From an uncultured delta proteobacterium (GTDB lineage Bacteria > Myxococcota_A > Polyangia > Haliangiales > Haliangiaceae), in contig CAWKDB010000010.1 in assembly GCA_963848295.1 (NCBI GenBank), positions 960,001 through 1,024,000 of the forward strand: a DNA stretch of 64,000 nt, in the 5' to 3' direction. The stretch's first letter is position 1, and the number at the start of each line of letters is the position of its first letter. Positions 1-64,000 of this stretch are shown in pieces. The notes below the pieces were generated by a model. It was not told the origin of the DNA, did not search any database, and saw only the letters and a program-made list of their open reading frames with translations. Both the position numbers and the translations under genes were made by a program.

Positions 1-857
1 GGATCGAATCCACCGCCGTAGCTACCGGTGCGCTCGCTGCCGGCCATCGCTTGGACCGGGGTCTCGCGCTGGAACGGCACCACGGCTTCGTGCTCGCCCA
101 TGAACGTCACGGCAAACGAAGCGCGCGCGAACGACTCGCCGGTCTTCGCGCCGCCGTTGCGCAGGCCGGGCAGCGCGATCGCGACGTGATCGGTCGCGTG
201 ATTCTCGAGCAGGTCGACCTGGTCGACCGTGCCGGTGGTCAGATAGGCGACGAGCGCGCGCGTGCCGTCCGGCGAGATCGCGAGGCCGCGCGGTTCGCGA
301 CCGAGCGCCGCGCGCCATTTCTCCGCGCCGGTGGCCGCGTCGTAGGCGACGAGTGCGCGATCCGCGATCGTCGTGACCAGCACGGTCTTGCGATCGGGGC
401 TGAGCGCGACGCCGTAAGGCTCGACCGGGGTCGTGATCGAGCGCTTGATCTCGAGCTTCGCGCCGATGCTGACGACCGCGATCCGATTCGAGACGCGATC
501 CGCCACGTACGCGACTCCCGCGGTCGGGTCGTACGCGAGCAGGCCCGCGTTGCTGCCGATCGCGACCTGCGCGATGTTCTTGCCGTCCTTGTCGGTGCGG
601 ATCAACGCGCCGCTATCCGAGTCGATCACGAGCGCGCCATCGGCGGTCGCGGCGATCCGCGAGCTCGTGAGATACGCCGCAGTTGCCGCTGCGGGCTTCG
701 CGCCGCCGATCGGGCGGCCCTCGAGCTGGAAGGCCGGTGGGCCGAAGTCTTCCCGCATCATTCGCTTGGCCATCGCAGGATGGCTGTCGGCGACGAGGCC
801 GACCGAGGCGAGACCGAGCGGGAGCAACGTGGCGAGCAAGGGGCGACGCATGGGCAT
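1..857 (-). CDS. Secreted YVTN-type beta-propeller protein (3' end runs off window)
   Basis: Not in the ORF track because it is truncated. Manual translation: MPMRRPLLATLLPLGLASVGLVADSHPAMA (signal peptide), then propeller repeats EPYGVALSPDRKTVLVT and EPRGLAISPDGTRALVA. Confidence 0.75.
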   Translation of the reverse strand, partial: MPMRRPLLATLLPLGLASVGLVADSHPAMAKRMMREDFGPPAFQLEGRPIGGAKPAAATAAYLTSSRIAATADGALVIDSDSGALIRTDKDGKNIAQVAIGSNAGLLAYDPTAGVAYVADRVSNRIAVVSIGAKLEIKRSITTPVEPYGVALSPDRKTVLVTTIADRALVAYDAATGAEKWRAALGREPRGLAISPDGTRALVAYLTTGTVDQVDLLENHATDHVAIALPGLRNGGAKTGESFARASFAVTFMGEHEAVVPFQRETPVQAMAGSERTGSYGGGFD

Positions 858-974
858 TTCAGAACGAACGACCGAGCCCCGCGATCTATTTTCCATGCGG
901 TTCAGACACCGAACACTTTTGACGGTTTCGCGGGATTGCTCGATGCGCACACCGATCAGACGCTCGGCGATCGG

Positions 975-3182
975 TCAACGTAGCACCACGGTCGCTTTCG
1001 TTACCTTATCGCCTACTTGCAGCGCATCTGCCGCGCTTTGCCCGGCGACCACCTGCCCCACCCACGTGTACCTACCGTCCAGGTGCGGCGCGTGGGAGTG
1101 CATGATGAACCACTGCGAGCCGCCGCTGTCCTTGCCGGCGTCGGCGATCCCGACCGCGCCCGCGACGAAGCCCGCGCCATCCGCGATCGTCGCAGGCTCG
1201 GCCAGCGTCGTGTAGCCCGGTCCGCCGTAGCCCGAGCCCGTCGGGTCGCCGCCTTGGACGACAAAGTCCGGCACGACACGATGGATCTCGAGGCCGTCGT
1301 AGAACCCTTTGCGGGTCAGCGCGACGATCGACGCGACGTTCCACGGCGCGACGTCCGGAAACAGCGCGATCTCGATCGGGCCGCGTGTTGTCTCGAGGCG
1401 CCAGGTCACGGAGTAGCCGATCACGTCCGCGACGTCGACGGGCGGCGGATCCGCGCGGCCGGGCGCCGCCGGCGCCGGCTGGCCGAGGGCGCGCAGGCAC
1501 GTCGCGCCCGCAGCGGCGAGCACCGGATGGCGATCCAGCGCCGCGGTGCACGCGGCGACGCCGGTGGTGAGCTCGCGTTTGCCGATCTCGGCGAGGTAGC
1601 TCGCGCCGACCTCGGGATCTTCGAGTGTTGTCGCACCTGCGATGATCGCGGCATCGATCGAAGTCTTCAGGGCTGGCGAGCCCACGTCGCTGTCCCTGCC
1701 GATCGCGTCGAGCACAGAGGGTGCGGCGTCGATCGCGGCACCCTCGATGATCGGATCGCGCGAGCCGAGCGCGGCCACGAGCGTCGCGACCAGCGCTTGA
1801 TGATCGGCGGCGTTGCCATCCTTCCACGTGGTCGCGAGCGCTCCGAATCCGGCGCCGCGCACGCGCGCGTCGGCGTTGCCGAGCAGGACGCGGATCGCGT
1901 CGCGCCGGGTCGAGACGTCGCCGGCACCCGACGTGACGAGCTCGGCGAGCAGCGGCAGTCGCAGGTGATCGGGCAAGCGGCCGTGGCCGCAGCTCGCGAG
2001 CTCGGCGACGTTCGGGTGCGCCGCGGCACGAGCGAGCGCGACCGCGGCGAGACACTCGATCCAGCCGCGCGAGATCGGCGCGATCGAGCTCGCCTCCGCC
2101 GCCGCGTGCTGGAGCTCGATCAGCGCGGACGCCACGGCGGGACGCGACGCCGAGCCGGCGAGCGCACGCTCGGTCTCGATCACGACGTGGGCCGCGAGCT
2201 CGTCGCCGTTAGCGAGCGCGATCCACCGCGCCGGCAGCGCCGCGGCGACGAGATCGCGCCCGGCATCGTCGCCGCGCTCGCCTGCGAGCGCTCGGACCGC
2301 CTCGACCGCGACGCGCCAATCGCGATCTGCGAGCGCGGCGCCGAGTGGCGTTCGATACAGCTCGGGGATCGATTTGCGCACGCCCGCGTGCTTGGCGAGC
2401 CCGGCGATCGCGGTCGCGCGGATCTCGGGATCGCCGTCGCCGATCCGCGCCGCAAGCGCCGCTTCGACCGAGCCCGGCGCCGGATCCGCATCCTTGGCGA
2501 CGACCTCGCGGGCGAGCGCGTAGGTCGCGCCGTAGCGCACGTCGCGATCAGCCGCGGCCGATGCTTCGACGAGGAGTGCCCGCGGCGCGGGCTCGAGCGC
2601 GATGTCGCGGCGGCCGAGCCGGCCGAGTGCGAGCCCCCATGCCGCGCGAATCGACGCCGGCAGCGCCTGCATCGATCCGTAATGGTCGAGCACGCTCTGC
2701 ACGTCTCCCGTGCCCGCCCTGCCGGCCGCCTCGAACGCGACGAGCGCGTCGAGCTCGAGCTCGCGAGGGTCGACCGGCTTAGGCGTCATCTCGCCGCGAT
2801 CGATCGGATAGTCGAGATGCACCGCGGCGGCGGCGTTCAACTCCCATGTCGCGTCGGGGTCGCCGAGCGCCCCCGCGATTCCGATCGCGCCGGTCACCGC
2901 GCTCGCCGCCGATCCCGCGCTCCGGGCTCGATCGAGCGCCGCGAGCGCTCGAGCGCCGCCGCTCCGGCCGAGCCCTCGCGCCGCGAGCTCCCGTGCGTGA
3001 GGATCGCCATGGTCGAGCAACTCGACCAAGTCGGCGACGCCCGCCTCGCGCTCGACCTCGGCTCGTGCGACTTCGATGCGCAGCGCGCGATCGTCGACCG
3101 GGCGGATCAGCTCGGGCTTCGGCCTGGTGGCTGGACACGCGATGCACATCGCAGTTGCGATCAATGCGCTCGTCCGGACCAT
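975..3182 (-). CDS. HEAT-repeat lipoprotein fused to C-terminal cyclophilin-type peptidyl-prolyl isomerase
   Basis: Cyclophilin motifs FYDGLEIHRVVPDFVVQGGDPTGSGYGGPGY and GSQWFIMHSHAPHLDGRYTWVGQV; HEAT-like repeats (DPEIRATAIAGL, DWRVAVEAVRAL); N-terminal Cys. Confidence 0.9.
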   Translation of the reverse strand: MVRTSALIATAMCIACPATRPKPELIRPVDDRALRIEVARAEVEREAGVADLVELLDHGDPHARELAARGLGRSGGARALAALDRARSAGSAASAVTGAIGIAGALGDPDATWELNAAAAVHLDYPIDRGEMTPKPVDPRELELDALVAFEAAGRAGTGDVQSVLDHYGSMQALPASIRAAWGLALGRLGRRDIALEPAPRALLVEASAAADRDVRYGATYALAREVVAKDADPAPGSVEAALAARIGDGDPEIRATAIAGLAKHAGVRKSIPELYRTPLGAALADRDWRVAVEAVRALAGERGDDAGRDLVAAALPARWIALANGDELAAHVVIETERALAGSASRPAVASALIELQHAAAEASSIAPISRGWIECLAAVALARAAAHPNVAELASCGHGRLPDHLRLPLLAELVTSGAGDVSTRRDAIRVLLGNADARVRGAGFGALATTWKDGNAADHQALVATLVAALGSRDPIIEGAAIDAAPSVLDAIGRDSDVGSPALKTSIDAAIIAGATTLEDPEVGASYLAEIGKRELTTGVAACTAALDRHPVLAAAGATCLRALGQPAPAAPGRADPPPVDVADVIGYSVTWRLETTRGPIEIALFPDVAPWNVASIVALTRKGFYDGLEIHRVVPDFVVQGGDPTGSGYGGPGYTTLAEPATIADGAGFVAGAVGIADAGKDSGGSQWFIMHSHAPHLDGRYTWVGQVVAGQSAADALQVGDKVTKATVVLR

Positions 3183-3242
3183 CGCGCGATCCTACCTCGG
3201 CCGGGCATCGACCTAACGGCGACGACGTGACATCGTGTAGCG

Positions 3243-4793
3243 ATGCGCTCGTCGTTCGTCGTCGCGATCTGTCTGTGCTTCGCATGCTCGTCGAAGAAGT
3301 CTGCGGATGATCACGCCGCGGCGACCGGCGCACCGCCGATCGCGCCGGCGAAGCCAGTCGTGAAACAGCCGGTGCCGAAAACGCCGTTGCCTCCGCTCTC
3401 CGCGGACCCGGGTGGCGCGACCGGCAAGCCGGTGTGGACCACGGGGTTCGGCGGGCTCGGCATCGACGCGCCGCGCGGCATCGCGGTCGACGATGCGGGC
3501 AACTCGTACGTCGCCGGCTACTTCGAGGGATCGATCGACTTTGGCGGCGCGATCGGCAAGCGCACGTCGGCCGGCGGCTCCGATGCGTTCGTCGTCAAGC
3601 TCGATGCCAGCGGCAAGGTCGCCTGGGCTCAGACGTTCGGCGCCAAGCGCGACGACGCCGCGAACGCGATCGCGGTGCACGGCGACACCGTCGTCGTCGT
3701 CGGCAACTTTCTCGACGAGCTCAAGCTCGGCGACTTCGATAAGAAGGCGCGCTCCGGCTCCGGGTCGGGCGATCAAGCGAACATCGCGGAAGGCTCGGAC
3801 GATGTGTTCGTCGCAGCGTTCGGCACCGACGGCGCGCCGAAATGGTTGTGGACCCTCGGCGGCATCGACTCCGATGGTGCGAACGCAGTCGCATCGTCGC
3901 CCGATGGCGGCTGGGTGATCGGTGGCTCGTTCCGCGACAGCATCGTCGACACTGGCATCGCGCTCAAGGCGCGCGGCGGCACCGATGCGCTGCTCGCCAA
4001 GCTCGCGCCGAGCGGCGACCTCGAGTGGATCAAACAATTCGGCGGCACCGGCGACGACCAGATCTCCCACGTCGCGGTCGATGCTCAAGGCTCGATCTAC
4101 ATCCAGGGCGTGTTCAAGGACATCGCCGACTTCGGGGGCAAACCGCTCAAGGCGGCGAACGGCTCCGACACCGACGTCGTGCTCGCGAAGTACGACGTCA
4201 ACGGCGATCACGTGTGGTCGCAGCGCTTCGGCAACCCGTTCAACGACGTCGCCGGCGGCGTCGCCGTCGATCCGTCGGGCCACGTCACGATGGTCGGCTC
4301 GTTCGAGCGCAACGGCGGGCCGGTGTCGTTCGGCCCCGGAGATTCGCACGACTCGGCCGGCGAATCCGACATCTTCGTCGCGCACTTCACGACCGACGGC
4401 AAGCTCGAGTGGGCGCACACGTTCGGCTCTGATCGCGAAGACATCGGCTGGGGCGTCGCGGCCGACTCGTCGGGCAACATCGTGATGACCGGCTGGTTCC
4501 AGCGCACCGTCGATTTCGGCAAGGGCCCGATCGAGAGCAAAGGCAACAAGGACGTGTTCGCGCTCAAGCTCGATCCGAAGGGCGCGATCGTGTGGGTCGA
4601 CACGTGGGGCGACCACGACCACGATCAAGGCCGCGCCGTCGCGATCGACAAGACCGGCGCCGCGTACGTCACCGGGATCTACCGGTTCAAGCTCGCGCTC
4701 GTCGATCCGCCGCTCGAGTCGCATCGGCCGGCGTCCGGGGTCGAGGCGATGGCGCCCAAGCCCGATGCGTTCGTCGTCAAGCTCGCGCGCTGA
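3243..4793 (+). CDS. Lipoprotein with beta-propeller (SBBP-like) repeats
   Basis: Lipobox-like LCFAC; repeated units GIAVDxxGNxYVxGxF...DxFVxKLDxxGxxxWxxxFG. Confidence 0.85.
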   Translation: MRSSFVVAICLCFACSSKKSADDHAAATGAPPIAPAKPVVKQPVPKTPLPPLSADPGGATGKPVWTTGFGGLGIDAPRGIAVDDAGNSYVAGYFEGSIDFGGAIGKRTSAGGSDAFVVKLDASGKVAWAQTFGAKRDDAANAIAVHGDTVVVVGNFLDELKLGDFDKKARSGSGSGDQANIAEGSDDVFVAAFGTDGAPKWLWTLGGIDSDGANAVASSPDGGWVIGGSFRDSIVDTGIALKARGGTDALLAKLAPSGDLEWIKQFGGTGDDQISHVAVDAQGSIYIQGVFKDIADFGGKPLKAANGSDTDVVLAKYDVNGDHVWSQRFGNPFNDVAGGVAVDPSGHVTMVGSFERNGGPVSFGPGDSHDSAGESDIFVAHFTTDGKLEWAHTFGSDREDIGWGVAADSSGNIVMTGWFQRTVDFGKGPIESKGNKDVFALKLDPKGAIVWVDTWGDHDHDQGRAVAIDKTGAAYVTGIYRFKLALVDPPLESHRPASGVEAMAPKPDAFVVKLAR

Positions 4794-4901
4794 TCTCGTG
4801 ACAAAACGCCCGTAGCGGCGAAATAGCCGCATTCCCCACTTTTCATCGGTGGCGCGCGGTGCCAAAAGAAATGCGCTTCCACCTCATTTAGGAGATTTCA
4901 G

Positions 4902-5123
4902 ATGGCCAAAGCGAAAAAGGGTAAGGCGGCCGCGGGCCCCACGGAGATGCTACTCGTTGCCTCGAAGGTCAAGGCGGTGCTCAAGAGCGCCGGCTGTAAC
5001 ACCGCGGGCGACGCGCTCGACGGGCTGAACGGCTATGTCGGCTGGCTCGTGATGCAGGCCGCCAAGCGCGCCCACGAGAACGGCCGCAAGACCGTCCGCG
5101 CGCACGACTTCATGATCATGTAG
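4902..5123 (+). CDS. Bacterial histone-fold protein (single fold) with Lys/Ala-rich N-terminal tail
   Basis: LLVASKVKAVLK...GDALDGLN...AAKRAHENGRKTVRAHDF carries the histone L2/alpha3 signature RKTV-x-x-x-D; AGGAG Shine-Dalgarno at about 4890; terminator downstream. Confidence 0.9.
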   Translation: MAKAKKGKAAAGPTEMLLVASKVKAVLKSAGCNTAGDALDGLNGYVGWLVMQAAKRAHENGRKTVRAHDFMIM

Positions 5124-5158
5124 CTCGGGTCGCCGGGTTCCTGCCGATTCTGCGACGT

Positions 5159-5191
5159 AGACGGGCGCCTTCCGGGCGCCTGTTTTCGTTT
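5159..5191 (+). terminator. Intrinsic terminator after the histone gene
   Basis: Stem AGACGGGCGCC / GGCGCCTGTTT with a short loop, followed by a T-rich tract (TTTTCGTTT). Confidence 0.7.
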
Positions 5192-5210
5192 GGGGTTAAG
5201 ATTGTCAGAG

Positions 5211-7526
5211 GTGACGGCTGGGGTACCTATCTACCTGGTCTCGGCCTGCTCCTCTGCCGAGGAGTTTGTCGCGGCGTTTAGGCGTTACGCCGATCGCACC
5301 GGCGTGTTCGTTCCGATGGCGCAACCGCTGCCCGCGGGCAAGCGCGGGACGATCGCGCTGACCCTGATCGACGGTGGCGTGATGATCGACGGCGAGGCGG
5401 AGATCATCGCGTCCTCACCCAAGCCGTCGCCGCTGCACGGCCGACCCGGCATGACGGTGCGGTTTCTCGAGCCCGACGACGCGAGCAAAGCCACGCTCGG
5501 AGAGCTCGAGAAGTCGCGGCTCGCGATGCGCCCTGGTCCGCCGAACGCGACCGCGCGCCCCGCCGCGATCCCTTCTGGGCCGCGCCCGACCCCGCCCGCG
5601 CCGGCCGGACGAATCGACGCCGCGAACGCGCTCGCCGAATGCGTCGCGATCGGCGATGTCTCGACGCTGCGCGACATCGCCGACCCATCGGCTGCGGCGA
5701 AAGCAAAGTTCGTCGTCCCGTCGATCCCCGTGATGGGCGGCCGGACCAGGCCGCAGAGCACGGCGCCGCCGATCTCGACGTCGCGAACCGCGACGACGCT
5801 CGGCGTCGGGCCGTTGCAGAAGCCGCCCGAGGAGCCCGCCGTCGTCGTCGCCACCGCGACCCGCGATGACGCGACCCAGCCGATCGTGAGTCGTGGCGCA
5901 ACGCTATCCGAGCTCGTGACGACCGCGCGAGGCACCGGGCCCGAGCCCGCCGGACCGGCCGTTCGCCGCGCGACCGCCGAGGTACCGCGTCGGCCGACGC
6001 CACCCGCGCCGTTACCCGTGCCCCGCCCGCCTGCGCCGATCGCGTCGCCGATCGATACCGTCGAGGTCGACCTCGGCGAGCAAACCGATATGTCGCCGAT
6101 TCCCGACGCGGACCGCGGAGAGACCCGGACCGCGGTCGGCCCACCGCCGGTAGCGATCGACCCGCAAGTCGATCCGGAAGACGCTCCCACCGCGTCCCGG
6201 CCCGTGATCGATCCGGCCGATCCGAAAGTCGCCGAGCCATCGGTCGTGGTCGACATCTCCGCATCGCCATCCGGCGGCGCCGTCGGGCACGCCGAGCCTG
6301 CGATGCGCGCGTCCGAGATCATGGCGGCGATCCCGCACGGTGACTGGACGATGACGCCGGGCGACGTCGCGCCGACCGTGCTGCCACCGCCGGCGCCGCC
6401 TTCCGACAACTGGACGATGACGCGCGACGAAGGCGCACCGACGGGATGGTCGGCGGCGAGCCCGGTCGCTGCGCCGCCGCCGCCCCAACCGCCACCGATG
6501 CCAGCGCCGCGGCCGCCGATCGTGCCGGCGGCGCCGAAGACCGGAAATCCCGTGATGGCCGTCGCGAGCACGGAGCCGTTGTTCACCGACGGCAGCGAGG
6601 ACAAACCGACCATCGTCGAGCCGAAGATCGAGATCGATCCGACGTTGATGGAGCCGCTGCGCGAGATGCCGCCCGAGGACGACGCAGCCGCGCAGTTCGC
6701 GGTGCCACCGGTGCACGCGGCGCTCGGGTCGTTGCCAGCGCCGGCGATTCCCACGCCGCTACCGGGGATGATGACTGCCCCTCCGCCGGTCCCGCTGGAC
6801 GGTTACGCCCAGCCGATGGTGGCGACGCCCGGAGCGGCTTATCGCGACGATCGCGCGTCGTACCCCGGGCTCGACGCGATCGCCCCGCGGCACCGTCGGC
6901 GCGGGCTCGTGATCGCGCTCAGCGCCGCGTCCGCCGTGACGATCGGCGCGATCGCGGTGATCGCCGCGACGCGCGGCGGCGCGGCGACGAAGTCGAAGCC
7001 GATCGACGCTGCGGTGACGAGCCCGCCGATCGATGCCGCCCAGGTCGCGGTGGTCGTGGCGAAGGCGGACGCGGCGGTCGCGCCTCCGCCGACGGTGTGC
7101 AAGGTGATCATCGACACGACGCCGACCGACGCCGAGGTCGGCATCGATGGCGGTGCCGCGCTCGGCAAGTCGCCGGGGACGTTCGAGCTACCGTGCGGCG
7201 CCGAGGTCAAGCTGTCGATCAAGAAGGCGCGCTACTACGCGGCGACGAAAGCCGTGATGCCGACCTCGACGGGTGCGAAGGTCTCGGTCAGGCTCGCGCG
7301 CGCGACGTTCACGATCAGGGTGAGCTCGACGCCACCAGGCGCGACGATCACGGTCGGAGGACGGACGCTCGGGATCACGCCGACGATGATCAGGCTGCCG
7401 GCGTTCGAAGCCGCGGCGATCACACTGTCGAAGCCGGGCTACACCGCCGAGTCGGCGAGGTTCACGCCGAAAGCGAACAACGTCGCCTACCGCGTGACGC
7501 TCAGGCGGGTGCCTATGCTCCGCTGA
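5211..7526 (+). CDS. Membrane protein: N-terminal PilZ-like domain, long Pro-rich linker, TM helix, two PEGA-like domains
   Basis: N-terminus EFVAAFRRYADRTGVFVP...GMTVRF resembles myxobacterial PilZ-like domains; TM LVIALSAASAVTIGAIAVIAA; PEGA-like IDTTPTDAEV and VSSTPPGATITV. GTG start at 5211 chosen because TAAGAT lies upstream (ORF track starts at 5190). Confidence 0.7.
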   Translation: MTAGVPIYLVSACSSAEEFVAAFRRYADRTGVFVPMAQPLPAGKRGTIALTLIDGGVMIDGEAEIIASSPKPSPLHGRPGMTVRFLEPDDASKATLGELEKSRLAMRPGPPNATARPAAIPSGPRPTPPAPAGRIDAANALAECVAIGDVSTLRDIADPSAAAKAKFVVPSIPVMGGRTRPQSTAPPISTSRTATTLGVGPLQKPPEEPAVVVATATRDDATQPIVSRGATLSELVTTARGTGPEPAGPAVRRATAEVPRRPTPPAPLPVPRPPAPIASPIDTVEVDLGEQTDMSPIPDADRGETRTAVGPPPVAIDPQVDPEDAPTASRPVIDPADPKVAEPSVVVDISASPSGGAVGHAEPAMRASEIMAAIPHGDWTMTPGDVAPTVLPPPAPPSDNWTMTRDEGAPTGWSAASPVAAPPPPQPPPMPAPRPPIVPAAPKTGNPVMAVASTEPLFTDGSEDKPTIVEPKIEIDPTLMEPLREMPPEDDAAAQFAVPPVHAALGSLPAPAIPTPLPGMMTAPPPVPLDGYAQPMVATPGAAYRDDRASYPGLDAIAPRHRRRGLVIALSAASAVTIGAIAVIAATRGGAATKSKPIDAAVTSPPIDAAQVAVVVAKADAAVAPPPTVCKVIIDTTPTDAEVGIDGGAALGKSPGTFELPCGAEVKLSIKKARYYAATKAVMPTSTGAKVSVRLARATFTIRVSSTPPGATITVGGRTLGITPTMIRLPAFEAAAITLSKPGYTAESARFTPKANNVAYRVTLRRVPMLR

Positions 7527-8253
7527 GCTCGAGATCGGCGACCTGCGCGCGCACCGCGGACATGAACCGCGCACCCGGATCCGGCTTGACGTTGCGATAC
7601 GTCGGATCGCGCTCGAGGTAGTACGGGTTCGCCCGGAACTTCATGACCTCGTAGTGGCCCAACAGGTGTGTGATCGGGTAGCGGTGCGCGAGATCGCGAA
7701 CGAGCGCGGCATCGGCGGCGACCTGTGCGGCGGTGAGCGGATACTTCGCTTCGTCCCCGACGTTCTCGATCCCGATCGCGATGTGGTTGAGCCCGATGCA
7801 GTGGCGGGCGTAGCGCGTCTCCGGCTGCAACCGGTAGATCGTACCGTCGCGATCGACGAGGAAGTGCGACGACACGTTCACCGCGCCCGCCCGCGCGAGC
7901 TGGCCGCGCGCCGCTTCGATCCGGGGATTGTCGAAGTACGCGCGGGTCGCCCTCGCGGATCCACCGTCGGTGTAGTGCAACACGATCACGCGTGGCGCGA
8001 TCACGAGGTCGCGCGCGTCGGGATCGCTGTGGGCTCGGCGATAGTCGAGCGTGAGTCGCTCGCGTTCGGGCGACCAGGCGATGGGCGCGTCGATGATCAC
8101 CGGCGCTGCCGCGGGTGCGGGCACGGCCACGGGCGCTGCCGCGGGTGCGGGCACGGGCACGGGCGCCGTCACGGGCGCGGGCGCCGTCACGGGTGCGACC
8201 GCAGCGGTGGGCCGAGAACAGCCGACGAGCACGACGAGCGCGAGCGAACGCAC
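7513..8253 (-). CDS. N-acetylmuramoyl-L-alanine amidase (Amidase_2) lipoprotein
   Basis: VIVLHYT, VSSHFLVDRDGTIYRL, ARHCIGLNHIAIGIENVG, LLGHYE, DPG; lipobox VLVGC. Confidence 0.9.
   Translation of the reverse strand: MRSLALVVLVGCSRPTAAVAPVTAPAPVTAPVPVPAPAAAPVAVPAPAAAPVIIDAPIAWSPERERLTLDYRRAHSDPDARDLVIAPRVIVLHYTDGGSARATRAYFDNPRIEAARGQLARAGAVNVSSHFLVDRDGTIYRLQPETRYARHCIGLNHIAIGIENVGDEAKYPLTAAQVAADAALVRDLAHRYPITHLLGHYEVMKFRANPYYLERDPTYRNVKPDPGARFMSAVRAQVADLELSGA
8102..8197. repeat. Intragenic tandem repeats (2x30 bp, then 2x18 bp) encoding a Pro/Ala linker
   Basis: GGCGCTGCCGCGGGTGCGGGCACGG(C/G)CACG twice, then GGCGCCGTCACGGG(C/T)GCG twice. Confidence 0.75.
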
Positions 8254-8271
8254 CTCCGGGTGTTAGCAGCG

Positions 8272-10749
8272 CTACTTCCAGAACGCCACCCGGTTGGGAC
8301 GGGATGGCGACGGCGCCGCGACGGCGATCGCCGCGAGCTCGGTAGCGATCGTGGCGACCGCGCTGGTGTCATTGGTCCCGAGTGCGCTCGCGAGCCGGTC
8401 GACGAGCTCTTCGACCGTCGCGGCGAGGACGGTCAGGCCGACCGAGCGAACGTCTTCGAGCCATTCGAGCAACCGCAGGCGAATTCGATACCCTTGCTGC
8501 ATATCCGACGCGGCGGTCAGCGCACGTGCGTGCGCGGCGAGCTGCGTCAGGTACGGTGCGGCATCGATCGCCAGGTCGTGCGCCGGCGGGCTCGAGTCTC
8601 TCGCGGCGACGAACCGAGGCATCCCCTGCGACGGCGGCGGCCCAGCCGGCGAGCGCGGAGCAACCGCCATCGCCTTCATCGCGCGCGTCCGCTCCGGCGG
8701 CGAGCTCATCGGTCGTCCCACCGCCATCGGTGCCGGCGCCGCCATCGACGGCGGGCTCAAGCGATGCTTCGCCGCCTGCGTCGCCCCGAACGGGGGCGCT
8801 CCACCGCCGCCACCGCGGCTCAGCTCGTGCTCGCCGACGCGTCCCCACCCAGCGGGCGCCTCGACCGATTGCACGATCGTGCGAACGCGACCGCCGGCGT
8901 TGACCACCTCACTGCGATCGACGGCGAGAAACGCGGTGAACCGGGACAGCACGCTGTAACGCTTGGACAGCGCGACGATCGATGCGGCCAGCTCATCGCC
9001 GGGCATCGCGGCATAGCGATCCTCGAGGTCGCGAATCTTCGAGCGTGCCCAGCTCGCCGAGACCCATCCAGGGTCGCCCGGATTCGCGGTGCGGTCGACG
9101 CGCTGGACCAACGGGCCATCGAGCTTCGAGCCGACGACCTCGAGCGAGGCGTCGGTCGGCGCGGCTCCGCGGTAACGCCCGCAGATCGTGAGCGGTGCGC
9201 CGGCGTAGAGATCCGAAAGCTTGCTCGGCGCGATCGAATCGGCATCGATCGCGAGGTTCGACGGGCGCAGCGCCAGCTCGGTCGCGACCGGCATGCCGAT
9301 CCGGCGATGGACCTTCGCCATCACGGCGTCGAGCCGATCCTCGGACTCGACGAGCTCGCACAGGCCACCGCCCGCGCCCGCGAGACGGCGCAAGAACGCG
9401 GCGTTGACCGCTTGGTCGATGCCGAGCGAGAACATCCGCACCGACCGCAAGCTCGGGCCGATCACGCGCAGCATCTCGTCTTCGTTACCGACCTGACCGT
9501 CCGTGACGAGCACGATGACGCGCGACCGATCATCGGTGCCGCCGTCGAGCAGCGCGACGGCCTTGCGCAGCGGCTCCAACATCTCGGTGCCGCCCTCGGC
9601 GTCGACCGCGGCGAGCGCTTCGACCGCGTGGAACCGCGCGCGATCGGTCGCCGGCTCGAGCCGCTCACCCGGCACGAGCTCGAGCTCGCTGCTGAACGCG
9701 ATCGCACAGAACCGATCGCGCGACGTCAGCGAATCGATCATCCGCGCGACCGCGCGCCGCGCCGCGACCATCTTCCAGCCCTGCATGCTGCCGGACCGAT
9801 CGAGCACGAACACGATGTCGCGCGGCTTCGCCTCGACACTCGAGGTGCTCGGAGGGACGAGCGTGAGCATGAACGTGCCACCGCTATGGTCGGCGTCATC
9901 TGCGCAGATCAGCGAAGGCTGCATCACCGCGCTCGCGCCGCGCACCGGCTCGACCCGCCAGCGCAAGATGAAGTCGCGGTCGACCCGCTCGCCCGGACGA
10001 ACCTCGACGACCATCGCGTCGCGCTCGCTCGTGGTCACGGCGTGCAAGCTCGAGTTGAAATCCACCACACCGACATCGGCGATCGCGACGCGAATCGCCA
10101 GCGCGACGGGATGCGCCAACCCCGGCAAGCGCACCGGCGGCGAGATGCGCGACGCATCGGGCACGACATCGGTATCCGCGGCGATGCCGGGGCCGGCTTG
10201 GTCACCGCCGAGTGCGCGACCGGGGATGTAGCGCGGTGCGACGACGAGTGGGAACTGCAGCGTGAGCTCGCCGTCGTCGATCGGCAGCGGGCCTACGAGC
10301 GAGAGCCGGATCGTGGCCGACTCGCCTGCCATGAGATTCCCGACACGCAACGAGAACACCCCGGCGCGATCCTCCTCGCTGATCGCGGCGCGATGGCCCG
10401 CAGCGATCGCCTGGTCGTATTGCTCGCGCGCCGCGCCGCGCTCGTCGACGACGCCGTCGATGACGCGACCAGCGACCTCCATGCGGAAGCGATGCACCGC
10501 CGCACGATCGGGGAGCGGGAAGATGTACGTCGCTTCGATCGGGCCGCCGGTCGTATTCACGAACGTCTGCACGACCTCGATCGAGGCAACGACGCCGCTG
10601 ACTCGTGCATCGACCGACAGCGCGACGAGTGGGAGTAGCCCGCGCGCGGTCTCGAGCGCACCAAAGCTCGCGTCGGAACGGCGGTGGGCACCGTAACTCG
10701 CGACTTCGTCTTCGGACATCACGGTGATCGATGGCATCGGTTGCATCAT
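8272..10749 (-). CDS. VIT (vault inter-alpha-trypsin) + von Willebrand A domain protein
   Basis: VIT: QTFVNTTGGPIEATYIFPLP; vWA MIDAS DRSGSM and VLVTDGQVGNE. Start set at ATG 10749 (AAGGAG SD, ATGA overlap with the upstream stop). Confidence 0.9.
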   Translation of the reverse strand: MMQPMPSITVMSEDEVASYGAHRRSDASFGALETARGLLPLVALSVDARVSGVVASIEVVQTFVNTTGGPIEATYIFPLPDRAAVHRFRMEVAGRVIDGVVDERGAAREQYDQAIAAGHRAAISEEDRAGVFSLRVGNLMAGESATIRLSLVGPLPIDDGELTLQFPLVVAPRYIPGRALGGDQAGPGIAADTDVVPDASRISPPVRLPGLAHPVALAIRVAIADVGVVDFNSSLHAVTTSERDAMVVEVRPGERVDRDFILRWRVEPVRGASAVMQPSLICADDADHSGGTFMLTLVPPSTSSVEAKPRDIVFVLDRSGSMQGWKMVAARRAVARMIDSLTSRDRFCAIAFSSELELVPGERLEPATDRARFHAVEALAAVDAEGGTEMLEPLRKAVALLDGGTDDRSRVIVLVTDGQVGNEDEMLRVIGPSLRSVRMFSLGIDQAVNAAFLRRLAGAGGGLCELVESEDRLDAVMAKVHRRIGMPVATELALRPSNLAIDADSIAPSKLSDLYAGAPLTICGRYRGAAPTDASLEVVGSKLDGPLVQRVDRTANPGDPGWVSASWARSKIRDLEDRYAAMPGDELAASIVALSKRYSVLSRFTAFLAVDRSEVVNAGGRVRTIVQSVEAPAGWGRVGEHELSRGGGGGAPPFGATQAAKHRLSPPSMAAPAPMAVGRPMSSPPERTRAMKAMAVAPRSPAGPPPSQGMPRFVAARDSSPPAHDLAIDAAPYLTQLAAHARALTAASDMQQGYRIRLRLLEWLEDVRSVGLTVLAATVEELVDRLASALGTNDTSAVATIATELAAIAVAAPSPSRPNRVAFWK

Positions 10750-11306
10750 GGGGTCTCCTTGGTTGCGAGCCCGCGACGTGCGAGCTCTGCGATCAGCGGG
10801 GCGGCGGCGGCGCGAAGTGCGGCGAGATCGGCGGGTGACAGCGTGAAATCGCCGGGTAGTTGAAGCGTGAGAGACGCGGCGGCGGTGAGTGAAAGGTGAA
10901 GCTCGGCGGGCGCGGGCACGACCGCGCGCGCAGCCACGCCACCGGGCGCGGCTTGCGTCCGCGGCGCCGCGGGGCGCTTCCAAAAGTCGGCGCGGCGCGA
11001 TCGCGGCAATGCCACGCCCGACATCCGGGCGAGGGTCGCGTCATCCATCGTCGGCCACAGCGCCTGAATCTCGGCGAGGCTCTTGCCCGCGCCCTGCATC
11101 CGTTTGATCGCGACGATCTGGGCGACGTGGCGCTCGTCGTAGAGCGCCGTGCGACCGCGCATCGCCGAAGGGCCGTCCAACAAGCCGATCGCGCCGTAGT
11201 AACGAATCGTGCGTTCGTCTGGGACCGCGCGTACCTGCCCGTTCTTGGGCGCAGGCAACAGCGCGGTCCGAGCGGCGGCTTCGACAACAAGCTCAGCGAG
11301 GGTCAC
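10746..11306 (-). CDS. MerR-family HTH transcriptional regulator
   Basis: PDERTIRYYGAIGLLD...GRTALYDERHVAQIVAIKRMQGAGKSLAEI. Confidence 0.85.
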   Translation of the reverse strand: MTLAELVVEAAARTALLPAPKNGQVRAVPDERTIRYYGAIGLLDGPSAMRGRTALYDERHVAQIVAIKRMQGAGKSLAEIQALWPTMDDATLARMSGVALPRSRRADFWKRPAAPRTQAAPGGVAARAVVPAPAELHLSLTAAASLTLQLPGDFTLSPADLAALRAAAAPLIAELARRGLATKETP

Positions 11307-11312
11307 GCCTTC

Positions 11313-11341
11313 TATCTAACACTGTCATATAACACTGTCAA
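11313..11341 (-). promoter_or_regulatory. sigma70-type promoter overlapped by an 11-bp direct-repeat operator
   Basis: Minus strand TTGACA-N17-TAGATA, 6 nt before GTG; TAACACTGTCA at 11317-11327 and 11330-11340. Confidence 0.65.
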
Positions 11342-11344
11342 CTT

Positions 11345-11477
11345 GGGACGGAGGAATCTTGGTCAACCGCGAGCACAGTTCGCCGGTTGACAAGAACTCC
11401 TCCGTCCCCGCTAAAATCCAGTGTTTCTAGTGACTTCTGCGTTTGAGGCGGTTGACAAGGATTCCTCCGTCCCCGGG
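11345..11477. repeat. Three copies of a ~27-bp repeat (one inverted, two direct); copies 1 and 2 form a long hairpin
   Basis: Consensus CGGTTGAC(A/C)A-N5-CCTCCGTCCC at 11345-11370 (-), 11384-11410 (+) and 11448-11477 (+). Confidence 0.85.
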
Positions 11478-11542
11478 TAGCTTTTCGTTACCCTCGGTTT
11501 TCGGGATCTCGGCGACTTGCGGTGGCACGGGCTGTGGAGAGC

Positions 11543-12907
11543 ATGAGCGTGGTGCCAGGCATACTGATCGTCGACGATGACCGCTCGATTCGCCGCACGC
11601 TCGAGAAGTTTCTCGGCGGCGAAGGCTACGAGGTCGCGACCGCTCACGATGCGGCGACGGCGATCGCGGCGCCCGATGCGGATCTGATGTTGCTCGATCT
11701 CGGGTTGCCCGGCGGCTCCGGGTTCGACGTGCTGACCGCGCTCGCCGATCGCCCGAACCCACCGACCGTCGTCGTCGTCACCGCCCGCGACGACATGCAG
11801 TCGACGGTCAAGGCCATCCAACTCGGCGCGTACGAATACCTCGTCAAGCCAGTCGATATCGATCGCCTGCGCGCCGTCGTTCGTCGCGCACTCGACAGCC
11901 GCGACGTCCGCGCCAAGCTCGTCGAGCTCCCCGAGCGCACCGCAATCGGCGGTGACATCCTCGGAAAGAGCGCCGCGATCCGCGACGTCTGGAAGCAGAT
12001 CGGCGCCGTCTCGACGACGCGCGCACCGGTGCTCATCACCGGCGAATCGGGCACGGGCAAAGAGCTGGTCGCGCGCGCGATCCACGTCGCGTCATCGCCG
12101 GCGACGTTGCCGTTCGTCGCGGTAAACTGCACCGCACTCGCGCCCGGCGTGCTCGAGAGCGAGCTGTTCGGTCACGTCAAAGGCGCGTTCACCGGCGCGA
12201 TCGCCGATCGCCCGGGCCGGTTCGAGCTCGCGGGCAAAGGCACGATCTTTCTCGACGAGATCGCCGAGATCCCGCTCGAGCTGCAAGCAAAGCTGTTGCG
12301 CGTCGTGCAAGAGCGCACGTTCGAGCGGGTCGGCGATGCACGGCCGCTCCAGCTCGACGCGCGGATCATCGCAGCGACCCATCGCGACCTCGCTCAGATG
12401 GTCGCGCGCGGCACGTTCCGCGAGGATCTCTACTATCGCCTGCGCGTCGTCGAGATCGGCCTGCCGCCGTTGCGCGAACGCCCGGGTGACATCCCCGTGC
12501 TCGTCGAAGGCCTGCTCGGCAAGATCAGTCGCGACCTCGACAAGCCGGTGCGCTACGTGACTCCGGCGGCGCTCGCTCGGCTGTGCGCGCACGCGTGGCC
12601 CGGCAACGTCCGCGAGCTCGAGAACGCGCTGACTCGGGCGGTCGTGCTCGCCAAGACGGACGTGCTCGACGAGACGCTGATTCCGGCACCCGGTGCAGCG
12701 AGCACCGCGGGCGATGCCGATGCCGCGGGCGAGCTCCCCACCTTGCGCGAGCTCGAGCGCCGCCACGTCGGCCGCGTGCTCGTTCACACCGGGTGGAACA
12801 AGCGCCGCGCGTGCGCGATCCTCGACATCAGCCGGCCGACGCTCGACCGCAAGATCGAGGAGTACGGCCTGCGCGCGCCGGCGAAGGCCAACGAGGACCC
12901 GACGTGA
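11543..12907 (+). CDS. NtrC-family sigma54-dependent response regulator
   Basis: Receiver ILIVDDD...LLDLGLP; GESGTGKE, ESELFGHVKGAFTGA, WPGNVRELEN; C-terminal Fis HTH. Start uncertain (11522/11543/11549). Confidence 0.93.
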   Translation: MSVVPGILIVDDDRSIRRTLEKFLGGEGYEVATAHDAATAIAAPDADLMLLDLGLPGGSGFDVLTALADRPNPPTVVVVTARDDMQSTVKAIQLGAYEYLVKPVDIDRLRAVVRRALDSRDVRAKLVELPERTAIGGDILGKSAAIRDVWKQIGAVSTTRAPVLITGESGTGKELVARAIHVASSPATLPFVAVNCTALAPGVLESELFGHVKGAFTGAIADRPGRFELAGKGTIFLDEIAEIPLELQAKLLRVVQERTFERVGDARPLQLDARIIAATHRDLAQMVARGTFREDLYYRLRVVEIGLPPLRERPGDIPVLVEGLLGKISRDLDKPVRYVTPAALARLCAHAWPGNVRELENALTRAVVLAKTDVLDETLIPAPGAASTAGDADAAGELPTLRELERRHVGRVLVHTGWNKRRACAILDISRPTLDRKIEEYGLRAPAKANEDPT

Positions 12908-14781
12908 TCGCGGGCGTCATTCCGATCGCGATCGCCGCGATCGGCGCCGCCTACGCCGGGCTCGTGATCCGCGCAGCGCCGAACCGGCGCGACAACGTGG
13001 TGTTCGGTGCGCTCGCGTTCTGCGACGCGTTACTGACCGCATGGCGCGGGGTCAACGTGCTCGCCGGTGATTCGATCGTCGACGTCGCGTCGCAATCGGT
13101 GTGCTCGCTCGGCACGATCGTGCTCGCGGTGTTGACGATCGAGTTCATTGCGAGCTTTCCGCGCCGCGCGAGCATCGGTTGGAAGTGGCGGCTCGCGCTG
13201 ATCGCGTGGGCGCTCGCCGGCGCGGTCGTCGTGATGGCGGTCGACTCGAGGCGCGGCATCGGCGCGGTGTCCGCGTACGTGTTCTTCGCGCCGGCGACGC
13301 TCGTCATCTTCGCGCTCGGCGCTCGGTCGTGGCGACTCACCGCCGATCGCGACGCGCGCACGGTCATCGCGATGCTGTGGTTCCGTTGGGCGTTCGGGTT
13401 CTCGGCGTATTACTTCGGCCCCGCGCTCGGCATCTTCTCGTGGGCGGTGTGGGCCGAGACCACGGTCGGGACGCTCGTGAGCTTCGTCGTGATCGGTACG
13501 ACCGTGCTGCGCACCGATCTGTTCTCGCTGCGCTCCGCGGCAGCCGAGCTCGTGACCGTCGCGACGATCGTGATGATCGTGTTGCTCGGCGGCATAGGCG
13601 GCGTCCTCGCCGTGCTGCGCTGGACCGAGCCCGGGACGTTGCAGACCGCGCTGCTGATCGGCTCGACGCTCGTACCACTCCACCTCGCCGCCCTAGCCCG
13701 CGCGATGTACCCACGCCTCGAAGCGAACGTGCTGGCTCCGCTCGACGACCGCCGCGCCCGCCGGCTCGCCGTGCAAGACGAGCCGATCGCGGTCGACCTC
13801 GCACCGGACCAGTTGCTCGCGACTTCGATCGCGCGAATCGAAGCGATCACCGACGGGTCGCACGTGACATGGAAGCTCGCGCCGCAGCTGCCACCTGCCC
13901 TCGTCGAGCTGCTCGCCGATGGCGAAGCGCAGCGGTCCGACGTCCGCCCCGACTTGCCGGCTTGCTTCGTCGTGCCCGCGCTCGGCGGCAACCGCCGGCT
14001 GATCGGCGCATTCCTACTCGAGGGCGGCACGATCGACCGCGACACGTATCTGGTCACGCGTGATCTCGCGACTCGGCTCGCGCTCGCGGTCGAACGCGCG
14101 CAGGTCGTCGACGAGCTCGAGAGTGCGCGCCAGCTCGCCGCGCTCGGCCAGTTTGCAGCCGCGATCGCTCACGACATCCGCACACCGCTGACGAGCATCT
14201 CGCTCAACGTCCAGATCTTGAGACGCAAGCTCGACCTCCCCGACGACGACCGCGAGCATCTAGAGATCGCACTCGAAGAGCTCGGTCGGCTCGATCGCTC
14301 GGTCGCCGAGATCCTCGATTTCGCGAAGCCGGTCAAGCTCGCCGCCGAGCCGGTCGATGTCCGCGAGTTGCTCGAGGCGGCGACGCGCAGCATGGCCCCG
14401 CTGTTGTCCGAGAAAGGGGTCGCGCTCAAGTGCGATCCGCCGTCGCTGCTGCGCATCCACGGCGACGCGCAACGCTTGCGCCAGGTCCTGGTCAACCTCG
14501 TCGACAACGCGGCGGACGCGTCGACTCCCGGCACCGAAGTCTACCTCCGCGCGACCGGCGACGGTGCGCGCATCGCGATCGCGGTCGAGGATCATGGTCG
14601 CGGCATCGGCGCTGCGGACCTGCCGCGGATCTTCGAGCCGTTCTTCACGACCCGGCCCGACGGCACGGGCCTCGGCCTCGCGATCTGTCACAAGGTCGTG
14701 CGCGCGCACGGCGGTGAGCTCACGGTGCGCTCGGCGGTTGGCGAGGGTTCGACGTTCACGATCTTGCTGCCGGCCGCGTAA
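12904..14781 (+). CDS. Membrane sensor histidine kinase
   Basis: Several N-terminal TM helices; H-box AHDIRTPL, N-box NLVDNA, DHGRGI, FEPFFTT, GTGLGL; GTGA overlap with the regulator stop. Confidence 0.92.
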   Translation: MIAGVIPIAIAAIGAAYAGLVIRAAPNRRDNVVFGALAFCDALLTAWRGVNVLAGDSIVDVASQSVCSLGTIVLAVLTIEFIASFPRRASIGWKWRLALIAWALAGAVVVMAVDSRRGIGAVSAYVFFAPATLVIFALGARSWRLTADRDARTVIAMLWFRWAFGFSAYYFGPALGIFSWAVWAETTVGTLVSFVVIGTTVLRTDLFSLRSAAAELVTVATIVMIVLLGGIGGVLAVLRWTEPGTLQTALLIGSTLVPLHLAALARAMYPRLEANVLAPLDDRRARRLAVQDEPIAVDLAPDQLLATSIARIEAITDGSHVTWKLAPQLPPALVELLADGEAQRSDVRPDLPACFVVPALGGNRRLIGAFLLEGGTIDRDTYLVTRDLATRLALAVERAQVVDELESARQLAALGQFAAAIAHDIRTPLTSISLNVQILRRKLDLPDDDREHLEIALEELGRLDRSVAEILDFAKPVKLAAEPVDVRELLEAATRSMAPLLSEKGVALKCDPPSLLRIHGDAQRLRQVLVNLVDNAADASTPGTEVYLRATGDGARIAIAVEDHGRGIGAADLPRIFEPFFTTRPDGTGLGLAICHKVVRAHGGELTVRSAVGEGSTFTILLPAA

Positions 14782-14843
14782 CGGTTCGTTACCGAGCCCG
14801 AGCGATCCCACGCCCAAATGCGCGGAATCTCGATTACCAGCCC

Positions 14844-14859
14844 AGGCACGCGCCGTGCT
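14844..14859 (+). promoter_or_regulatory. Putative sigma54 (-24/-12) promoter of the ABC exporter operon
   Basis: AGGCACG-CGCC-GTGCT with exact GG-N10-GC spacing, directly upstream of ATG 14873 and downstream of a sigma54 activator gene. Confidence 0.6.
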
Positions 14860-14872
14860 GTTAGTCGCCACC

Positions 14873-16006
14873 ATGTGGGCGCTCGCTCGGAAGCTGCTGT
14901 TTCATGACCGGCTGCGGTTCGCCGTGGCGATCGCTGGCGTGTCGGTGTCGGTGATGCTCGTGCTGGTTCAGGTCGGTCTGTACTTCGGCTTCATGGACAC
15001 TGCGTCGTCGATCATCGACGCGAGCACCGCCGACATCTGGGTCGGCAAGGCCGGCAACGACTCGTTCGAGTTCGCATCGCCGTTCGACGAGCGCGCGTAC
15101 TACAAGATCGCCTCGCTGCCAGGCGTCGAGTGCGCCGACCGCGTCCTGATGAGCTTCGCGCAGCTCAAGCTGTGGACCGGCGGCGACCTCGGCGTCCAGG
15201 TGGTCGGGATCGAGACCACGCCCGGCCGCGCCCCGCTGCTCGCGCCGTGGCATGTCGTCGCCGGCGACCCCGCGCGACTCGGTCAAGCCGGCGCGATCGT
15301 CGTCGATCGCAGCGAGTACCCCAAGATCCACATCGATACGGTCGGCCACACGACCGAGATCTCGGGCGTGCGCGCGCAGGTCGTCGCCCTGACGGCCGGA
15401 ATCCGGTCGTTCACGACGTCGCCGATCGTGTTCACCGACCTGCGTACCGCGCGCAGCTTCCTGCCCGGCCTGGGCGCCGACGCAGTGACCTACGTGCTCG
15501 TCAAGGTCGCCGCCGGCGCCGACATCGAGGACGTCCAGGCGCGGATCAACGCACTGCCGCACATGGCGGCGTACACGACCGCCGCGATGTCGGAGCGCAC
15601 GCGCTCGTACTGGTCGAAACGCACCGGCGTCGGCGCCGGGTTCTTCACCACCGCGGTGCTCGGCGTGATCGTCGGGTTTGTCGTCGTCGGCCAGATCCTC
15701 TACAGCGGCACGCTGCAGTACATCCGCGAGTACGGAACACTCAAGGCGATGGGCGCCAAGAACCTCATGGTCGTGCGCGTGATCTTGTCGCAAGCGATGA
15801 TCAGCGCGGCCCTCGGCTTCGTGGTCGGCAGCGGCCTCGCGTTCGTGATGCGCGCGATGATGGCGAAGGCGAACCTGTCGGTCGCGCTGTTCCCCGGCTT
15901 GTTTGGAGCGACCGCGATCGTCACGGTCGCGATGTGCTCGTTCGCGTCGCTGCTCTCGATCGTCAAGGTGCTGCGCCTGGACCCCGCGTCGGTGTTCAAG
16001 TCGTAA
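14873..16006 (+). CDS. ABC exporter permease (FtsX/MacB/DevC-like)
   Basis: MWALARKLLFHDRLRFAVAIAGV; periplasmic loop; REYGTLKAMGA; ends LRLDPASVFK. Confidence 0.9.
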   Translation: MWALARKLLFHDRLRFAVAIAGVSVSVMLVLVQVGLYFGFMDTASSIIDASTADIWVGKAGNDSFEFASPFDERAYYKIASLPGVECADRVLMSFAQLKLWTGGDLGVQVVGIETTPGRAPLLAPWHVVAGDPARLGQAGAIVVDRSEYPKIHIDTVGHTTEISGVRAQVVALTAGIRSFTTSPIVFTDLRTARSFLPGLGADAVTYVLVKVAAGADIEDVQARINALPHMAAYTTAAMSERTRSYWSKRTGVGAGFFTTAVLGVIVGFVVVGQILYSGTLQYIREYGTLKAMGAKNLMVVRVILSQAMISAALGFVVGSGLAFVMRAMMAKANLSVALFPGLFGATAIVTVAMCSFASLLSIVKVLRLDPASVFKS

Positions 16007-16015
16007 GGAGCCGTC

Positions 16016-16792
16016 ATGACCGCTGCGATCGCCATCTCAGACATCACTCATCTCGGGCCGCCCGCGCTCGCACCGCACAGCGACGTGCTCGCACGTATGG
16101 TCGGCGTCGGCAAGGTCTATGGCGCCGGGGAGCATGCGGTGAACGCGCTCGATCGTGCGTCGCTCGACATCCGCGCGGGCGAGGTCACGTTGATCGAAGG
16201 TCCGTCGGGCTCGGGCAAGACGACGCTGATCTCGATCCTCGGCTTGTTGCTCGCGCCGACCAGCGGCGAAGTCTGGCTCGACGGTCGCAACGTCGCGGGC
16301 CTCGGCGAGCGGCACCTGCCGGCGCTGCGCGCGAAGCACTTCGGCTTCGTGTTTCAGGGCTTCAATCTGTTCCCCGCGCTCACCGCGCTCGACAACGTCG
16401 CGATCGCGATCCAGATGAAGGATCCGCGCGTCAAGGATCCACGCGGCGAGGCGCGCCGGCTACTCGAGCTCGTCGGCCTCGGTCCTCGCGCGCATCACTT
16501 GCCGGCGGATCTCTCGGGCGGACAAAAGCAACGCGTCGCGATCGCGCGCGCTCTCGGCGGCAACCCGCCGATCATCGTCGGCGACGAGCCTACGGCCGCG
16601 CTCGATACCAAGACCGCGCTCGCGGTGATGGAGCTGCTGCGCGACCTCGCCACCCATCACGGACGCGCCGTCGTCGTCGTCACCCATGATCCGCGGCTCG
16701 AACGATTCGCCGACCGCGTCGTGCGAGTCGAAGACGGTCGCATCGATCCGGCCAGCCAGTCGAACGAACAAGCTCGAGAGGACGTGTCATGA
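16016..16792 (+). CDS. ABC exporter ATP-binding protein (LolD/MacB/DevA-like)
   Basis: GPSGSGKTT, LSGGQKQRVAIARAL, DEPTAALD, VTHD; AAGGAG SD. Confidence 0.95.
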   Translation: MTAAIAISDITHLGPPALAPHSDVLARMVGVGKVYGAGEHAVNALDRASLDIRAGEVTLIEGPSGSGKTTLISILGLLLAPTSGEVWLDGRNVAGLGERHLPALRAKHFGFVFQGFNLFPALTALDNVAIAIQMKDPRVKDPRGEARRLLELVGLGPRAHHLPADLSGGQKQRVAIARALGGNPPIIVGDEPTAALDTKTALAVMELLRDLATHHGRAVVVVTHDPRLERFADRVVRVEDGRIDPASQSNEQAREDVS

Positions 16793-17287
16793 CCAAGACC
16801 AAGTCGCTGCTGCTCGTCTGTGCACCACTCGCCGCCGTGCTCGCGCTGTGGCTCGGCCACGCCTCGTCGTCGGCGGCCTCGTCCGATGTGCAGGTTCGGG
16901 CCCGCGCCGCGACCTTGATCGCGCCGGCGCGGGTCGAGCCGGTGCGCGATCCGGTCGCGCTCGCGTTCGAAGTGCCGGGACGCATCACGGAGATCGATGT
17001 CGACGAGGGTGATGTCGTCAAGCAAGGCCAGGTACTCGCACGGCTCGACGATCGCATCGCGAAAGCGCGTGTCGCCGAAGCGACCGCGGCCGTGGCACAG
17101 GCCGACGCCCGCTACTTGCTCGCTCGTCGCGGCCCGCGCGCCGAGGATATCGCCGCCGCCAGCGCCGAGGCCGACGCCGCGCGCGCCGACGCTGACCACC
17201 GCGCGATCGAGCGCGGCCGCACCGATCGCCTCGGCGAGCTCGGCGCGGTCGCGACTGCGTCGGTCGATGCCGACGACACCGCGGCTA

Positions 17288-18462
17288 AACAGGATCGCAC
17301 AGGCTGAGATCCTCGCCTATTGACGAAGGATCCCGAGAGGATCATCGTGCGGCGATCGTGGCTCGATCTCAACCAGGCAAGGCAATTCGTCGCTCGCGTC
17401 GCCGTGGCACGCAGCTCAAACAGCTCGACGATTTTATCGTCGAAGCGCAACTCAAGAACGACCTCGGCGAATGGCGTCGGGGCCGTGCTGTTCGTGCATA
17501 CATCGATGGACGAAAAGTCACGCACATCGCGGTCGACTTCGGCATCACACGCGGCTCCGTCAATCGCTGGCTCCAGTGGTACGACGTCGATCACGTTGAG
17601 GGGCTTCGGACTTCGATTGCCGAAGGCCCTGCGCCGAAGCTCACCGACGAGCAACGCGAGGCTCTGGGGATCATCATTGAACTGGGCCCGATGCAGGCAG
17701 GCTATCAGTCCGGTGTCTGGACCGGTCCGATGATCGGCGACCTGATCGAGGAGCGGTTCGGCGTTCGCTATCACAATCATCACGTGCCGAGGCTCCTGCA
17801 CCAACTCAAGTTCTCGGTCCAGCGGCCGCGTAAACGGCTGGCCCGAGCCGATCTTGCGCGGCAGGCCACGTGGCTGCGAGAGACCTTGCCGAAGATTAAA
17901 AAAAAGCGCGCCAGTGCCGCGGCGTCGTTGCCTTCGGCGACGAGGCCAGCTTCTGGCTCGACGGGACGCTCCACCAAACGTGGTCCCGAGTTGGCTGCCA
18001 GCCCCGCGTAGACACGTTCGGCATGCGCAAGACGGCGCACGTCTTCGGCGTCGTTACGCTCGAGCAACGACCACGGTTCCACTACAAGTTTGCGCCCGTC
18101 TTCAACGGACTCACGTTCTTCGACTTCCTCAAGCAGGTCGTTGCTCGAACCCGGCGCAAGATCTTCCTGATCATCGACAACGGTCCCTGCCACAATCTCA
18201 AGGAAGACGGAAAGCTGTGGCTAAAGGAGAACCGCCATCGCATCGAGCTGTTCCGACTGCCGCCCTATTCGCCCGAGTTCAATGCGATTGAAGGTGTCTG
18301 GAAAGTGACCAAGAAACGAACCACCCACAATCGCTTTTACAAGACCGTCGAAGAGCGCGACACGGCCCTCTGCGCAACCTTCGCGATGTTTCAGGAGGAC
18401 CCGAAGCTGATCGCGAATCACGTGGCCAGGTTCCTGTGATCCACAAGCCGTGCGATTCTGTT
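17288..18462 (+). mobile_element. IS630-family insertion sequence (1175 bp), TA target duplication
   Basis: TA at 17286-17287 and 18463-18464; terminal inverted repeats AACAGGATCGCAC / AACAGAATCGCAC (12/13 match). Confidence 0.93.
17358..18439 (+). CDS. IS630 transposase, expressed by a predicted -1 programmed frameshift
   Basis: OrfA is an HTH region (17358-18011). An A8G run at 17898-17906 shifts into the -1 frame carrying FGDEASF...IIDNGPCH...LPPYSPEFNAIE (DDE). Confidence 0.9.
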
Positions 18463-19011
18463 TAGAGTCGCCACCGCGACCGCCGCCGCCGCGCAAGCGC
18501 GCTACCAAGCGCTCGCTCGCGGCACGCGCGCGGAGACGATCGCCGAAGCCGCGGCGGTGCGGGACGGGGCTCGCGCCGAGCTCGAGACTGCGCAAGTGGA
18601 GCTCGACCAGACCGCGTTGCACGCACCTGTAGATGGCGTCGTGCTGCGCCGGCTCGCCGAGGTCGGCACGCTCGTCACGACATTGACTCCCGCGCCGGTG
18701 TTGTCGACCGCCGACGTATCGCAGCTCGAGCTCCGCGCCGAGCTCGACGAGACCGACATCGCCGCGATCGCGGTCGGCGCCAAGGCATACGCGACCGCCG
18801 ATGCGTTCGGGGACCGGAAGTTCCCGGTCGTCGTCACGCGGATCACCGGAGAGCTCGGGCGCAAGACCGTGCGCGACGACGACCCGCGCGCGCGCATCGA
18901 CACGCGCGTGCTCGAGGTGATCGCTCACATCGACGCTGGCGGTGTCTCGCTACCGCTCGGCCTGCGCATGTACCTGCACGTCGACCGCTAGACGGCCGAG
19001 CCTCAGCGTTG

Positions 19012-19932
19012 TTAACCGCGAAGGCGCGCGAGATAGCGCTCCGCCTCGTCGCGAAGGATCTCGCCGAGCATGCGGAACTCGCGCAGGCGTGCCGACGACG
19101 TCCGCCACGCGAGCGCGAGGGTGCGCCCCGGATGCGGCTTAGCAAATGGCACGAGCTCGACCGGCCCTTTCGTCGGCGCGAGCGCCGCGGCCGCCGCTTC
19201 AGGCAAGAGCGTCACGCCCATGCCGCCGGCGACCATCTGGATCAGCGTCGGCAGGCTGGTCGCGCGTACCTGCATCGACTCGATCGCGCCGCCGCGCGAA
19301 CACACCGCGAGCGCTTGGTCGCGCAGGCAGTGGCCGTCCTCGAGCAACAGCACGGTCTGGTCTTCGAGATCGCGCTCGCCGAGCTTCCCTCGCTTGCGGG
19401 TCAGCGCGGAGCCGCGCGGTGCCGCGAGCAGGAAGTCCTCGTGCGCGATCGTGAAAGTCGTGACATCGCCGGGGACCGGAATCGCGACGAGCGCCGCGTC
19501 GAGCTGTCCGGCATCGAGCTGCGCGAGCAGTCGCGCGGTTTGATCCTCGCGCAACACGAGCTCGAGCTCGGGGAACCGCTTGCGCACGGAGGGCAGCAGC
19601 GCGGGTAGCCAGTACGGCGCGACGGTGGGAATCACGCCGAGTCGCAGCGGACCGACGAGCGGCTCCGCTCGGCGGCGTGCGGCATCGCTGACTTCGTCGA
19701 TCGCGGTCAGCGCGGCTCGAGCTCGCGCGACGACCTCCTCGCCCGCCGGCGTGACCAACACCGACCGGCGGTCGCGCTCGAACACCTGCACGCCGAGGGT
19801 GCGCTCGGCGCCTTGGACTTGCACCGATAGCGCCGGCTGCGAGATACCGAGCTCGGTCGCCGCCCGACGGAAGCTATGGTGATCGGCGACGGCGACGAGG
19901 CTCTCGAGCTGACGCGTGGTCGGTCGCTCCAT
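19012..19932 (-). CDS. oxyR: Hydrogen peroxide-sensing LysR regulator OxyR
   Basis: LysR HTH; LLLEDGHCLRDQALAVC contains both redox cysteines; divergent from ahpC. Confidence 0.92.
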   Translation of the reverse strand: MERPTTRQLESLVAVADHHSFRRAATELGISQPALSVQVQGAERTLGVQVFERDRRSVLVTPAGEEVVARARAALTAIDEVSDAARRRAEPLVGPLRLGVIPTVAPYWLPALLPSVRKRFPELELVLREDQTARLLAQLDAGQLDAALVAIPVPGDVTTFTIAHEDFLLAAPRGSALTRKRGKLGERDLEDQTVLLLEDGHCLRDQALAVCSRGGAIESMQVRATSLPTLIQMVAGGMGVTLLPEAAAAALAPTKGPVELVPFAKPHPGRTLALAWRTSSARLREFRMLGEILRDEAERYLARLRG

Positions 19933-19980
19933 GATAGTACGTAGCTATCATAGCAATCACATATCGACAATTGTCCTATC
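19931..19980. promoter_or_regulatory. OxyR-type operator in the oxyR/ahpC intergenic region
   Basis: ATGATAG-N7-CTATCAT dyad (19931-19951) containing ATAG-N7-CTAT; further ATAG and CTAT tetramers at 19950 and 19976. Confidence 0.7.
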
Positions 19981-20019
19981 ACAAAAACGCCCCCATGGTG
20001 ACGTCGACAAGGAGATCAC

Positions 20020-20559
20020 ATGCTCACCATCGGAGATCAGTTCCCGTCATTCAGCGCCACCGCCGTCGTTAGCCGCGAGCGCGGCAAAGAGTTTGCCGAG
20101 CTCACCGAGGCCAGTCATCCCGGCAAGTGGAAGGTCGTGTTCTTCTGGCCAAAGGACTTCACGTTCGTGTGCCCGACCGAGATCGCCGCGTTCGGAAAGC
20201 TGAACCGCGACTTCGCCGATCGCGACGCGCAGGTCCTCGGCGTTTCGATCGACAGCGAGTTCGTCCACCTCGCATGGCGCAACAATCATCCGGATCTCGC
20301 GGAGCTGCCATTCCCGATGGTCGCGGACATCAAACGCGAGCTGTCGACCGCGCTCGGCGTGCTCGACAAGAGGGAAGGCGTGGCATCTCGTGCGACGTTC
20401 ATCGTCGACCCGCAGGGCGTGATCCGGTTCGTATCGGTCAACGATCTCAACGTCGGTCGCAACCCGGCCGAGGTCCTGCGCGTGCTTGACGCGCTGCAGA
20501 CCGACGAGCTGTGCCCGTGCAACTGGCAAAAGGGCCAAGACACGCTGAGCGCGGCGTAA
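20020..20559 (+). CDS. ahpC: Alkyl hydroperoxide reductase C (peroxiredoxin)
   Basis: FFWPKDFTFVCPTE and ELCPCNW; AAGGAG SD. Confidence 0.95.
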   Translation: MLTIGDQFPSFSATAVVSRERGKEFAELTEASHPGKWKVVFFWPKDFTFVCPTEIAAFGKLNRDFADRDAQVLGVSIDSEFVHLAWRNNHPDLAELPFPMVADIKRELSTALGVLDKREGVASRATFIVDPQGVIRFVSVNDLNVGRNPAEVLRVLDALQTDELCPCNWQKGQDTLSAA

Positions 20560-20568
20560 AGGCCCGCC

Positions 20569-21096
20569 ATGACGATCGAAGCGCTCAAACAACAATTGCC
20601 GGATCACGCCAAGGACCTGCGGATCAACCTCGGAGTCATCACGAGCTCGACCGCGCTGACACCGACGCAGGCCTGGACGATCGCGGTCGCGAGTGCGGTG
20701 ACGACCGGCAACCGCGACGTGATCGCCGCGGTCGAGGCCGACGCCGCGCCGCACCTCGACGCCACGGCATTGTCGGCCGCCCGTGGCGCCGCGGCGATCA
20801 TGGGCATGAACAACGTCTACTACCGGTTCGTCCATTTCATGGGCGACGTCGCCGAGTACGGCCAGATGCCGGCGCGCCTGCGCATGCAGATCATCGGCAA
20901 CCCAGGCGTGGCGAAGATCGAGTTCGAGCTCGCCTGCCTCGCCGCATCCGCGATCACCGGCTGCGAGCAATGCGTCCGGTCGCACGAGAAGTCGTTGCGC
21001 GACCTCGGCGGCACGCAGGACATGGTGCAGGATGCGGTGCGAATCGCCGCCGTTCTCAACGGCGCAGCGGTCGCTCTCAGCTCGCCGGCGCTCTGA
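20569..21096 (+). CDS. ahpD: Alkyl hydroperoxidase AhpD
   Basis: AKDLRINL, AAIMGMNNVYYRF, SAITGCEQCVRSHE. Confidence 0.93.
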   Translation: MTIEALKQQLPDHAKDLRINLGVITSSTALTPTQAWTIAVASAVTTGNRDVIAAVEADAAPHLDATALSAARGAAAIMGMNNVYYRFVHFMGDVAEYGQMPARLRMQIIGNPGVAKIEFELACLAASAITGCEQCVRSHEKSLRDLGGTQDMVQDAVRIAAVLNGAAVALSSPAL

Positions 21097-22003
21097 CCGT
21101 GCGGACGACCCACGCGATGAGCACGAGGCCGATCGCGACGGTCACGCCGAACATCCAGCCGCCGCTCGCTTCGTGACCGGCTTCGATCATCGCGAGCCGC
21201 GGCGCTTCACGCACGACGACCGCGGCGAATAGCGCGGCACCGCCGCCGGCGGTCGCGACGACGAGCGCCCGCTGACTCGGCTCGCGCGCGATCACCAGCC
21301 ACGCGCCGGTGTCGATGATCGCCGCAGCGGCGAGCACGCCGAACCACACCCGGCCATCGCCTGTCACCACGAAGCCGACGCGCCACAACCACAGCGCGCC
21401 GGCGATCGCGACGATCCGACCTGCCACCGCGAGCTTGGCGAGCACGCGCTGGTCCAAACCGTCCGAGGACCACGCGGCGATCGCGGCGAACTGCGTGGCC
21501 ATCGCGCCGACGATCACGACGAGCCGCGGCGCGATCGCGCCACCGGTGAAGACGCGCTCGCCCGCCGCGTAGAACGCGGTCCACGTCGCGTCCGCCGCCA
21601 TGAGCTCGTGGAGCTCGCTCCACGACCACGCGACGAACCCGAAGCACGCGAGCGCGGCACCCAGCGCGATCGTGCGCCAACGCAGCGACGCTTTCGCGAG
21701 ATACAACGCGTAGAACCCGACGACGAGTGCGGGTACGACCGCGAGCCAGCGCGGCCCCAGCAGTAGGTTCGCGGTGTAGAACCGCCGCTGGTAGAGCACC
21801 TGCGTGAACAACAGCGGCGCCACGCCGGCGGTGATCGCGCACCCGAGCATGAACGGCAGCCAGCTGCGTACGCGCCCCGCGAGCGGCGTCGCGCCCCGAA
21901 CGAGCGCGAACCCGGTGCCGACGACGACGTAGCTCGCGAATGCCGCGTGGATCGCCAGCGTGACGACGAACAGCGCGACCACGCCGTCGTCGAACGGCCA
22001 CAC
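21077..22003 (-). CDS. Polytopic membrane protein, probable CydA'-like partner of the upstream oxidase
   Basis: About 9 hydrophobic segments; His in the first helix (LAIHAAFASY) and ITAGVAPLLFTQ parallel the N-terminus of the 22510-23907 protein. Confidence 0.6.
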   Translation of the reverse strand: MWPFDDGVVALFVVTLAIHAAFASYVVVGTGFALVRGATPLAGRVRSWLPFMLGCAITAGVAPLLFTQVLYQRRFYTANLLLGPRWLAVVPALVVGFYALYLAKASLRWRTIALGAALACFGFVAWSWSELHELMAADATWTAFYAAGERVFTGGAIAPRLVVIVGAMATQFAAIAAWSSDGLDQRVLAKLAVAGRIVAIAGALWLWRVGFVVTGDGRVWFGVLAAAAIIDTGAWLVIAREPSQRALVVATAGGGAALFAAVVVREAPRLAMIEAGHEASGGWMFGVTVAIGLVLIAWVVRTVRAPAS

Positions 22004-22006
22004 GCG

Positions 22007-22513
22007 CTAGTGGCCCTTTTTGATCGGCCAGACCAGGTCGCCGACCGCGAGCGTCGCCCCCTCGAACTCGGCCGCCGCCTTCATCGCGTCGCCCGCCGAC
22101 ATGCCGCCGGCGATCATCTCGTTGATCTTTGCCTTCGACTCCGGGGTCATCCGGCGCGGTGGCGGGTGGGTCGTCACGTGCTCGATGACCTCGGCCGACA
22201 GCCAGCGACAGAACGCGTCGAGCGCCGCCTTGTCGCGACCGTCGACGACCCAATCATAGTGCGGCAACGCGCGCAACTCGCTCGGCTTGCCTGCGCCCTT
22301 CTGGTCGTGAATGAACAGCACGCTCGCGCGATCGGTCGAATCGGCGAACGACCACCAGATCTGAATGCCGCCGTCGCGCTCGCCCCCGTGCGGCTTGCCG
22401 AGGATCTCGCTCAGCGCGTTGTACGGTGAGCGCAGCTTCGCTTCCATCTTGAACACCGCGTCGGCGGCCTTGTCGGGTGCAGCGCGATAGCGGGATAGCG
22501 GTTTTTTCATCAT
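22007..22513 (-). CDS. Hypothetical soluble protein (168 aa)
   Basis: C-terminal part of ORF 22007..23455 from MMKKPLSRY; ATGA overlap with the upstream stop; host-like codon use. Confidence 0.65.
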   Translation of the reverse strand: MMKKPLSRYRAAPDKAADAVFKMEAKLRSPYNALSEILGKPHGGERDGGIQIWWSFADSTDRASVLFIHDQKGAGKPSELRALPHYDWVVDGRDKAALDAFCRWLSAEVIEHVTTHPPPRRMTPESKAKINEMIAGGMSAGDAMKAAAEFEGATLAVGDLVWPIKKGH

Positions 22514-23907
22514 GGGTCTCCGGTTCCGGCCTCGTCGAGCCAGCGCGCGATTCGCCCCAGCATCGCCGGATCTTCGCTCGACTGCCAGTGATCGGGCCGC
22601 CCAGCGGCCTCCCAACGCAAAAGTTGTACGAGCGCCTCGACGTCTGCCGCATTGCCCGCGAACGGCGGCATGAACGGCTTGGTGTGCTGCAGCTTCGCGA
22701 TGTTGAGCCGGATCTGATCGTCGGCCCACGGCCGGGCGAGCTCGACGAGGGCGTTGGCCCCGTTCAGCGTGTGGCAGGCGTCGCACAGTGCGCGCTCGAC
22801 CTTCGCGCCGCGGACGAGCTGTTCGGTCGGATAGTTCGCGGCGTCGCGCAACGGATACGGGTCGTCCGCGACGGCTCCGTGCTCCCGTAACCCGGCGACC
22901 TCGGAAGGCCGGATCGAATCGGAGTAGAGCGCGCCACGCACGGTGTACGGCTTGCGCGCACCCTCGCGCACGAACTCGCCGGCGCCGGTCGCGGCGAACG
23001 CGAGCGCGACGAGCAGCGTCGCCGTGGCGCCGCTGATATAGAGCCGCTTGACGACCAGGCCGACGATCGCGTAGGCCCCGATCAACAACGAAGCGCCGGC
23101 CGCGATCACGACGAACATCGACATCGCCGCGCTGCCTCCGAGCAGCCACGACCGGCTGTCGGCCGGGATCACGACGAAATACCACAACGCGAGCACCGGC
23201 ATCGCGGCCATCGGGACCATGAACCGCGCCGCTTGCCCGATCAGCACCGCGCGGCGCTCTCGCGACAGATCGAGCGTGTTGATCACGACGCAAGCCGCGA
23301 GCGATCCGAGCGCCATCGCGACCGCGGTGCGATACAGCAGCGACGGCCAGAAGCTGGCGTTGAAGAATCCGATCCATACCCCGCCGTCGGCGTGCGGCGT
23401 CCCCGGCGTCAGCTGCCAGCTCAAGATGCCGTTGATCCAGAACAGGCTCATCCACGCCGCTACGGCGTAGAGCGCGAGCAAGCGGATCCGCGCGCGATCA
23501 CCGAGCCGTTTGCCGACCCGCACGAACGCATAGCCGGCGACGACCTCGACCGAGAACCACACCCACTCGGTCGCCCACAACCAGTGGAACCGATCGATCA
23601 TCAGGCCGATCGTGCGCGCGCCCACCGCGATCGACACGAACCAGATCGCGACGCCGGTCAGCGCTCCGAGCACGAAGCTGAGGAGCACGAGCACCGAGAA
23701 GAACCCGTCGACGAACGCGCGCGCATCGGGCGAGCGACCGCGCTGGGCGAGCCGCTCGAAGTAGCACAGCAACAACCCGCCGCCGATCGCGAACTGCGCG
23801 AGGAACACGTGGACGATACCGACGCCGCCGATCACCATCCCCTTCATCGCCGGTCCGAAGTCGTTGACCGGATAGAACGGGATGACCGAGTCGAGCGGGC
23901 CTGCCAC
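22510..23907 (-). CDS. Cytochrome bd-superfamily subunit I (CydA-like) with C-terminal cytochrome c domain
   Basis: IVHVFLAQ, GALTGVAIWF, WATEWVWF, INGILSWQLTP, EFVREGARKPY; haem c motif CDACH with distal Met in FMPPF. Confidence 0.8.
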   Translation of the reverse strand: MAGPLDSVIPFYPVNDFGPAMKGMVIGGVGIVHVFLAQFAIGGGLLLCYFERLAQRGRSPDARAFVDGFFSVLVLLSFVLGALTGVAIWFVSIAVGARTIGLMIDRFHWLWATEWVWFSVEVVAGYAFVRVGKRLGDRARIRLLALYAVAAWMSLFWINGILSWQLTPGTPHADGGVWIGFFNASFWPSLLYRTAVAMALGSLAACVVINTLDLSRERRAVLIGQAARFMVPMAAMPVLALWYFVVIPADSRSWLLGGSAAMSMFVVIAAGASLLIGAYAIVGLVVKRLYISGATATLLVALAFAATGAGEFVREGARKPYTVRGALYSDSIRPSEVAGLREHGAVADDPYPLRDAANYPTEQLVRGAKVERALCDACHTLNGANALVELARPWADDQIRLNIAKLQHTKPFMPPFAGNAADVEALVQLLRWEAAGRPDHWQSSEDPAMLGRIARWLDEAGTGDP

Positions 23908-23919
23908 GCGCGTTCGATG

Positions 23920-25647
23920 CTACTTCGTCGCCGGCGGAGGCGTAACCGACGCGCGCGCTTTGTCGCAGATCACGGCGAGGCGTGCGGCATCGCTCGCCGG
24001 CCCGAGCGCCGCAGCCTCGCGAAACGCCACCGCCGCGCTCGCGTACGCGGCGGCCCCGCCCTTCGGTGCGAGGTACTCCTTGTAGAGCACGCCGAGGTCG
24101 TACGCGGCTTCGCTGCGCTGTGGATCGCGTCGCCGCGCCGCTTCGTACGCCGCGCGCGCTGCATCGAGCTGGCCGGCTTGGCGCGCGACGATGCCGCGCG
24201 CCACATCGAGCTCGTAGTCGTCGACCGCAGGCGCGATCGCCGCGAGCGTCGCCGCCGCCCGCGCGTCGTCCATGCCGTGGAGCTCGGCGAGCGCGAGATC
24301 GACTCGCGCGGCGGTCACCGTCGGTCGTGCGTTCACCGCGGCGTCGAATCGTCTGCGTGCGGCCGGCCACGAGCCGCGCCGTGCGGCGATCACCCCGGCG
24401 AGGACCTCGGTCGCCGCCGAGCGATCGCCGAGCGCCTCGAGCGTGTGGACCTCGAAGCTCGCCCGCGGCAACGCGCCGGCGGCGAGCGCTTGCAGTGCCG
24501 CGGCTTGGTGTTGAGCGGCCGCTGCGGTCGCGGTCGTGATCGGTTGGATCGGCGGTGCGAGCTCGTCGGGCGTCGGCACGAGCTCCCGGGTCCCGGCGAA
24601 CGCCGGGTCGAGTCGCGCCCGGCCCACGACACAGCGCTCGGTCCATTCGTCATCCCAACCGAGCTCGACGGCATGCTCGACGCACGCGCGGTACGCGTCG
24701 CGCGCCTTCTCGACGAGCCCGTCGCTCTGGGCGTCGATCGCGGCGCAATACGCATCCAAGAGGTCCCGGCCCTGCGACCGCAGCGTGGCGGGCAACGGCA
24801 CCGCGTTCAGCTCCGCGGCGAACTGCTCCCACACCTGCCCGGTGCGATACATCGGCGCGAGCACCGCGGCGTGGTCGATCGAATACGCCGCCGTGTACGC
24901 CTCGCTCAGGCTCGTGAAGCGCTTGATCCGGTCCTGCATCCAACGCCCGAGCGCCGCGGTGTCCTGCGCGTTCGGCGCTGGCACGGCGAGCGCAGCCTCG
25001 AGCTCGCGGTCCGCCGCGATCGTGCGAGCTCGAGCCGCCGCGTCTCGCACGAGGTCGTCGCTCACTTTCCCTTTCGCGGCGAGCGCGATCGCCGCCTCCG
25101 CCTGGTCGCGCGCCTCTGCGGCGAGCCTGGCATTGCGCTTGGCCGCGACGAGATGGAGCGCACTCGACGGGCAGGTCGTCGCCGGCGGCGGCGGCGCGGC
25201 AGGTCCGACGCACAGCCCGTCGACGAGCGGCACCGCGCACGACTGCTCGACGAGTGCGAGCGCGAGCCGGACGTGCGCTTGCGCGACGCGCCCGGGATCC
25301 GTCGCCGTGAAGCTCGCGAGGTAGCGGCGCAGGTGCGCGACGAGCGCAGCGACGCCGCGCCGTTCGTAAGCCGGCGTTGCCTCCCACAGGGCCGGCGCGG
25401 TCTCGGGTGCGCGCGGGAACCACGCCAGCGCGTGCTCGACGTCGGCGATCTGTTTGGCATCGTCGCCGAGCGCGGCGCGCAACACGATCGCTTGGCCGAG
25501 CGCGGCCGGGGCGTCGCGATTCGACCGGTCGTGCTCCGCGGTCCGCTCGAGCCGTGTCGCCTGGTCGGCGAGGAGGTCGGCGTCGGGATCGGCACTCGCC
25601 GCAGCAGCCATGGCCACCAGCGCGAACGCGACGCGAGCTATCCGCAC
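23920..25647 (-). CDS. Secreted TPR-repeat protein
   Basis: Signal peptide MRIARVAFALVAMAAAASA; TPR-like ARAAYEAARRRDPQRSEAAYDLGVLY. Start reassigned to GTG 25647. Confidence 0.7.
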   Translation of the reverse strand: MRIARVAFALVAMAAAASADPDADLLADQATRLERTAEHDRSNRDAPAALGQAIVLRAALGDDAKQIADVEHALAWFPRAPETAPALWEATPAYERRGVAALVAHLRRYLASFTATDPGRVAQAHVRLALALVEQSCAVPLVDGLCVGPAAPPPPATTCPSSALHLVAAKRNARLAAEARDQAEAAIALAAKGKVSDDLVRDAAARARTIAADRELEAALAVPAPNAQDTAALGRWMQDRIKRFTSLSEAYTAAYSIDHAAVLAPMYRTGQVWEQFAAELNAVPLPATLRSQGRDLLDAYCAAIDAQSDGLVEKARDAYRACVEHAVELGWDDEWTERCVVGRARLDPAFAGTRELVPTPDELAPPIQPITTATAAAAQHQAAALQALAAGALPRASFEVHTLEALGDRSAATEVLAGVIAARRGSWPAARRRFDAAVNARPTVTAARVDLALAELHGMDDARAAATLAAIAPAVDDYELDVARGIVARQAGQLDAARAAYEAARRRDPQRSEAAYDLGVLYKEYLAPKGGAAAYASAAVAFREAAALGPASDAARLAVICDKARASVTPPPATK

Positions 25648-25685
25648 CCACGTTCGACAACGCGGCGCGCGAGCGGTTGCGCAGA

Positions 25686-27212
25686 TCACAGCCCGTTGCA
25701 GCCGATCGCGCGGGTCGAGGTGCCGGTCATGCCAGAGAAGCCAGCCGAGATGCCTCCGGATCCGCCGAGCCCGGCGACGAGCGTCGACGCTGGGATCGTC
25801 ACGGTCGACGTTCCGAGGCAGACCACAGCCGCCGACGGTCCGCCCCCGCCCCCGCCGCCATGCCCACCCGTGCCGCCGTCGCCGCCGCGGCCACCCACCG
25901 CGCCGCAGCCGCCGTCGTCTTGATCGTCTCCACCGCCGTACGGCCCGCCGCCGCCGCCATTGCCGCCGAGCCCGCCCGCGCCGCCGGTGCCACCGCGACC
26001 GCCGCTGCCGCCTGCGTTCGCCACGACCATCGCCGACTCGAGCTCGTAGGTCGAATCGACCGCGACGACACCGAACAATCCGCCGCCGCCGGTGCCGCCC
26101 GTTCCGCCGGTGCCCGCGCAACCTCCCGCGCCACCGCCGCCGCCCGACGAGCCGGACGAGTCGCAGTTGTTCGTGCCGCCGCCACCGCCGCCGCCGCCGC
26201 CACCGCCGCTCCCCGCGCCGCCGGCGGTGCCCGCACCGCCATTAGCGGGGACATAGCTGCTGCCGGCGAACACGCCTTGCGCGGCGCCCGCCATGCCGAG
26301 CGTGCCGAGCGCGCCGGGAGCGCCCGGGTTGCCTGATCTGCCGTCGCCGATCACGGAGCCGACGTTCGTGCAGTTGCCGGCGCCGTGACCGCCGCCTTGA
26401 CCGCCGGTCCCGCCCCCTCCGCCGTTCGCGCCCCCGCCACCGGTCGCGCCCGCGCCATCACCGACGCCCGGGTTGCCGCCGGCGCCACCGCTTCCGCCGC
26501 ATGCCGCGAACCCGCCGGCGCCGCCGTTCGGCACCGTGTTGTCGTCGCAGAACAAGCTGCTCGAATGCTCGACGCCCGGTCCACCGGGCAACCCACTGTT
26601 GCCGCCGAGCCCGAGCGTGCCCGCGGTGCCGTCGATCCCGTTGCCGCCGACGCCGGGCATGATCGTCACGCCGTCGAGCACGACCGTCGTCGACTCGGTC
26701 AGCAACACCGCGATCGAGCTCGCGCCAATCGCGGTCGCGTCGGCGCTCTTGACCGTGACGCCGTCGAGCGCGGTCGCGACGTTGATCGTATCGAACGTCA
26801 CGGTCGGCGAACCACCGTCGAGCTCGGTGACTTGATTCGCCGGGTCGCGGTTCCACCGCGGATCGAACCCGCCGTAGACGCTGACGCCGCCCTGCATCGT
26901 GATCGATTCGGCGTACTGGCCGTACTGGACGAGCACGGGGAGCGGAGGGCTCGACAACCCAGCCTTCGCGATGCCCGCGCCGATCGTGTGCAGCGGTGCG
27001 TCCTTCGTGCCGGCCGACGCGTCGTCGCCGGTGACCGCGACGTAGATGCCGTCGCACGGCGCACCGCCGCAACCGGCGTCGGGCAAGACGCCGCTGCCGG
27101 CATCGATGTCGCTGCCGCTGCCGCTGCCGTCGGGCGCACCGGGCGCGCCTTTCGCGCAGCTCGCGATCGCGAGCGCACACAGCACGAACGCGCCGAACCG
27201 CGAGCCACCCAT
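25686..27212 (-). CDS. Gly-rich (PGRS-like) surface lipoprotein with DUF1565-like beta-helix N-domain
   Basis: Lipobox IASC; IYVAVTGDDASAGTKDAPLHTIGAGI; long GGxGG repeats. Confidence 0.8.
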   Translation of the reverse strand: MGGSRFGAFVLCALAIASCAKGAPGAPDGSGSGSDIDAGSGVLPDAGCGGAPCDGIYVAVTGDDASAGTKDAPLHTIGAGIAKAGLSSPPLPVLVQYGQYAESITMQGGVSVYGGFDPRWNRDPANQVTELDGGSPTVTFDTINVATALDGVTVKSADATAIGASSIAVLLTESTTVVLDGVTIMPGVGGNGIDGTAGTLGLGGNSGLPGGPGVEHSSSLFCDDNTVPNGGAGGFAACGGSGGAGGNPGVGDGAGATGGGGANGGGGGTGGQGGGHGAGNCTNVGSVIGDGRSGNPGAPGALGTLGMAGAAQGVFAGSSYVPANGGAGTAGGAGSGGGGGGGGGGGTNNCDSSGSSGGGGGAGGCAGTGGTGGTGGGGLFGVVAVDSTYELESAMVVANAGGSGGRGGTGGAGGLGGNGGGGGPYGGGDDQDDGGCGAVGGRGGDGGTGGHGGGGGGGPSAAVVCLGTSTVTIPASTLVAGLGGSGGISAGFSGMTGTSTRAIGCNGL

Positions 27213-27279
27213 GATGCAAAGCATAGCTGCGCCGCTCGGCTTCGCGTCGATCGATCTTTCGTCACAATCGTAACAACGC

Positions 27280-28161
27280 TCACCGCCGCGATGCGTCGAC
27301 CGTCGGCGGCTCGCCGCGCAGGCCCTGCAGGTACATAGCCTGTGACCCATACGACAAGAAGCGACCCTCGTCGTCCCACACCTCGGCCTCGGCGATCGCC
27401 CAGCCAGCCCGAGCGCGCCGGGTCGTGACCGCGACGAGCAGCCACTCGCGCGTCGTGTCGTCGACCGCGTAGAGGGTCAGGTCGAGGCTCGGCGCGGTGA
27501 ACCGGTAGCCGCTAGGGCCGATCGCGCGATGCAATGCGGTCGGCATCGTGTCGATCAGCGGCGGCAAGGCGAGCCGATCGAAGCGGCCATCGCCGTCGCG
27601 CTGCGGCGTCGTGTAGCGAAACCAGCGCGCGTAGCGAGCGGGTCCCGCGTCGAAGCCGTCGACCCAGTACCGATCGCCATCGGCGATCCGGCACTCGAGC
27701 TGTTGGTAGAACCGGAAGCGCGTGTGCGGGTTACTCGCGGTCGCGTCGTCCGCGGAAGGCGAGTCGGCGAGCGAGCGCACCGATGGCGGCATCGCGCCGA
27801 TCACATCGGGGCCCTTGCGATCGCGCACGAACGTCGCGAACAGCTCGAGCCCGCTCGTCGCCTTGGCGCCGCGCAGCGACACTCGCGTCTGCACGGTCGC
27901 GCCGCCGCGATGAAGCACCTGGACATCGGCGACGAGCGCCCCGGTGCCGATCGGAACGGGAAAGATCGTCGTCGCAGACGCGAGTCGAAACACGCGGTCG
28001 CCGACCGCCGCTTCGGCCGCGCGCAGCGCACACGTCATCACGACGCCGCCCGACGGCATCAAGTAGTCCCAGTGATCGGGGAGCTCGAGGTGATAACGCC
28101 CCGCCACGCTCGCGTCGGGGCGGACCGCGGTGTCGGCGGCGAGATCAGCAGGCGACGACAT
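27280..28161 (-). CDS. Acyl-CoA thioesterase (double hot-dog, TesB-like)
   Basis: W...SGGVVM, LIDTMP, PSLDLT, EVWDDEGRFLSYGSQ. Confidence 0.85.
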   Translation of the reverse strand: MSSPADLAADTAVRPDASVAGRYHLELPDHWDYLMPSGGVVMTCALRAAEAAVGDRVFRLASATTIFPVPIGTGALVADVQVLHRGGATVQTRVSLRGAKATSGLELFATFVRDRKGPDVIGAMPPSVRSLADSPSADDATASNPHTRFRFYQQLECRIADGDRYWVDGFDAGPARYARWFRYTTPQRDGDGRFDRLALPPLIDTMPTALHRAIGPSGYRFTAPSLDLTLYAVDDTTREWLLVAVTTRRARAGWAIAEAEVWDDEGRFLSYGSQAMYLQGLRGEPPTVDASRR

Positions 28162-28182
28162 GAGTCGCAGACTGTAACCCGA

Positions 28183-30624
28183 TCACGGCACCGCGATGCG
28201 CAGCGCCTTCGCGAGTCGCTCGAGATCGCTCGCGGCACGAGTCGCCGCCGCATCGCCCGCGGCGCCGAGCTCGCGCAACTCGGGCAGTCGCTCGAGCAGG
28301 CGCCAGGTCGCGTTCTGCGCGAACCACAAGTCGGCAGCGCTCTTCATCCGCGTCGCGACCTCGGCGGCGCGCGCGACCGTGTCGAGCGCTTCCGCGTCGA
28401 GACCGAGCGGGCTATGCGGCGCGTGGCCGACCTTTTCGATCAACCGGCGAAGTGAGTCGCTCGCCGCGAGCGCGATCTCTTGGGTGTCGAGGCTGACCTT
28501 GACCTCCGCAGCTTCGGCGAGCTGATGGCGCAGCAACTGGAAGCTCGCATCGTCGCTGCGCATGTTCGCGAGCACGCGCCGGATCAACGTGGCCTCGGCG
28601 ATCGTGTGCAGCACGTCGGGGACCGGGAGCTCGTGTGCGGCGAGCCAGCGGATCAGCGGTGCGTGATGATCGTAGGCATCCCCTAGGTGTTGCTCGGCGC
28701 CATGGATCGCGTCGCCGAGCACCGCTTCGAGCACCGCCTCGCGACTGCCGGGCAGCAGCGCGCCGAGTGACAGCTGGCGCCCCGGAAAATGCCGCTCGAT
28801 CGCGCGTTGCGCTGCGAACACGTCGCCGGTGCGGACCGCGGCCGTCAGCTCTTCGCCGATCTCGAGCCACTCGGCGGGCGCGGGCGGTGGCCTGACGCCA
28901 CCCGTGATGTGCTGATCGCCGAGATACAATCCGGCGAAGCACAGCGGGATCGTCGTCTCGGTCAGCTGAGACTGGACGCAGACGTTGCCCGCGACCATGC
29001 GCGCGCGACCGGAGCGGCGCTCGACGCGATCGACGATCTCGACCATGAAGCCGTGCACCGCGGTCGACGCGGCCGTCACGGGCTGCGACGCGACGAGCGC
29101 TTGCACCGCCACATGCGCGACGACCTTCTCGGCATCGATCCGCGCCGGCGCGACGCGACGCTGCCACACGGCGCGGCCATCGCCCTCTTCCGCGAGGTTC
29201 GAGCGCGCGGCGCTGAGCCGGTCGACGAGCTCGGGCAGCGTCGACTCGCCACCGATCGCCGTCAACAGATCGGCGACCCTCGCCGCATACTGCATGCATT
29301 GCACGGTCTCGATCCCTGAAAGATCGTCGAAGAACCAGCCGCAGCTCGTGTACATCAGCATCGCGTGACGCGCGAGCTCCATCAGCGACAGCGCGCGCAC
29401 GCGTTCGTCCGCGGCGAGCGGATGCGCTTCGTGCTCGGCCAGGAATCGATCGCGCGCCGCGGCGCTGCGCTCGAGCACGACCGCGATGTATGCGTCGCGC
29501 GCGGCCCACGGATCGTGAAACAGCAGGGTCCCGACGCTATCGAGCGCCGCCGCCGCTTGATCCCGCAGCCAATCGAAGGCGTCGCGCAGCGGCCGCCGCC
29601 ACTTCTGATTCCAGGTTGGCTGGCCACCGCTGTTGCAGCCGCAGTCTTCGCGCCAGCGCTCGACGCCGTGGGCGCAGCTCCAACTGGTGTTCTCCGCGAG
29701 CCGGACCTCGTACGTCGCGGGCACGCACGCGCGAAACTCCGCATAGTTCGTGAGCCGCGTGTTGTTCCAGCCGCCCTCGACCTGCGACAGCGCCCACGCG
29801 AGCGCCATGTCGCCATAGCGATGGTGGTGGCCGTAGGTCTCGCCATCGGTCGCGATGTGACACAGCGCCGGGCCTCCGCCCGCGATGTCGCCGCGCGCGG
29901 TCATCCGCGAGATGATCTGGTGACCGTCGGCGAGCAGCCGCTCGAACGCGACCGCCTGCGCCGTCGCGCCATCGTAGAAGAACAGATCGATCGACCGACC
30001 CGAGGGCAGCGCGCAGCGATACGCGCGTCCGGGATCGATCGGCTCGGTGCGCCAATCGCCGCCGGGCGCGCGCCACGCCTTCGCTTGATACGGCGCGAGC
30101 ACGGTGAACGCGATGCCCTCCGCGGCGAGTGCTTCGAGCGACGCGGTGTCGGCCGCGCACTCGGGCAGCCACATGCCCTCGGGCGCACGGCCAAAGCGGT
30201 GGCGAAAATCGGCGATCCCCCAGCGCACCTGGGTCGTGCGATCGCGGGGCGTCGCGAGCGGCATGATCATGTGGTTGTACGCTTGGGCCATCGCCGACCC
30301 GTGGCCGCCGAATCGTTCGCGACTCGCTCGGTCGGCAGCGATCAGCGCGTCGTGAACATCGTGCGCGTGCGCTTCGAGCCACGACATCAGGGTCGGGCCG
30401 ACGTTGAAGCTCATCCGCTGATAGTTGTCGACGATGTTGATGATCAGGCCCTGGCTGTCGACCACGCGCGCCGATGCGTTCGGGCGATAGCACTCGGCCG
30501 TGATCCGCTCGTTCCAATCGCGATACGGGCGCGCACTCGGTTGCGGCTCGATCAGCTCGAGCCACGGGTTCTCCCGGGGCGGCTGGTAGAAGTGCCCGTG
30601 GATGCAGACCCACTTCGCTGACAA
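28183..30624 (-). CDS. GH57 glycoside hydrolase with DUF3536
   Basis: HGHFYQPPRENPW, GMWLPE, ATDGETYGHH, SWSCAHGVERW, MYTSCGWFFDD. Confidence 0.9.
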   Translation of the reverse strand: MSAKWVCIHGHFYQPPRENPWLELIEPQPSARPYRDWNERITAECYRPNASARVVDSQGLIINIVDNYQRMSFNVGPTLMSWLEAHAHDVHDALIAADRASRERFGGHGSAMAQAYNHMIMPLATPRDRTTQVRWGIADFRHRFGRAPEGMWLPECAADTASLEALAAEGIAFTVLAPYQAKAWRAPGGDWRTEPIDPGRAYRCALPSGRSIDLFFYDGATAQAVAFERLLADGHQIISRMTARGDIAGGGPALCHIATDGETYGHHHRYGDMALAWALSQVEGGWNNTRLTNYAEFRACVPATYEVRLAENTSWSCAHGVERWREDCGCNSGGQPTWNQKWRRPLRDAFDWLRDQAAAALDSVGTLLFHDPWAARDAYIAVVLERSAAARDRFLAEHEAHPLAADERVRALSLMELARHAMLMYTSCGWFFDDLSGIETVQCMQYAARVADLLTAIGGESTLPELVDRLSAARSNLAEEGDGRAVWQRRVAPARIDAEKVVAHVAVQALVASQPVTAASTAVHGFMVEIVDRVERRSGRARMVAGNVCVQSQLTETTIPLCFAGLYLGDQHITGGVRPPPAPAEWLEIGEELTAAVRTGDVFAAQRAIERHFPGRQLSLGALLPGSREAVLEAVLGDAIHGAEQHLGDAYDHHAPLIRWLAAHELPVPDVLHTIAEATLIRRVLANMRSDDASFQLLRHQLAEAAEVKVSLDTQEIALAASDSLRRLIEKVGHAPHSPLGLDAEALDTVARAAEVATRMKSAADLWFAQNATWRLLERLPELRELGAAGDAAATRAASDLERLAKALRIAVP

Positions 30625-30636
30625 GGTCCGTGAACT

Positions 30637-32523
<1,887 letters not shown>

Positions 32524-32609
32524 GCGGCGAGAGGTAGCACGTTTCGCGTAGTTACGCGGCGACGCAGATCGCACGCAACCGCGGCGCGGCGCGGCCGATA
32601 CGACCGCCC

Positions 32610-34379
32610 ATGCCAATGAAGAACACGATGCGAAAGACCCTAGTCGCCGCCGCGATCGCGGCCATTCCTGCTTGTGCGAAGCAGGTCAAAGACATCGGGT
32701 GCTCGACCAGCGCCGAATGCGCCGCCGGGGACGCCTGCCAGCTCGATACCCAGGTCTGCGTCGCCGGTGCGATCACGATCGACCCTGGAGCATTCTACGA
32801 CGATGGTTCGCGCTGGTTGTCGGCGCAGAGCGGTCCGGCGATCACCGGGGCGATCGACGCGAGCGGTTCCCTCGTCGCGCTTGTCTCCGATCAGGTCGTC
32901 GCGACCGCCACGGTCGATGGTTCGGCTTGGTCGCTGACGCTTCCCGACGGCACGCTCGCCGCGGCGGACACCGCGGTGGTGTTCCGGCTCACCGGCGCGG
33001 ATGGCCACACGTACGAGCTGTCGCAGGCGTTCGCGTACGACGATTCGATGCCGTCGGTCCAGCTCTCGAGCGCGACGCTACACGACGAGCGCGGCGATCA
33101 GATCGATTTCTCGTCGGGGGTTCCGCAACACACGCACGCCGGCGCCGTCGTCTCGCTCGGTGGAACCACGATCTGCCCCGACGTCTACAAGTACGCGTAC
33201 CTGATGGACGAGAACGAGCCGATGTTCGGCGGCGAGACGTCGCGGAATCCGCTCGCGTTCACGTTCGATGTCCGGGAGCCCACGAAGCTCGACGCGGCGA
33301 GCTCGGCCTATCGCGTGCGCGCTGCCGATGGCACTCCGCTCCTCGACTGGACGACGTTGCCCGCCGCGGACGCGAACGGCGCCTATGACATCGCGCTGTA
33401 CCGCCACGGCGATACCTCGATCCCCGCGCTCGGAACCTACGAAGGCCAGTTGACCCTCGACGTGCGCGTCCGAGATTGGGCCGGCCGCGAGGCGGATCTC
33501 AGCACGTGCTGGGTTCATCACCCGCTCGCCGCGCCGCTGCAGGTCTCGCCGTCCGAGACCGGGTCGATCGCCAACCTCTCGCTGTCGCCTCACACCCCGC
33601 TCGCCGCGTTGTTCAACGCTTCCACCGCGAATCAGGCGCCGTCGCTGTTCGACGTCCCGATCGTCCAACAGACGAGTGAGCCGATCTTGCTGTCGCTGAC
33701 CGTCCCGGAACTGGCGGGGTCGTTCACCGAAACGACGGTCGCGACCTCGAAGGCGACCGCCACGAACGGACCGGAAGTGTCCTGCCCGGTGACGTGTCCG
33801 GGCGGCGTGAAGGTCAACTGTTACCTCTCACCGTCCGACGATCCGCGGTGCGCCGGCGCCGCGAATCCGAGCTCGACGACGACGCCGTACGCCGGTCCGA
33901 TCACCAGCTACGACGAGTACACCATGCTCGTCGACGACGTCACCGGCGACGCGATGCCTTTCTCCCACGCGCTCGACGGCTTCACGATCCCCGGCCGCAC
34001 CGCCGCCGATCCACCGCACGGCTATCATCTGGTGGAAGGCATCGCCGCGCTCGGCGGACTCGAACCGGTGCGCGCGGAGGACTACGCGATCGCGAGCATC
34101 AACTATACAGGTACCGCACCGACCGGCACTCCGACGTATCGCTGCGACGGACTCGTGATCACGCAGACCAGCTCGGGCTTCCTCGGCGCGTGCACGTCCT
34201 ACTCGACCTTTCAGGCGATCACGGCCGTGCAGACGCTGCAGGTCGCCTTCCAGCCGGTCGCGATCCAGTTCTCGACGGCTCCGACCGCAGCCAACACCGC
34301 GCTCCCGGTCCCCTACCTCCCGAGTGGCGTCTTGACCGCGACGGGCGTGGCGTGGAACGCGGGGAACGCCGGGCTGTAA
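32610..34379 (+). CDS. Hypothetical lipoprotein, Cys/Thr-rich and beta-rich
   Basis: LVAAAIAAIPAC lipobox; small Cys module CSTSAECAAGDACQLDTQVC; strong GC3 codon bias. Confidence 0.7.
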   Translation: MPMKNTMRKTLVAAAIAAIPACAKQVKDIGCSTSAECAAGDACQLDTQVCVAGAITIDPGAFYDDGSRWLSAQSGPAITGAIDASGSLVALVSDQVVATATVDGSAWSLTLPDGTLAAADTAVVFRLTGADGHTYELSQAFAYDDSMPSVQLSSATLHDERGDQIDFSSGVPQHTHAGAVVSLGGTTICPDVYKYAYLMDENEPMFGGETSRNPLAFTFDVREPTKLDAASSAYRVRAADGTPLLDWTTLPAADANGAYDIALYRHGDTSIPALGTYEGQLTLDVRVRDWAGREADLSTCWVHHPLAAPLQVSPSETGSIANLSLSPHTPLAALFNASTANQAPSLFDVPIVQQTSEPILLSLTVPELAGSFTETTVATSKATATNGPEVSCPVTCPGGVKVNCYLSPSDDPRCAGAANPSSTTTPYAGPITSYDEYTMLVDDVTGDAMPFSHALDGFTIPGRTAADPPHGYHLVEGIAALGGLEPVRAEDYAIASINYTGTAPTGTPTYRCDGLVITQTSSGFLGACTSYSTFQAITAVQTLQVAFQPVAIQFSTAPTAANTALPVPYLPSGVLTATGVAWNAGNAGL

Positions 34380-34393
34380 GCCGGCCGTCGGCT

Positions 34394-37390
34394 TCAGTCC
34401 CAACCGGGCTCGTCGATGCCGTCGCCGCCGGTCGCGCTGTCGCCCGCCATCTCCGACGATGACGGCGGAGACTTCGCGGCTTCATCGGCCTTCGCGGTCG
34501 GATCGGGCGCATCGAGGTCCCACGCGGTGTCGAGCTCGTCCATCGGCGGCAACGTCGACATCGACTTCGGGCGCGGCGGCTGGCTCGGTGGTGCGACGAC
34601 GACCGGTGCCGGCGGCGGCGGCAGCGGCTCGAACGGCAGCTTCGCGGGTGCGGTGATCGCATCGTGGACGAGCGTCGGGGTCTCGGTCTGCGGCGCGGCC
34701 GCGGCGACGACCGGTTGCTCGGCCGACCGGCGGTCGCGGCGACGCCTGCGGCCCTCGCCGCCTTCGTCGCGTTCGCGGCGCGGCTCGGACGCCGGCTGGT
34801 CGCGGCGCGAACCGACGGCTTCGATCACCTTGGCGCACGCAGCCTCGAACGCATCGAGCTGCGCCTGGTCGGTGTCGTCGAGCATGGGCCCGGCATCTGC
34901 GATCTGACCGCGCAGCTCGTCGATCACCTCGATGGGATCGCGACCCGACCACCGGAGCTCGCCGAACGCGTTCTTGCGCATCGCCTCGCGCAGCTTCGCG
35001 GCGACCTCGGCCGGATTGCCTTCGGTCGACACCGGCGCTTCGGCCTTCGGCATCAACGCGACCACCTTGGCGATCAGCTTGTCGCGGCGCGCGCGGATCG
35101 TGGTCGGATCGAGCTCGGTGCCCTTCACCGCTTCGGGGTTCGCGGCGATCACTTGCTTGGTCATCGCGACGACGCGCTCCGACAGCTCGTGGTTGCCGAG
35201 CTCCGCGACCTTGGCGCGCACGGCGAGCGCGGCCGCGATCACGTCGTCGCCACCGGCGAGCACGTCGGCGATCTCGCCTTTGATGTCGTCGATCACGGCG
35301 CGATGCGCGTCGGCTTCGGCGTCGCGGGCGCCATCGCGCTTCGCGAACAAAGCGTCGCACGCCGCGCGGAACGCCTTGTAGACCGCGTCGGCGTCGCGCC
35401 GCGGCACGTAGCCGACTTCTTTCCACTCGGCCTGGAGATCCTTGATCTGGCCGATCGCCTTGCCCCAACCACCGGGCCCGGGCGCGCCGTCGACGACTTG
35501 CTGCGCGCGCGTGATCAGCGCCTGCTTCTTCGCGAGATTGTCGGCTTCTTCGGAGTGGCGCGCGTCGAGCAGCGGTTTGCGTTGCTCGAAGAACTTGTCG
35601 CACGCGGCGCGGAACCGCTTCCACAGCTCGTCGCCCAGCTTGCGCGGGAGATGACCGGAGTCCTTCCACTTCGCTTGCAGCGCCTTGAGCTTGTCCGCGT
35701 TCGCGGGATCGAAGCTCGCCGCGATGCCTTCTGCCTCGGCGATCAGCGCCTCCTTGACCTTCGTGACCTCGTCGAACTTCTCGGCCTCGACCGCGCGGAC
35801 GCCGCGGACCTTCTCGTAGACCTGATCGCAGGTCGACTTGAACAGCTCCCACAGCTCTTTGCTGCGGCGCTGGGGCATCGCGCCGACTTCTTTCCACAGC
35901 GCCTGGAGCTGGCGCAGCCGATCGCCGAGATCCGGCGTCGCCGGCGCCTCGGCCATCGCCTTCGCGGTCGCGATCAGCGCTTCGGCCTTCGGTACGTTCG
36001 CCCACCGCTCCCAGTCCTCGGCTTCGCGCAGCTCGCTGATCCGGATGACGAGCTTTCCGCGCACGGCCTGATAGCGATCCGCGATCGCATCGCGCTCGGT
36101 CGACGCGACCTTGCCGATCTGATCGAACGCCCTCCCCGCTTGTTGCAGCAGGCGATCGATCGCCTTGCCGTCTTTACCGCCCGCGGCGGCGAGCGCCTCC
36201 ATGTCGTCGCACAGCGCTCGGAGGCTCGCGGCGATCGCGACCGCGCGCTCGGCGTCGTCTTTCTTGCGCGCTTCGCGCTCGGCGGCCTCGGCGGTGCGCC
36301 GGGTCTCGTCTTCGACCCGTTTGCGCTCGCGCTCCTCCGCGCGCAGCTTCGCCTCGGCCTCTCGCGCTTCGCGAGCCGCGTCGGTCTCGGCCACGGGCGT
36401 GACGACCGGCGCCGGTGTCGCCGCGGCGCGCTCGGCGGCCGCGCGATCCTTCTCGGCTTTCGCTTCGCGCTCGACGACCCGAAGCTCGTCCGCGGTGCGC
36501 GCCTGCTGGTCATGCAGCTGCTTGCGCTTCCAGAACCGCTCGACCGCTTTGCCGAACCGGTCGTCGCCGTCTTCGCCCCCACCACCGACCTCGGCCCACG
36601 CCGCCTCGGCGGCCTTGACGCTCGGGGCGAGCTTGTCGAAGTCGAACGCGTCGGCGACCGCCTCGACCTGGCGAATCAGCTGCGCCTTCTCCGCGCGCCG
36701 GCGCTTCACCTCGTCGGGCACGCCCGGCGTGCGCTTGCGCTCGGCCTCGTTGATCTCGGTCGCGATCTTGCGCGCGCGTTGCCGCACCGCTTTGTTCTTC
36801 GCCTTTTGCGCGACGTTCTCGAGCCGCTCCGCATCGTCGAGCTTGTCGACGGCGGCGAGCCCGACCTCTTTGAGCGTCGTGTCGATCGCGAGCGCGCGCA
36901 GCACGTCGCCATCGTCGATCCGGCCGACCGCGGCGAGCCGAATTTCGTGCGGCGCTTCACTCTTGGCGAGGTCGGCGAGCGCGCGCGGATCGCGGACTTC
37001 GCCGAACGCGCGCTTGCGCAACGCCGGCAGGCTCGCGTCGACGACGACCTCGACGAGCGCTTGCTGGTCGCCGAGCTTCATGATCCCGGCAAGCGCAGCG
37101 CTCGCATCGTCGGCGTCATCGCCACAGGCGATTTGCGCCCACAATTCAGCCGCGCGCTCGCCCGCATAGTCGCGCAGGCTGCGTTCGCTCTCGGCCGCGG
37201 CGATGTCCGCGAGCACCTCGGCTTCTTCGATCTTCGCGATCGCGAGTCGGCGCACGCCGATATCGCGGTCGGTTCGAGCTACTTGGGTGAGAACGGCAGC
37301 GTCATCCGCAGTCATAGCCCTGACGGCTTCGGTGCGAACGCGGACGTCGCTGTGGCGGTACTTCGGGCGGAAGAGATCAGTGATCCCCAT
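34394..37390 (-). CDS. DUF349 repeat protein
   Basis: Repeated LQxxWKxxGxxPR...ELWxxFxxxCDxFF units; N-terminal FRPKYRHSDVRVR with helical repeats. Confidence 0.88.
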   Translation of the reverse strand: MGITDLFRPKYRHSDVRVRTEAVRAMTADDAAVLTQVARTDRDIGVRRLAIAKIEEAEVLADIAAAESERSLRDYAGERAAELWAQIACGDDADDASAALAGIMKLGDQQALVEVVVDASLPALRKRAFGEVRDPRALADLAKSEAPHEIRLAAVGRIDDGDVLRALAIDTTLKEVGLAAVDKLDDAERLENVAQKAKNKAVRQRARKIATEINEAERKRTPGVPDEVKRRRAEKAQLIRQVEAVADAFDFDKLAPSVKAAEAAWAEVGGGGEDGDDRFGKAVERFWKRKQLHDQQARTADELRVVEREAKAEKDRAAAERAAATPAPVVTPVAETDAAREAREAEAKLRAEERERKRVEDETRRTAEAAEREARKKDDAERAVAIAASLRALCDDMEALAAAGGKDGKAIDRLLQQAGRAFDQIGKVASTERDAIADRYQAVRGKLVIRISELREAEDWERWANVPKAEALIATAKAMAEAPATPDLGDRLRQLQALWKEVGAMPQRRSKELWELFKSTCDQVYEKVRGVRAVEAEKFDEVTKVKEALIAEAEGIAASFDPANADKLKALQAKWKDSGHLPRKLGDELWKRFRAACDKFFEQRKPLLDARHSEEADNLAKKQALITRAQQVVDGAPGPGGWGKAIGQIKDLQAEWKEVGYVPRRDADAVYKAFRAACDALFAKRDGARDAEADAHRAVIDDIKGEIADVLAGGDDVIAAALAVRAKVAELGNHELSERVVAMTKQVIAANPEAVKGTELDPTTIRARRDKLIAKVVALMPKAEAPVSTEGNPAEVAAKLREAMRKNAFGELRWSGRDPIEVIDELRGQIADAGPMLDDTDQAQLDAFEAACAKVIEAVGSRRDQPASEPRRERDEGGEGRRRRRDRRSAEQPVVAAAAPQTETPTLVHDAITAPAKLPFEPLPPPPAPVVVAPPSQPPRPKSMSTLPPMDELDTAWDLDAPDPTAKADEAAKSPPSSSEMAGDSATGGDGIDEPGWD

Positions 37391-37450
37391 AGAGGGGTCG
37401 GAATCTATGCGCAAGATCTCGTCGGGACAAGCGAAACCGAGGGCGGGTTG

Positions 37451-38029
37451 CTATTCGTCCTCGTCGTCGCCGAACAGCACGCCGAGCCGCAGCTCGATCG
37501 CATCGAACGGCTCGGCGCGGACCCGGTCGTTGCGCTCGGCGATCAGCACCTCGACGTAGCCGTCGGCATGCCAGCGGTAGACCGCGAGCGTCTCCTCGAT
37601 CGGATCGATGATCCAGTAGTGGGCGACGCCGGCACGATGATACGCGCGCTTCTTGAGGATGAGGTCGTTGCGCTTGTTCGTGGACAGGATCTCGCACACT
37701 CAATCGGGCCGGACCGTGGTCGGGAGCTCGGCGGGGAGCGCCGGCAGTCGGTCGCGCCGCCAGCCGAGGACGTCCGGCCGTAGGATCTGAGTCTCCTCGA
37801 ACAGGACTTCAACCTCGACCGCGAACCACCAGCCTCCCGGCCAACGCCCCCCTGATCGTCGGTCGTAGGGGCCGAGCGTACGACCCAACCGGAGCTGTGC
37901 GTGGCCATGGCGTCCGCTCGCCGCCTCTTTCTCGACCAGCACGCCGTCGATGATCTCGTGCCGGCGATCCTCCTCCGGGATCGCGAGCAGGTCCGCCAGC
38001 GTCGCCTTGGCCTTCGCGGGTTCGGTCAC
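37451..38029 (-). pseudogene. Uma2-family restriction-endonuclease-fold protein with an in-frame TGA
   Basis: RHEIIDGVL, RPDVLGWRR, RPD*VCEILS, KRAYHRAGVAHYWIIDP. ORFs 37700..38029 and 37451..37699 are in frame; TGA at 37700-37702. Confidence 0.85.
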
Positions 38030-38038
38030 GTCACCATT

Positions 38039-39991
38039 TTATCGTACGAGCTCGACCAGCGCACCGACGATCTCGACGAGCTTGTAGTCACTCGGCGTGA
38101 AGATCTGCGCGACGCCGAGCGCGCGCATCGCGGCGTGATCGCTCGTCGGGATCGTGCCACCGACGACGACCGCGATGTCGCCACCGCCCCGTGCGCGCAG
38201 CTCGGCGACGACCGCCGCCGCGAGCTCGACGTGAGAGCCCGACAGCACGGACAGCCCGACGACATCGACGTCTTCCTGCACCGCGGCCGCGGCGATCGCG
38301 GCGGGCTCGAGCCGGATCCCGGCGTACACGACCTCGAACCCCGCATCGCGCGCCGCGACCGCGATGACCTCGGCGCCGTTCGAGTGACCGTCGAGCCCGG
38401 GCTTGCCGACGAGCAACTTCGGGCGACGCGGCAGCGCCGCGACCCGCGCGCGCAGCTCGGGCCAACCCGCGGCCGCGCTCGCATCGGCGATCCGCGCACC
38501 CGACACGCCGCCGAGACCTGTGGCGGCGCGGTACTCGCCCCACACCGTGCGCAACGCATCGGCCCATTCGCCGGTCGTGACTCGCGCGAGCGCGCACGCG
38601 ATCGACGGTTCCATCACCGGCTCGCCGGCGCGCGCCGCGGCGGAGAGCTGATCGAGCGCGTCGCGGACCCGGCTCGGATCGCGCCGCTTGCGCGTCTCGT
38701 CGAGCGAACGCAGCGCGAGCGCAGCCGCGGCCGGATCGACGTGGAACACGCCGCCGTCATCGCCGATCAACGGCGACGGCAGGCCCTCCGTCCACCGGTT
38801 GACGCCGACGACGATCTGGTCGCCTCGCTCGATCCGCGCCATCCGCGCCGCCATCGCGCGCACGAGCTCGCCCTTGCAATAGCCCGAGTCGATCGCGGCG
38901 CGAATCCCACCCATCGCATCGATCGCGGCGAGCTCCATGCGCGCCGCCGCGCACAGCTCGCCGACCTTGGCCTCGACGACCGGGTTGCCGGCGAACAGAT
39001 CGCCGTACTCGAGCAGGTCAGTCTCGAACGCGAGGATCTGCTGCAAGCGCAGCGACCACTGCTGATCCCATGGCCGCGGCAGCGACAGCGCTTCGTTCCA
39101 CGTCGGCAGCTGGAGCGCACGGCAGCGCGCATCGCGCGACAACAACACGCCGAGCGTCTCGATCGCGATCCGCCACGTGTTGTTCTCCGGTTGCTGCTCG
39201 GTCAACCCGAGCGAGTTGACCTGCACGCCATAGCGGAACTGGCGCAGCTCGGGATCGGCCACGCCGTAACGGTCGCGACATAGCTCGTCCCACAGCCGCG
39301 CGAACGCGCGCATCTTGCACATCTCCTCGACGAACCGCATGCCCGCGTTGACGAAGAACGACACGCGACCGACGCACTGCGCGAGCTGCGCGGCATCGAC
39401 CCGGCCTCGCGCGCGCACCCGATCGAGCACGCCGATCGCGTCGGCGAGCGCGAACGCGAGCTCTTGCACCGGCGTCGCGCCGGCTTCCTGCAGGTGATAG
39501 CTGCACACGTTCGACGGGTTCCACCGCGGTAGCTCGGCGACGCAGAACTCGTAGGTCTGCGCGATCAGATCGATCGATGGCTCGGGCGGGAAGATGTACG
39601 TGCCCCGCGCGAGGTACTCCTTGACGATGTCGTTCTGGGTCGTGCCGCGCAGCCCGCGTGGATCGACGCGGCGTTCCCGCGCGAGCGCGACGTAGAGCGC
39701 GAGCAGCCACACCGCGGTGCCGTTGATCGTCATCGACGTGTTCATCCGCTCGATCGGGATGCCGTCGAACAGCGCGTGCATGTCGTCGAGCGACGCGATC
39801 GGCACGCCGACCTTGCCGATCTCCGGACGCGCGAGCGGATGGTCGGCGTCGTAGCCGCACTGCGTGGGGAGATCGAACGCGATCGACAACCCGGTCTGGC
39901 CCGCCGCGAGGTTGCGCCGATAGAGCTCGTTCGACGCGCGCGCGCTCGAATGCCCCGCGTACGTCCGAAAGATCCACGGAGGATCGGCCAT
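38039..39991 (-). CDS. meaA: B12-dependent acyl-CoA mutase, MeaA/ethylmalonyl-CoA mutase type
   Basis: RTYAGHSS, GQTGLSIAFDLPTQ, TTQNDIVKEY, YGVQVNSLGLTEQQPENN; B12-binding KPGLDGHSNGAE. Confidence 0.85.
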   Translation of the reverse strand: MADPPWIFRTYAGHSSARASNELYRRNLAAGQTGLSIAFDLPTQCGYDADHPLARPEIGKVGVPIASLDDMHALFDGIPIERMNTSMTINGTAVWLLALYVALARERRVDPRGLRGTTQNDIVKEYLARGTYIFPPEPSIDLIAQTYEFCVAELPRWNPSNVCSYHLQEAGATPVQELAFALADAIGVLDRVRARGRVDAAQLAQCVGRVSFFVNAGMRFVEEMCKMRAFARLWDELCRDRYGVADPELRQFRYGVQVNSLGLTEQQPENNTWRIAIETLGVLLSRDARCRALQLPTWNEALSLPRPWDQQWSLRLQQILAFETDLLEYGDLFAGNPVVEAKVGELCAAARMELAAIDAMGGIRAAIDSGYCKGELVRAMAARMARIERGDQIVVGVNRWTEGLPSPLIGDDGGVFHVDPAAAALALRSLDETRKRRDPSRVRDALDQLSAAARAGEPVMEPSIACALARVTTGEWADALRTVWGEYRAATGLGGVSGARIADASAAAGWPELRARVAALPRRPKLLVGKPGLDGHSNGAEVIAVAARDAGFEVVYAGIRLEPAAIAAAAVQEDVDVVGLSVLSGSHVELAAAVVAELRARGGGDIAVVVGGTIPTSDHAAMRALGVAQIFTPSDYKLVEIVGALVELVR

Positions 39992-40001
39992 CGCGCGATC
40001 T

Positions 40002-40874
40002 TTACCTGCGCACCAGGCTGACCGCGAGCCCGGCGAGCGTGATCGCGGCGCCGAGGTACGCGCGCGGGCCGAGCGTGATCTCGCTCTCGAACAGCGCGTC
40101 GGTCGCGAGCGCGACGAGCGGGAACACGAACACCAGCGTGCTGGTCAGCAACAACGACGTCCGGCCGAGCAGCCAGAAGTAGCTGAGAAACGCGACGACC
40201 GAGCCGATCACCGCGAGATAGAACAACGCGAACGTCGCGACGCCCGGCGGCGGCCACGGAATCGGCTCGTACGCGACGAGCGCGATCACGCCGAGGACGA
40301 CCGCGGTCACCGCGATGAAGATCGCGGTCGCGACCACGCCGTGAACGCCCTGGTTATGGCGCTTCATCACCATCGAGTAGCCGGTCGCGACGACGACCGA
40401 GCCGAGCACCATCGCGACGCCGCTCGCCTGTCGCGTCGACACGTCGAGCCGATCGAAGAAGATCACCGCGACCCCCGCGATCGAGATCACCGCGCCGACG
40501 ACGTGGCGCCAGGTCAGCCGCTCCATCCGCGTCGCGGTCAACATCACCGCCAGGATCAGCGGCTGCGTGCCGTAGACGACCGCGGCGATGCCGCCCGAGA
40601 CACGCTCTTCACCGACGTAGACGAGCAAGTAGCCCGCGGCATCGAGCACGCCGGCGACCCCCAGGTACAGCCACGTCCGCCGGCTCGGCCACGGTCGAAA
40701 TCGCGCGGCGATCGGGACGATCACGATCGCGGCGATCGCGAAGCGCAACGCGAGCGCATCGAGCGTGGGGAACCCCGCCTCGCCGCCCTCGCCGATGCAG
40801 CGACGGATGGCGTACCAAGTCGTGCCCCAGATCAGGGCGCACGCGAGGTACGCGGCTGCAATCGTTCGTTGCAC
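40002..40874 (-). CDS. EamA/DMT family transporter
   Basis: CALIWGTTWYAIR, RFAIA, YLAVIGSVVAFLSYFWLL; about 10 TM helices. Start reassigned to 40874. Confidence 0.88.
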   Translation of the reverse strand: MQRTIAAAYLACALIWGTTWYAIRRCIGEGGEAGFPTLDALALRFAIAAIVIVPIAARFRPWPSRRTWLYLGVAGVLDAAGYLLVYVGEERVSGGIAAVVYGTQPLILAVMLTATRMERLTWRHVVGAVISIAGVAVIFFDRLDVSTRQASGVAMVLGSVVVATGYSMVMKRHNQGVHGVVATAIFIAVTAVVLGVIALVAYEPIPWPPPGVATFALFYLAVIGSVVAFLSYFWLLGRTSLLLTSTLVFVFPLVALATDALFESEITLGPRAYLGAAITLAGLAVSLVRR

Positions 40875-40928
40875 GACTGTCGCAGTGTCGCATCTTGCGA
40901 CCGTTCTCCACTCGGGTATGTTCCGCGG

Positions 40929-41369
40929 ATGCGAACCATGCTCTTTGCGCTCGCGCTCGCCGCGGCCGCCGGTTGTGCCAAGTCCAACTCCAACGACAAG
41001 CAGGCGAGCGACAACGCGCCGACCGCGAAGGCCGACAAGGCGCCGGTCGCGACCGTCACGCCGGATCAGCTCGAGCAAGCGCTGACCGCCGGTGACGCGC
41101 AAGCCGTCGACGCGAACGGCGACGCGACCCGCAAGCACGAGGGCGTCGTGCCCGGTGCCGTGCTGTTGACGAGCTCGACCGACTACAAGCTCAGCGAGCT
41201 CCCCGCGGACAAGGCGAAGAACCTGGTGTTCTACTGCGCGAACACGTCGTGCGGCGCTTCGCACATGGCGGCCGATCGCGCCTTGCAAGCCGGCTACACC
41301 AACGTCAAGGTCATGCCGGTCGGCATCGCCGGCTGGGTCAGCGCGGGCAAGAAGGTCCAGACGATCTAG
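40929..41369 (+). CDS. Rhodanese-like domain lipoprotein
   Basis: Lipobox AAAGC; VDAN...GVVPGA...LVFYCANTSCGAS...GIAGW. Confidence 0.85.
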   Translation: MRTMLFALALAAAAGCAKSNSNDKQASDNAPTAKADKAPVATVTPDQLEQALTAGDAQAVDANGDATRKHEGVVPGAVLLTSSTDYKLSELPADKAKNLVFYCANTSCGASHMAADRALQAGYTNVKVMPVGIAGWVSAGKKVQTI

Positions 41370-41438
41370 CGCTGCCCTCCCCGATCTTCCGGGGCGCGCT
41401 CCGGACCACGCCGGCGGGGTTCGTGGTCTGGTCTCGCC

Positions 41439-42521
41439 ATGGCGCTAGATCACTACGTAACTCTCGGTCGCTCCGGGCTGCGCGTCAGCCCGATGTGTCT
41501 CGGCACGATGACGTTCGGCGAGGATCTCGGCTGGGGCTCGTCGGAGACCGACTCGAAGGCGATCATCGATCGCTACCTCGAGCGCGGCGGCAATTTCATC
41601 GACACGGCGAACGCGTACACGCTCGGACACTCCGAGGTGATCATCGGCAACCACCTCGCGCACACGAAGAAGCGCGATCGCGTCGTCCTGGCCACGAAGT
41701 TCTACAGCAACATGTTCCCGGGCGATCCGAACGGCGGCGGCACCGGTGCGAAGTCACTCCTCACCGCGTGTCACGAGTCGCTGCGCCGATTGAAGACCGA
41801 CTACATCGACCTGTACTGGATGCACGCGTGGGATCGCCACACGCCGATCGAAGAGACCTTGCGTGCGCTCGACGATCTCGTCCGCGCCGGCAAGGTTCGC
41901 TACCTCGGCTTCTCCGACACCCCGGCATGGAAGCTCGCGCAGGCTCAGACCACGTCGCACTTCCGCGGCTGGGCGCCGCTCGTCGCGCTGCAGATCGAGT
42001 ACTCGCTGCTCGAGCGCACGGTCGAAGGCGAGCTCGTCCCCGCCGCGCACGAGCTCGGCCTCGGGATCACGCCGTGGTCGCCGCTCAAGGGTGGCGTGCT
42101 GACCGGCAAGTACACGCGCGCGAATGCCGGCACGGTCAAGGCCGACCGCGGCGCGATGGTCAACGCGAACCTGACCGACAAGGCCTACACCGTGATCGAC
42201 GCGCTCGTCGCGATCGGCAAGGAGCTCGCGACGACACCCGCGTCGGTCGCGCTCGCGTGGTTGCTCGGGCGGCCGGGCGTGACGAGCCCGATCTTCGGCG
42301 CTCGCTCGCTCGCTCACCTCGAGGCGAACCTCAGCGCGTTGACCGTGGCCCTCACGCCGTCGCAGCGCGCGAAGCTCGACGAGCTGTCGACGCCCGAGCT
42401 GCCGTTCCCCGCGAAGTTCATGGCGCGAGCCGGCAGCTACATGCACGGCGGGCTGACCGTCAACGGCGACACGGCTCCGCTCTGGCAGACCGGCGCCCCG
42501 CCCGACGCCAAGCGTTACTGA
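41439..42521 (+). CDS. Aldo/keto reductase
   Basis: LGRSGLRVSPMCLGTMTFG, IDTANAY, SLRRLKTDYIDLY, GKVRYLGFS, PWSPL. Confidence 0.95.
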   Translation: MALDHYVTLGRSGLRVSPMCLGTMTFGEDLGWGSSETDSKAIIDRYLERGGNFIDTANAYTLGHSEVIIGNHLAHTKKRDRVVLATKFYSNMFPGDPNGGGTGAKSLLTACHESLRRLKTDYIDLYWMHAWDRHTPIEETLRALDDLVRAGKVRYLGFSDTPAWKLAQAQTTSHFRGWAPLVALQIEYSLLERTVEGELVPAAHELGLGITPWSPLKGGVLTGKYTRANAGTVKADRGAMVNANLTDKAYTVIDALVAIGKELATTPASVALAWLLGRPGVTSPIFGARSLAHLEANLSALTVALTPSQRAKLDELSTPELPFPAKFMARAGSYMHGGLTVNGDTAPLWQTGAPPDAKRY

Positions 42522-42539
42522 CCGTACCCGAGCGCGAGA

Positions 42540-43463
42540 TCAAGCGAGCGTCGCCCGCAAGCCGTCGACGAGCGGCGTCTCCGCGACGACGCCGAGCGCG
42601 TCGCGCAGCCGCGCCACGGCCGCGCGCGACTTCACGATCTCGCCGGCGCGCGCGGGCGCGTGATCGATGGTGCTCTTGCCGCCGCATAGCTCGACGATCG
42701 TGCGCGCGAGCTCTACGACCGTGATCTCACCGCCGGTGCCGACGTTCGCGACGAGGCGCGAGTTGCCATCGCCTACCGCCGCGACGATCGCGCGCACGAC
42801 GTCGCCGACGTAGACGAAGTCGCGCGTTTGCTCGCCGTCGCCGAAGATCGTCAGCGGTTTGCCGGCGCGTGCGCGGTCGCTGAAGATCGAGATCACGCCG
42901 GAGTAAGGGCTCGATGGATCCTGGCGCGGACCGTAGACGTTGAAGAACCGAAGCGCGGTCGTCGCGACCCCGTGCACCGCCGCGTAGTAGTCGAGCGCGT
43001 GCTCCGAGGCGAGCTTGTCGATGCCATAGGGCGACACCGGCTGGCAGCGCGTCTCTTCACGCACCGGGAGGTCGGTAGCATCACCGTAAACCGCGGCGGA
43101 TGAGGCAAACGCGACCTTCTTGCATCGCTGCGCGCGCGCGTACTCGAGCACGTGGAGCGTACCGCCGTAGTTGACCTGCATGTCGACGAGCGGGTTCGCG
43201 ATCGAAGCGACGACCGAGACCTGCGCCGCGAGATGGACGATGCGCTCGACCGGACCGTGCCCCGCCAGCGCGGCGAAGATCCCGTGGCCGACGTCGCAGG
43301 TCTCGATCGCGAGGTTCGCGTTGCCCGCGTGCTGCGCGAGGTTCGCGCGCTTGCCGGTCGAGAAATTATCGAGCACCACGACGCGATGGCCGAGCGCGAG
43401 CAAGCGATCGACGACGTGCGATCCGATGAATCCGGCGCCGCCGGTGACTGCGATCAACCCCAC
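42540..43463 (-). CDS. NAD-dependent nucleotide-sugar epimerase/dehydratase
   Basis: VTGGAGFIGSH, ASSAAVYG, YGIDK (YxxxK), RFFNVYGPRQ, RDFVYVGD. Confidence 0.93.
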   Translation of the reverse strand: MGLIAVTGGAGFIGSHVVDRLLALGHRVVVLDNFSTGKRANLAQHAGNANLAIETCDVGHGIFAALAGHGPVERIVHLAAQVSVVASIANPLVDMQVNYGGTLHVLEYARAQRCKKVAFASSAAVYGDATDLPVREETRCQPVSPYGIDKLASEHALDYYAAVHGVATTALRFFNVYGPRQDPSSPYSGVISIFSDRARAGKPLTIFGDGEQTRDFVYVGDVVRAIVAAVGDGNSRLVANVGTGGEITVVELARTIVELCGGKSTIDHAPARAGEIVKSRAAVARLRDALGVVAETPLVDGLRATLA

Positions 43464-43484
43464 CCGGCGAGCGTACTAGGTTAG

Positions 43485-44123
43485 TCAGTGGTCCCACAAC
43501 ACGCCGACGCCGAGCTGGATGCCCAGCGCGTCGTCCAGCGAGCTCGAGAACCCGGGCTCGGCGTAGATCTGCGTCAACATCGCGAGCTCGGGCAGGATCG
43601 ACACGCAGCGTGTGATGCGATACGCGAAGCCGATCGATGCGCCCGCGTACATGAAGCTCACCGGGCCACTGACGCCACCGACGCCGACGTGGTCTTGATA
43701 GACGAGGCGCGCGCTCGCGATCAGCTGGTGGCCGCCGGTGAAGTTCCAGCCGACTTGCACCGGCAGCTCGAGCGCCGGCTTGTCCGGGAACGTGAATTCC
43801 ACCGCGGGCGCGAGCGCGATATCGATGCCGGAGTCTACCGTCGGCGCGCGTAGCAGCTGAATGCGTGGCCCGAGCTCGAGCCCGAACGTGCCGACCCGTG
43901 CGTCGAGCTCGAGGTGATCGGTCGCGCCATAGCGCACGCCACCTTCGGCGACGCCTCGCGGCGTGACGCCGAACTCGTGGGCGCCCGTGCTCGGCGCGAC
44001 GACGAGGTAGCCCTCGGGGGCGGCCCACAGCTCGACGTGACCGGGGCGCTGGATCCGCGCGCGCGCCATCGTTGGAAACGAGTAGCAAGCTGCGGTGGCG
44101 AGCAACGCGACCGCGCACTTCAC
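43485..44123 (-). CDS. Hypothetical lipoprotein, possible outer-membrane beta-barrel
   Basis: LLATAAC signal; alternating beta strands; C-terminal QLGVGVLWDH; GTGA overlap with the upstream gene. Confidence 0.6.
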   Translation of the reverse strand: MKCAVALLATAACYSFPTMARARIQRPGHVELWAAPEGYLVVAPSTGAHEFGVTPRGVAEGGVRYGATDHLELDARVGTFGLELGPRIQLLRAPTVDSGIDIALAPAVEFTFPDKPALELPVQVGWNFTGGHQLIASARLVYQDHVGVGGVSGPVSFMYAGASIGFAYRITRCVSILPELAMLTQIYAEPGFSSSLDDALGIQLGVGVLWDH

Positions 44124-45106
44124 GGGCAGGCCTCGAGATCGAGCACCCACGCATCGTCGAGCGTGCCGAGCCCATCCCCGAGCGTGCCGCCGCCGAACAG
44201 TACGAGTCGATCGCGTTTGCCGTCGAGGATGAGCGACGCGTGATCGCGCGCGGGCGGCAGCGTCGAGGTCACCAGAGGAGAGAACGTCGCGTCGTCGAGG
44301 CCGAATCCGGTCGTCAGCGCGGTGTCCTCGTTGTCTAGATTATCGCCGCCGACGAGATCGATGCGGTCGCAATCGGGGTCGAGCGCCGCACCGAAGTGCG
44401 CCCACGCCGTCGGGCTCGATACGATGGCGAGCTTGGTCCACGCCTGCGCAGCGAGATCGTAGCGCCACGCATCGCGCTTGACCGACACCGTGTCGTGACC
44501 GCCGACCAGATACAGCCCGCCTTGCCAGTACTCGAGCGCGTACGACGTCCGCCCCGACGGAACCGCTCCGGACTCCGGCAGCTCGGTCCACGTGTTCGTC
44601 GCGAAGTCGAACTGCCAGAGATCGTCGAGCGAATCGAGGAAGCTGCTCGCGCCGCCGAAGATCCAGGCATGCGCGCCATCGCTGGCCGCGCTGACGTCGA
44701 GCCGCGCGCTCGGTCCTTGCGGCAGCTGCGTGACCTCGAACGTCGTCAGATCGACGCCGACCACCTCGGAGATCGCCGACGATAGCCCTTGGTTGCCGTC
44801 GATCAACACGAGCCGATCGTTCGCGACGTCGATCGCGCTCGCGAGGTTGGTGCGCGGCGACAACATCGACGACAGATCGATCGTGTCCCAGCTCAGCGTG
44901 TCGAGGTGGAGTGCGACGAGCTCGCCGACCAAGCCCGACGAGCTGTTACCCCCGTACATCCACATCTGATCGCGAGCCACGTCGAGCACGGCGGTCTGGC
45001 CCCACCGGCCCGCGACTCCGCCGGTGCTGATCTCGGTCCACGCCGGCGCACCGGCTCTCGTCGGCGACACACACGCGGTCACGCACAGGATCGCGGCAGC
45101 GCGCAC
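44120..45106 (-). CDS. Kelch-repeat lipoprotein
   Basis: Repeats P-x-x-R...WIFGG...DDLWQFD...W. Confidence 0.85.
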   Translation of the reverse strand: MRAAAILCVTACVSPTRAGAPAWTEISTGGVAGRWGQTAVLDVARDQMWMYGGNSSSGLVGELVALHLDTLSWDTIDLSSMLSPRTNLASAIDVANDRLVLIDGNQGLSSAISEVVGVDLTTFEVTQLPQGPSARLDVSAASDGAHAWIFGGASSFLDSLDDLWQFDFATNTWTELPESGAVPSGRTSYALEYWQGGLYLVGGHDTVSVKRDAWRYDLAAQAWTKLAIVSSPTAWAHFGAALDPDCDRIDLVGGDNLDNEDTALTTGFGLDDATFSPLVTSTLPPARDHASLILDGKRDRLVLFGGGTLGDGLGTLDDAWVLDLEACP

Positions 45107-45135
45107 GGGCGAACGATAAGCGCTAGCGTCGCGAC

Positions 45136-46113
45136 ATGAAAGTGCGCGCTATCCAGATCACGGAGCACGGCGGCCCCGACGTCATGCACCTCGCCGACAT
45201 CGAGGTCGGCGAACCAGGGCCCGGCCAGGTCCGCGTGCGCCACCACGCGTGCGGCATCAACTACCTCGACACGTACTACCGCAGTGGCTTGTACCCGGCC
45301 CCGCTGCCGCTCGTGCCAGGCACCGAGGCCGCGGGCGTGATCGAGGCGGTCGGCGCCGGCGTGACCCGGCTCGCGGTCGGCGATCGCGTGACCTACGCGG
45401 CGATGGGACCGGGCAGCTACAGCGAAGCGCGCGTGCTCGACGCCGGCCCCGTTGTCCGGCTGCCGGACAGCATCGACTTCGAGCGCGCCGCCGCGATGAC
45501 GCTCAAGGGCATGACGGTGCAGTACCTGCTGAAGCGCACGTGGCCGAATCTGCGCACCGGCGATGCGATCCTCTGGCATGCGGCGGCCGGCGGCGTCGGC
45601 CTCATCGCCTGTCAGTGGGCGGCGGCGCTCGGCTACGTCGTGATCGCGACCGCCGGCTCGGCCGAGAAGTGCAACCTCGCGCTCGCGCACGGCGCGACGC
45701 ACGCGATCGACTATCACCGCGAAGATGTGGTCGCTCGCGTCAAGCAGCTCACCGGCGGGCGCGGGGTCGCGGTCGCGTTCGATTCCGTCGGCAAGGACAC
45801 GTTCGAGCGCTCGCTCGACTCGACGCGTCCGCTCGGGCTCGTCGCCGTGTTCGGCAATGCCTCCGGGCCGGTACCACCGCTCGACGTCCTCGGCTTGATG
45901 CGGCGCGGCTCGCTGTTCGTGACGCGTCCGACGCTCGGGACGCACCTCGCCACCGGCGCGGCCCAGGACATGGCCGACGATCTGTTCGCGATGGTCACCT
46001 CGGGCAAGCTGCGCATCGATCCGCCGCGCACGTATCCGCTCGCCGAGGCAGCGCGTGCCCATCGCGAGCTCGAAGCCGGCCAGACGACCGGCGCCGGCAT
46101 CCTCGTCGTGTAA
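45136..46113 (+). CDS. qor: NADPH:quinone oxidoreductase (zeta-crystallin/MDR family)
   Basis: GINYLDTYYRSGLY, HAAAGGVGLIACQWA, DSVGKDTF, GSLFVTRPTL. Confidence 0.92.
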   Translation: MKVRAIQITEHGGPDVMHLADIEVGEPGPGQVRVRHHACGINYLDTYYRSGLYPAPLPLVPGTEAAGVIEAVGAGVTRLAVGDRVTYAAMGPGSYSEARVLDAGPVVRLPDSIDFERAAAMTLKGMTVQYLLKRTWPNLRTGDAILWHAAAGGVGLIACQWAAALGYVVIATAGSAEKCNLALAHGATHAIDYHREDVVARVKQLTGGRGVAVAFDSVGKDTFERSLDSTRPLGLVAVFGNASGPVPPLDVLGLMRRGSLFVTRPTLGTHLATGAAQDMADDLFAMVTSGKLRIDPPRTYPLAEAARAHRELEAGQTTGAGILVV

Positions 46114-46175
46114 CGCGAGACACGCAGCGCGTGCGTTCCGCGACACACGCGCGAGCTCCTCGTCGGAGACAACGC

Positions 46176-46191
46176 TGGCTCGCGCCATGCA
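46176..46191 (+). promoter_or_regulatory. Putative sigma54 promoter of the SPFH operon
   Basis: TGGCTCG-CGCC-ATGCA (GG-N10-GC), 14 nt before ATG 46206. Confidence 0.55.
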
Positions 46192-46205
46192 CTCGCTGCG
46201 AGCCC

Positions 46206-47432
46206 ATGCGCATGATCTTCGGGAAGCTCAAGAGCTCTATCCTTCGCGTCGGCTATCTCGCAAAGGCGATGGTGCTCGCGGCGTTGCTCGGCGTCATCGA
46301 GCTCGTGCAGAACGCGAAGGGCCGACGGTTCCTCGGCGTGCTGACGCTCGTCGCGTTGGCCGGCGGCTTCGTGATCGCCCGACCGATTCGTTCGATCGCG
46401 GCCGGCGAAGCCGCGGTCCGCATCAACAAGCTCACCGGCAGTGTCACCGTGCTCGACGAAGGCTGGGCGCTCGACCTGCCGTTCATCCACCAGCTCCGCA
46501 CGTATCCGTTGCACGATCAGGTCTATCGCCCCGCCGACGCGGCGAAGGCGACCGGCGCCGGCGCGTTCCAGTCCGGCGAAGGCCTGACGATCGGCATCGA
46601 CGTCGCGGTGCGGTGGGCGCTCGATCCCGAGAAGATGTCGCATGCGGCGCGGTTGCGGCCCGATGACATCGGCGAAGAAGTCGTGCGGCCGACCGTCGAT
46701 GGCGCGCTGCACCGCGCGTTTGCGTTGCACAGCGTCCGCGAGATCTTCGCGACCCAGCGCGGCGCGATCCAGAAGGGGCTCGAGGACGAGCTGCGCACCG
46801 CGCTCGCGGGCGAGGGCGTCGTCGTCAAGTCGGTCGAAATCGGCAGCGTCGATCTGCCGCCGCAATACAAGGCGGGGCTCGAGGCGTTACTCGAAGAGGA
46901 GCTCGCGTCCGACAAGATGAAGTACACGCTCGAGCTCAAGGAGAAGGGCATCAAGCAGTCCGAGCTCGAAGCCGACGCCGACAAGGTCCGCCGCGAGAAG
47001 GCCGCAGAAGCCGCCGGCGAAGAACAGGTGATCGCCGCGAAAGCACAGGAAGAGGCGATGCAGCACGTGCTGCCGCTCAAGCAGAAAGAGATCGAGCAGA
47101 AGCGGCTCGAAGCCGAAGCCGCGAAGGTCGAGCGGATCACCCAGGCCGAAGCGACGGCGGAGTCGCGCCGGATCGAGGCGAGCGGTGAAGCCGATGGCCG
47201 GCGCAAGCTCGCCGACAGTGAAGCGTATCGGCTCGACGTCACCGGCAAGGCGACGAGCGAGCAGATGGCGCGCGAGGGCGCGTTGATCCAGAAGAACCCG
47301 CTGCTGATCCAGAAGACGCTGGCCGACAAGCTGTCCGACAAGATCTCCGTGATCATCGCGCCGCCTCAGGTCGGCGGGTTCTTCGCGAGCGGCTTGCTCG
47401 GTGGCGCGGCCTACGGCGGCGGAGCGAAGTAA
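46206..47432 (+). CDS. SPFH/band-7 (flotillin/prohibitin-like) protein
   Basis: Two N-terminal TM segments, Band-7 domain (IGIDVAVRWALD...VKSVEIGSVDLP), AEA-rich coiled coil. Confidence 0.88.
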   Translation: MRMIFGKLKSSILRVGYLAKAMVLAALLGVIELVQNAKGRRFLGVLTLVALAGGFVIARPIRSIAAGEAAVRINKLTGSVTVLDEGWALDLPFIHQLRTYPLHDQVYRPADAAKATGAGAFQSGEGLTIGIDVAVRWALDPEKMSHAARLRPDDIGEEVVRPTVDGALHRAFALHSVREIFATQRGAIQKGLEDELRTALAGEGVVVKSVEIGSVDLPPQYKAGLEALLEEELASDKMKYTLELKEKGIKQSELEADADKVRREKAAEAAGEEQVIAAKAQEEAMQHVLPLKQKEIEQKRLEAEAAKVERITQAEATAESRRIEASGEADGRRKLADSEAYRLDVTGKATSEQMAREGALIQKNPLLIQKTLADKLSDKISVIIAPPQVGGFFASGLLGGAAYGGGAK

Positions 47433-48826
47433 TGCTGCCGCTCGCGCTGACCGCGGCGGTCGTCGTCGGCGATCACGTCGCGTTGCGCGCGGCACCGGAG
47501 CGCGTCGCCGCCGAGCAGGCGGTGCTGTGGAAGGGCGACTGGCTCGAGGTGCGCGGCGCGCGGCGCGGTTGGTTGCAGGTCTACGACCATCGCCACGAGC
47601 GCCCGGGCTGGATCGCGGAGCGCAACGTCCGTCAGGTCGAGCTCGAGGACAAGTCGGCGCCAGCCCTGCGCGCGGTCGTCGATTTCCTACGCGATACGCC
47701 GGGCAGCGAGTCGCTCGGCATCGCGTACGCCGCGATGTACTTGAAGGTCGCGGGCAAGCCCGCGATCGACGGCGCGATCATGGTGTCGCTCGGCGTGATG
47801 GCCGATCGGCTCGCACATCGCGCGTCGGCGGCCGGCACGAACGACACGAGCGTGTCGGAGCAGCTCGAGGTCGCGAAGAGCTGGGGCGTGGCGTTCAGCT
47901 CGATCGAGCGCGACGACGGCATCATGGTTTGCTACGACGGCGACGCGTTTCACGCCGCGCTGGGGCTGTCACCGACGCCCGCCGATGCGGCGACCGCGGT
48001 GCTCGCGCTCACCGATCCGACGTGCACGCCGCCGCGCCTGGGCGCGACCGAGCGGCAAGCGCTCGACGAGGCGCGGCTCGCCGGGCTCGATCGAGTGGCG
48101 ACGAAGGGCGCACCTCCGCCGCTCGCGAACGCGTTGCGAATCCGCCGCGCGATGCTCGCGGCAGATCTCGCCTGGACGGCGGCGCGCCGCGGCGATAACG
48201 CGCTCGCTGCGACGCGAGCCGCGGAGGCGATGGGCGCGTTCGTCGCGCTCGATCACGCCGAGCTCGCCGAAGAAGACCTCGCCGCCGCCGATGCCGCGGC
48301 GCTGCAAGTCGCGGCCGCACGCTGGGCCGGCGAGTCGGCACATCCAGTGCCGGCGCTCGCGCTGAAGGTCGACGCCGGCCAGCCCGGCGAGACCTGCGTC
48401 GCGGTCGTGCCCAAGCAAGGCGCGGCGAGCACGCCGAAGTGCACGTTCGGTCAAGTCTGGCCGGCGTCGTTCGCCGTATCGCCCGACCGGCACGACGCCG
48501 TGGTCGCGGTCGAGCCACTGCCCGGCTGGCTCGAGCTGTGGCTGTTCCGCCGCGGCGACGACGGCGGCTGGATGACCGACGTGCTCACGCCGTCGACCGA
48601 CGATCCGGATCTCGGGTACGTCGAGCTCGCGGGGTGGTCGGCCGATAGCCGCCACGCGCTGATCGTGCGCGAGGCGCGGACCGCGGGGACGGTGCATCGC
48701 TCGTTCGAAGCGATCGCGCTCGGGACGCTCGCGGTCGACCGTCAGGCCGCGACGCTCGGCGGCGTCGGCGCAGCGAAGAAGTGGGCGGCGGCGGAGTGGC
48801 GCAAGGGCACGCTCGCGTTGCGCTGA
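47432..48826 (+). CDS. Secreted hypothetical protein with N-terminal SH3b-like domain
   Basis: VALRAAP...LWKGDWLEVRGARRGWLQVY...RPGWI; TAATG coupling to the SPFH gene. Confidence 0.65.
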   Translation: MLPLALTAAVVVGDHVALRAAPERVAAEQAVLWKGDWLEVRGARRGWLQVYDHRHERPGWIAERNVRQVELEDKSAPALRAVVDFLRDTPGSESLGIAYAAMYLKVAGKPAIDGAIMVSLGVMADRLAHRASAAGTNDTSVSEQLEVAKSWGVAFSSIERDDGIMVCYDGDAFHAALGLSPTPADAATAVLALTDPTCTPPRLGATERQALDEARLAGLDRVATKGAPPPLANALRIRRAMLAADLAWTAARRGDNALAATRAAEAMGAFVALDHAELAEEDLAAADAAALQVAAARWAGESAHPVPALALKVDAGQPGETCVAVVPKQGAASTPKCTFGQVWPASFAVSPDRHDAVVAVEPLPGWLELWLFRRGDDGGWMTDVLTPSTDDPDLGYVELAGWSADSRHALIVREARTAGTVHRSFEAIALGTLAVDRQAATLGGVGAAKKWAAAEWRKGTLALR

Positions 48827-48879
48827 GTTGTTGCAAATATCGCGTGCGTCGGGCCGGTGGTCGCGCCATGACATCTCGC

Positions 48880-49830
48880 ATGAAACGGGTGATCGCCGCT
48901 GCCTTGCTCTTCGCCTCGTGCGGCCGAGGTCCGGACGAGCGCATCGCGCGCGAGTATCGCGAGCTGTGGGCCGCGCGTGGCCCCGAGCCTGTCGTGCGGC
49001 CATGCGCCGATGCGAACGCCAAGTCCGCGAGGCTGATGCCGCTCCTCGAGCTGGCCGACGCCGCAAGCACGTGGCATTCGTTCAGCGACCCCTTGCCGCC
49101 GCCGCTCGCGGCGCAACTGAGCTCGCTCGTGCCCGACGCTACCGCGGCCGACGATCTCCGCTGCACGGCCGAAGACCCGAAGTCACGAATCGACGTCTGG
49201 TCGGGGCTCGGAAAGCTCGGCGCGTTGCTTTACCTCAAAGGCGAGGCCGTAGCAGCGACCGATGCCGACGGCGGTTGGCGTCAGATCAGCGAAGCGCTGC
49301 GCCTGTTTCGCGATCCGCCCGCGTTCGAGTATCTGTACTTCTTCACGCCGGGGTGGATGCTCGAGCGCGCCTCGGCGCTCGCGGCGAGCCACCCGCCGCC
49401 GGACGACCTGCGCGCATCGGTGCTCGCAGCAGCCGCGACCGCGGTGATGCCGAAGGCGGCGCTGTGCGCGGGCCTGCGCGAAGAGATGCTCGTCCAGAGC
49501 GGGATGTTGTTTTATCCCAACTTCGCCGGGCTGCACGACGCGTTCATCACGCGCTGGCCCGGGCTCGAACCGTTGCTCGATGGCGACTCGTTGCAACGCC
49601 GGAGCTACGACGAGTGGCAGCCGTTCCATGCCATCGCGGGCGCGATCACCCGCGATTGCGATGTGGCGAGCACGTCCGATCTGCGCCGAGAGCTCGTTCC
49701 TCTCGGTGCCACGCTCGAGCAGCGCTCCCCGGATCTGGCGGTGATCTTCGACGCGCTGATGCAGCGTATCGATAACTACGACAAGGTCGTCGCGAGCGCC
49801 GCCGCATTCCGAGCCGGCCTCGCGCGTTAG
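48880..49830 (+). CDS. Hypothetical lipoprotein
   Basis: MKRVIAAALLFASC lipobox; helical body. Confidence 0.6.
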   Translation: MKRVIAAALLFASCGRGPDERIAREYRELWAARGPEPVVRPCADANAKSARLMPLLELADAASTWHSFSDPLPPPLAAQLSSLVPDATAADDLRCTAEDPKSRIDVWSGLGKLGALLYLKGEAVAATDADGGWRQISEALRLFRDPPAFEYLYFFTPGWMLERASALAASHPPPDDLRASVLAAAATAVMPKAALCAGLREEMLVQSGMLFYPNFAGLHDAFITRWPGLEPLLDGDSLQRRSYDEWQPFHAIAGAITRDCDVASTSDLRRELVPLGATLEQRSPDLAVIFDALMQRIDNYDKVVASAAAFRAGLAR

Positions 49831-50687
49831 CCGAGCAGCGACCACACCGGAGCGACGAGCACCATGAAGCCGGCGGTGACGCCGATGAAGCCTTGCGCCG
49901 ACGACCAGCGCGCCACCGCTGCGAACCGCGCGATCGCGATCCCAGCGGCGACGGCGCCGATCGCGATGGTCGCGCCGCCGACCGCGCCGGTGCGGACATC
50001 GACCGCGACCGTGCACAGGGCGAACGCGACGAGCGCGGCGGCGGCGATCCGGCCGCGCACCGCGGCGAGCACGAGCCCGGCCAGCACGGCGAAGGCCGCC
50101 ACCGGCTGCAACACATCGCCGATCGATGCGAGCGATCCGCGGTGATCCGCCCGGGCGGTCCACGCCGACCACAGGCGCGCCAGCGGACCGTCGTGCGCGA
50201 GCCCACACGCGATCGCGAGCCCGAGCGCGAGCACCGCGACGATCGGCGCAAACACCGCGGCGCGGGGGCGCCGCCACGGTCCCGACGTGACGCGAACGCT
50301 GGCGAGGACCGCGAGCACCGCGAAGCTGGGATCGAGCACGGCCGCGAACAACGCCGCGCCGAAGCCGGGCAACGGCGACGCTTCCGGTGGCATCGGCCGT
50401 ACGAGCTCGGCGATCGCGAACGCACCGGCCGCGACCGCGAGCGCCGTGCGAACCAAGGCGACATCGCACGTCAGCTCGAGCCCGCAGGTCGCGAGCAAGG
50501 CGGCCGTGACCGCCGCGACCAACGCGGCCGGCGAGCTGCCAGCGAAGGCACGCACCGCGGCGACGACGGCGGCGCCGCACGACGCGAGCGCGACGATCGC
50601 GATCGGAGATGCGTCGGCGAGCCAGCCGAGGCCGGCGCATGCCGCCGCCGCACCGAGCACGATCAGCCAAGGGCGGGCACGAGCCAT
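49827..50687 (-). CDS. Hypothetical polytopic membrane protein
   Basis: Many Ala/Val/Leu-rich TM segments; start set at ATG 50687. Confidence 0.6.
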   Translation of the reverse strand: MARARPWLIVLGAAAACAGLGWLADASPIAIVALASCGAAVVAAVRAFAGSSPAALVAAVTAALLATCGLELTCDVALVRTALAVAAGAFAIAELVRPMPPEASPLPGFGAALFAAVLDPSFAVLAVLASVRVTSGPWRRPRAAVFAPIVAVLALGLAIACGLAHDGPLARLWSAWTARADHRGSLASIGDVLQPVAAFAVLAGLVLAAVRGRIAAAALVAFALCTVAVDVRTGAVGGATIAIGAVAAGIAIARFAAVARWSSAQGFIGVTAGFMVLVAPVWSLLG

Positions 50688-50774
50688 CGAGAGCTCGACG
50701 CTAACTGGCCCGGAGCGCGTGCGCCAAAAACCGGCGGTGGTGCGCGCGGCCCGGTGAGCGGTCCACATCCGTAA

Positions 50775-50806
50775 GTTGACAATAGTTACTCCGTCCCCGG
50801 GTAACT
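50775..50806 (+). repeat. Fourth copy of the TTGACA...CTCCGTCCCCGGG motif
   Basis: GTTGACAATAGTTACTCCGTCCCCGGGTAACT; matches the 11448-11477 copy and has an AGTTAC/GTAACT dyad. Confidence 0.7.
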
Positions 50807-50845
50807 GCTCGCGATCGTTGGGTGGCGGCGCTATCCTGGATGGAG

Positions 50846-52909
50846 ATGACGACCGCTCCGGGGGCCGCCCAGGACCTCGCCCGCGCGCACTTGTCGCGGT
50901 TCTTGGTGGCTCATGCGCAACGCAAGCGGATGTCGGGCGGCAGCGCTTTCGGTCCGTCGAGCGAGGAGGTCGCGCGCACGTTGACGCCCGCGACGGTCGC
51001 GACCGGCGACGAGCTCGCGGTTCACAACGACAAGGTCGCGGCGGCCGAGGCCGCGCTCGATGCCGCTCTCGCTGCGACGCCCGAGCCGTTGCTTGCTCGG
51101 TTGCGACGCGGGTTTTCGCTCAGCCGGCTCGACCTCACGATCATCGCGATCTTGCTCGCGCCCGAGCTCGACCACGAGCTCGAGCGCGCTTACACGTTTG
51201 CGGTCGACGACTTCACGCGCAAGCGCGGCGACGTCGGCTTCATCACGCGGCTGATCGGCGCGGGCGATCCGGAGACGGCGGATCTCACGTTGACGCGGTT
51301 CGACGACGGCGCGCCGCTGCGCCGTCACGGCGTCGTCGCGCTCGCCGCAGCGGGTGAAGCAGCGGCGACGATGCGCGCGGCGAGACTCACCGATCGGATC
51401 GCGTCGTTTCTGCGCGGCCACGATACGATCGACGAGCTCGTCCGCGGCTTCGTTCGCCCGAGCACGCCGCAGCCGGTCGGCAGCATCGTCATGCCGCAGG
51501 ACACGCTCGGGCAGATCGTGCGCGCCCTCGATCCTCGGCGCGGGCCTGCCCGGTTGCTGCTCGCCGGTCCCGACGGCTCGGGGCGCGCGTTAGCGGTCGA
51601 AGCGATCCTCGCGGCCTCGGGTCGGCGGTCTTTGCGCGTCGATCTCGCTGGCATCGTCGCCGAAGGCCGAGTCGGCGAACGGCTCGCGGCGGCGCTGCGC
51701 GAGGCGGCCCTCCGCGATGCCGCGGCGATCCTCGAGGGCGGCTCGACGATTCGCGACGAGGTCCCGCGCGCGCTCGTCAACGCGATCACCGACGGCGTCG
51801 ACGGCCTCGCCGTGCCGATCGTGCTGACGCTCGGGTCTCGCCCGGCGTGGCTCGCGCAAGCCGTGCCCGAGCTGCTCGAGCTCGACATCCCGGCCCCGAC
51901 GTTTCGCGAGCGCGTCGAGCTGTGGACCCGCTCGCTGCCGCCCCCGCTCGCCGATTCAGGCGATCTCGAGACCGTCGCGGCCCGTTACGGCTTCACCGGC
52001 GCGACGATCGCACGCGCCGCCCGCCGCGCCGCCGCGACCGCACGGCTGCGCGATCCGGACGGGCCGAAAGTGTCGCTCGACGACCTCGGCGACGCGGCGC
52101 GGTTGATGTTCTCGCATCGGCTCGGCGGGATGGCGCAGCGGATCCCGACCGGCTTTCGCTGGGACGACCTCGTGCTGCAGAAAGAGACGCTCGACGCGGT
52201 GCGCGAGGTCACCCGGTTCGCGCGGTTCCGGCCGTTCTTGCTCGAAGACTGGGGGTTCGCCGCGAAGCTGCCCTACGGCCGCGGCGTCTCGGCGATCCTC
52301 GCGGGGCCGCCCGGCACCGGCAAGACGATGGTCGCCCAGCTACTCGCGAAGGAGCTCGGGTACGACCTCTATCGCATCGATCTCTCGCAGGTCGTGAACA
52401 AGTACATCGGCGAGACCGAGAAGAACCTCGCGAAGATCTTCGACGAGGCCGAGTCGTCGCACGCCGTGCTGTTCTTCGACGAAGCCGACTCGCTGTTCGC
52501 GAAGCGCACCGACGTCAAGTCGAGCAACGATCGCTACGCGAACCTCGAGGTCAACTACCTGTTGCAGCGGATGGAGACCTACGACGGCGTCACGCTGCTC
52601 GCGACGAACCTCGAACAAGGCATCGACGAAGCGTTCAAGCGCCGCGTCCGGTTCTCGATCATGTTCGAGCTCCCCGAAGAGGACGAGCGCCGCAAGCTGT
52701 GGGTCAGCATGTTCCCGAAGCAAGTCCCGCTCGACGCGAACATCGACTGGGACCTGATCGCGAAGCGGTTCGAGATGGCCGGCGGCTACATCAAGAAGGC
52801 GGCGCTACGCGCGGCGCTGACCGCAGCCGAGGCGAATCGCGCGATCTCCACCGCCGACATTCTCGAGGCCGCGCGTCAGGAATACCGCGAAATGGGCCGC
52901 ATCATCTGA
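50846..52909 (+). CDS. AAA+ ATPase of the Afp15/Pvc15-like family
   Basis: N-terminal [20 protein letters not shown]; degenerate first [62 protein letters not shown]. Start could be 50822, 50840 or 50846. Confidence 0.85.
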
Positions 52910-52917
52910 GCGGAGAC

Positions 52918-54957
52918 GTGACGAGGTCCGCGAAGTTTCGTGCGCGCGCGCGTGCCGCAGCCGAGTGGCTCGGCCCGAGCGTGATCGCGGCGTGCGGCGG
53001 CGCGCTGCTCGCGGGTGGTCTCGAAGGGCTCGCGATGAAGACCCCGTTCGGCGCGATCGTCGCGTGTGGGTTCCTCGCGATCATGGCGTTGCCCCTGCTC
53101 GTCGTGACGAGCGCGCTCGGGCGCGCGCTGTGGAGCGCGTGGCGTCCCGCCGAGCTCGCCGCTCACATGATCGAGGATGGCGGCGGCGCGCCGCGACTCG
53201 CGGGCTGGGTGCTCGCGCTCGGCGCTTTGCTCGCCGGGCTCGGGTGGGCGATGTTTCAGGGCACGTGGCTGCTCGCGAGCTGGACCGCGTTCAAGCCGCT
53301 GTCGATGGCCTTCGCCGAACCGTTCCTCGCGGTCACCGTCGTCGTCTTGCTCGTCGTGTTGTCGCGTCCGCTCGCGCGTGGCTTGACCGCGGTCGTCGCC
53401 GGCATCGATCGCCGGTGGCAGCACGAGCACGAATCATCGCTCCTGACCCCGTTCAAGATCGCGACCGGCAGCGCGGCCTTCGCCGGCGTGATCGCGTTCG
53501 CGCTGTGGCACTGGTTCATCCGCACCCGGATCGGCCCACTCGACCTCGGCGTCCTCGCCGCACCGGTCGTCGGCGTGATCGCGACCGCCGCGGTCCATCT
53601 CGTGTGGCATCGCTTCGCCCGCTGGCGCGGACCGATCGCGGCGGTGCTCGGTGGCTGCGCAGGCGCGACGATCGCGTGCGCGGTGTTCGCGCTCGAGGCC
53701 AGGCCTGGTCTCACGCTCGAGATCTGGGGTGACCGGCCGATCGCCGGGCTCGCGATCGATACGCTGTTCGACCTCGATGCGATCCGGGCGGGCATGTCGC
53801 TGGAGGGGTTTCGGCCGGTCGCCCACCCGGGCGCACCTCACCCCGACATCGTGCTCGTCACGATCGACACCGTACGCGCCGATCACACGCCGCCCTACCA
53901 CGGCACCGCCGACATGCCCGTGCTCTCGGAGCTCGCGCAACGCGGCGTCGTGTTCGACTGGGCGTTTTCGCCGAGCAACGTGACTCGGCGATCGATTCCA
54001 TCGATGACGATCGGACTGCAACCGAATCGGGTGCACGGTCGCGTCGTCGGCTGGGCGTTGCGGGTCGACCCGCGCCACGTGATGGTCGCGGAACGGCTCG
54101 CCGCCGGCGGCTACGAGACCGCAGGCTTCATGTGCTGCGAGGGGTTCTGGGGCACGAAGTTCCACACCGGCATGCAGCGCGGACTCGAGCACCTCGAGCT
54201 CGAGACGAACGGCCGCGAGCTCGCCCGGCGAGGCAAGGAATGGATCGAAGCGCGCGACAAGGCCGGAGATCACAAGCCGCTGTTCGTGTGGATGCACTTG
54301 CTCGAGCCGCACAACTGGACACAGTCGACCGGCGAACCCCACAACGACGAGGAGCGGCGGCGCTACTACGATCGCGCACTCGCGGAGGCCGACTCCGCGC
54401 TCGGCGAGCTGATCGGCGCGTTCGCCCAGCGCGATCCAGACCGCGCGCCGATCATCATCGTGACCGCGGATCACGGCGAGGCGCTCGGCGACCATGGCCA
54501 ACCATTTCATTCGACCGACTTGTACGACTCGCAGATCCACATCCCGCTCGTGATCGCGGGCCCCGGGATCAAACCGGGGCGGATCCCCGAGACCGTCAGC
54601 CTCACCGACTTGACCCCGACGCTGCTCGAGCTCGCCGGCTTCGATCCCCCGCGCGGCCGCGACATCGACGGCGGCTCGTTCGCGCCGCTCGCGACCGGAG
54701 CGCGCGCCCCGAGCGCCGAGGGCGGGCTCGCATTCGCAGCGATGATCAAGGATCGCTCCAACCCCGGCGGGATCACCGCGCTGATCCGCGGCCGGTGGAA
54801 GCTGATCAAGAACAGCTCCTCGTACGAACTGTACGACATCCACTCCGATCCCGACGAGCGCGCGAACGTGATCGCGAGCCGGCCGCAACTCGCGAACGAG
54901 CTCAAGGAGCTGTTGCGTAAGCGGATCGATGCCGGCGACGTCTCGCCGTTCGAGTAG
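52918..54957 (+). CDS. Membrane-anchored sulfatase/alkaline-phosphatase-superfamily protein
   Basis: About 7 N-terminal TM helices; DIVLVTIDTVRADH, WMHLLEPH, TADHGE, IHIPL, DLTPTLL. Confidence 0.85.
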   Translation: MTRSAKFRARARAAAEWLGPSVIAACGGALLAGGLEGLAMKTPFGAIVACGFLAIMALPLLVVTSALGRALWSAWRPAELAAHMIEDGGGAPRLAGWVLALGALLAGLGWAMFQGTWLLASWTAFKPLSMAFAEPFLAVTVVVLLVVLSRPLARGLTAVVAGIDRRWQHEHESSLLTPFKIATGSAAFAGVIAFALWHWFIRTRIGPLDLGVLAAPVVGVIATAAVHLVWHRFARWRGPIAAVLGGCAGATIACAVFALEARPGLTLEIWGDRPIAGLAIDTLFDLDAIRAGMSLEGFRPVAHPGAPHPDIVLVTIDTVRADHTPPYHGTADMPVLSELAQRGVVFDWAFSPSNVTRRSIPSMTIGLQPNRVHGRVVGWALRVDPRHVMVAERLAAGGYETAGFMCCEGFWGTKFHTGMQRGLEHLELETNGRELARRGKEWIEARDKAGDHKPLFVWMHLLEPHNWTQSTGEPHNDEERRRYYDRALAEADSALGELIGAFAQRDPDRAPIIIVTADHGEALGDHGQPFHSTDLYDSQIHIPLVIAGPGIKPGRIPETVSLTDLTPTLLELAGFDPPRGRDIDGGSFAPLATGARAPSAEGGLAFAAMIKDRSNPGGITALIRGRWKLIKNSSSYELYDIHSDPDERANVIASRPQLANELKELLRKRIDAGDVSPFE

Positions 54958-54974
54958 AGTATGATGGACGAGAC

Positions 54975-56681
54975 GTGGGGAACACCGATCGCGCTGGCTC
55001 GACCACCGCGTTGCTTCCGATCGAGAGCATCGGCGACGAGCTCAACCTCCTGATCGCGGGCGATACCGTGTTCTCGACGGAGCGCATTCCCAGCACGGGC
55101 TCGCTCGCGATCGGCCGTGGCGGCGATTCCGACGTGGCGATCGATCACGGGTCGATCTCGCGCAATCACGCCGTGCTGCACCTCGGCGCGCCGATGCGAA
55201 TCGAAGACGTCGGCAGCGCGAACGGCACGTGGATCGGCGACACGCGGCTCGAGCCTAACGTCCCGCACGAGCTCAAGCTCGCCGAACCGATCCGGCTCGG
55301 GGCGATCACGATCATCGTCCAGCGTCGGCCCGAACAAGTCCGCACCCGACGGCTGCGCACGCACGAGTATTTCGAGAGCCGGCTCGAGGACGAGTGTGCT
55401 CGTGCGGCGCGCACGAACGGCAGCTTCGCGGTCATCCACCTCCTGCTCGACACCGCAGACCCGGCGGTCCATGCGCAGGTCGGCGCGACGCTGCGCGACG
55501 GCGACGTCGTCGCGCGCTATGCCCCGCAAGAGCTCGAGCTGTTGATGATCGACACCGCGCCGGGAACGCGCGAGCTCGCACTGCAACGGCTGCACCGAGA
55601 GCTCGCCGCGGCCAAGATTCACGTGCGCAGCGGCGCCGCGTGGTTCCCACAGAACGGTCGTGACCCGAGCGCGCTCGCAGACTTGGCGCGAGAGCGCGCG
55701 CACGGCAGGCTGGTCGGCGACACCGACACGCGCGGCGTCGTCGCAGCCGACGCGCAGATGCAGGCGCTGCACGAGATGGTCAGCCGGGTCGCGCTCACCG
55801 AGATCACGGTGTTGTTGCTCGGCGAGACCGGGGTCGGCAAGGAAATCGTCGCCGAGATGCTGCATCGCCGTTCGCCGCGCGCCAACAAGCCGTTCCTCCG
55901 GCTCAACTGCGCGGCGCTGACCGAGACGTTGCTCGAGAGCGAGCTGTTCGGCCACGAACGCGGCTCGTTCACCGGCGCGGTCGCGACGAAGCTCGGCTTG
56001 TTCGAGGCGGCGGACGGCGGCGTGGTATTTCTCGACGAAGTCGGCGAGCTCAGCCCGTCGACCCAAGCAAAGCTGCTGCGAGTCCTCGACGAACGGATGG
56101 TGCTCCGGGTCGGCGGGATCAAGCCGATCGCGATCGACGTGCGGTTGATCGCGGCGACGAACCGCGACCTCGAGCGCCAAGTCGCACGCGATCAGTTTCG
56201 GCTCGACCTGCTGTACCGGCTCAACGCGATGTCCATCGTCATCCCGCCGTTGCGCGATCGCATCGCCGACATCGCTCCGCTCGCGACGGCCTTCCTGCGT
56301 ACGGCCGCGGACAAGCTGAAGCGCCAGGCGCCGGTCCTGACGCCGGCGGCGCTCGCGGTGCTCGAGGGCTACGGCTGGCCTGGCAACATTCGCGAGCTGC
56401 GCAACGTGATCGAGCGCGCCGTGATCCTGTCGCATGGCGAGGTGATCGACGTCGCCGATCTGCCGGTCGACAAGATGCGCTCGACCTTCATCACGACGTC
56501 GCCGCCGAAGCCGGATGCACGGCCGGCACCCAGCGCGCCCGACCAGCGACAACGCGTGATCGCCGCACTCGAGGAGTCCGCCGGCAATCAGACGCACGCC
56601 GCGCGCCTGCTCGGCGTATCGCGCCGCACGTTGATCACCTGGATCGAGAAGTACGACGTGCCGCGACCGCGCAAGCGCTGA
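54975..56681 (+). CDS. FHA-domain sigma54 enhancer-binding protein
   Basis: FHA IGRG...SISRNHA...DVGSANGT; GETGVGKE, ESELFGHERGSFTGA, WPGNIRELRN; Fis HTH. Confidence 0.92.
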   Translation: MGNTDRAGSTTALLPIESIGDELNLLIAGDTVFSTERIPSTGSLAIGRGGDSDVAIDHGSISRNHAVLHLGAPMRIEDVGSANGTWIGDTRLEPNVPHELKLAEPIRLGAITIIVQRRPEQVRTRRLRTHEYFESRLEDECARAARTNGSFAVIHLLLDTADPAVHAQVGATLRDGDVVARYAPQELELLMIDTAPGTRELALQRLHRELAAAKIHVRSGAAWFPQNGRDPSALADLARERAHGRLVGDTDTRGVVAADAQMQALHEMVSRVALTEITVLLLGETGVGKEIVAEMLHRRSPRANKPFLRLNCAALTETLLESELFGHERGSFTGAVATKLGLFEAADGGVVFLDEVGELSPSTQAKLLRVLDERMVLRVGGIKPIAIDVRLIAATNRDLERQVARDQFRLDLLYRLNAMSIVIPPLRDRIADIAPLATAFLRTAADKLKRQAPVLTPAALAVLEGYGWPGNIRELRNVIERAVILSHGEVIDVADLPVDKMRSTFITTSPPKPDARPAPSAPDQRQRVIAALEESAGNQTHAARLLGVSRRTLITWIEKYDVPRPRKR

Positions 56682-56710
56682 CCCGGCACGGTTCACGTAT
56701 ACTGACGGTG

Positions 56711-58048
56711 ATGGCCGCCGCTGATGTCATCGCTCGGCGCTTCGCGCTGATCGAGCGCGTGGCGCAAGGCGGGATGGGCACGGTGTTTCGCGCGACCGAT
56801 CTCGAGACGTCGAAGACGGTCGCGGTCAAGGTGCTCGGGCTCGACCAACCGTTCGACGTCGTGCGGTTCGGCCGCGAGGCCGCGATGATCGCGGCGTTGC
56901 ATCACCCGAACGTCGTCGATTACGTGGCCCACGGCGAGGCCGACGGCGTGCGCTATATCGTGCAGGGCTGGGTCGACGGCATCACGCTCGAGCAGCTGAC
57001 GCGCACGCAAGGAGCGACCGCGCGCGAGGCTATCGCCGTCGGGGCCGCGATCGCGAGCGCGCTGCACGCGATCCATGCCCAGGGCATGATCCACCGCGAC
57101 GTCAAGCCCGCGAACATCATCCTCACCGACGGCGATCCAGCGCGGGCGGTGCTCGTCGACTTCGGCATCGCGCGGCTCGAGCACGAGACCGGCGTCTTGA
57201 CGCGCGCCGGTGCGGTGCTCGGAACGCCGAGCTTCATGTCGCCCGAGCAAGCGCGCGGCTCGATCAAGATCTCGGCGGCGGCCGATGTGTGGGCGCTCGG
57301 CTGCGTGCTCTACGAGATGTTGTCCGGGCGCGTCGCGTTTGCGGGCAAGACGCCGATCGCGATTCGCGCGAAGTTGTTGGTCGCCGAACCCAAGCCACTC
57401 GGGCCGTTGTGTCCCGAGGCGCCGCCGGCATTGCTCACGCTCGTCGGCCAGATGCTGCGCAAGGAGGTCGCACTCCGGCCGCAACACGGCGGCGAGGTCG
57501 TCGACCGCCTCCTGGCTCTGTCGCCGGTGCCGGCCGGGCCGCGTCGAGTCGTCGGCGCCGCCGCCGGCCCGACGCTCGCGCTGCCGGTGCAGACGCGCGA
57601 GCGCACGACCTCTGCCGATGCGAACAGCTACGTGCTGATCTCGACCGCCGAGCCCGGCGCCTTGATCGGCCTCACCGATCGGCTCGTCGAGGTCGCAGCG
57701 ATGCACCAACTCGACTTCGACGTGCTCGAGGACGGCTCCGCGCTGCTGACCGCGCGCCAGCCCGGCAAGGCCGGCGCGATCTCGGCGACCCGCGCCGGCA
57801 TCGCCTTGCGCACGCTCATTCCGGATGGCGCGCTCAGCGTGTTCGGCCGTGCCCATGCCGACGACACGCTCGACTCGGTCGTCGACCGCGGCGCCGAGTT
57901 GCTCGACCAAGCCACCGTCGTCGGCTTGTTCGGCGACGCGGAAGGCGAAGGCATGCTGCTCGTCGACGACGTCGTGGCCGACCTCGTGCGCGAGGAGGTC
58001 GAGCTCGAGCACACGCCGCACGGCAACACAATCAGGCGCCGGAGCTAG
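56711..58048 (+). CDS. Hanks-type Ser/Thr protein kinase with C-terminal alpha/beta domain
   Basis: GGMGTVF, VAVK, HRDVKPANI, DFGIA, GTPSFMSPEQ, DVWALG. Confidence 0.92.
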   Translation: MAAADVIARRFALIERVAQGGMGTVFRATDLETSKTVAVKVLGLDQPFDVVRFGREAAMIAALHHPNVVDYVAHGEADGVRYIVQGWVDGITLEQLTRTQGATAREAIAVGAAIASALHAIHAQGMIHRDVKPANIILTDGDPARAVLVDFGIARLEHETGVLTRAGAVLGTPSFMSPEQARGSIKISAAADVWALGCVLYEMLSGRVAFAGKTPIAIRAKLLVAEPKPLGPLCPEAPPALLTLVGQMLRKEVALRPQHGGEVVDRLLALSPVPAGPRRVVGAAAGPTLALPVQTRERTTSADANSYVLISTAEPGALIGLTDRLVEVAAMHQLDFDVLEDGSALLTARQPGKAGAISATRAGIALRTLIPDGALSVFGRAHADDTLDSVVDRGAELLDQATVVGLFGDAEGEGMLLVDDVVADLVREEVELEHTPHGNTIRRRS

Positions 58049-58149
58049 GGCGAGCTGATCGCGACGAACCAGTGGAACGCCAGCTGGATGCTGCCCGGCA
58101 CGTACCCGATCGGGTCGGCGCCGCCGATCGTCGGCGTATCGCCCGGGGG

Positions 58150-60025
58150 CTACGATAGCCGCGCCAGCTCGGTCTGGATCAACAAGTACGCGAGCCGCAG
58201 CAGGTTCAGCCGGGCTTCGGCCGAACGTACCCGCCCCGCGAGCTCGCCGAGCCGGGTCCGTCCGTCGAGCAGGCTGTAGACGCGCAGCAGCGCTTCGCCG
58301 AGCCCGAACTGCGCGAGCTCACCGTCCTGCACCGGCTCGCGCGCGATGAACGAGCGCGTGTTCGCGGCCAGCCACTCTTCGACGAGCGGCTCCGATAGCT
58401 GCGCGGCGCCCGCGCCGATCACGCGGTACGCATCGAGGTGCAGCGCGCGGGACTTGTACGGGTTTGGATGGCGCGGCGTCCAGGAGAACCGGCCCTTCTG
58501 CCAGCTGAACGTCTCGATCAGCTTCGCCGCGACCTGCTTCGCGAGCAGGCGATAGGCTTCGAGCGGATCGAGCAGGTCGAGACCGACGAGCGTGTCCGCG
58601 AGCCGGCCGCCGAAGTGGTGCATCACGGACAGCGCGCGCTGGAGCGCTTGTGGCGTCAGCGCCTCCTGCTCGAGCAGGAAGTTGCCGAGCCGCTCGCTCT
58701 CGAGGTTCGAGCTGACGAACTGCGGTTGACCGTCGGTGAGGTACGCCTCTTTGAGCACGCCTGCGCGGCCTTCGAGCCACAGCATGCCGGTCGACTTCTG
58801 CTTCGCGAGCTTGTAGACGACCTTGAGGATCGGCGACTCGCGGACATCGCCGAGCTCGCGCGGGCCGGAGACATGCTCGACCGGCTCGGGCTCGACGTCG
58901 TCGTGACCGACCGTGATCGTCCCGCTCGAGCCTTCGTTGCTCGTGACCCCGGCGGGAATCGCATCACTCGCGATGAACTCGGCCCGGGCGGTGCGGGCGT
59001 CGGCCTCCGCCTTCGCCATCGTCATCCGGGTCATCGGACCGGACAACGACAGACCCTCCGGGACTTCCTCGGCGACCGCGCCCTCGAGATCGGCGGTCGG
59101 TGCGTTGATCACGCGCCCGACGAGGCTCGCCGAGATCGCGCGAGGTCACGCGCGTCGTCTTGCGCAACCACTCGTCGAGTGCATCGCGAAAGTGCGCCGC
59201 GGTTTGCCAGCGATCTTCGGGTCGGCGTTGCAGGGCGCGTACGGTCAGCACGCGCAGCTCCATCGGGAACTCGGCGGCGTACTTGTTGAGCCGATCGAGC
59301 CGCGCGTCGCGCACCATCAACAAGATGTCGAGATCGTTCGTCGACGTGAACAGCCGGCGTGCCATCACCATCTCGGCGAGCAGGATGCCGACCGCGAACA
59401 GGTCGGAGCGCTCGTCGACCTCGGCGCCCGAGACTTGCTCCGGCGACATGTAGCCATACTTGCCCTTGAGCGTCCCCGCCTCGGTCTTGTGCCGGCGCTC
59501 TGCCGCGCGCGCGATGCCGAAGTCGGTGAGCTTGACGTCGCCGCGCCACGACAGCAGCACGTTGCCCGGCGAAACGTCGCGGTGGACAATGCCGAGCTTG
59601 CGACCGCGCGAGTCGACCGCGTTGTGCGCATAGTCGAGCGCGTCGAGCACGTCTCGTGCGATCAGCGCCGCGAGGTCGGCGGGCAACCGGATCTGGGCGC
59701 GCGCGCACTCGCGAAGCAGCGCGAGCGTATCGACGCCGTCGACGTACTGCATCGCGATGTACGGTGTATCGGCGTCGGTGCCCAGCTCGAACACCTGAAC
59801 GATGTGCCGGTGATCGAGCTGCGCGGTGATCCGCGCTTCATCGATGAACATCTCGACGAACGACTTGTCGGTCGCCAGGTGCGGCAGGATCTTCTTGATC
59901 GCGACCAGCTTCTCGAAGCCCAAGTTGCCGATCAGCTGGGCCTTGAACAGCTCCGCCATGCCACCCACGGCGAGCCGATCGAGGATTTGGTACCTCCCGA
60001 TCTGCTTGGGTGTGGGTGCGGTCAC
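58150..60025 (-). pseudogene. Ser/Thr kinase fused to a DUF4388-like domain, split by a 1-nt frameshift near 59130
   Basis: Kinase motifs HRDVSPGNV, DFGIA, GKYGYMSPEQ in ORF 58964..60169; C-domain STGMLWLE...ERLGNFLL...FSWQKGRF in ORF 58150..59112. Deleting one G in CTCGGCGAGC joins them (RDL-ASLVGRVINA). Confidence 0.8.
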
Positions 60026-60163
60026 AGGTACGACATCATACATGCAGCCGCGCGATTGCGGCGCGCTGTCACGTTGACACATCGGGTGTTTCGACGCTCG
60101 CCGCCCTGGCGAAACGAGGCGCACGGCCCGACGAGGCGCCGCGCAGTTGCACGCGAAACCCGG

Positions 60164-60179
60164 TGGCACGCGAGTTGAT
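60164..60179 (+). promoter_or_regulatory. Putative sigma54 promoter upstream of the gspC-like gene
   Basis: TGGCACG-CGAG-TTGAT: perfect -24 element, -12 variant TTGA. Confidence 0.55.
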
Positions 60180-60202
60180 AGAGCTGCGTCCCGAGACCGC
60201 CG

Positions 60203-61102
60203 ATGCTAGGACCTGCGCTTCAAAGGATCATCGGTGGTCTCGTTCGTCGGACCTGGCTCGTCGCGCTGATGACGGTCGCGGTGTGCGCGGTATTCACCGC
60301 ACATGCTGTGGCCGCCTTGGTCGAAGCGCGCTACCTGGAACCTACGCTGCGCGGTGCTCCTCCTCGGCCGTCGCAGCAAGCTCCGGTAGCGCGTCCGGCA
60401 CACGCGAAACCAGATGGCAGCGGGCTCGTCGCGCGGAATATCTTCTGCTCGGAGTGCACGGTGTCGTCGGAGCCAGGTCCGGCGGACGCGGCCTATTCAG
60501 GGGCACCGGCCACGCTGATCGCGACCAGCATCGGCATCGACCCGGTGGCGACGGTTCGCGTCCTGGACAGCGGTGTCCAGGGCTCGTGGGGTCTCGGCGA
60601 CGCGATCCCCGGCGTCGGTGCGATCGCCCACATCGGCTTTCGCTCGATCGAAGTGATCGATAGCCACGGCCACCACGGCCGTCTGTCGCTGCTCGACGCG
60701 GCGGCGGCAAGCCCGGCGACCGTCGCGGCGGCAAACGCGACGGCCGCCGATGAGCCGTGGGCCGACAAGATCAAGAAGGTCGACGACTACACGTACGATG
60801 TCGACCGCGATTTGATCCGGGAGCTCGTGTCGGGGTCGGCCAAGACCAGTGGTGCGCGAGCGATGCCGATCATCGATCACGGCGTGGTCAAGGGCGTACG
60901 GTTCGCCGCGATCCGCCCCGGCATGCTCGCGGCCGCGCTCGGGATCAAGAACGGCGACCAGATCGCGACGATCGACGGCGAGCCGATCAAGAGCGCGCAG
61001 CAACTCCTCGATCTCTACGCGAAGCTAGATCAGGTCAACGGGTTCGAGCTCGCGGGCACGCGCGCCGGCAAGCCGCTCGCTCTGAAGTTTCAGCTGCGAT
61101 AG
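60203..61102 (+). CDS. Type II secretion GspC-like protein with PDZ domain
   Basis: N-terminal TM, ARNIFCS, HR-like domain, PDZ GVRFAAIRPG...LGIKNGDQIATIDG. Confidence 0.75.
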   Translation: MLGPALQRIIGGLVRRTWLVALMTVAVCAVFTAHAVAALVEARYLEPTLRGAPPRPSQQAPVARPAHAKPDGSGLVARNIFCSECTVSSEPGPADAAYSGAPATLIATSIGIDPVATVRVLDSGVQGSWGLGDAIPGVGAIAHIGFRSIEVIDSHGHHGRLSLLDAAAASPATVAAANATAADEPWADKIKKVDDYTYDVDRDLIRELVSGSAKTSGARAMPIIDHGVVKGVRFAAIRPGMLAAALGIKNGDQIATIDGEPIKSAQQLLDLYAKLDQVNGFELAGTRAGKPLALKFQLR

Positions 61103-61173
61103 GCAGCTGCGACGCGCTGTAACGCAATTCCTACCGATCGGTAGAGGCCGGTGAGGTATCGTCACACCGAAAC

Positions 61174-62295
61174 ATGCGCGTGACGGCGTACCTGCTCCTG
61201 ACGTCCCTCGTCGGCGCATGTGGTCGCGTCGACTTCGATCACTTCGCGGACGCGAGCACATCGGGACCGCTCGTGTTCGTGGATCGTACGCCGACTGCGC
61301 CGATGTTGACCGCTCCGCTCGCGATCACGGGCGATTGCGGCAAGTACCTCGTCGGGCTCGGCGCCTACGGGCTCGCCGGCGAGACCTGGCACCCGAGCAC
61401 GGTCACGGTCGGAACGAACGTGTACCTGACGATGCCCTGCAAGTACGCCGACACCGGCGGTTGGGATCTCGGTCTGGCGCGAGTCTCGCTCGGGCTCGCC
61501 GATTACAGCAACGCTGGCGTGTGGCTCGATGGCAACGCGTCGATGTCGGGGGTGAACGAGTTCGTCAACGCGACCGATCTTGACGTCAACGGTACCGCCC
61601 TCGGCTCGCTCGGGTTTCTCGCGCTCGGCACCGACGGCACCGGGCTGTTCGGCATCGGCGGCGCGTTCCCGACATTCGACGTGTTCTCGATGCTGCCGCT
61701 GACGCTCGGACAGCCCGAGGACCTGGCGAGCACTCGCTATGACCTGTCGCGCATCGGCACGTTCGACTTCGCGAACAACGACGGGACCTGGCGCGGAGCC
61801 ACGGCAGCGGATCGCGCGATCCTGTTCACCGACGGCGTCTATAACGTGTTCAACGTCACCTATGACGAGCCGGCCGAGACCTCGACGTTCCTGTCGGTCA
61901 CGACGACCAGCGACGGCGTGACCCCGCAGCTCGCGACCGCGCCGCTCCGCTCCGACATCTCGAATCCGGTGGTCACGATGCAAGGCTCGCAGATCCTGCT
62001 GATCGGGACCGACGACACCGTCGGTCGGTACGTCCTGATCCGCGCAGATTCGATCGCGGAGCTCGCGACCGCACCCTCCGTGCCGCTCGGTCTCGACGTG
62101 TTCCGCGGTCCGCCGGGGAGCTGGAACTACGATCTTTACGCATACACGCCGAGCGGCGAGCCGCGCATCATCGGCGCGGCGGTCGATGGCAACACGCTGC
62201 TGCTGTTCTACTGGGCCGGCACCGGCGAATACACCGCGGCGACTGCGCCGTACACCGCGTCGCGATCGATCGGCGTGCTCGCGGCGACGATCTGA
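61174..62295 (+). CDS. Hypothetical lipoprotein, beta-rich (possible propeller)
   Basis: LVGACGRVDFD lipobox; strong GC3 codon bias. Confidence 0.65.
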   Translation: MRVTAYLLLTSLVGACGRVDFDHFADASTSGPLVFVDRTPTAPMLTAPLAITGDCGKYLVGLGAYGLAGETWHPSTVTVGTNVYLTMPCKYADTGGWDLGLARVSLGLADYSNAGVWLDGNASMSGVNEFVNATDLDVNGTALGSLGFLALGTDGTGLFGIGGAFPTFDVFSMLPLTLGQPEDLASTRYDLSRIGTFDFANNDGTWRGATAADRAILFTDGVYNVFNVTYDEPAETSTFLSVTTTSDGVTPQLATAPLRSDISNPVVTMQGSQILLIGTDDTVGRYVLIRADSIAELATAPSVPLGLDVFRGPPGSWNYDLYAYTPSGEPRIIGAAVDGNTLLLFYWAGTGEYTAATAPYTASRSIGVLAATI

Positions 62296-62341
62296 CCGAG
62301 CTCGGACAGGTCGTGGTCATCACCCTCAGATGCGCGCCCGG

Positions 62342-64000
62342 TCAGTTACCGCCGCTCGGGTCGCTGCGACGTGGCCGGCCCTTGCGCGGCCGCGGCATGT
62401 CGAATTGCTCGAGCCGGTTGATCAGAGTCCGGCGCGAAACGCCGAGGAGGGTCGCGGCCTGGCCTTGGTTGCCGCCGGCGCGCTCGAGCGCGTCGAGGAC
62501 TCGAGCGCGTTCATCGACGGCCGTGAGCTCGCCGCGGCTGCGCGGCGGTTGCTCGCTGCTGGCCGCGACCCGCACGTACGTGCCTCGCATCTTTTCGACG
62601 GGAAGGTGCTGGGCCAAGATCGGGCCGTCTCCCGACAGGACTACGGCGCGCTCCATGACGTTGCGGAGCTCGCGGATGTTGCCGGGCCAGCTATAGCCAC
62701 GCAGCAGCGCCAGCGCATCGCTCGTGATCTCCTTCGGTGTGCTGGACGCCCGAGCCGCGGCGCGCGTGGCAAATCGCCGACTGAGTGCGTCGATCTCGCA
62801 CGGCCGCTCGCGCAGCGGCGGAACTACGAGCGTGGCCGCGCTCAAGCGGAAATATAGGTCCTCGCGAAACGTACCCCGGGCGATCGCATCCTCGAGATCG
62901 AGGTTCGTCGCGGCGACGAAGCGAACGCCGGTCTGGAGTGGCTTGAGCCCGCCGACGCGACGCACCTCACCGTCCTCGATGACCCGCAACAGCTTCGCCT
63001 GAAGCGCGAGCGACATCTCGCCGATCTCGTCGAGGAACACGGTTCCTCCGGCGGCGGACTCGAGCAGGCCGGACTTGACTGCGTGGGCCCCGGTGAACGC
63101 GCCGCGCTCGTGACCGAACAGCTCGCTCTCGAGCAGGTTCTCGTTAAGTGCGGCGCAGTTGATCGCGACAAACGGCTTGTCCACGCGCGGCGAAAAGTCG
63201 TGAACCGCACGCGACAGCCTCTCCTTGCCGACGCCGGTCTCACCGAGGATCAAGACCGGCAGATCGGAAGCGGCGATCCGTCGCGCGAGCGCGTACAGAT
63301 CGCGCATGGACTGCTCTGCGATCACGAGGTCATCGCGATCGCTCTCGTCGGTGGTACCGGCGATGGTCGTCATGAGCGCATAGGCGCTCCGGCCGTCGGT
63401 CGGAAAGTGTGCGATGACGTACGAGGCGGTGCCGATGGTCTCCAGCGACGCGACGAGACGCCGCGCGACCAACTCCGCGTGCTCGCGCGGCGTATCGAGT
63501 AGCAGCAGCTCGTGGACGTGCTCGCCGAATTTCGCGATGACGTCCGATTGTCGCAGCGTGGCCAGCAGTGCTTCCACGATCGCGTTGTCCTCCGCACCCG
63601 GCGGCATGCGGACCCCGATCACGGCGAACTGGATGTTGTTGCGGCCCGCGCGGGCACACTCTTCCTCGACGCGGCCCTGAAAGTAGTCGTGTGTGGTGAC
63701 GCGATTCGTCAGTGCCGGCGCGAAGCGCGCTTGGATGATCAACGTCAGCGAGCCGACGGTAACCAATTCGTTGACCTCGAGCTCGAGCGGTTGATGCGGT
63801 GGAATCGCGATGTCTCGGACGGTCGTGCCATTCGAGCTGCCGACGTCTTCGATCGCGATCGTGCGCCCGACGTGCAGCACGGCGTGGCTTCGCGAGATCG
63901 ACTCGTGGTCGATATGGATCGCGTTATCGAGATCACGCCCTATCGTGACACTACCTGATTCGGGCAACGCATGAGTTGCGACAATCTCTGTATCGGCCAT
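62342..64000 (-). CDS. FHA-domain sigma54 enhancer-binding protein (paralogue of 54975-56681; 5' end may lie outside the window)
   Basis: IGRD...SISRSHA...DVGSSNGT; GETGVGKE, ESELFGHERGAFTGA, WPGNIRELRN; HTH. Confidence 0.92.
   Translation of the reverse strand: MADTEIVATHALPESGSVTIGRDLDNAIHIDHESISRSHAVLHVGRTIAIEDVGSSNGTTVRDIAIPPHQPLELEVNELVTVGSLTLIIQARFAPALTNRVTTHDYFQGRVEEECARAGRNNIQFAVIGVRMPPGAEDNAIVEALLATLRQSDVIAKFGEHVHELLLLDTPREHAELVARRLVASLETIGTASYVIAHFPTDGRSAYALMTTIAGTTDESDRDDLVIAEQSMRDLYALARRIAASDLPVLILGETGVGKERLSRAVHDFSPRVDKPFVAINCAALNENLLESELFGHERGAFTGAHAVKSGLLESAAGGTVFLDEIGEMSLALQAKLLRVIEDGEVRRVGGLKPLQTGVRFVAATNLDLEDAIARGTFREDLYFRLSAATLVVPPLRERPCEIDALSRRFATRAAARASSTPKEITSDALALLRGYSWPGNIRELRNVMERAVVLSGDGPILAQHLPVEKMRGTYVRVAASSEQPPRSRGELTAVDERARVLDALERAGGNQGQAATLLGVSRRTLINRLEQFDMPRPRKGRPRRSDPSGGN

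Follow-up and report, generated by a model that had tools for sequence, protein, structure and literature searches.

Organization of the histone locus

The window analysed here, by which the whole stretch of 64,000 nucleotides is meant, comes from a soil myxobacterium, an uncultured member of the Haliangiaceae, and contains a 73-aa open reading frame that, as originally predicted, combines a lysine-rich N-terminal tail with an RKTVxxxD signature. The gene is stand-alone, as proposed, and looks monocistronic; it lies between same-strand flanking genes and has upstream signals and a hairpin of its own (Table 1). Both flanking genes were found at 29/29 genus loci, and the true start of the PEGA-domain gene is probably the GTG at 5211.

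Comparisons are based on 66 orthologue loci, comprising the source genome (G000), 28 of 61 genus relatives (the best-scoring 29 minus one unpublished genome) and 37/37 from other genera. The orthologue search used the histone core alone, because the tail was not to be selected for; it matched 104/120 family genomes, and 98 remain once six weak matches of the ZZ type are set aside. A script chose the tail starts at the 66 loci, applying a second rule to two of them, and none of the conclusions depends on the two unpublished genomes (G077, G082) counted in the family tallies.

Table 1. Features of the histone locus and of the candidate partner genes (positions refer to the window unless a genome and contig are given)
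Feature	Position	Strand	Basis or remark
Histone gene, 73 aa, predicted face-to-face (alpha3) type	4902..5123	+	ORF, phmmer, fold, four-copy model
N-terminal tail (residues 1-14; net charge +4), with a conserved head and a linker that varies	4902..4943	+	
Histone fold, residues 15-70	4944..5111	+	HLp alignment and conservation
C-terminal extension, three residues past the end of HLp	5112..5120	+	HLp alignment
Promoter-like element TTTTCA ... GGTGCCAAAAG	4840..4868	+	GGTGTAAAAG at the same place in relatives
Shine-Dalgarno sequence AGGAG	4890..4894	+	7 nt upstream of ATG; purine-rich site in 64/66 orthologue loci
Terminator-like hairpin and T-rich tail	5159..5191	+	Folding versus shuffles
Upstream neighbour: beta-propeller (SBBP) protein	3243..4793	+	Syntenic; link to histone not implied
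Downstream neighbour: PEGA-domain protein, weak PilZ-like N-terminus	5190..7526	+	Syntenic; link to histone not implied
SET-domain protein, post-SET cysteines, acidic segment	G000:C2:492087-492605 (= L196:1351-1869)	-	
Second histone: 184-aa ZZ-finger histone	G000:C11:618448-619002 (= L002:1480-2034)	-	

The 108 nt upstream of the histone gene have a GC content of 54%, compared with 69% for the window, in agreement with the GC-poorer upstream region noted at the outset. The element listed in Table 1 for this region would act as a promoter; GTAAAA is found 32-46 nt upstream of the start at 34/66 orthologue loci (21/29 in the genus), with 0.0007 occurrences expected per 75 nt, and a sigma-70 scan of the locus called no promoter. 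The AGGAG Shine-Dalgarno sequence is indeed present, but its supposed rarity in the window does not hold, as AGGAG followed by ATG after 4 to 10 nt occurs eight times against 5.45 by chance, a count reached in 25/100 shuffles. Since the pattern does not exceed chance in the window, the site is informative only through its conservation. The expected terminator was recovered by folding: the hairpin at 5159-5185, with an interrupted run of T behind it, reaches -22.6 kcal/mol (z -3.58) and is equalled in 0/200 shuffles, even though a simple terminator scan did not call it, and a GGGCGCC-type hairpin followed by TTT occurs at 27/66 orthologue loci when a strict pattern is applied. In the 11 RNA runs screened, 5-10% of the gene's words were present, and in four of them short contigs from relatives (<90% alike, depth 2-3) overlap the gene core in a way that makes neither level nor strand readable. 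Two loci, L034 (G071) and L067 (G053), have an intact histone ORF while the Shine-Dalgarno sequence and the promoter-like element are missing, and the L034 tail contains a short repeat; early decay or an assembly error are both possible explanations.

Histone fold and structural class

Neither of the two collections used as identifiers recognises the protein: a Pfam search gave nothing at E<=1, and the NCBIfam archaeal histone model NF043032 scored E 0.011 with 16.1 bits, far below its cut-off of 50, so that the archaeal nucleosomal (HMf) class does not apply. Despite this silence, the bacterial histone fold of the original prediction was upheld by phmmer against the PDB, which returned HLp of Leptospira perolatii at E 2.3e-11, HBb/Bd0055 at E 1.8e-6 and HTkC at E 0.0025. 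The same three structures head the Foldseek results, where the first row (HLp) has E 0.021 and none lies at E<=0.001. The monomer model is mediocre (pTM 0.45) and places helices at residues 14-29, 35-59 and 67-70, i.e., a three-helix histone fold with a truncated alpha3, and the alignment to HLp is gapless.

Residues that contact DNA and hold the tetramer together are listed for HLp in PMC12701072. With an offset of seven, the DNA-binding positions correspond to A20, S21, K22, K24, K28, T34, G36 and T64, whereas HLp R49, N53, R55, D62 and F63 correspond to R56, N60, R62, D69 and F70, of which R62 and D69 form the clamp. R56, N60, R62, K63, T64, S21 and K22 are invariant in 66/66 orthologues, and D69 is found in 65/66, the remaining one being cut by the contig end; the RxTxxxxD motif and the alpha1 lysine K22 are thus conserved. 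Bacterial dimer histones are described as lacking the R and N tetramer residues (PMC11390915). Because both are present here, and indeed invariant, the protein does not fit the bacterial dimer (HBb) class and points to the face-to-face (FtF) type, which replaces the Bd0055-like dimer first proposed. Judged from its sequence, the 73-aa protein is a single-fold bacterial FtF histone, closest to Leptospira HLp.

Modelling, suggested in the original prediction as a way of telling dimers from face-to-face tetramers, gave a partial answer. A four-copy model scored 0.86, compared with 0.06 for the best of three controls, although this score covers one copy, is possibly dominated by the dimer and does not extend to ring closure. 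The score mark is reached by 20/30 solved homo-pairs and 1/23 single chains in a calibration made with two copies only. At least 94% of contacts are shared between runs, with a partner pLDDT of at least 82. The modelled dimers touch each other via helix 3, loop 2 and the last part of helix 2, and the second (dimer-dimer) interface, formed by residues 52, 55-56, 59-60, 66, 68-69 and 71-72, lies where it is expected for the FtF type. The model's pass may stem from likeness to, or memory of, the solved HLp and HTkC structures.

The N-terminal tail

In the model, pLDDT falls below 50 at residues 1-5 and 7-9 of the tail, which is absent from any confident interface. The survey of tail conservation proposed originally shows that a basic tail is a real feature of the family, as it is found in 66/66 orthologues with a length of 8-29 residues and 4-14 K/R. 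Its composition over these orthologues is 35% K, 29% A, 13% G, 7% P and 2% R, no acidic residue occurs in 60/66, and the S/T count ranges from 0 to 7. Since tail length and linker vary while basicity stays, it is the charge that is kept and not the sequence of the linker. Position-specific conservation is confined to a head of 5-6 residues, which reads MAK in 62/66 and MAKAK in 58/66 orthologues and does not continue along the whole tail. The codons of this head vary synonymously, and it is therefore conserved as protein.

The resemblance to eukaryotic tails claimed at the outset stands for charge and disorder but not for sequence, because the tail is rich in K, A, G and P and contains little R, S or T. 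Similarly, the threonine following the tail is present in this protein, but a Thr adjoins the core in just 22/66 orthologues, and phosphorylation of Thr14 as a conserved feature was rejected on this count. The genome is kinase-rich, as had been stated, with 153 Pkinase matches, 150 of 234 candidates having been scored.

Distribution, gene loss and the search for HU

An FtF copy was not found in 22/120 family genomes, with an alignment-based search included. In four of the five genus genomes tested, the flanking genes are adjacent without a histone between them; these clean deletions show that some lineages can do without the histone. The search for the downstream neighbour gave no match in G014, G005, G019 and G027; G034 and G038 have weak matches only to this neighbour and no histone at those loci.

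Most genus genomes have two (unclassified) PF00216 matches, and in two other genera a further, divergent member is present. In the four genus genomes G000, G060, G062 and G050, all PF00216 matches are IHF-alpha or IHF-beta and HU was not found, with G000 being 85% complete. One of these genomes, G050 (L313, L332, L335; 93% complete), has neither this histone nor a recognisable HU, which indicates that this genus has other proteins able to package its DNA. A separate observation concerns a 184-aa ORF on the minus strand of contig C10 in G000, whose N-terminus is K/A/P-rich and H1-like, making it a candidate nucleoid protein or SET substrate.

Outside the order, the same core occurs with 71-80% identity in records labelled Elusimicrobiota (15/80 loci), Planctomycetota (2) and Bdellovibrionales (2), and most of these copies have a short MAKK start. 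A tree of 60 cores (59 columns) leaves 35/57 inner branches open and, being poorly resolved, shows neither transfer nor its direction. Other histones were also seen. One viral contig codes for a histone of 64 aa that has the FtF residues, a short tail and 48% identity in the core (L298:2977-3171, plus strand). Within the family, some genomes have an additional single-fold histone from a different clade (loci L072-L074 in G018, G002 and G020); two of these possess the FtF residues and end directly after the RD clamp. Fused doublets of the histone clade, 114-133 aa long and with two matched stretches (P0121, P0123-P0126, P0128, P0129 and others), are numerous among the best-matching 50%-identity representatives.

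Proposed function and alternative readings

The protein is likely to be a sequence-independent FtF nucleoid protein whose tetramer wraps DNA and whose tails serve as electrostatic arms. By comparison with HLp, which is reported to wrap DNA (PMC12701072), and with HTkC, the tetramer would wrap about 60 bp round its rim without sequence specificity. The four unstructured K/A-rich tails would raise DNA affinity and help to compact or bridge DNA, by analogy with HupB and HupS, and in a genus where only IHF-alpha and IHF-beta were found the histone probably provides bulk non-specific packaging. Any acetylation of the tail would most likely be of the general, charge-neutralising kind of bacterial nucleoid proteins rather than a code that is read, and would be expected to weaken DNA binding, as in HupS. 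The C-terminal extension, the mediocre monomer model and the state of G050 count against this reading as a whole. Moreover, a role in charge alone would not call for a head as strictly conserved as this one (MAKAK in 58/66 orthologues, with synonymous variation), which counts against the view of the tails as arms.

A methylation code dedicated to the tail may exist but is unlikely. It would make the tail head a modification site for the order's own SET enzyme, with methylation tuning the wrapping or recruiting partners. H3 starts with A-R-T-K, and the histone head after removal of Met, A-K-A-K-K, comes close to it. The contrast between a head conserved as protein and a variable linker favours such a site, as does the finding that MAKAK begins only one of the 3021 SD-anchored ORFs of the source genome. 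G000 encodes one SET protein, one HDAC-family protein and three sirtuins; the latter two types are common, being found in 9/14 and 10/14 of the controls. The SET protein matches in 113/120 family genomes, and SET matches at E<1e-50 occur in 7/301 phylum genomes, all within the order. Its 45 residues before the NHS motif have a median charge of -10 (21/21 loci), compared with -3 in 20 SET proteins picked from genomes without a histone match, charge being read off a profile alignment, and its best solved relatives are the ASH1L/KMT2 histone methyltransferases. These features make it the best candidate for a putative writer of the tail. Precedents are reported in which a chlamydial SET protein methylates Hc1 and a Methanosarcina SET protein methylates MC1-alpha (PMC3980110).

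Several points argue against methylation of the tail. The SET gene is unlinked to the histone gene and is kept in 20/22 family genomes in which no histone was found, including all four clean deletions; the 21 acidic SET proteins share one lineage and hence count as one event; and other K-rich proteins of the genome are available as substrates. SET domains also occur in 98/301 phylum genomes, many without a histone match. In family f18, SET is found in 14/23 genomes and the histone in 0/23, in family f10 the histone in 3/3 and SET in 0/3, and among the other lineages with the closest histone cores SET is present in just 8/23 genomes. SET and the histone therefore do not go together across the phylum. 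A wider version of this reading, in which a tetrameric histone took the place of HU in the Haliangiales, an order-specific SET enzyme with an acidic cleft methylates its invariant A-K-A-K-K head, and resident sirtuins or the HDAC deacylate it, likewise appears improbable; it would amount to a writer-substrate pair for a true histone tail in bacteria that live freely, with an evolution apart from that of eukaryotes and Asgard archaea.

Quite unlikely, too, is that in spite of R56 and N60 the electrostatic-arm tetramer gives way to a dimer that bends DNA like HBb, or to a weak tetramer, the arginine-carboxylate bridge being lost through the C-terminal extension. Two to five extra C-terminal residues are present in 65/66 orthologues, the 66th being cut at its contig end. 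The chain therefore does not end directly after the RD clamp, where the terminal carboxylate would pair with Arg; such an end is seen in HTkC, D4GZE0 and HLp but is not part of the family's stated definition. According to the HTkC preprint, the R45A variant is a dimer and a C-terminal extension is predicted to disrupt the bridge (10.64898/2025.12.06.692711). Other points in favour of a dimer are the RKT motif shared with bacterial dimers and the replacement of HLp T61 by His in 64/66 orthologues. Against it stand the R and N residues, absent from bacterial dimers, the far stronger match to HLp than to HBb, and the confident second interface of the model, within which residues 71-72 of the extension themselves fall.

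That the tail stems from misannotation or is a by-product, with translation starting at Met16 or the head only easing initiation, is very unlikely. Codons ending in A are over-represented among the first five (AAA makes up 53/130 Lys codons, against 27/275 in the core), tails are described as easily gained from AT-rich upstream DNA (Hocher and Warnecke 2024, PMC10919886), and the longer database form of HLp is reported to have been an artefact (PMC12701072). Nevertheless, a Shine-Dalgarno sequence precedes Met1 at 64/66 loci, the sole GGAG near Met16 abuts the ATG, and Met16 is another residue in 24/66 orthologues, in seven of them a non-start residue, both counts having been made by eye. The internal start named in the original prediction as the case that would remove the tail thus fails, and tails of up to 29 residues, 14 of them basic, go beyond any initiation effect. 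On this sequence evidence, the tail is genuinely translated.

Finally, a reading of the free tail by the ZZ histone or by a stand-alone ZZ-like finger, as eukaryotic ZZ domains do on H3, would suit the presence of the ZZ histone in G000, its match in 119/120 family genomes (six weak only) and the conserved tail head, but is highly improbable, since the ZZ domain carries a net positive charge (+1 to +3 in 12/12 loci), is kept in 22/22 genomes without the tailed histone, matches in only 3/23 genomes from the other lineages whose cores are closest, and has pocket residues that Schwab et al. report as not conserved, judging reading unlikely (PMC11390915). The candidate SET and ZZ partners are thus both retained after histone loss.

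The ZZ histone gene overlaps the start of a serine-hydrolase gene, a neighbour found at 18/20 genus loci. Just upstream of it in G000 lies a long ORF resembling a group II intron reverse transcriptase by eye (C11:619000-621030, minus strand). A sirtuin gene is 3 kb away in G000 but accompanies 0/40 ZZ loci of relatives, so a link between the two was rejected. The stand-alone finger, a 59-aa protein (G000:C10:517837-518016 = L114:3338-3517, minus strand), has the Cys/His pattern of the ZZ histone finger at 43% identity, with a weak zf-MYND match (E 0.0025) and an LSD1-type finger match just over the cut-off. A second weak ZZ match is seen in many genus genomes.

Comparison with known systems

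The gene adds a new member to the known bacterial FtF histones with tails and, as a histone, to a family whose descriptions date from 2023-2025. Schwab et al. 2024 (PMC11390915) report that most FtF histones of bacteria, Myxococcota among them, carry a basic, H3-like tail, which takes away the "undescribed" character of the chromatin layer first envisaged, and the tail of this very family may already be displayed in their supplementary figures. What is new here is that no HU was found in four genus genomes, together with the clean deletions, the C-terminal extension and the order's acidic SET methyltransferase. The function of bacterial histone tails is left open in papers on these histones, and the family therefore makes a test case: one member is in culture, the tail is long and its head conserved, the gene has been lost naturally in some genomes, and a candidate enzyme can be named. 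No report of tail modification, or of SET action on a bacterium's own histone, was found in the literature covered, most subscription journals lying outside it. Should SET mark the tail, no earlier writer acting on a histone of the same bacterium would be known from the literature searched; should it not, the family still bears on how FtF histones tolerate a C-terminal extension and on DNA packing without HU.

Tailed Asgard archaeal histones are likewise prokaryotic with basic N-terminal tails, but they are of the nucleosomal type, and modifications, writers and erasers are shown for them (10.64898/2026.07.02.735847), whereas those considered here are candidates. A functional comparison can be drawn with HupS of Streptomyces and HupB of mycobacteria, nucleoid proteins with a K/A-rich disordered tail; in HupS, acetylation is reported to lower DNA binding and to be reversed by a sirtuin (PMC11229371). 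These proteins have the HU fold and a C-terminal, much longer tail, and are not homologous. HBb/Bd0055 (PDB 8CMP, 8FVX) shares the alpha3-truncated single fold, the RKTV motif and residues past the RD clamp, but lacks the R and N tetramer residues as well as the tail and is the weaker match.

The named close relatives mostly belong to the Kofleriaceae, where the host would accordingly be placed. Within this family of the NCBI taxonomy, Haliangium ochraceum has the same pair of histone types, listed in the data of Schwab et al. as the FtF protein D0LYZ1 and the ZZ protein D0LYE7; the former is labelled Face-to-face there, with a mean pLDDT of 76.3 (PMC11390915), and would be the orthologue of the 73-aa histone. 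The closest known system remains HLp (PDB 9QT0-9QT2; PMC12701072), the best sequence match, a single fold that shares the tetramer residues, the RD clamp and the DNA-contact residues and also has a disordered, albeit short, N-terminus. Its host is reported to be without HU (PMC12701072), as appears to hold for the four genomes of this genus. Differences lie in the purely basic 14-residue tail, as opposed to seven unresolved residues in HLp, the C-terminal extension, the His at the position of T61, the presence of a second (ZZ) histone and a neighbourhood without SMC/MAP. In addition, the histone gene of L. interrogans is reported to have resisted deletion (PMC10627809), whereas the gene described here has been lost in some relatives.
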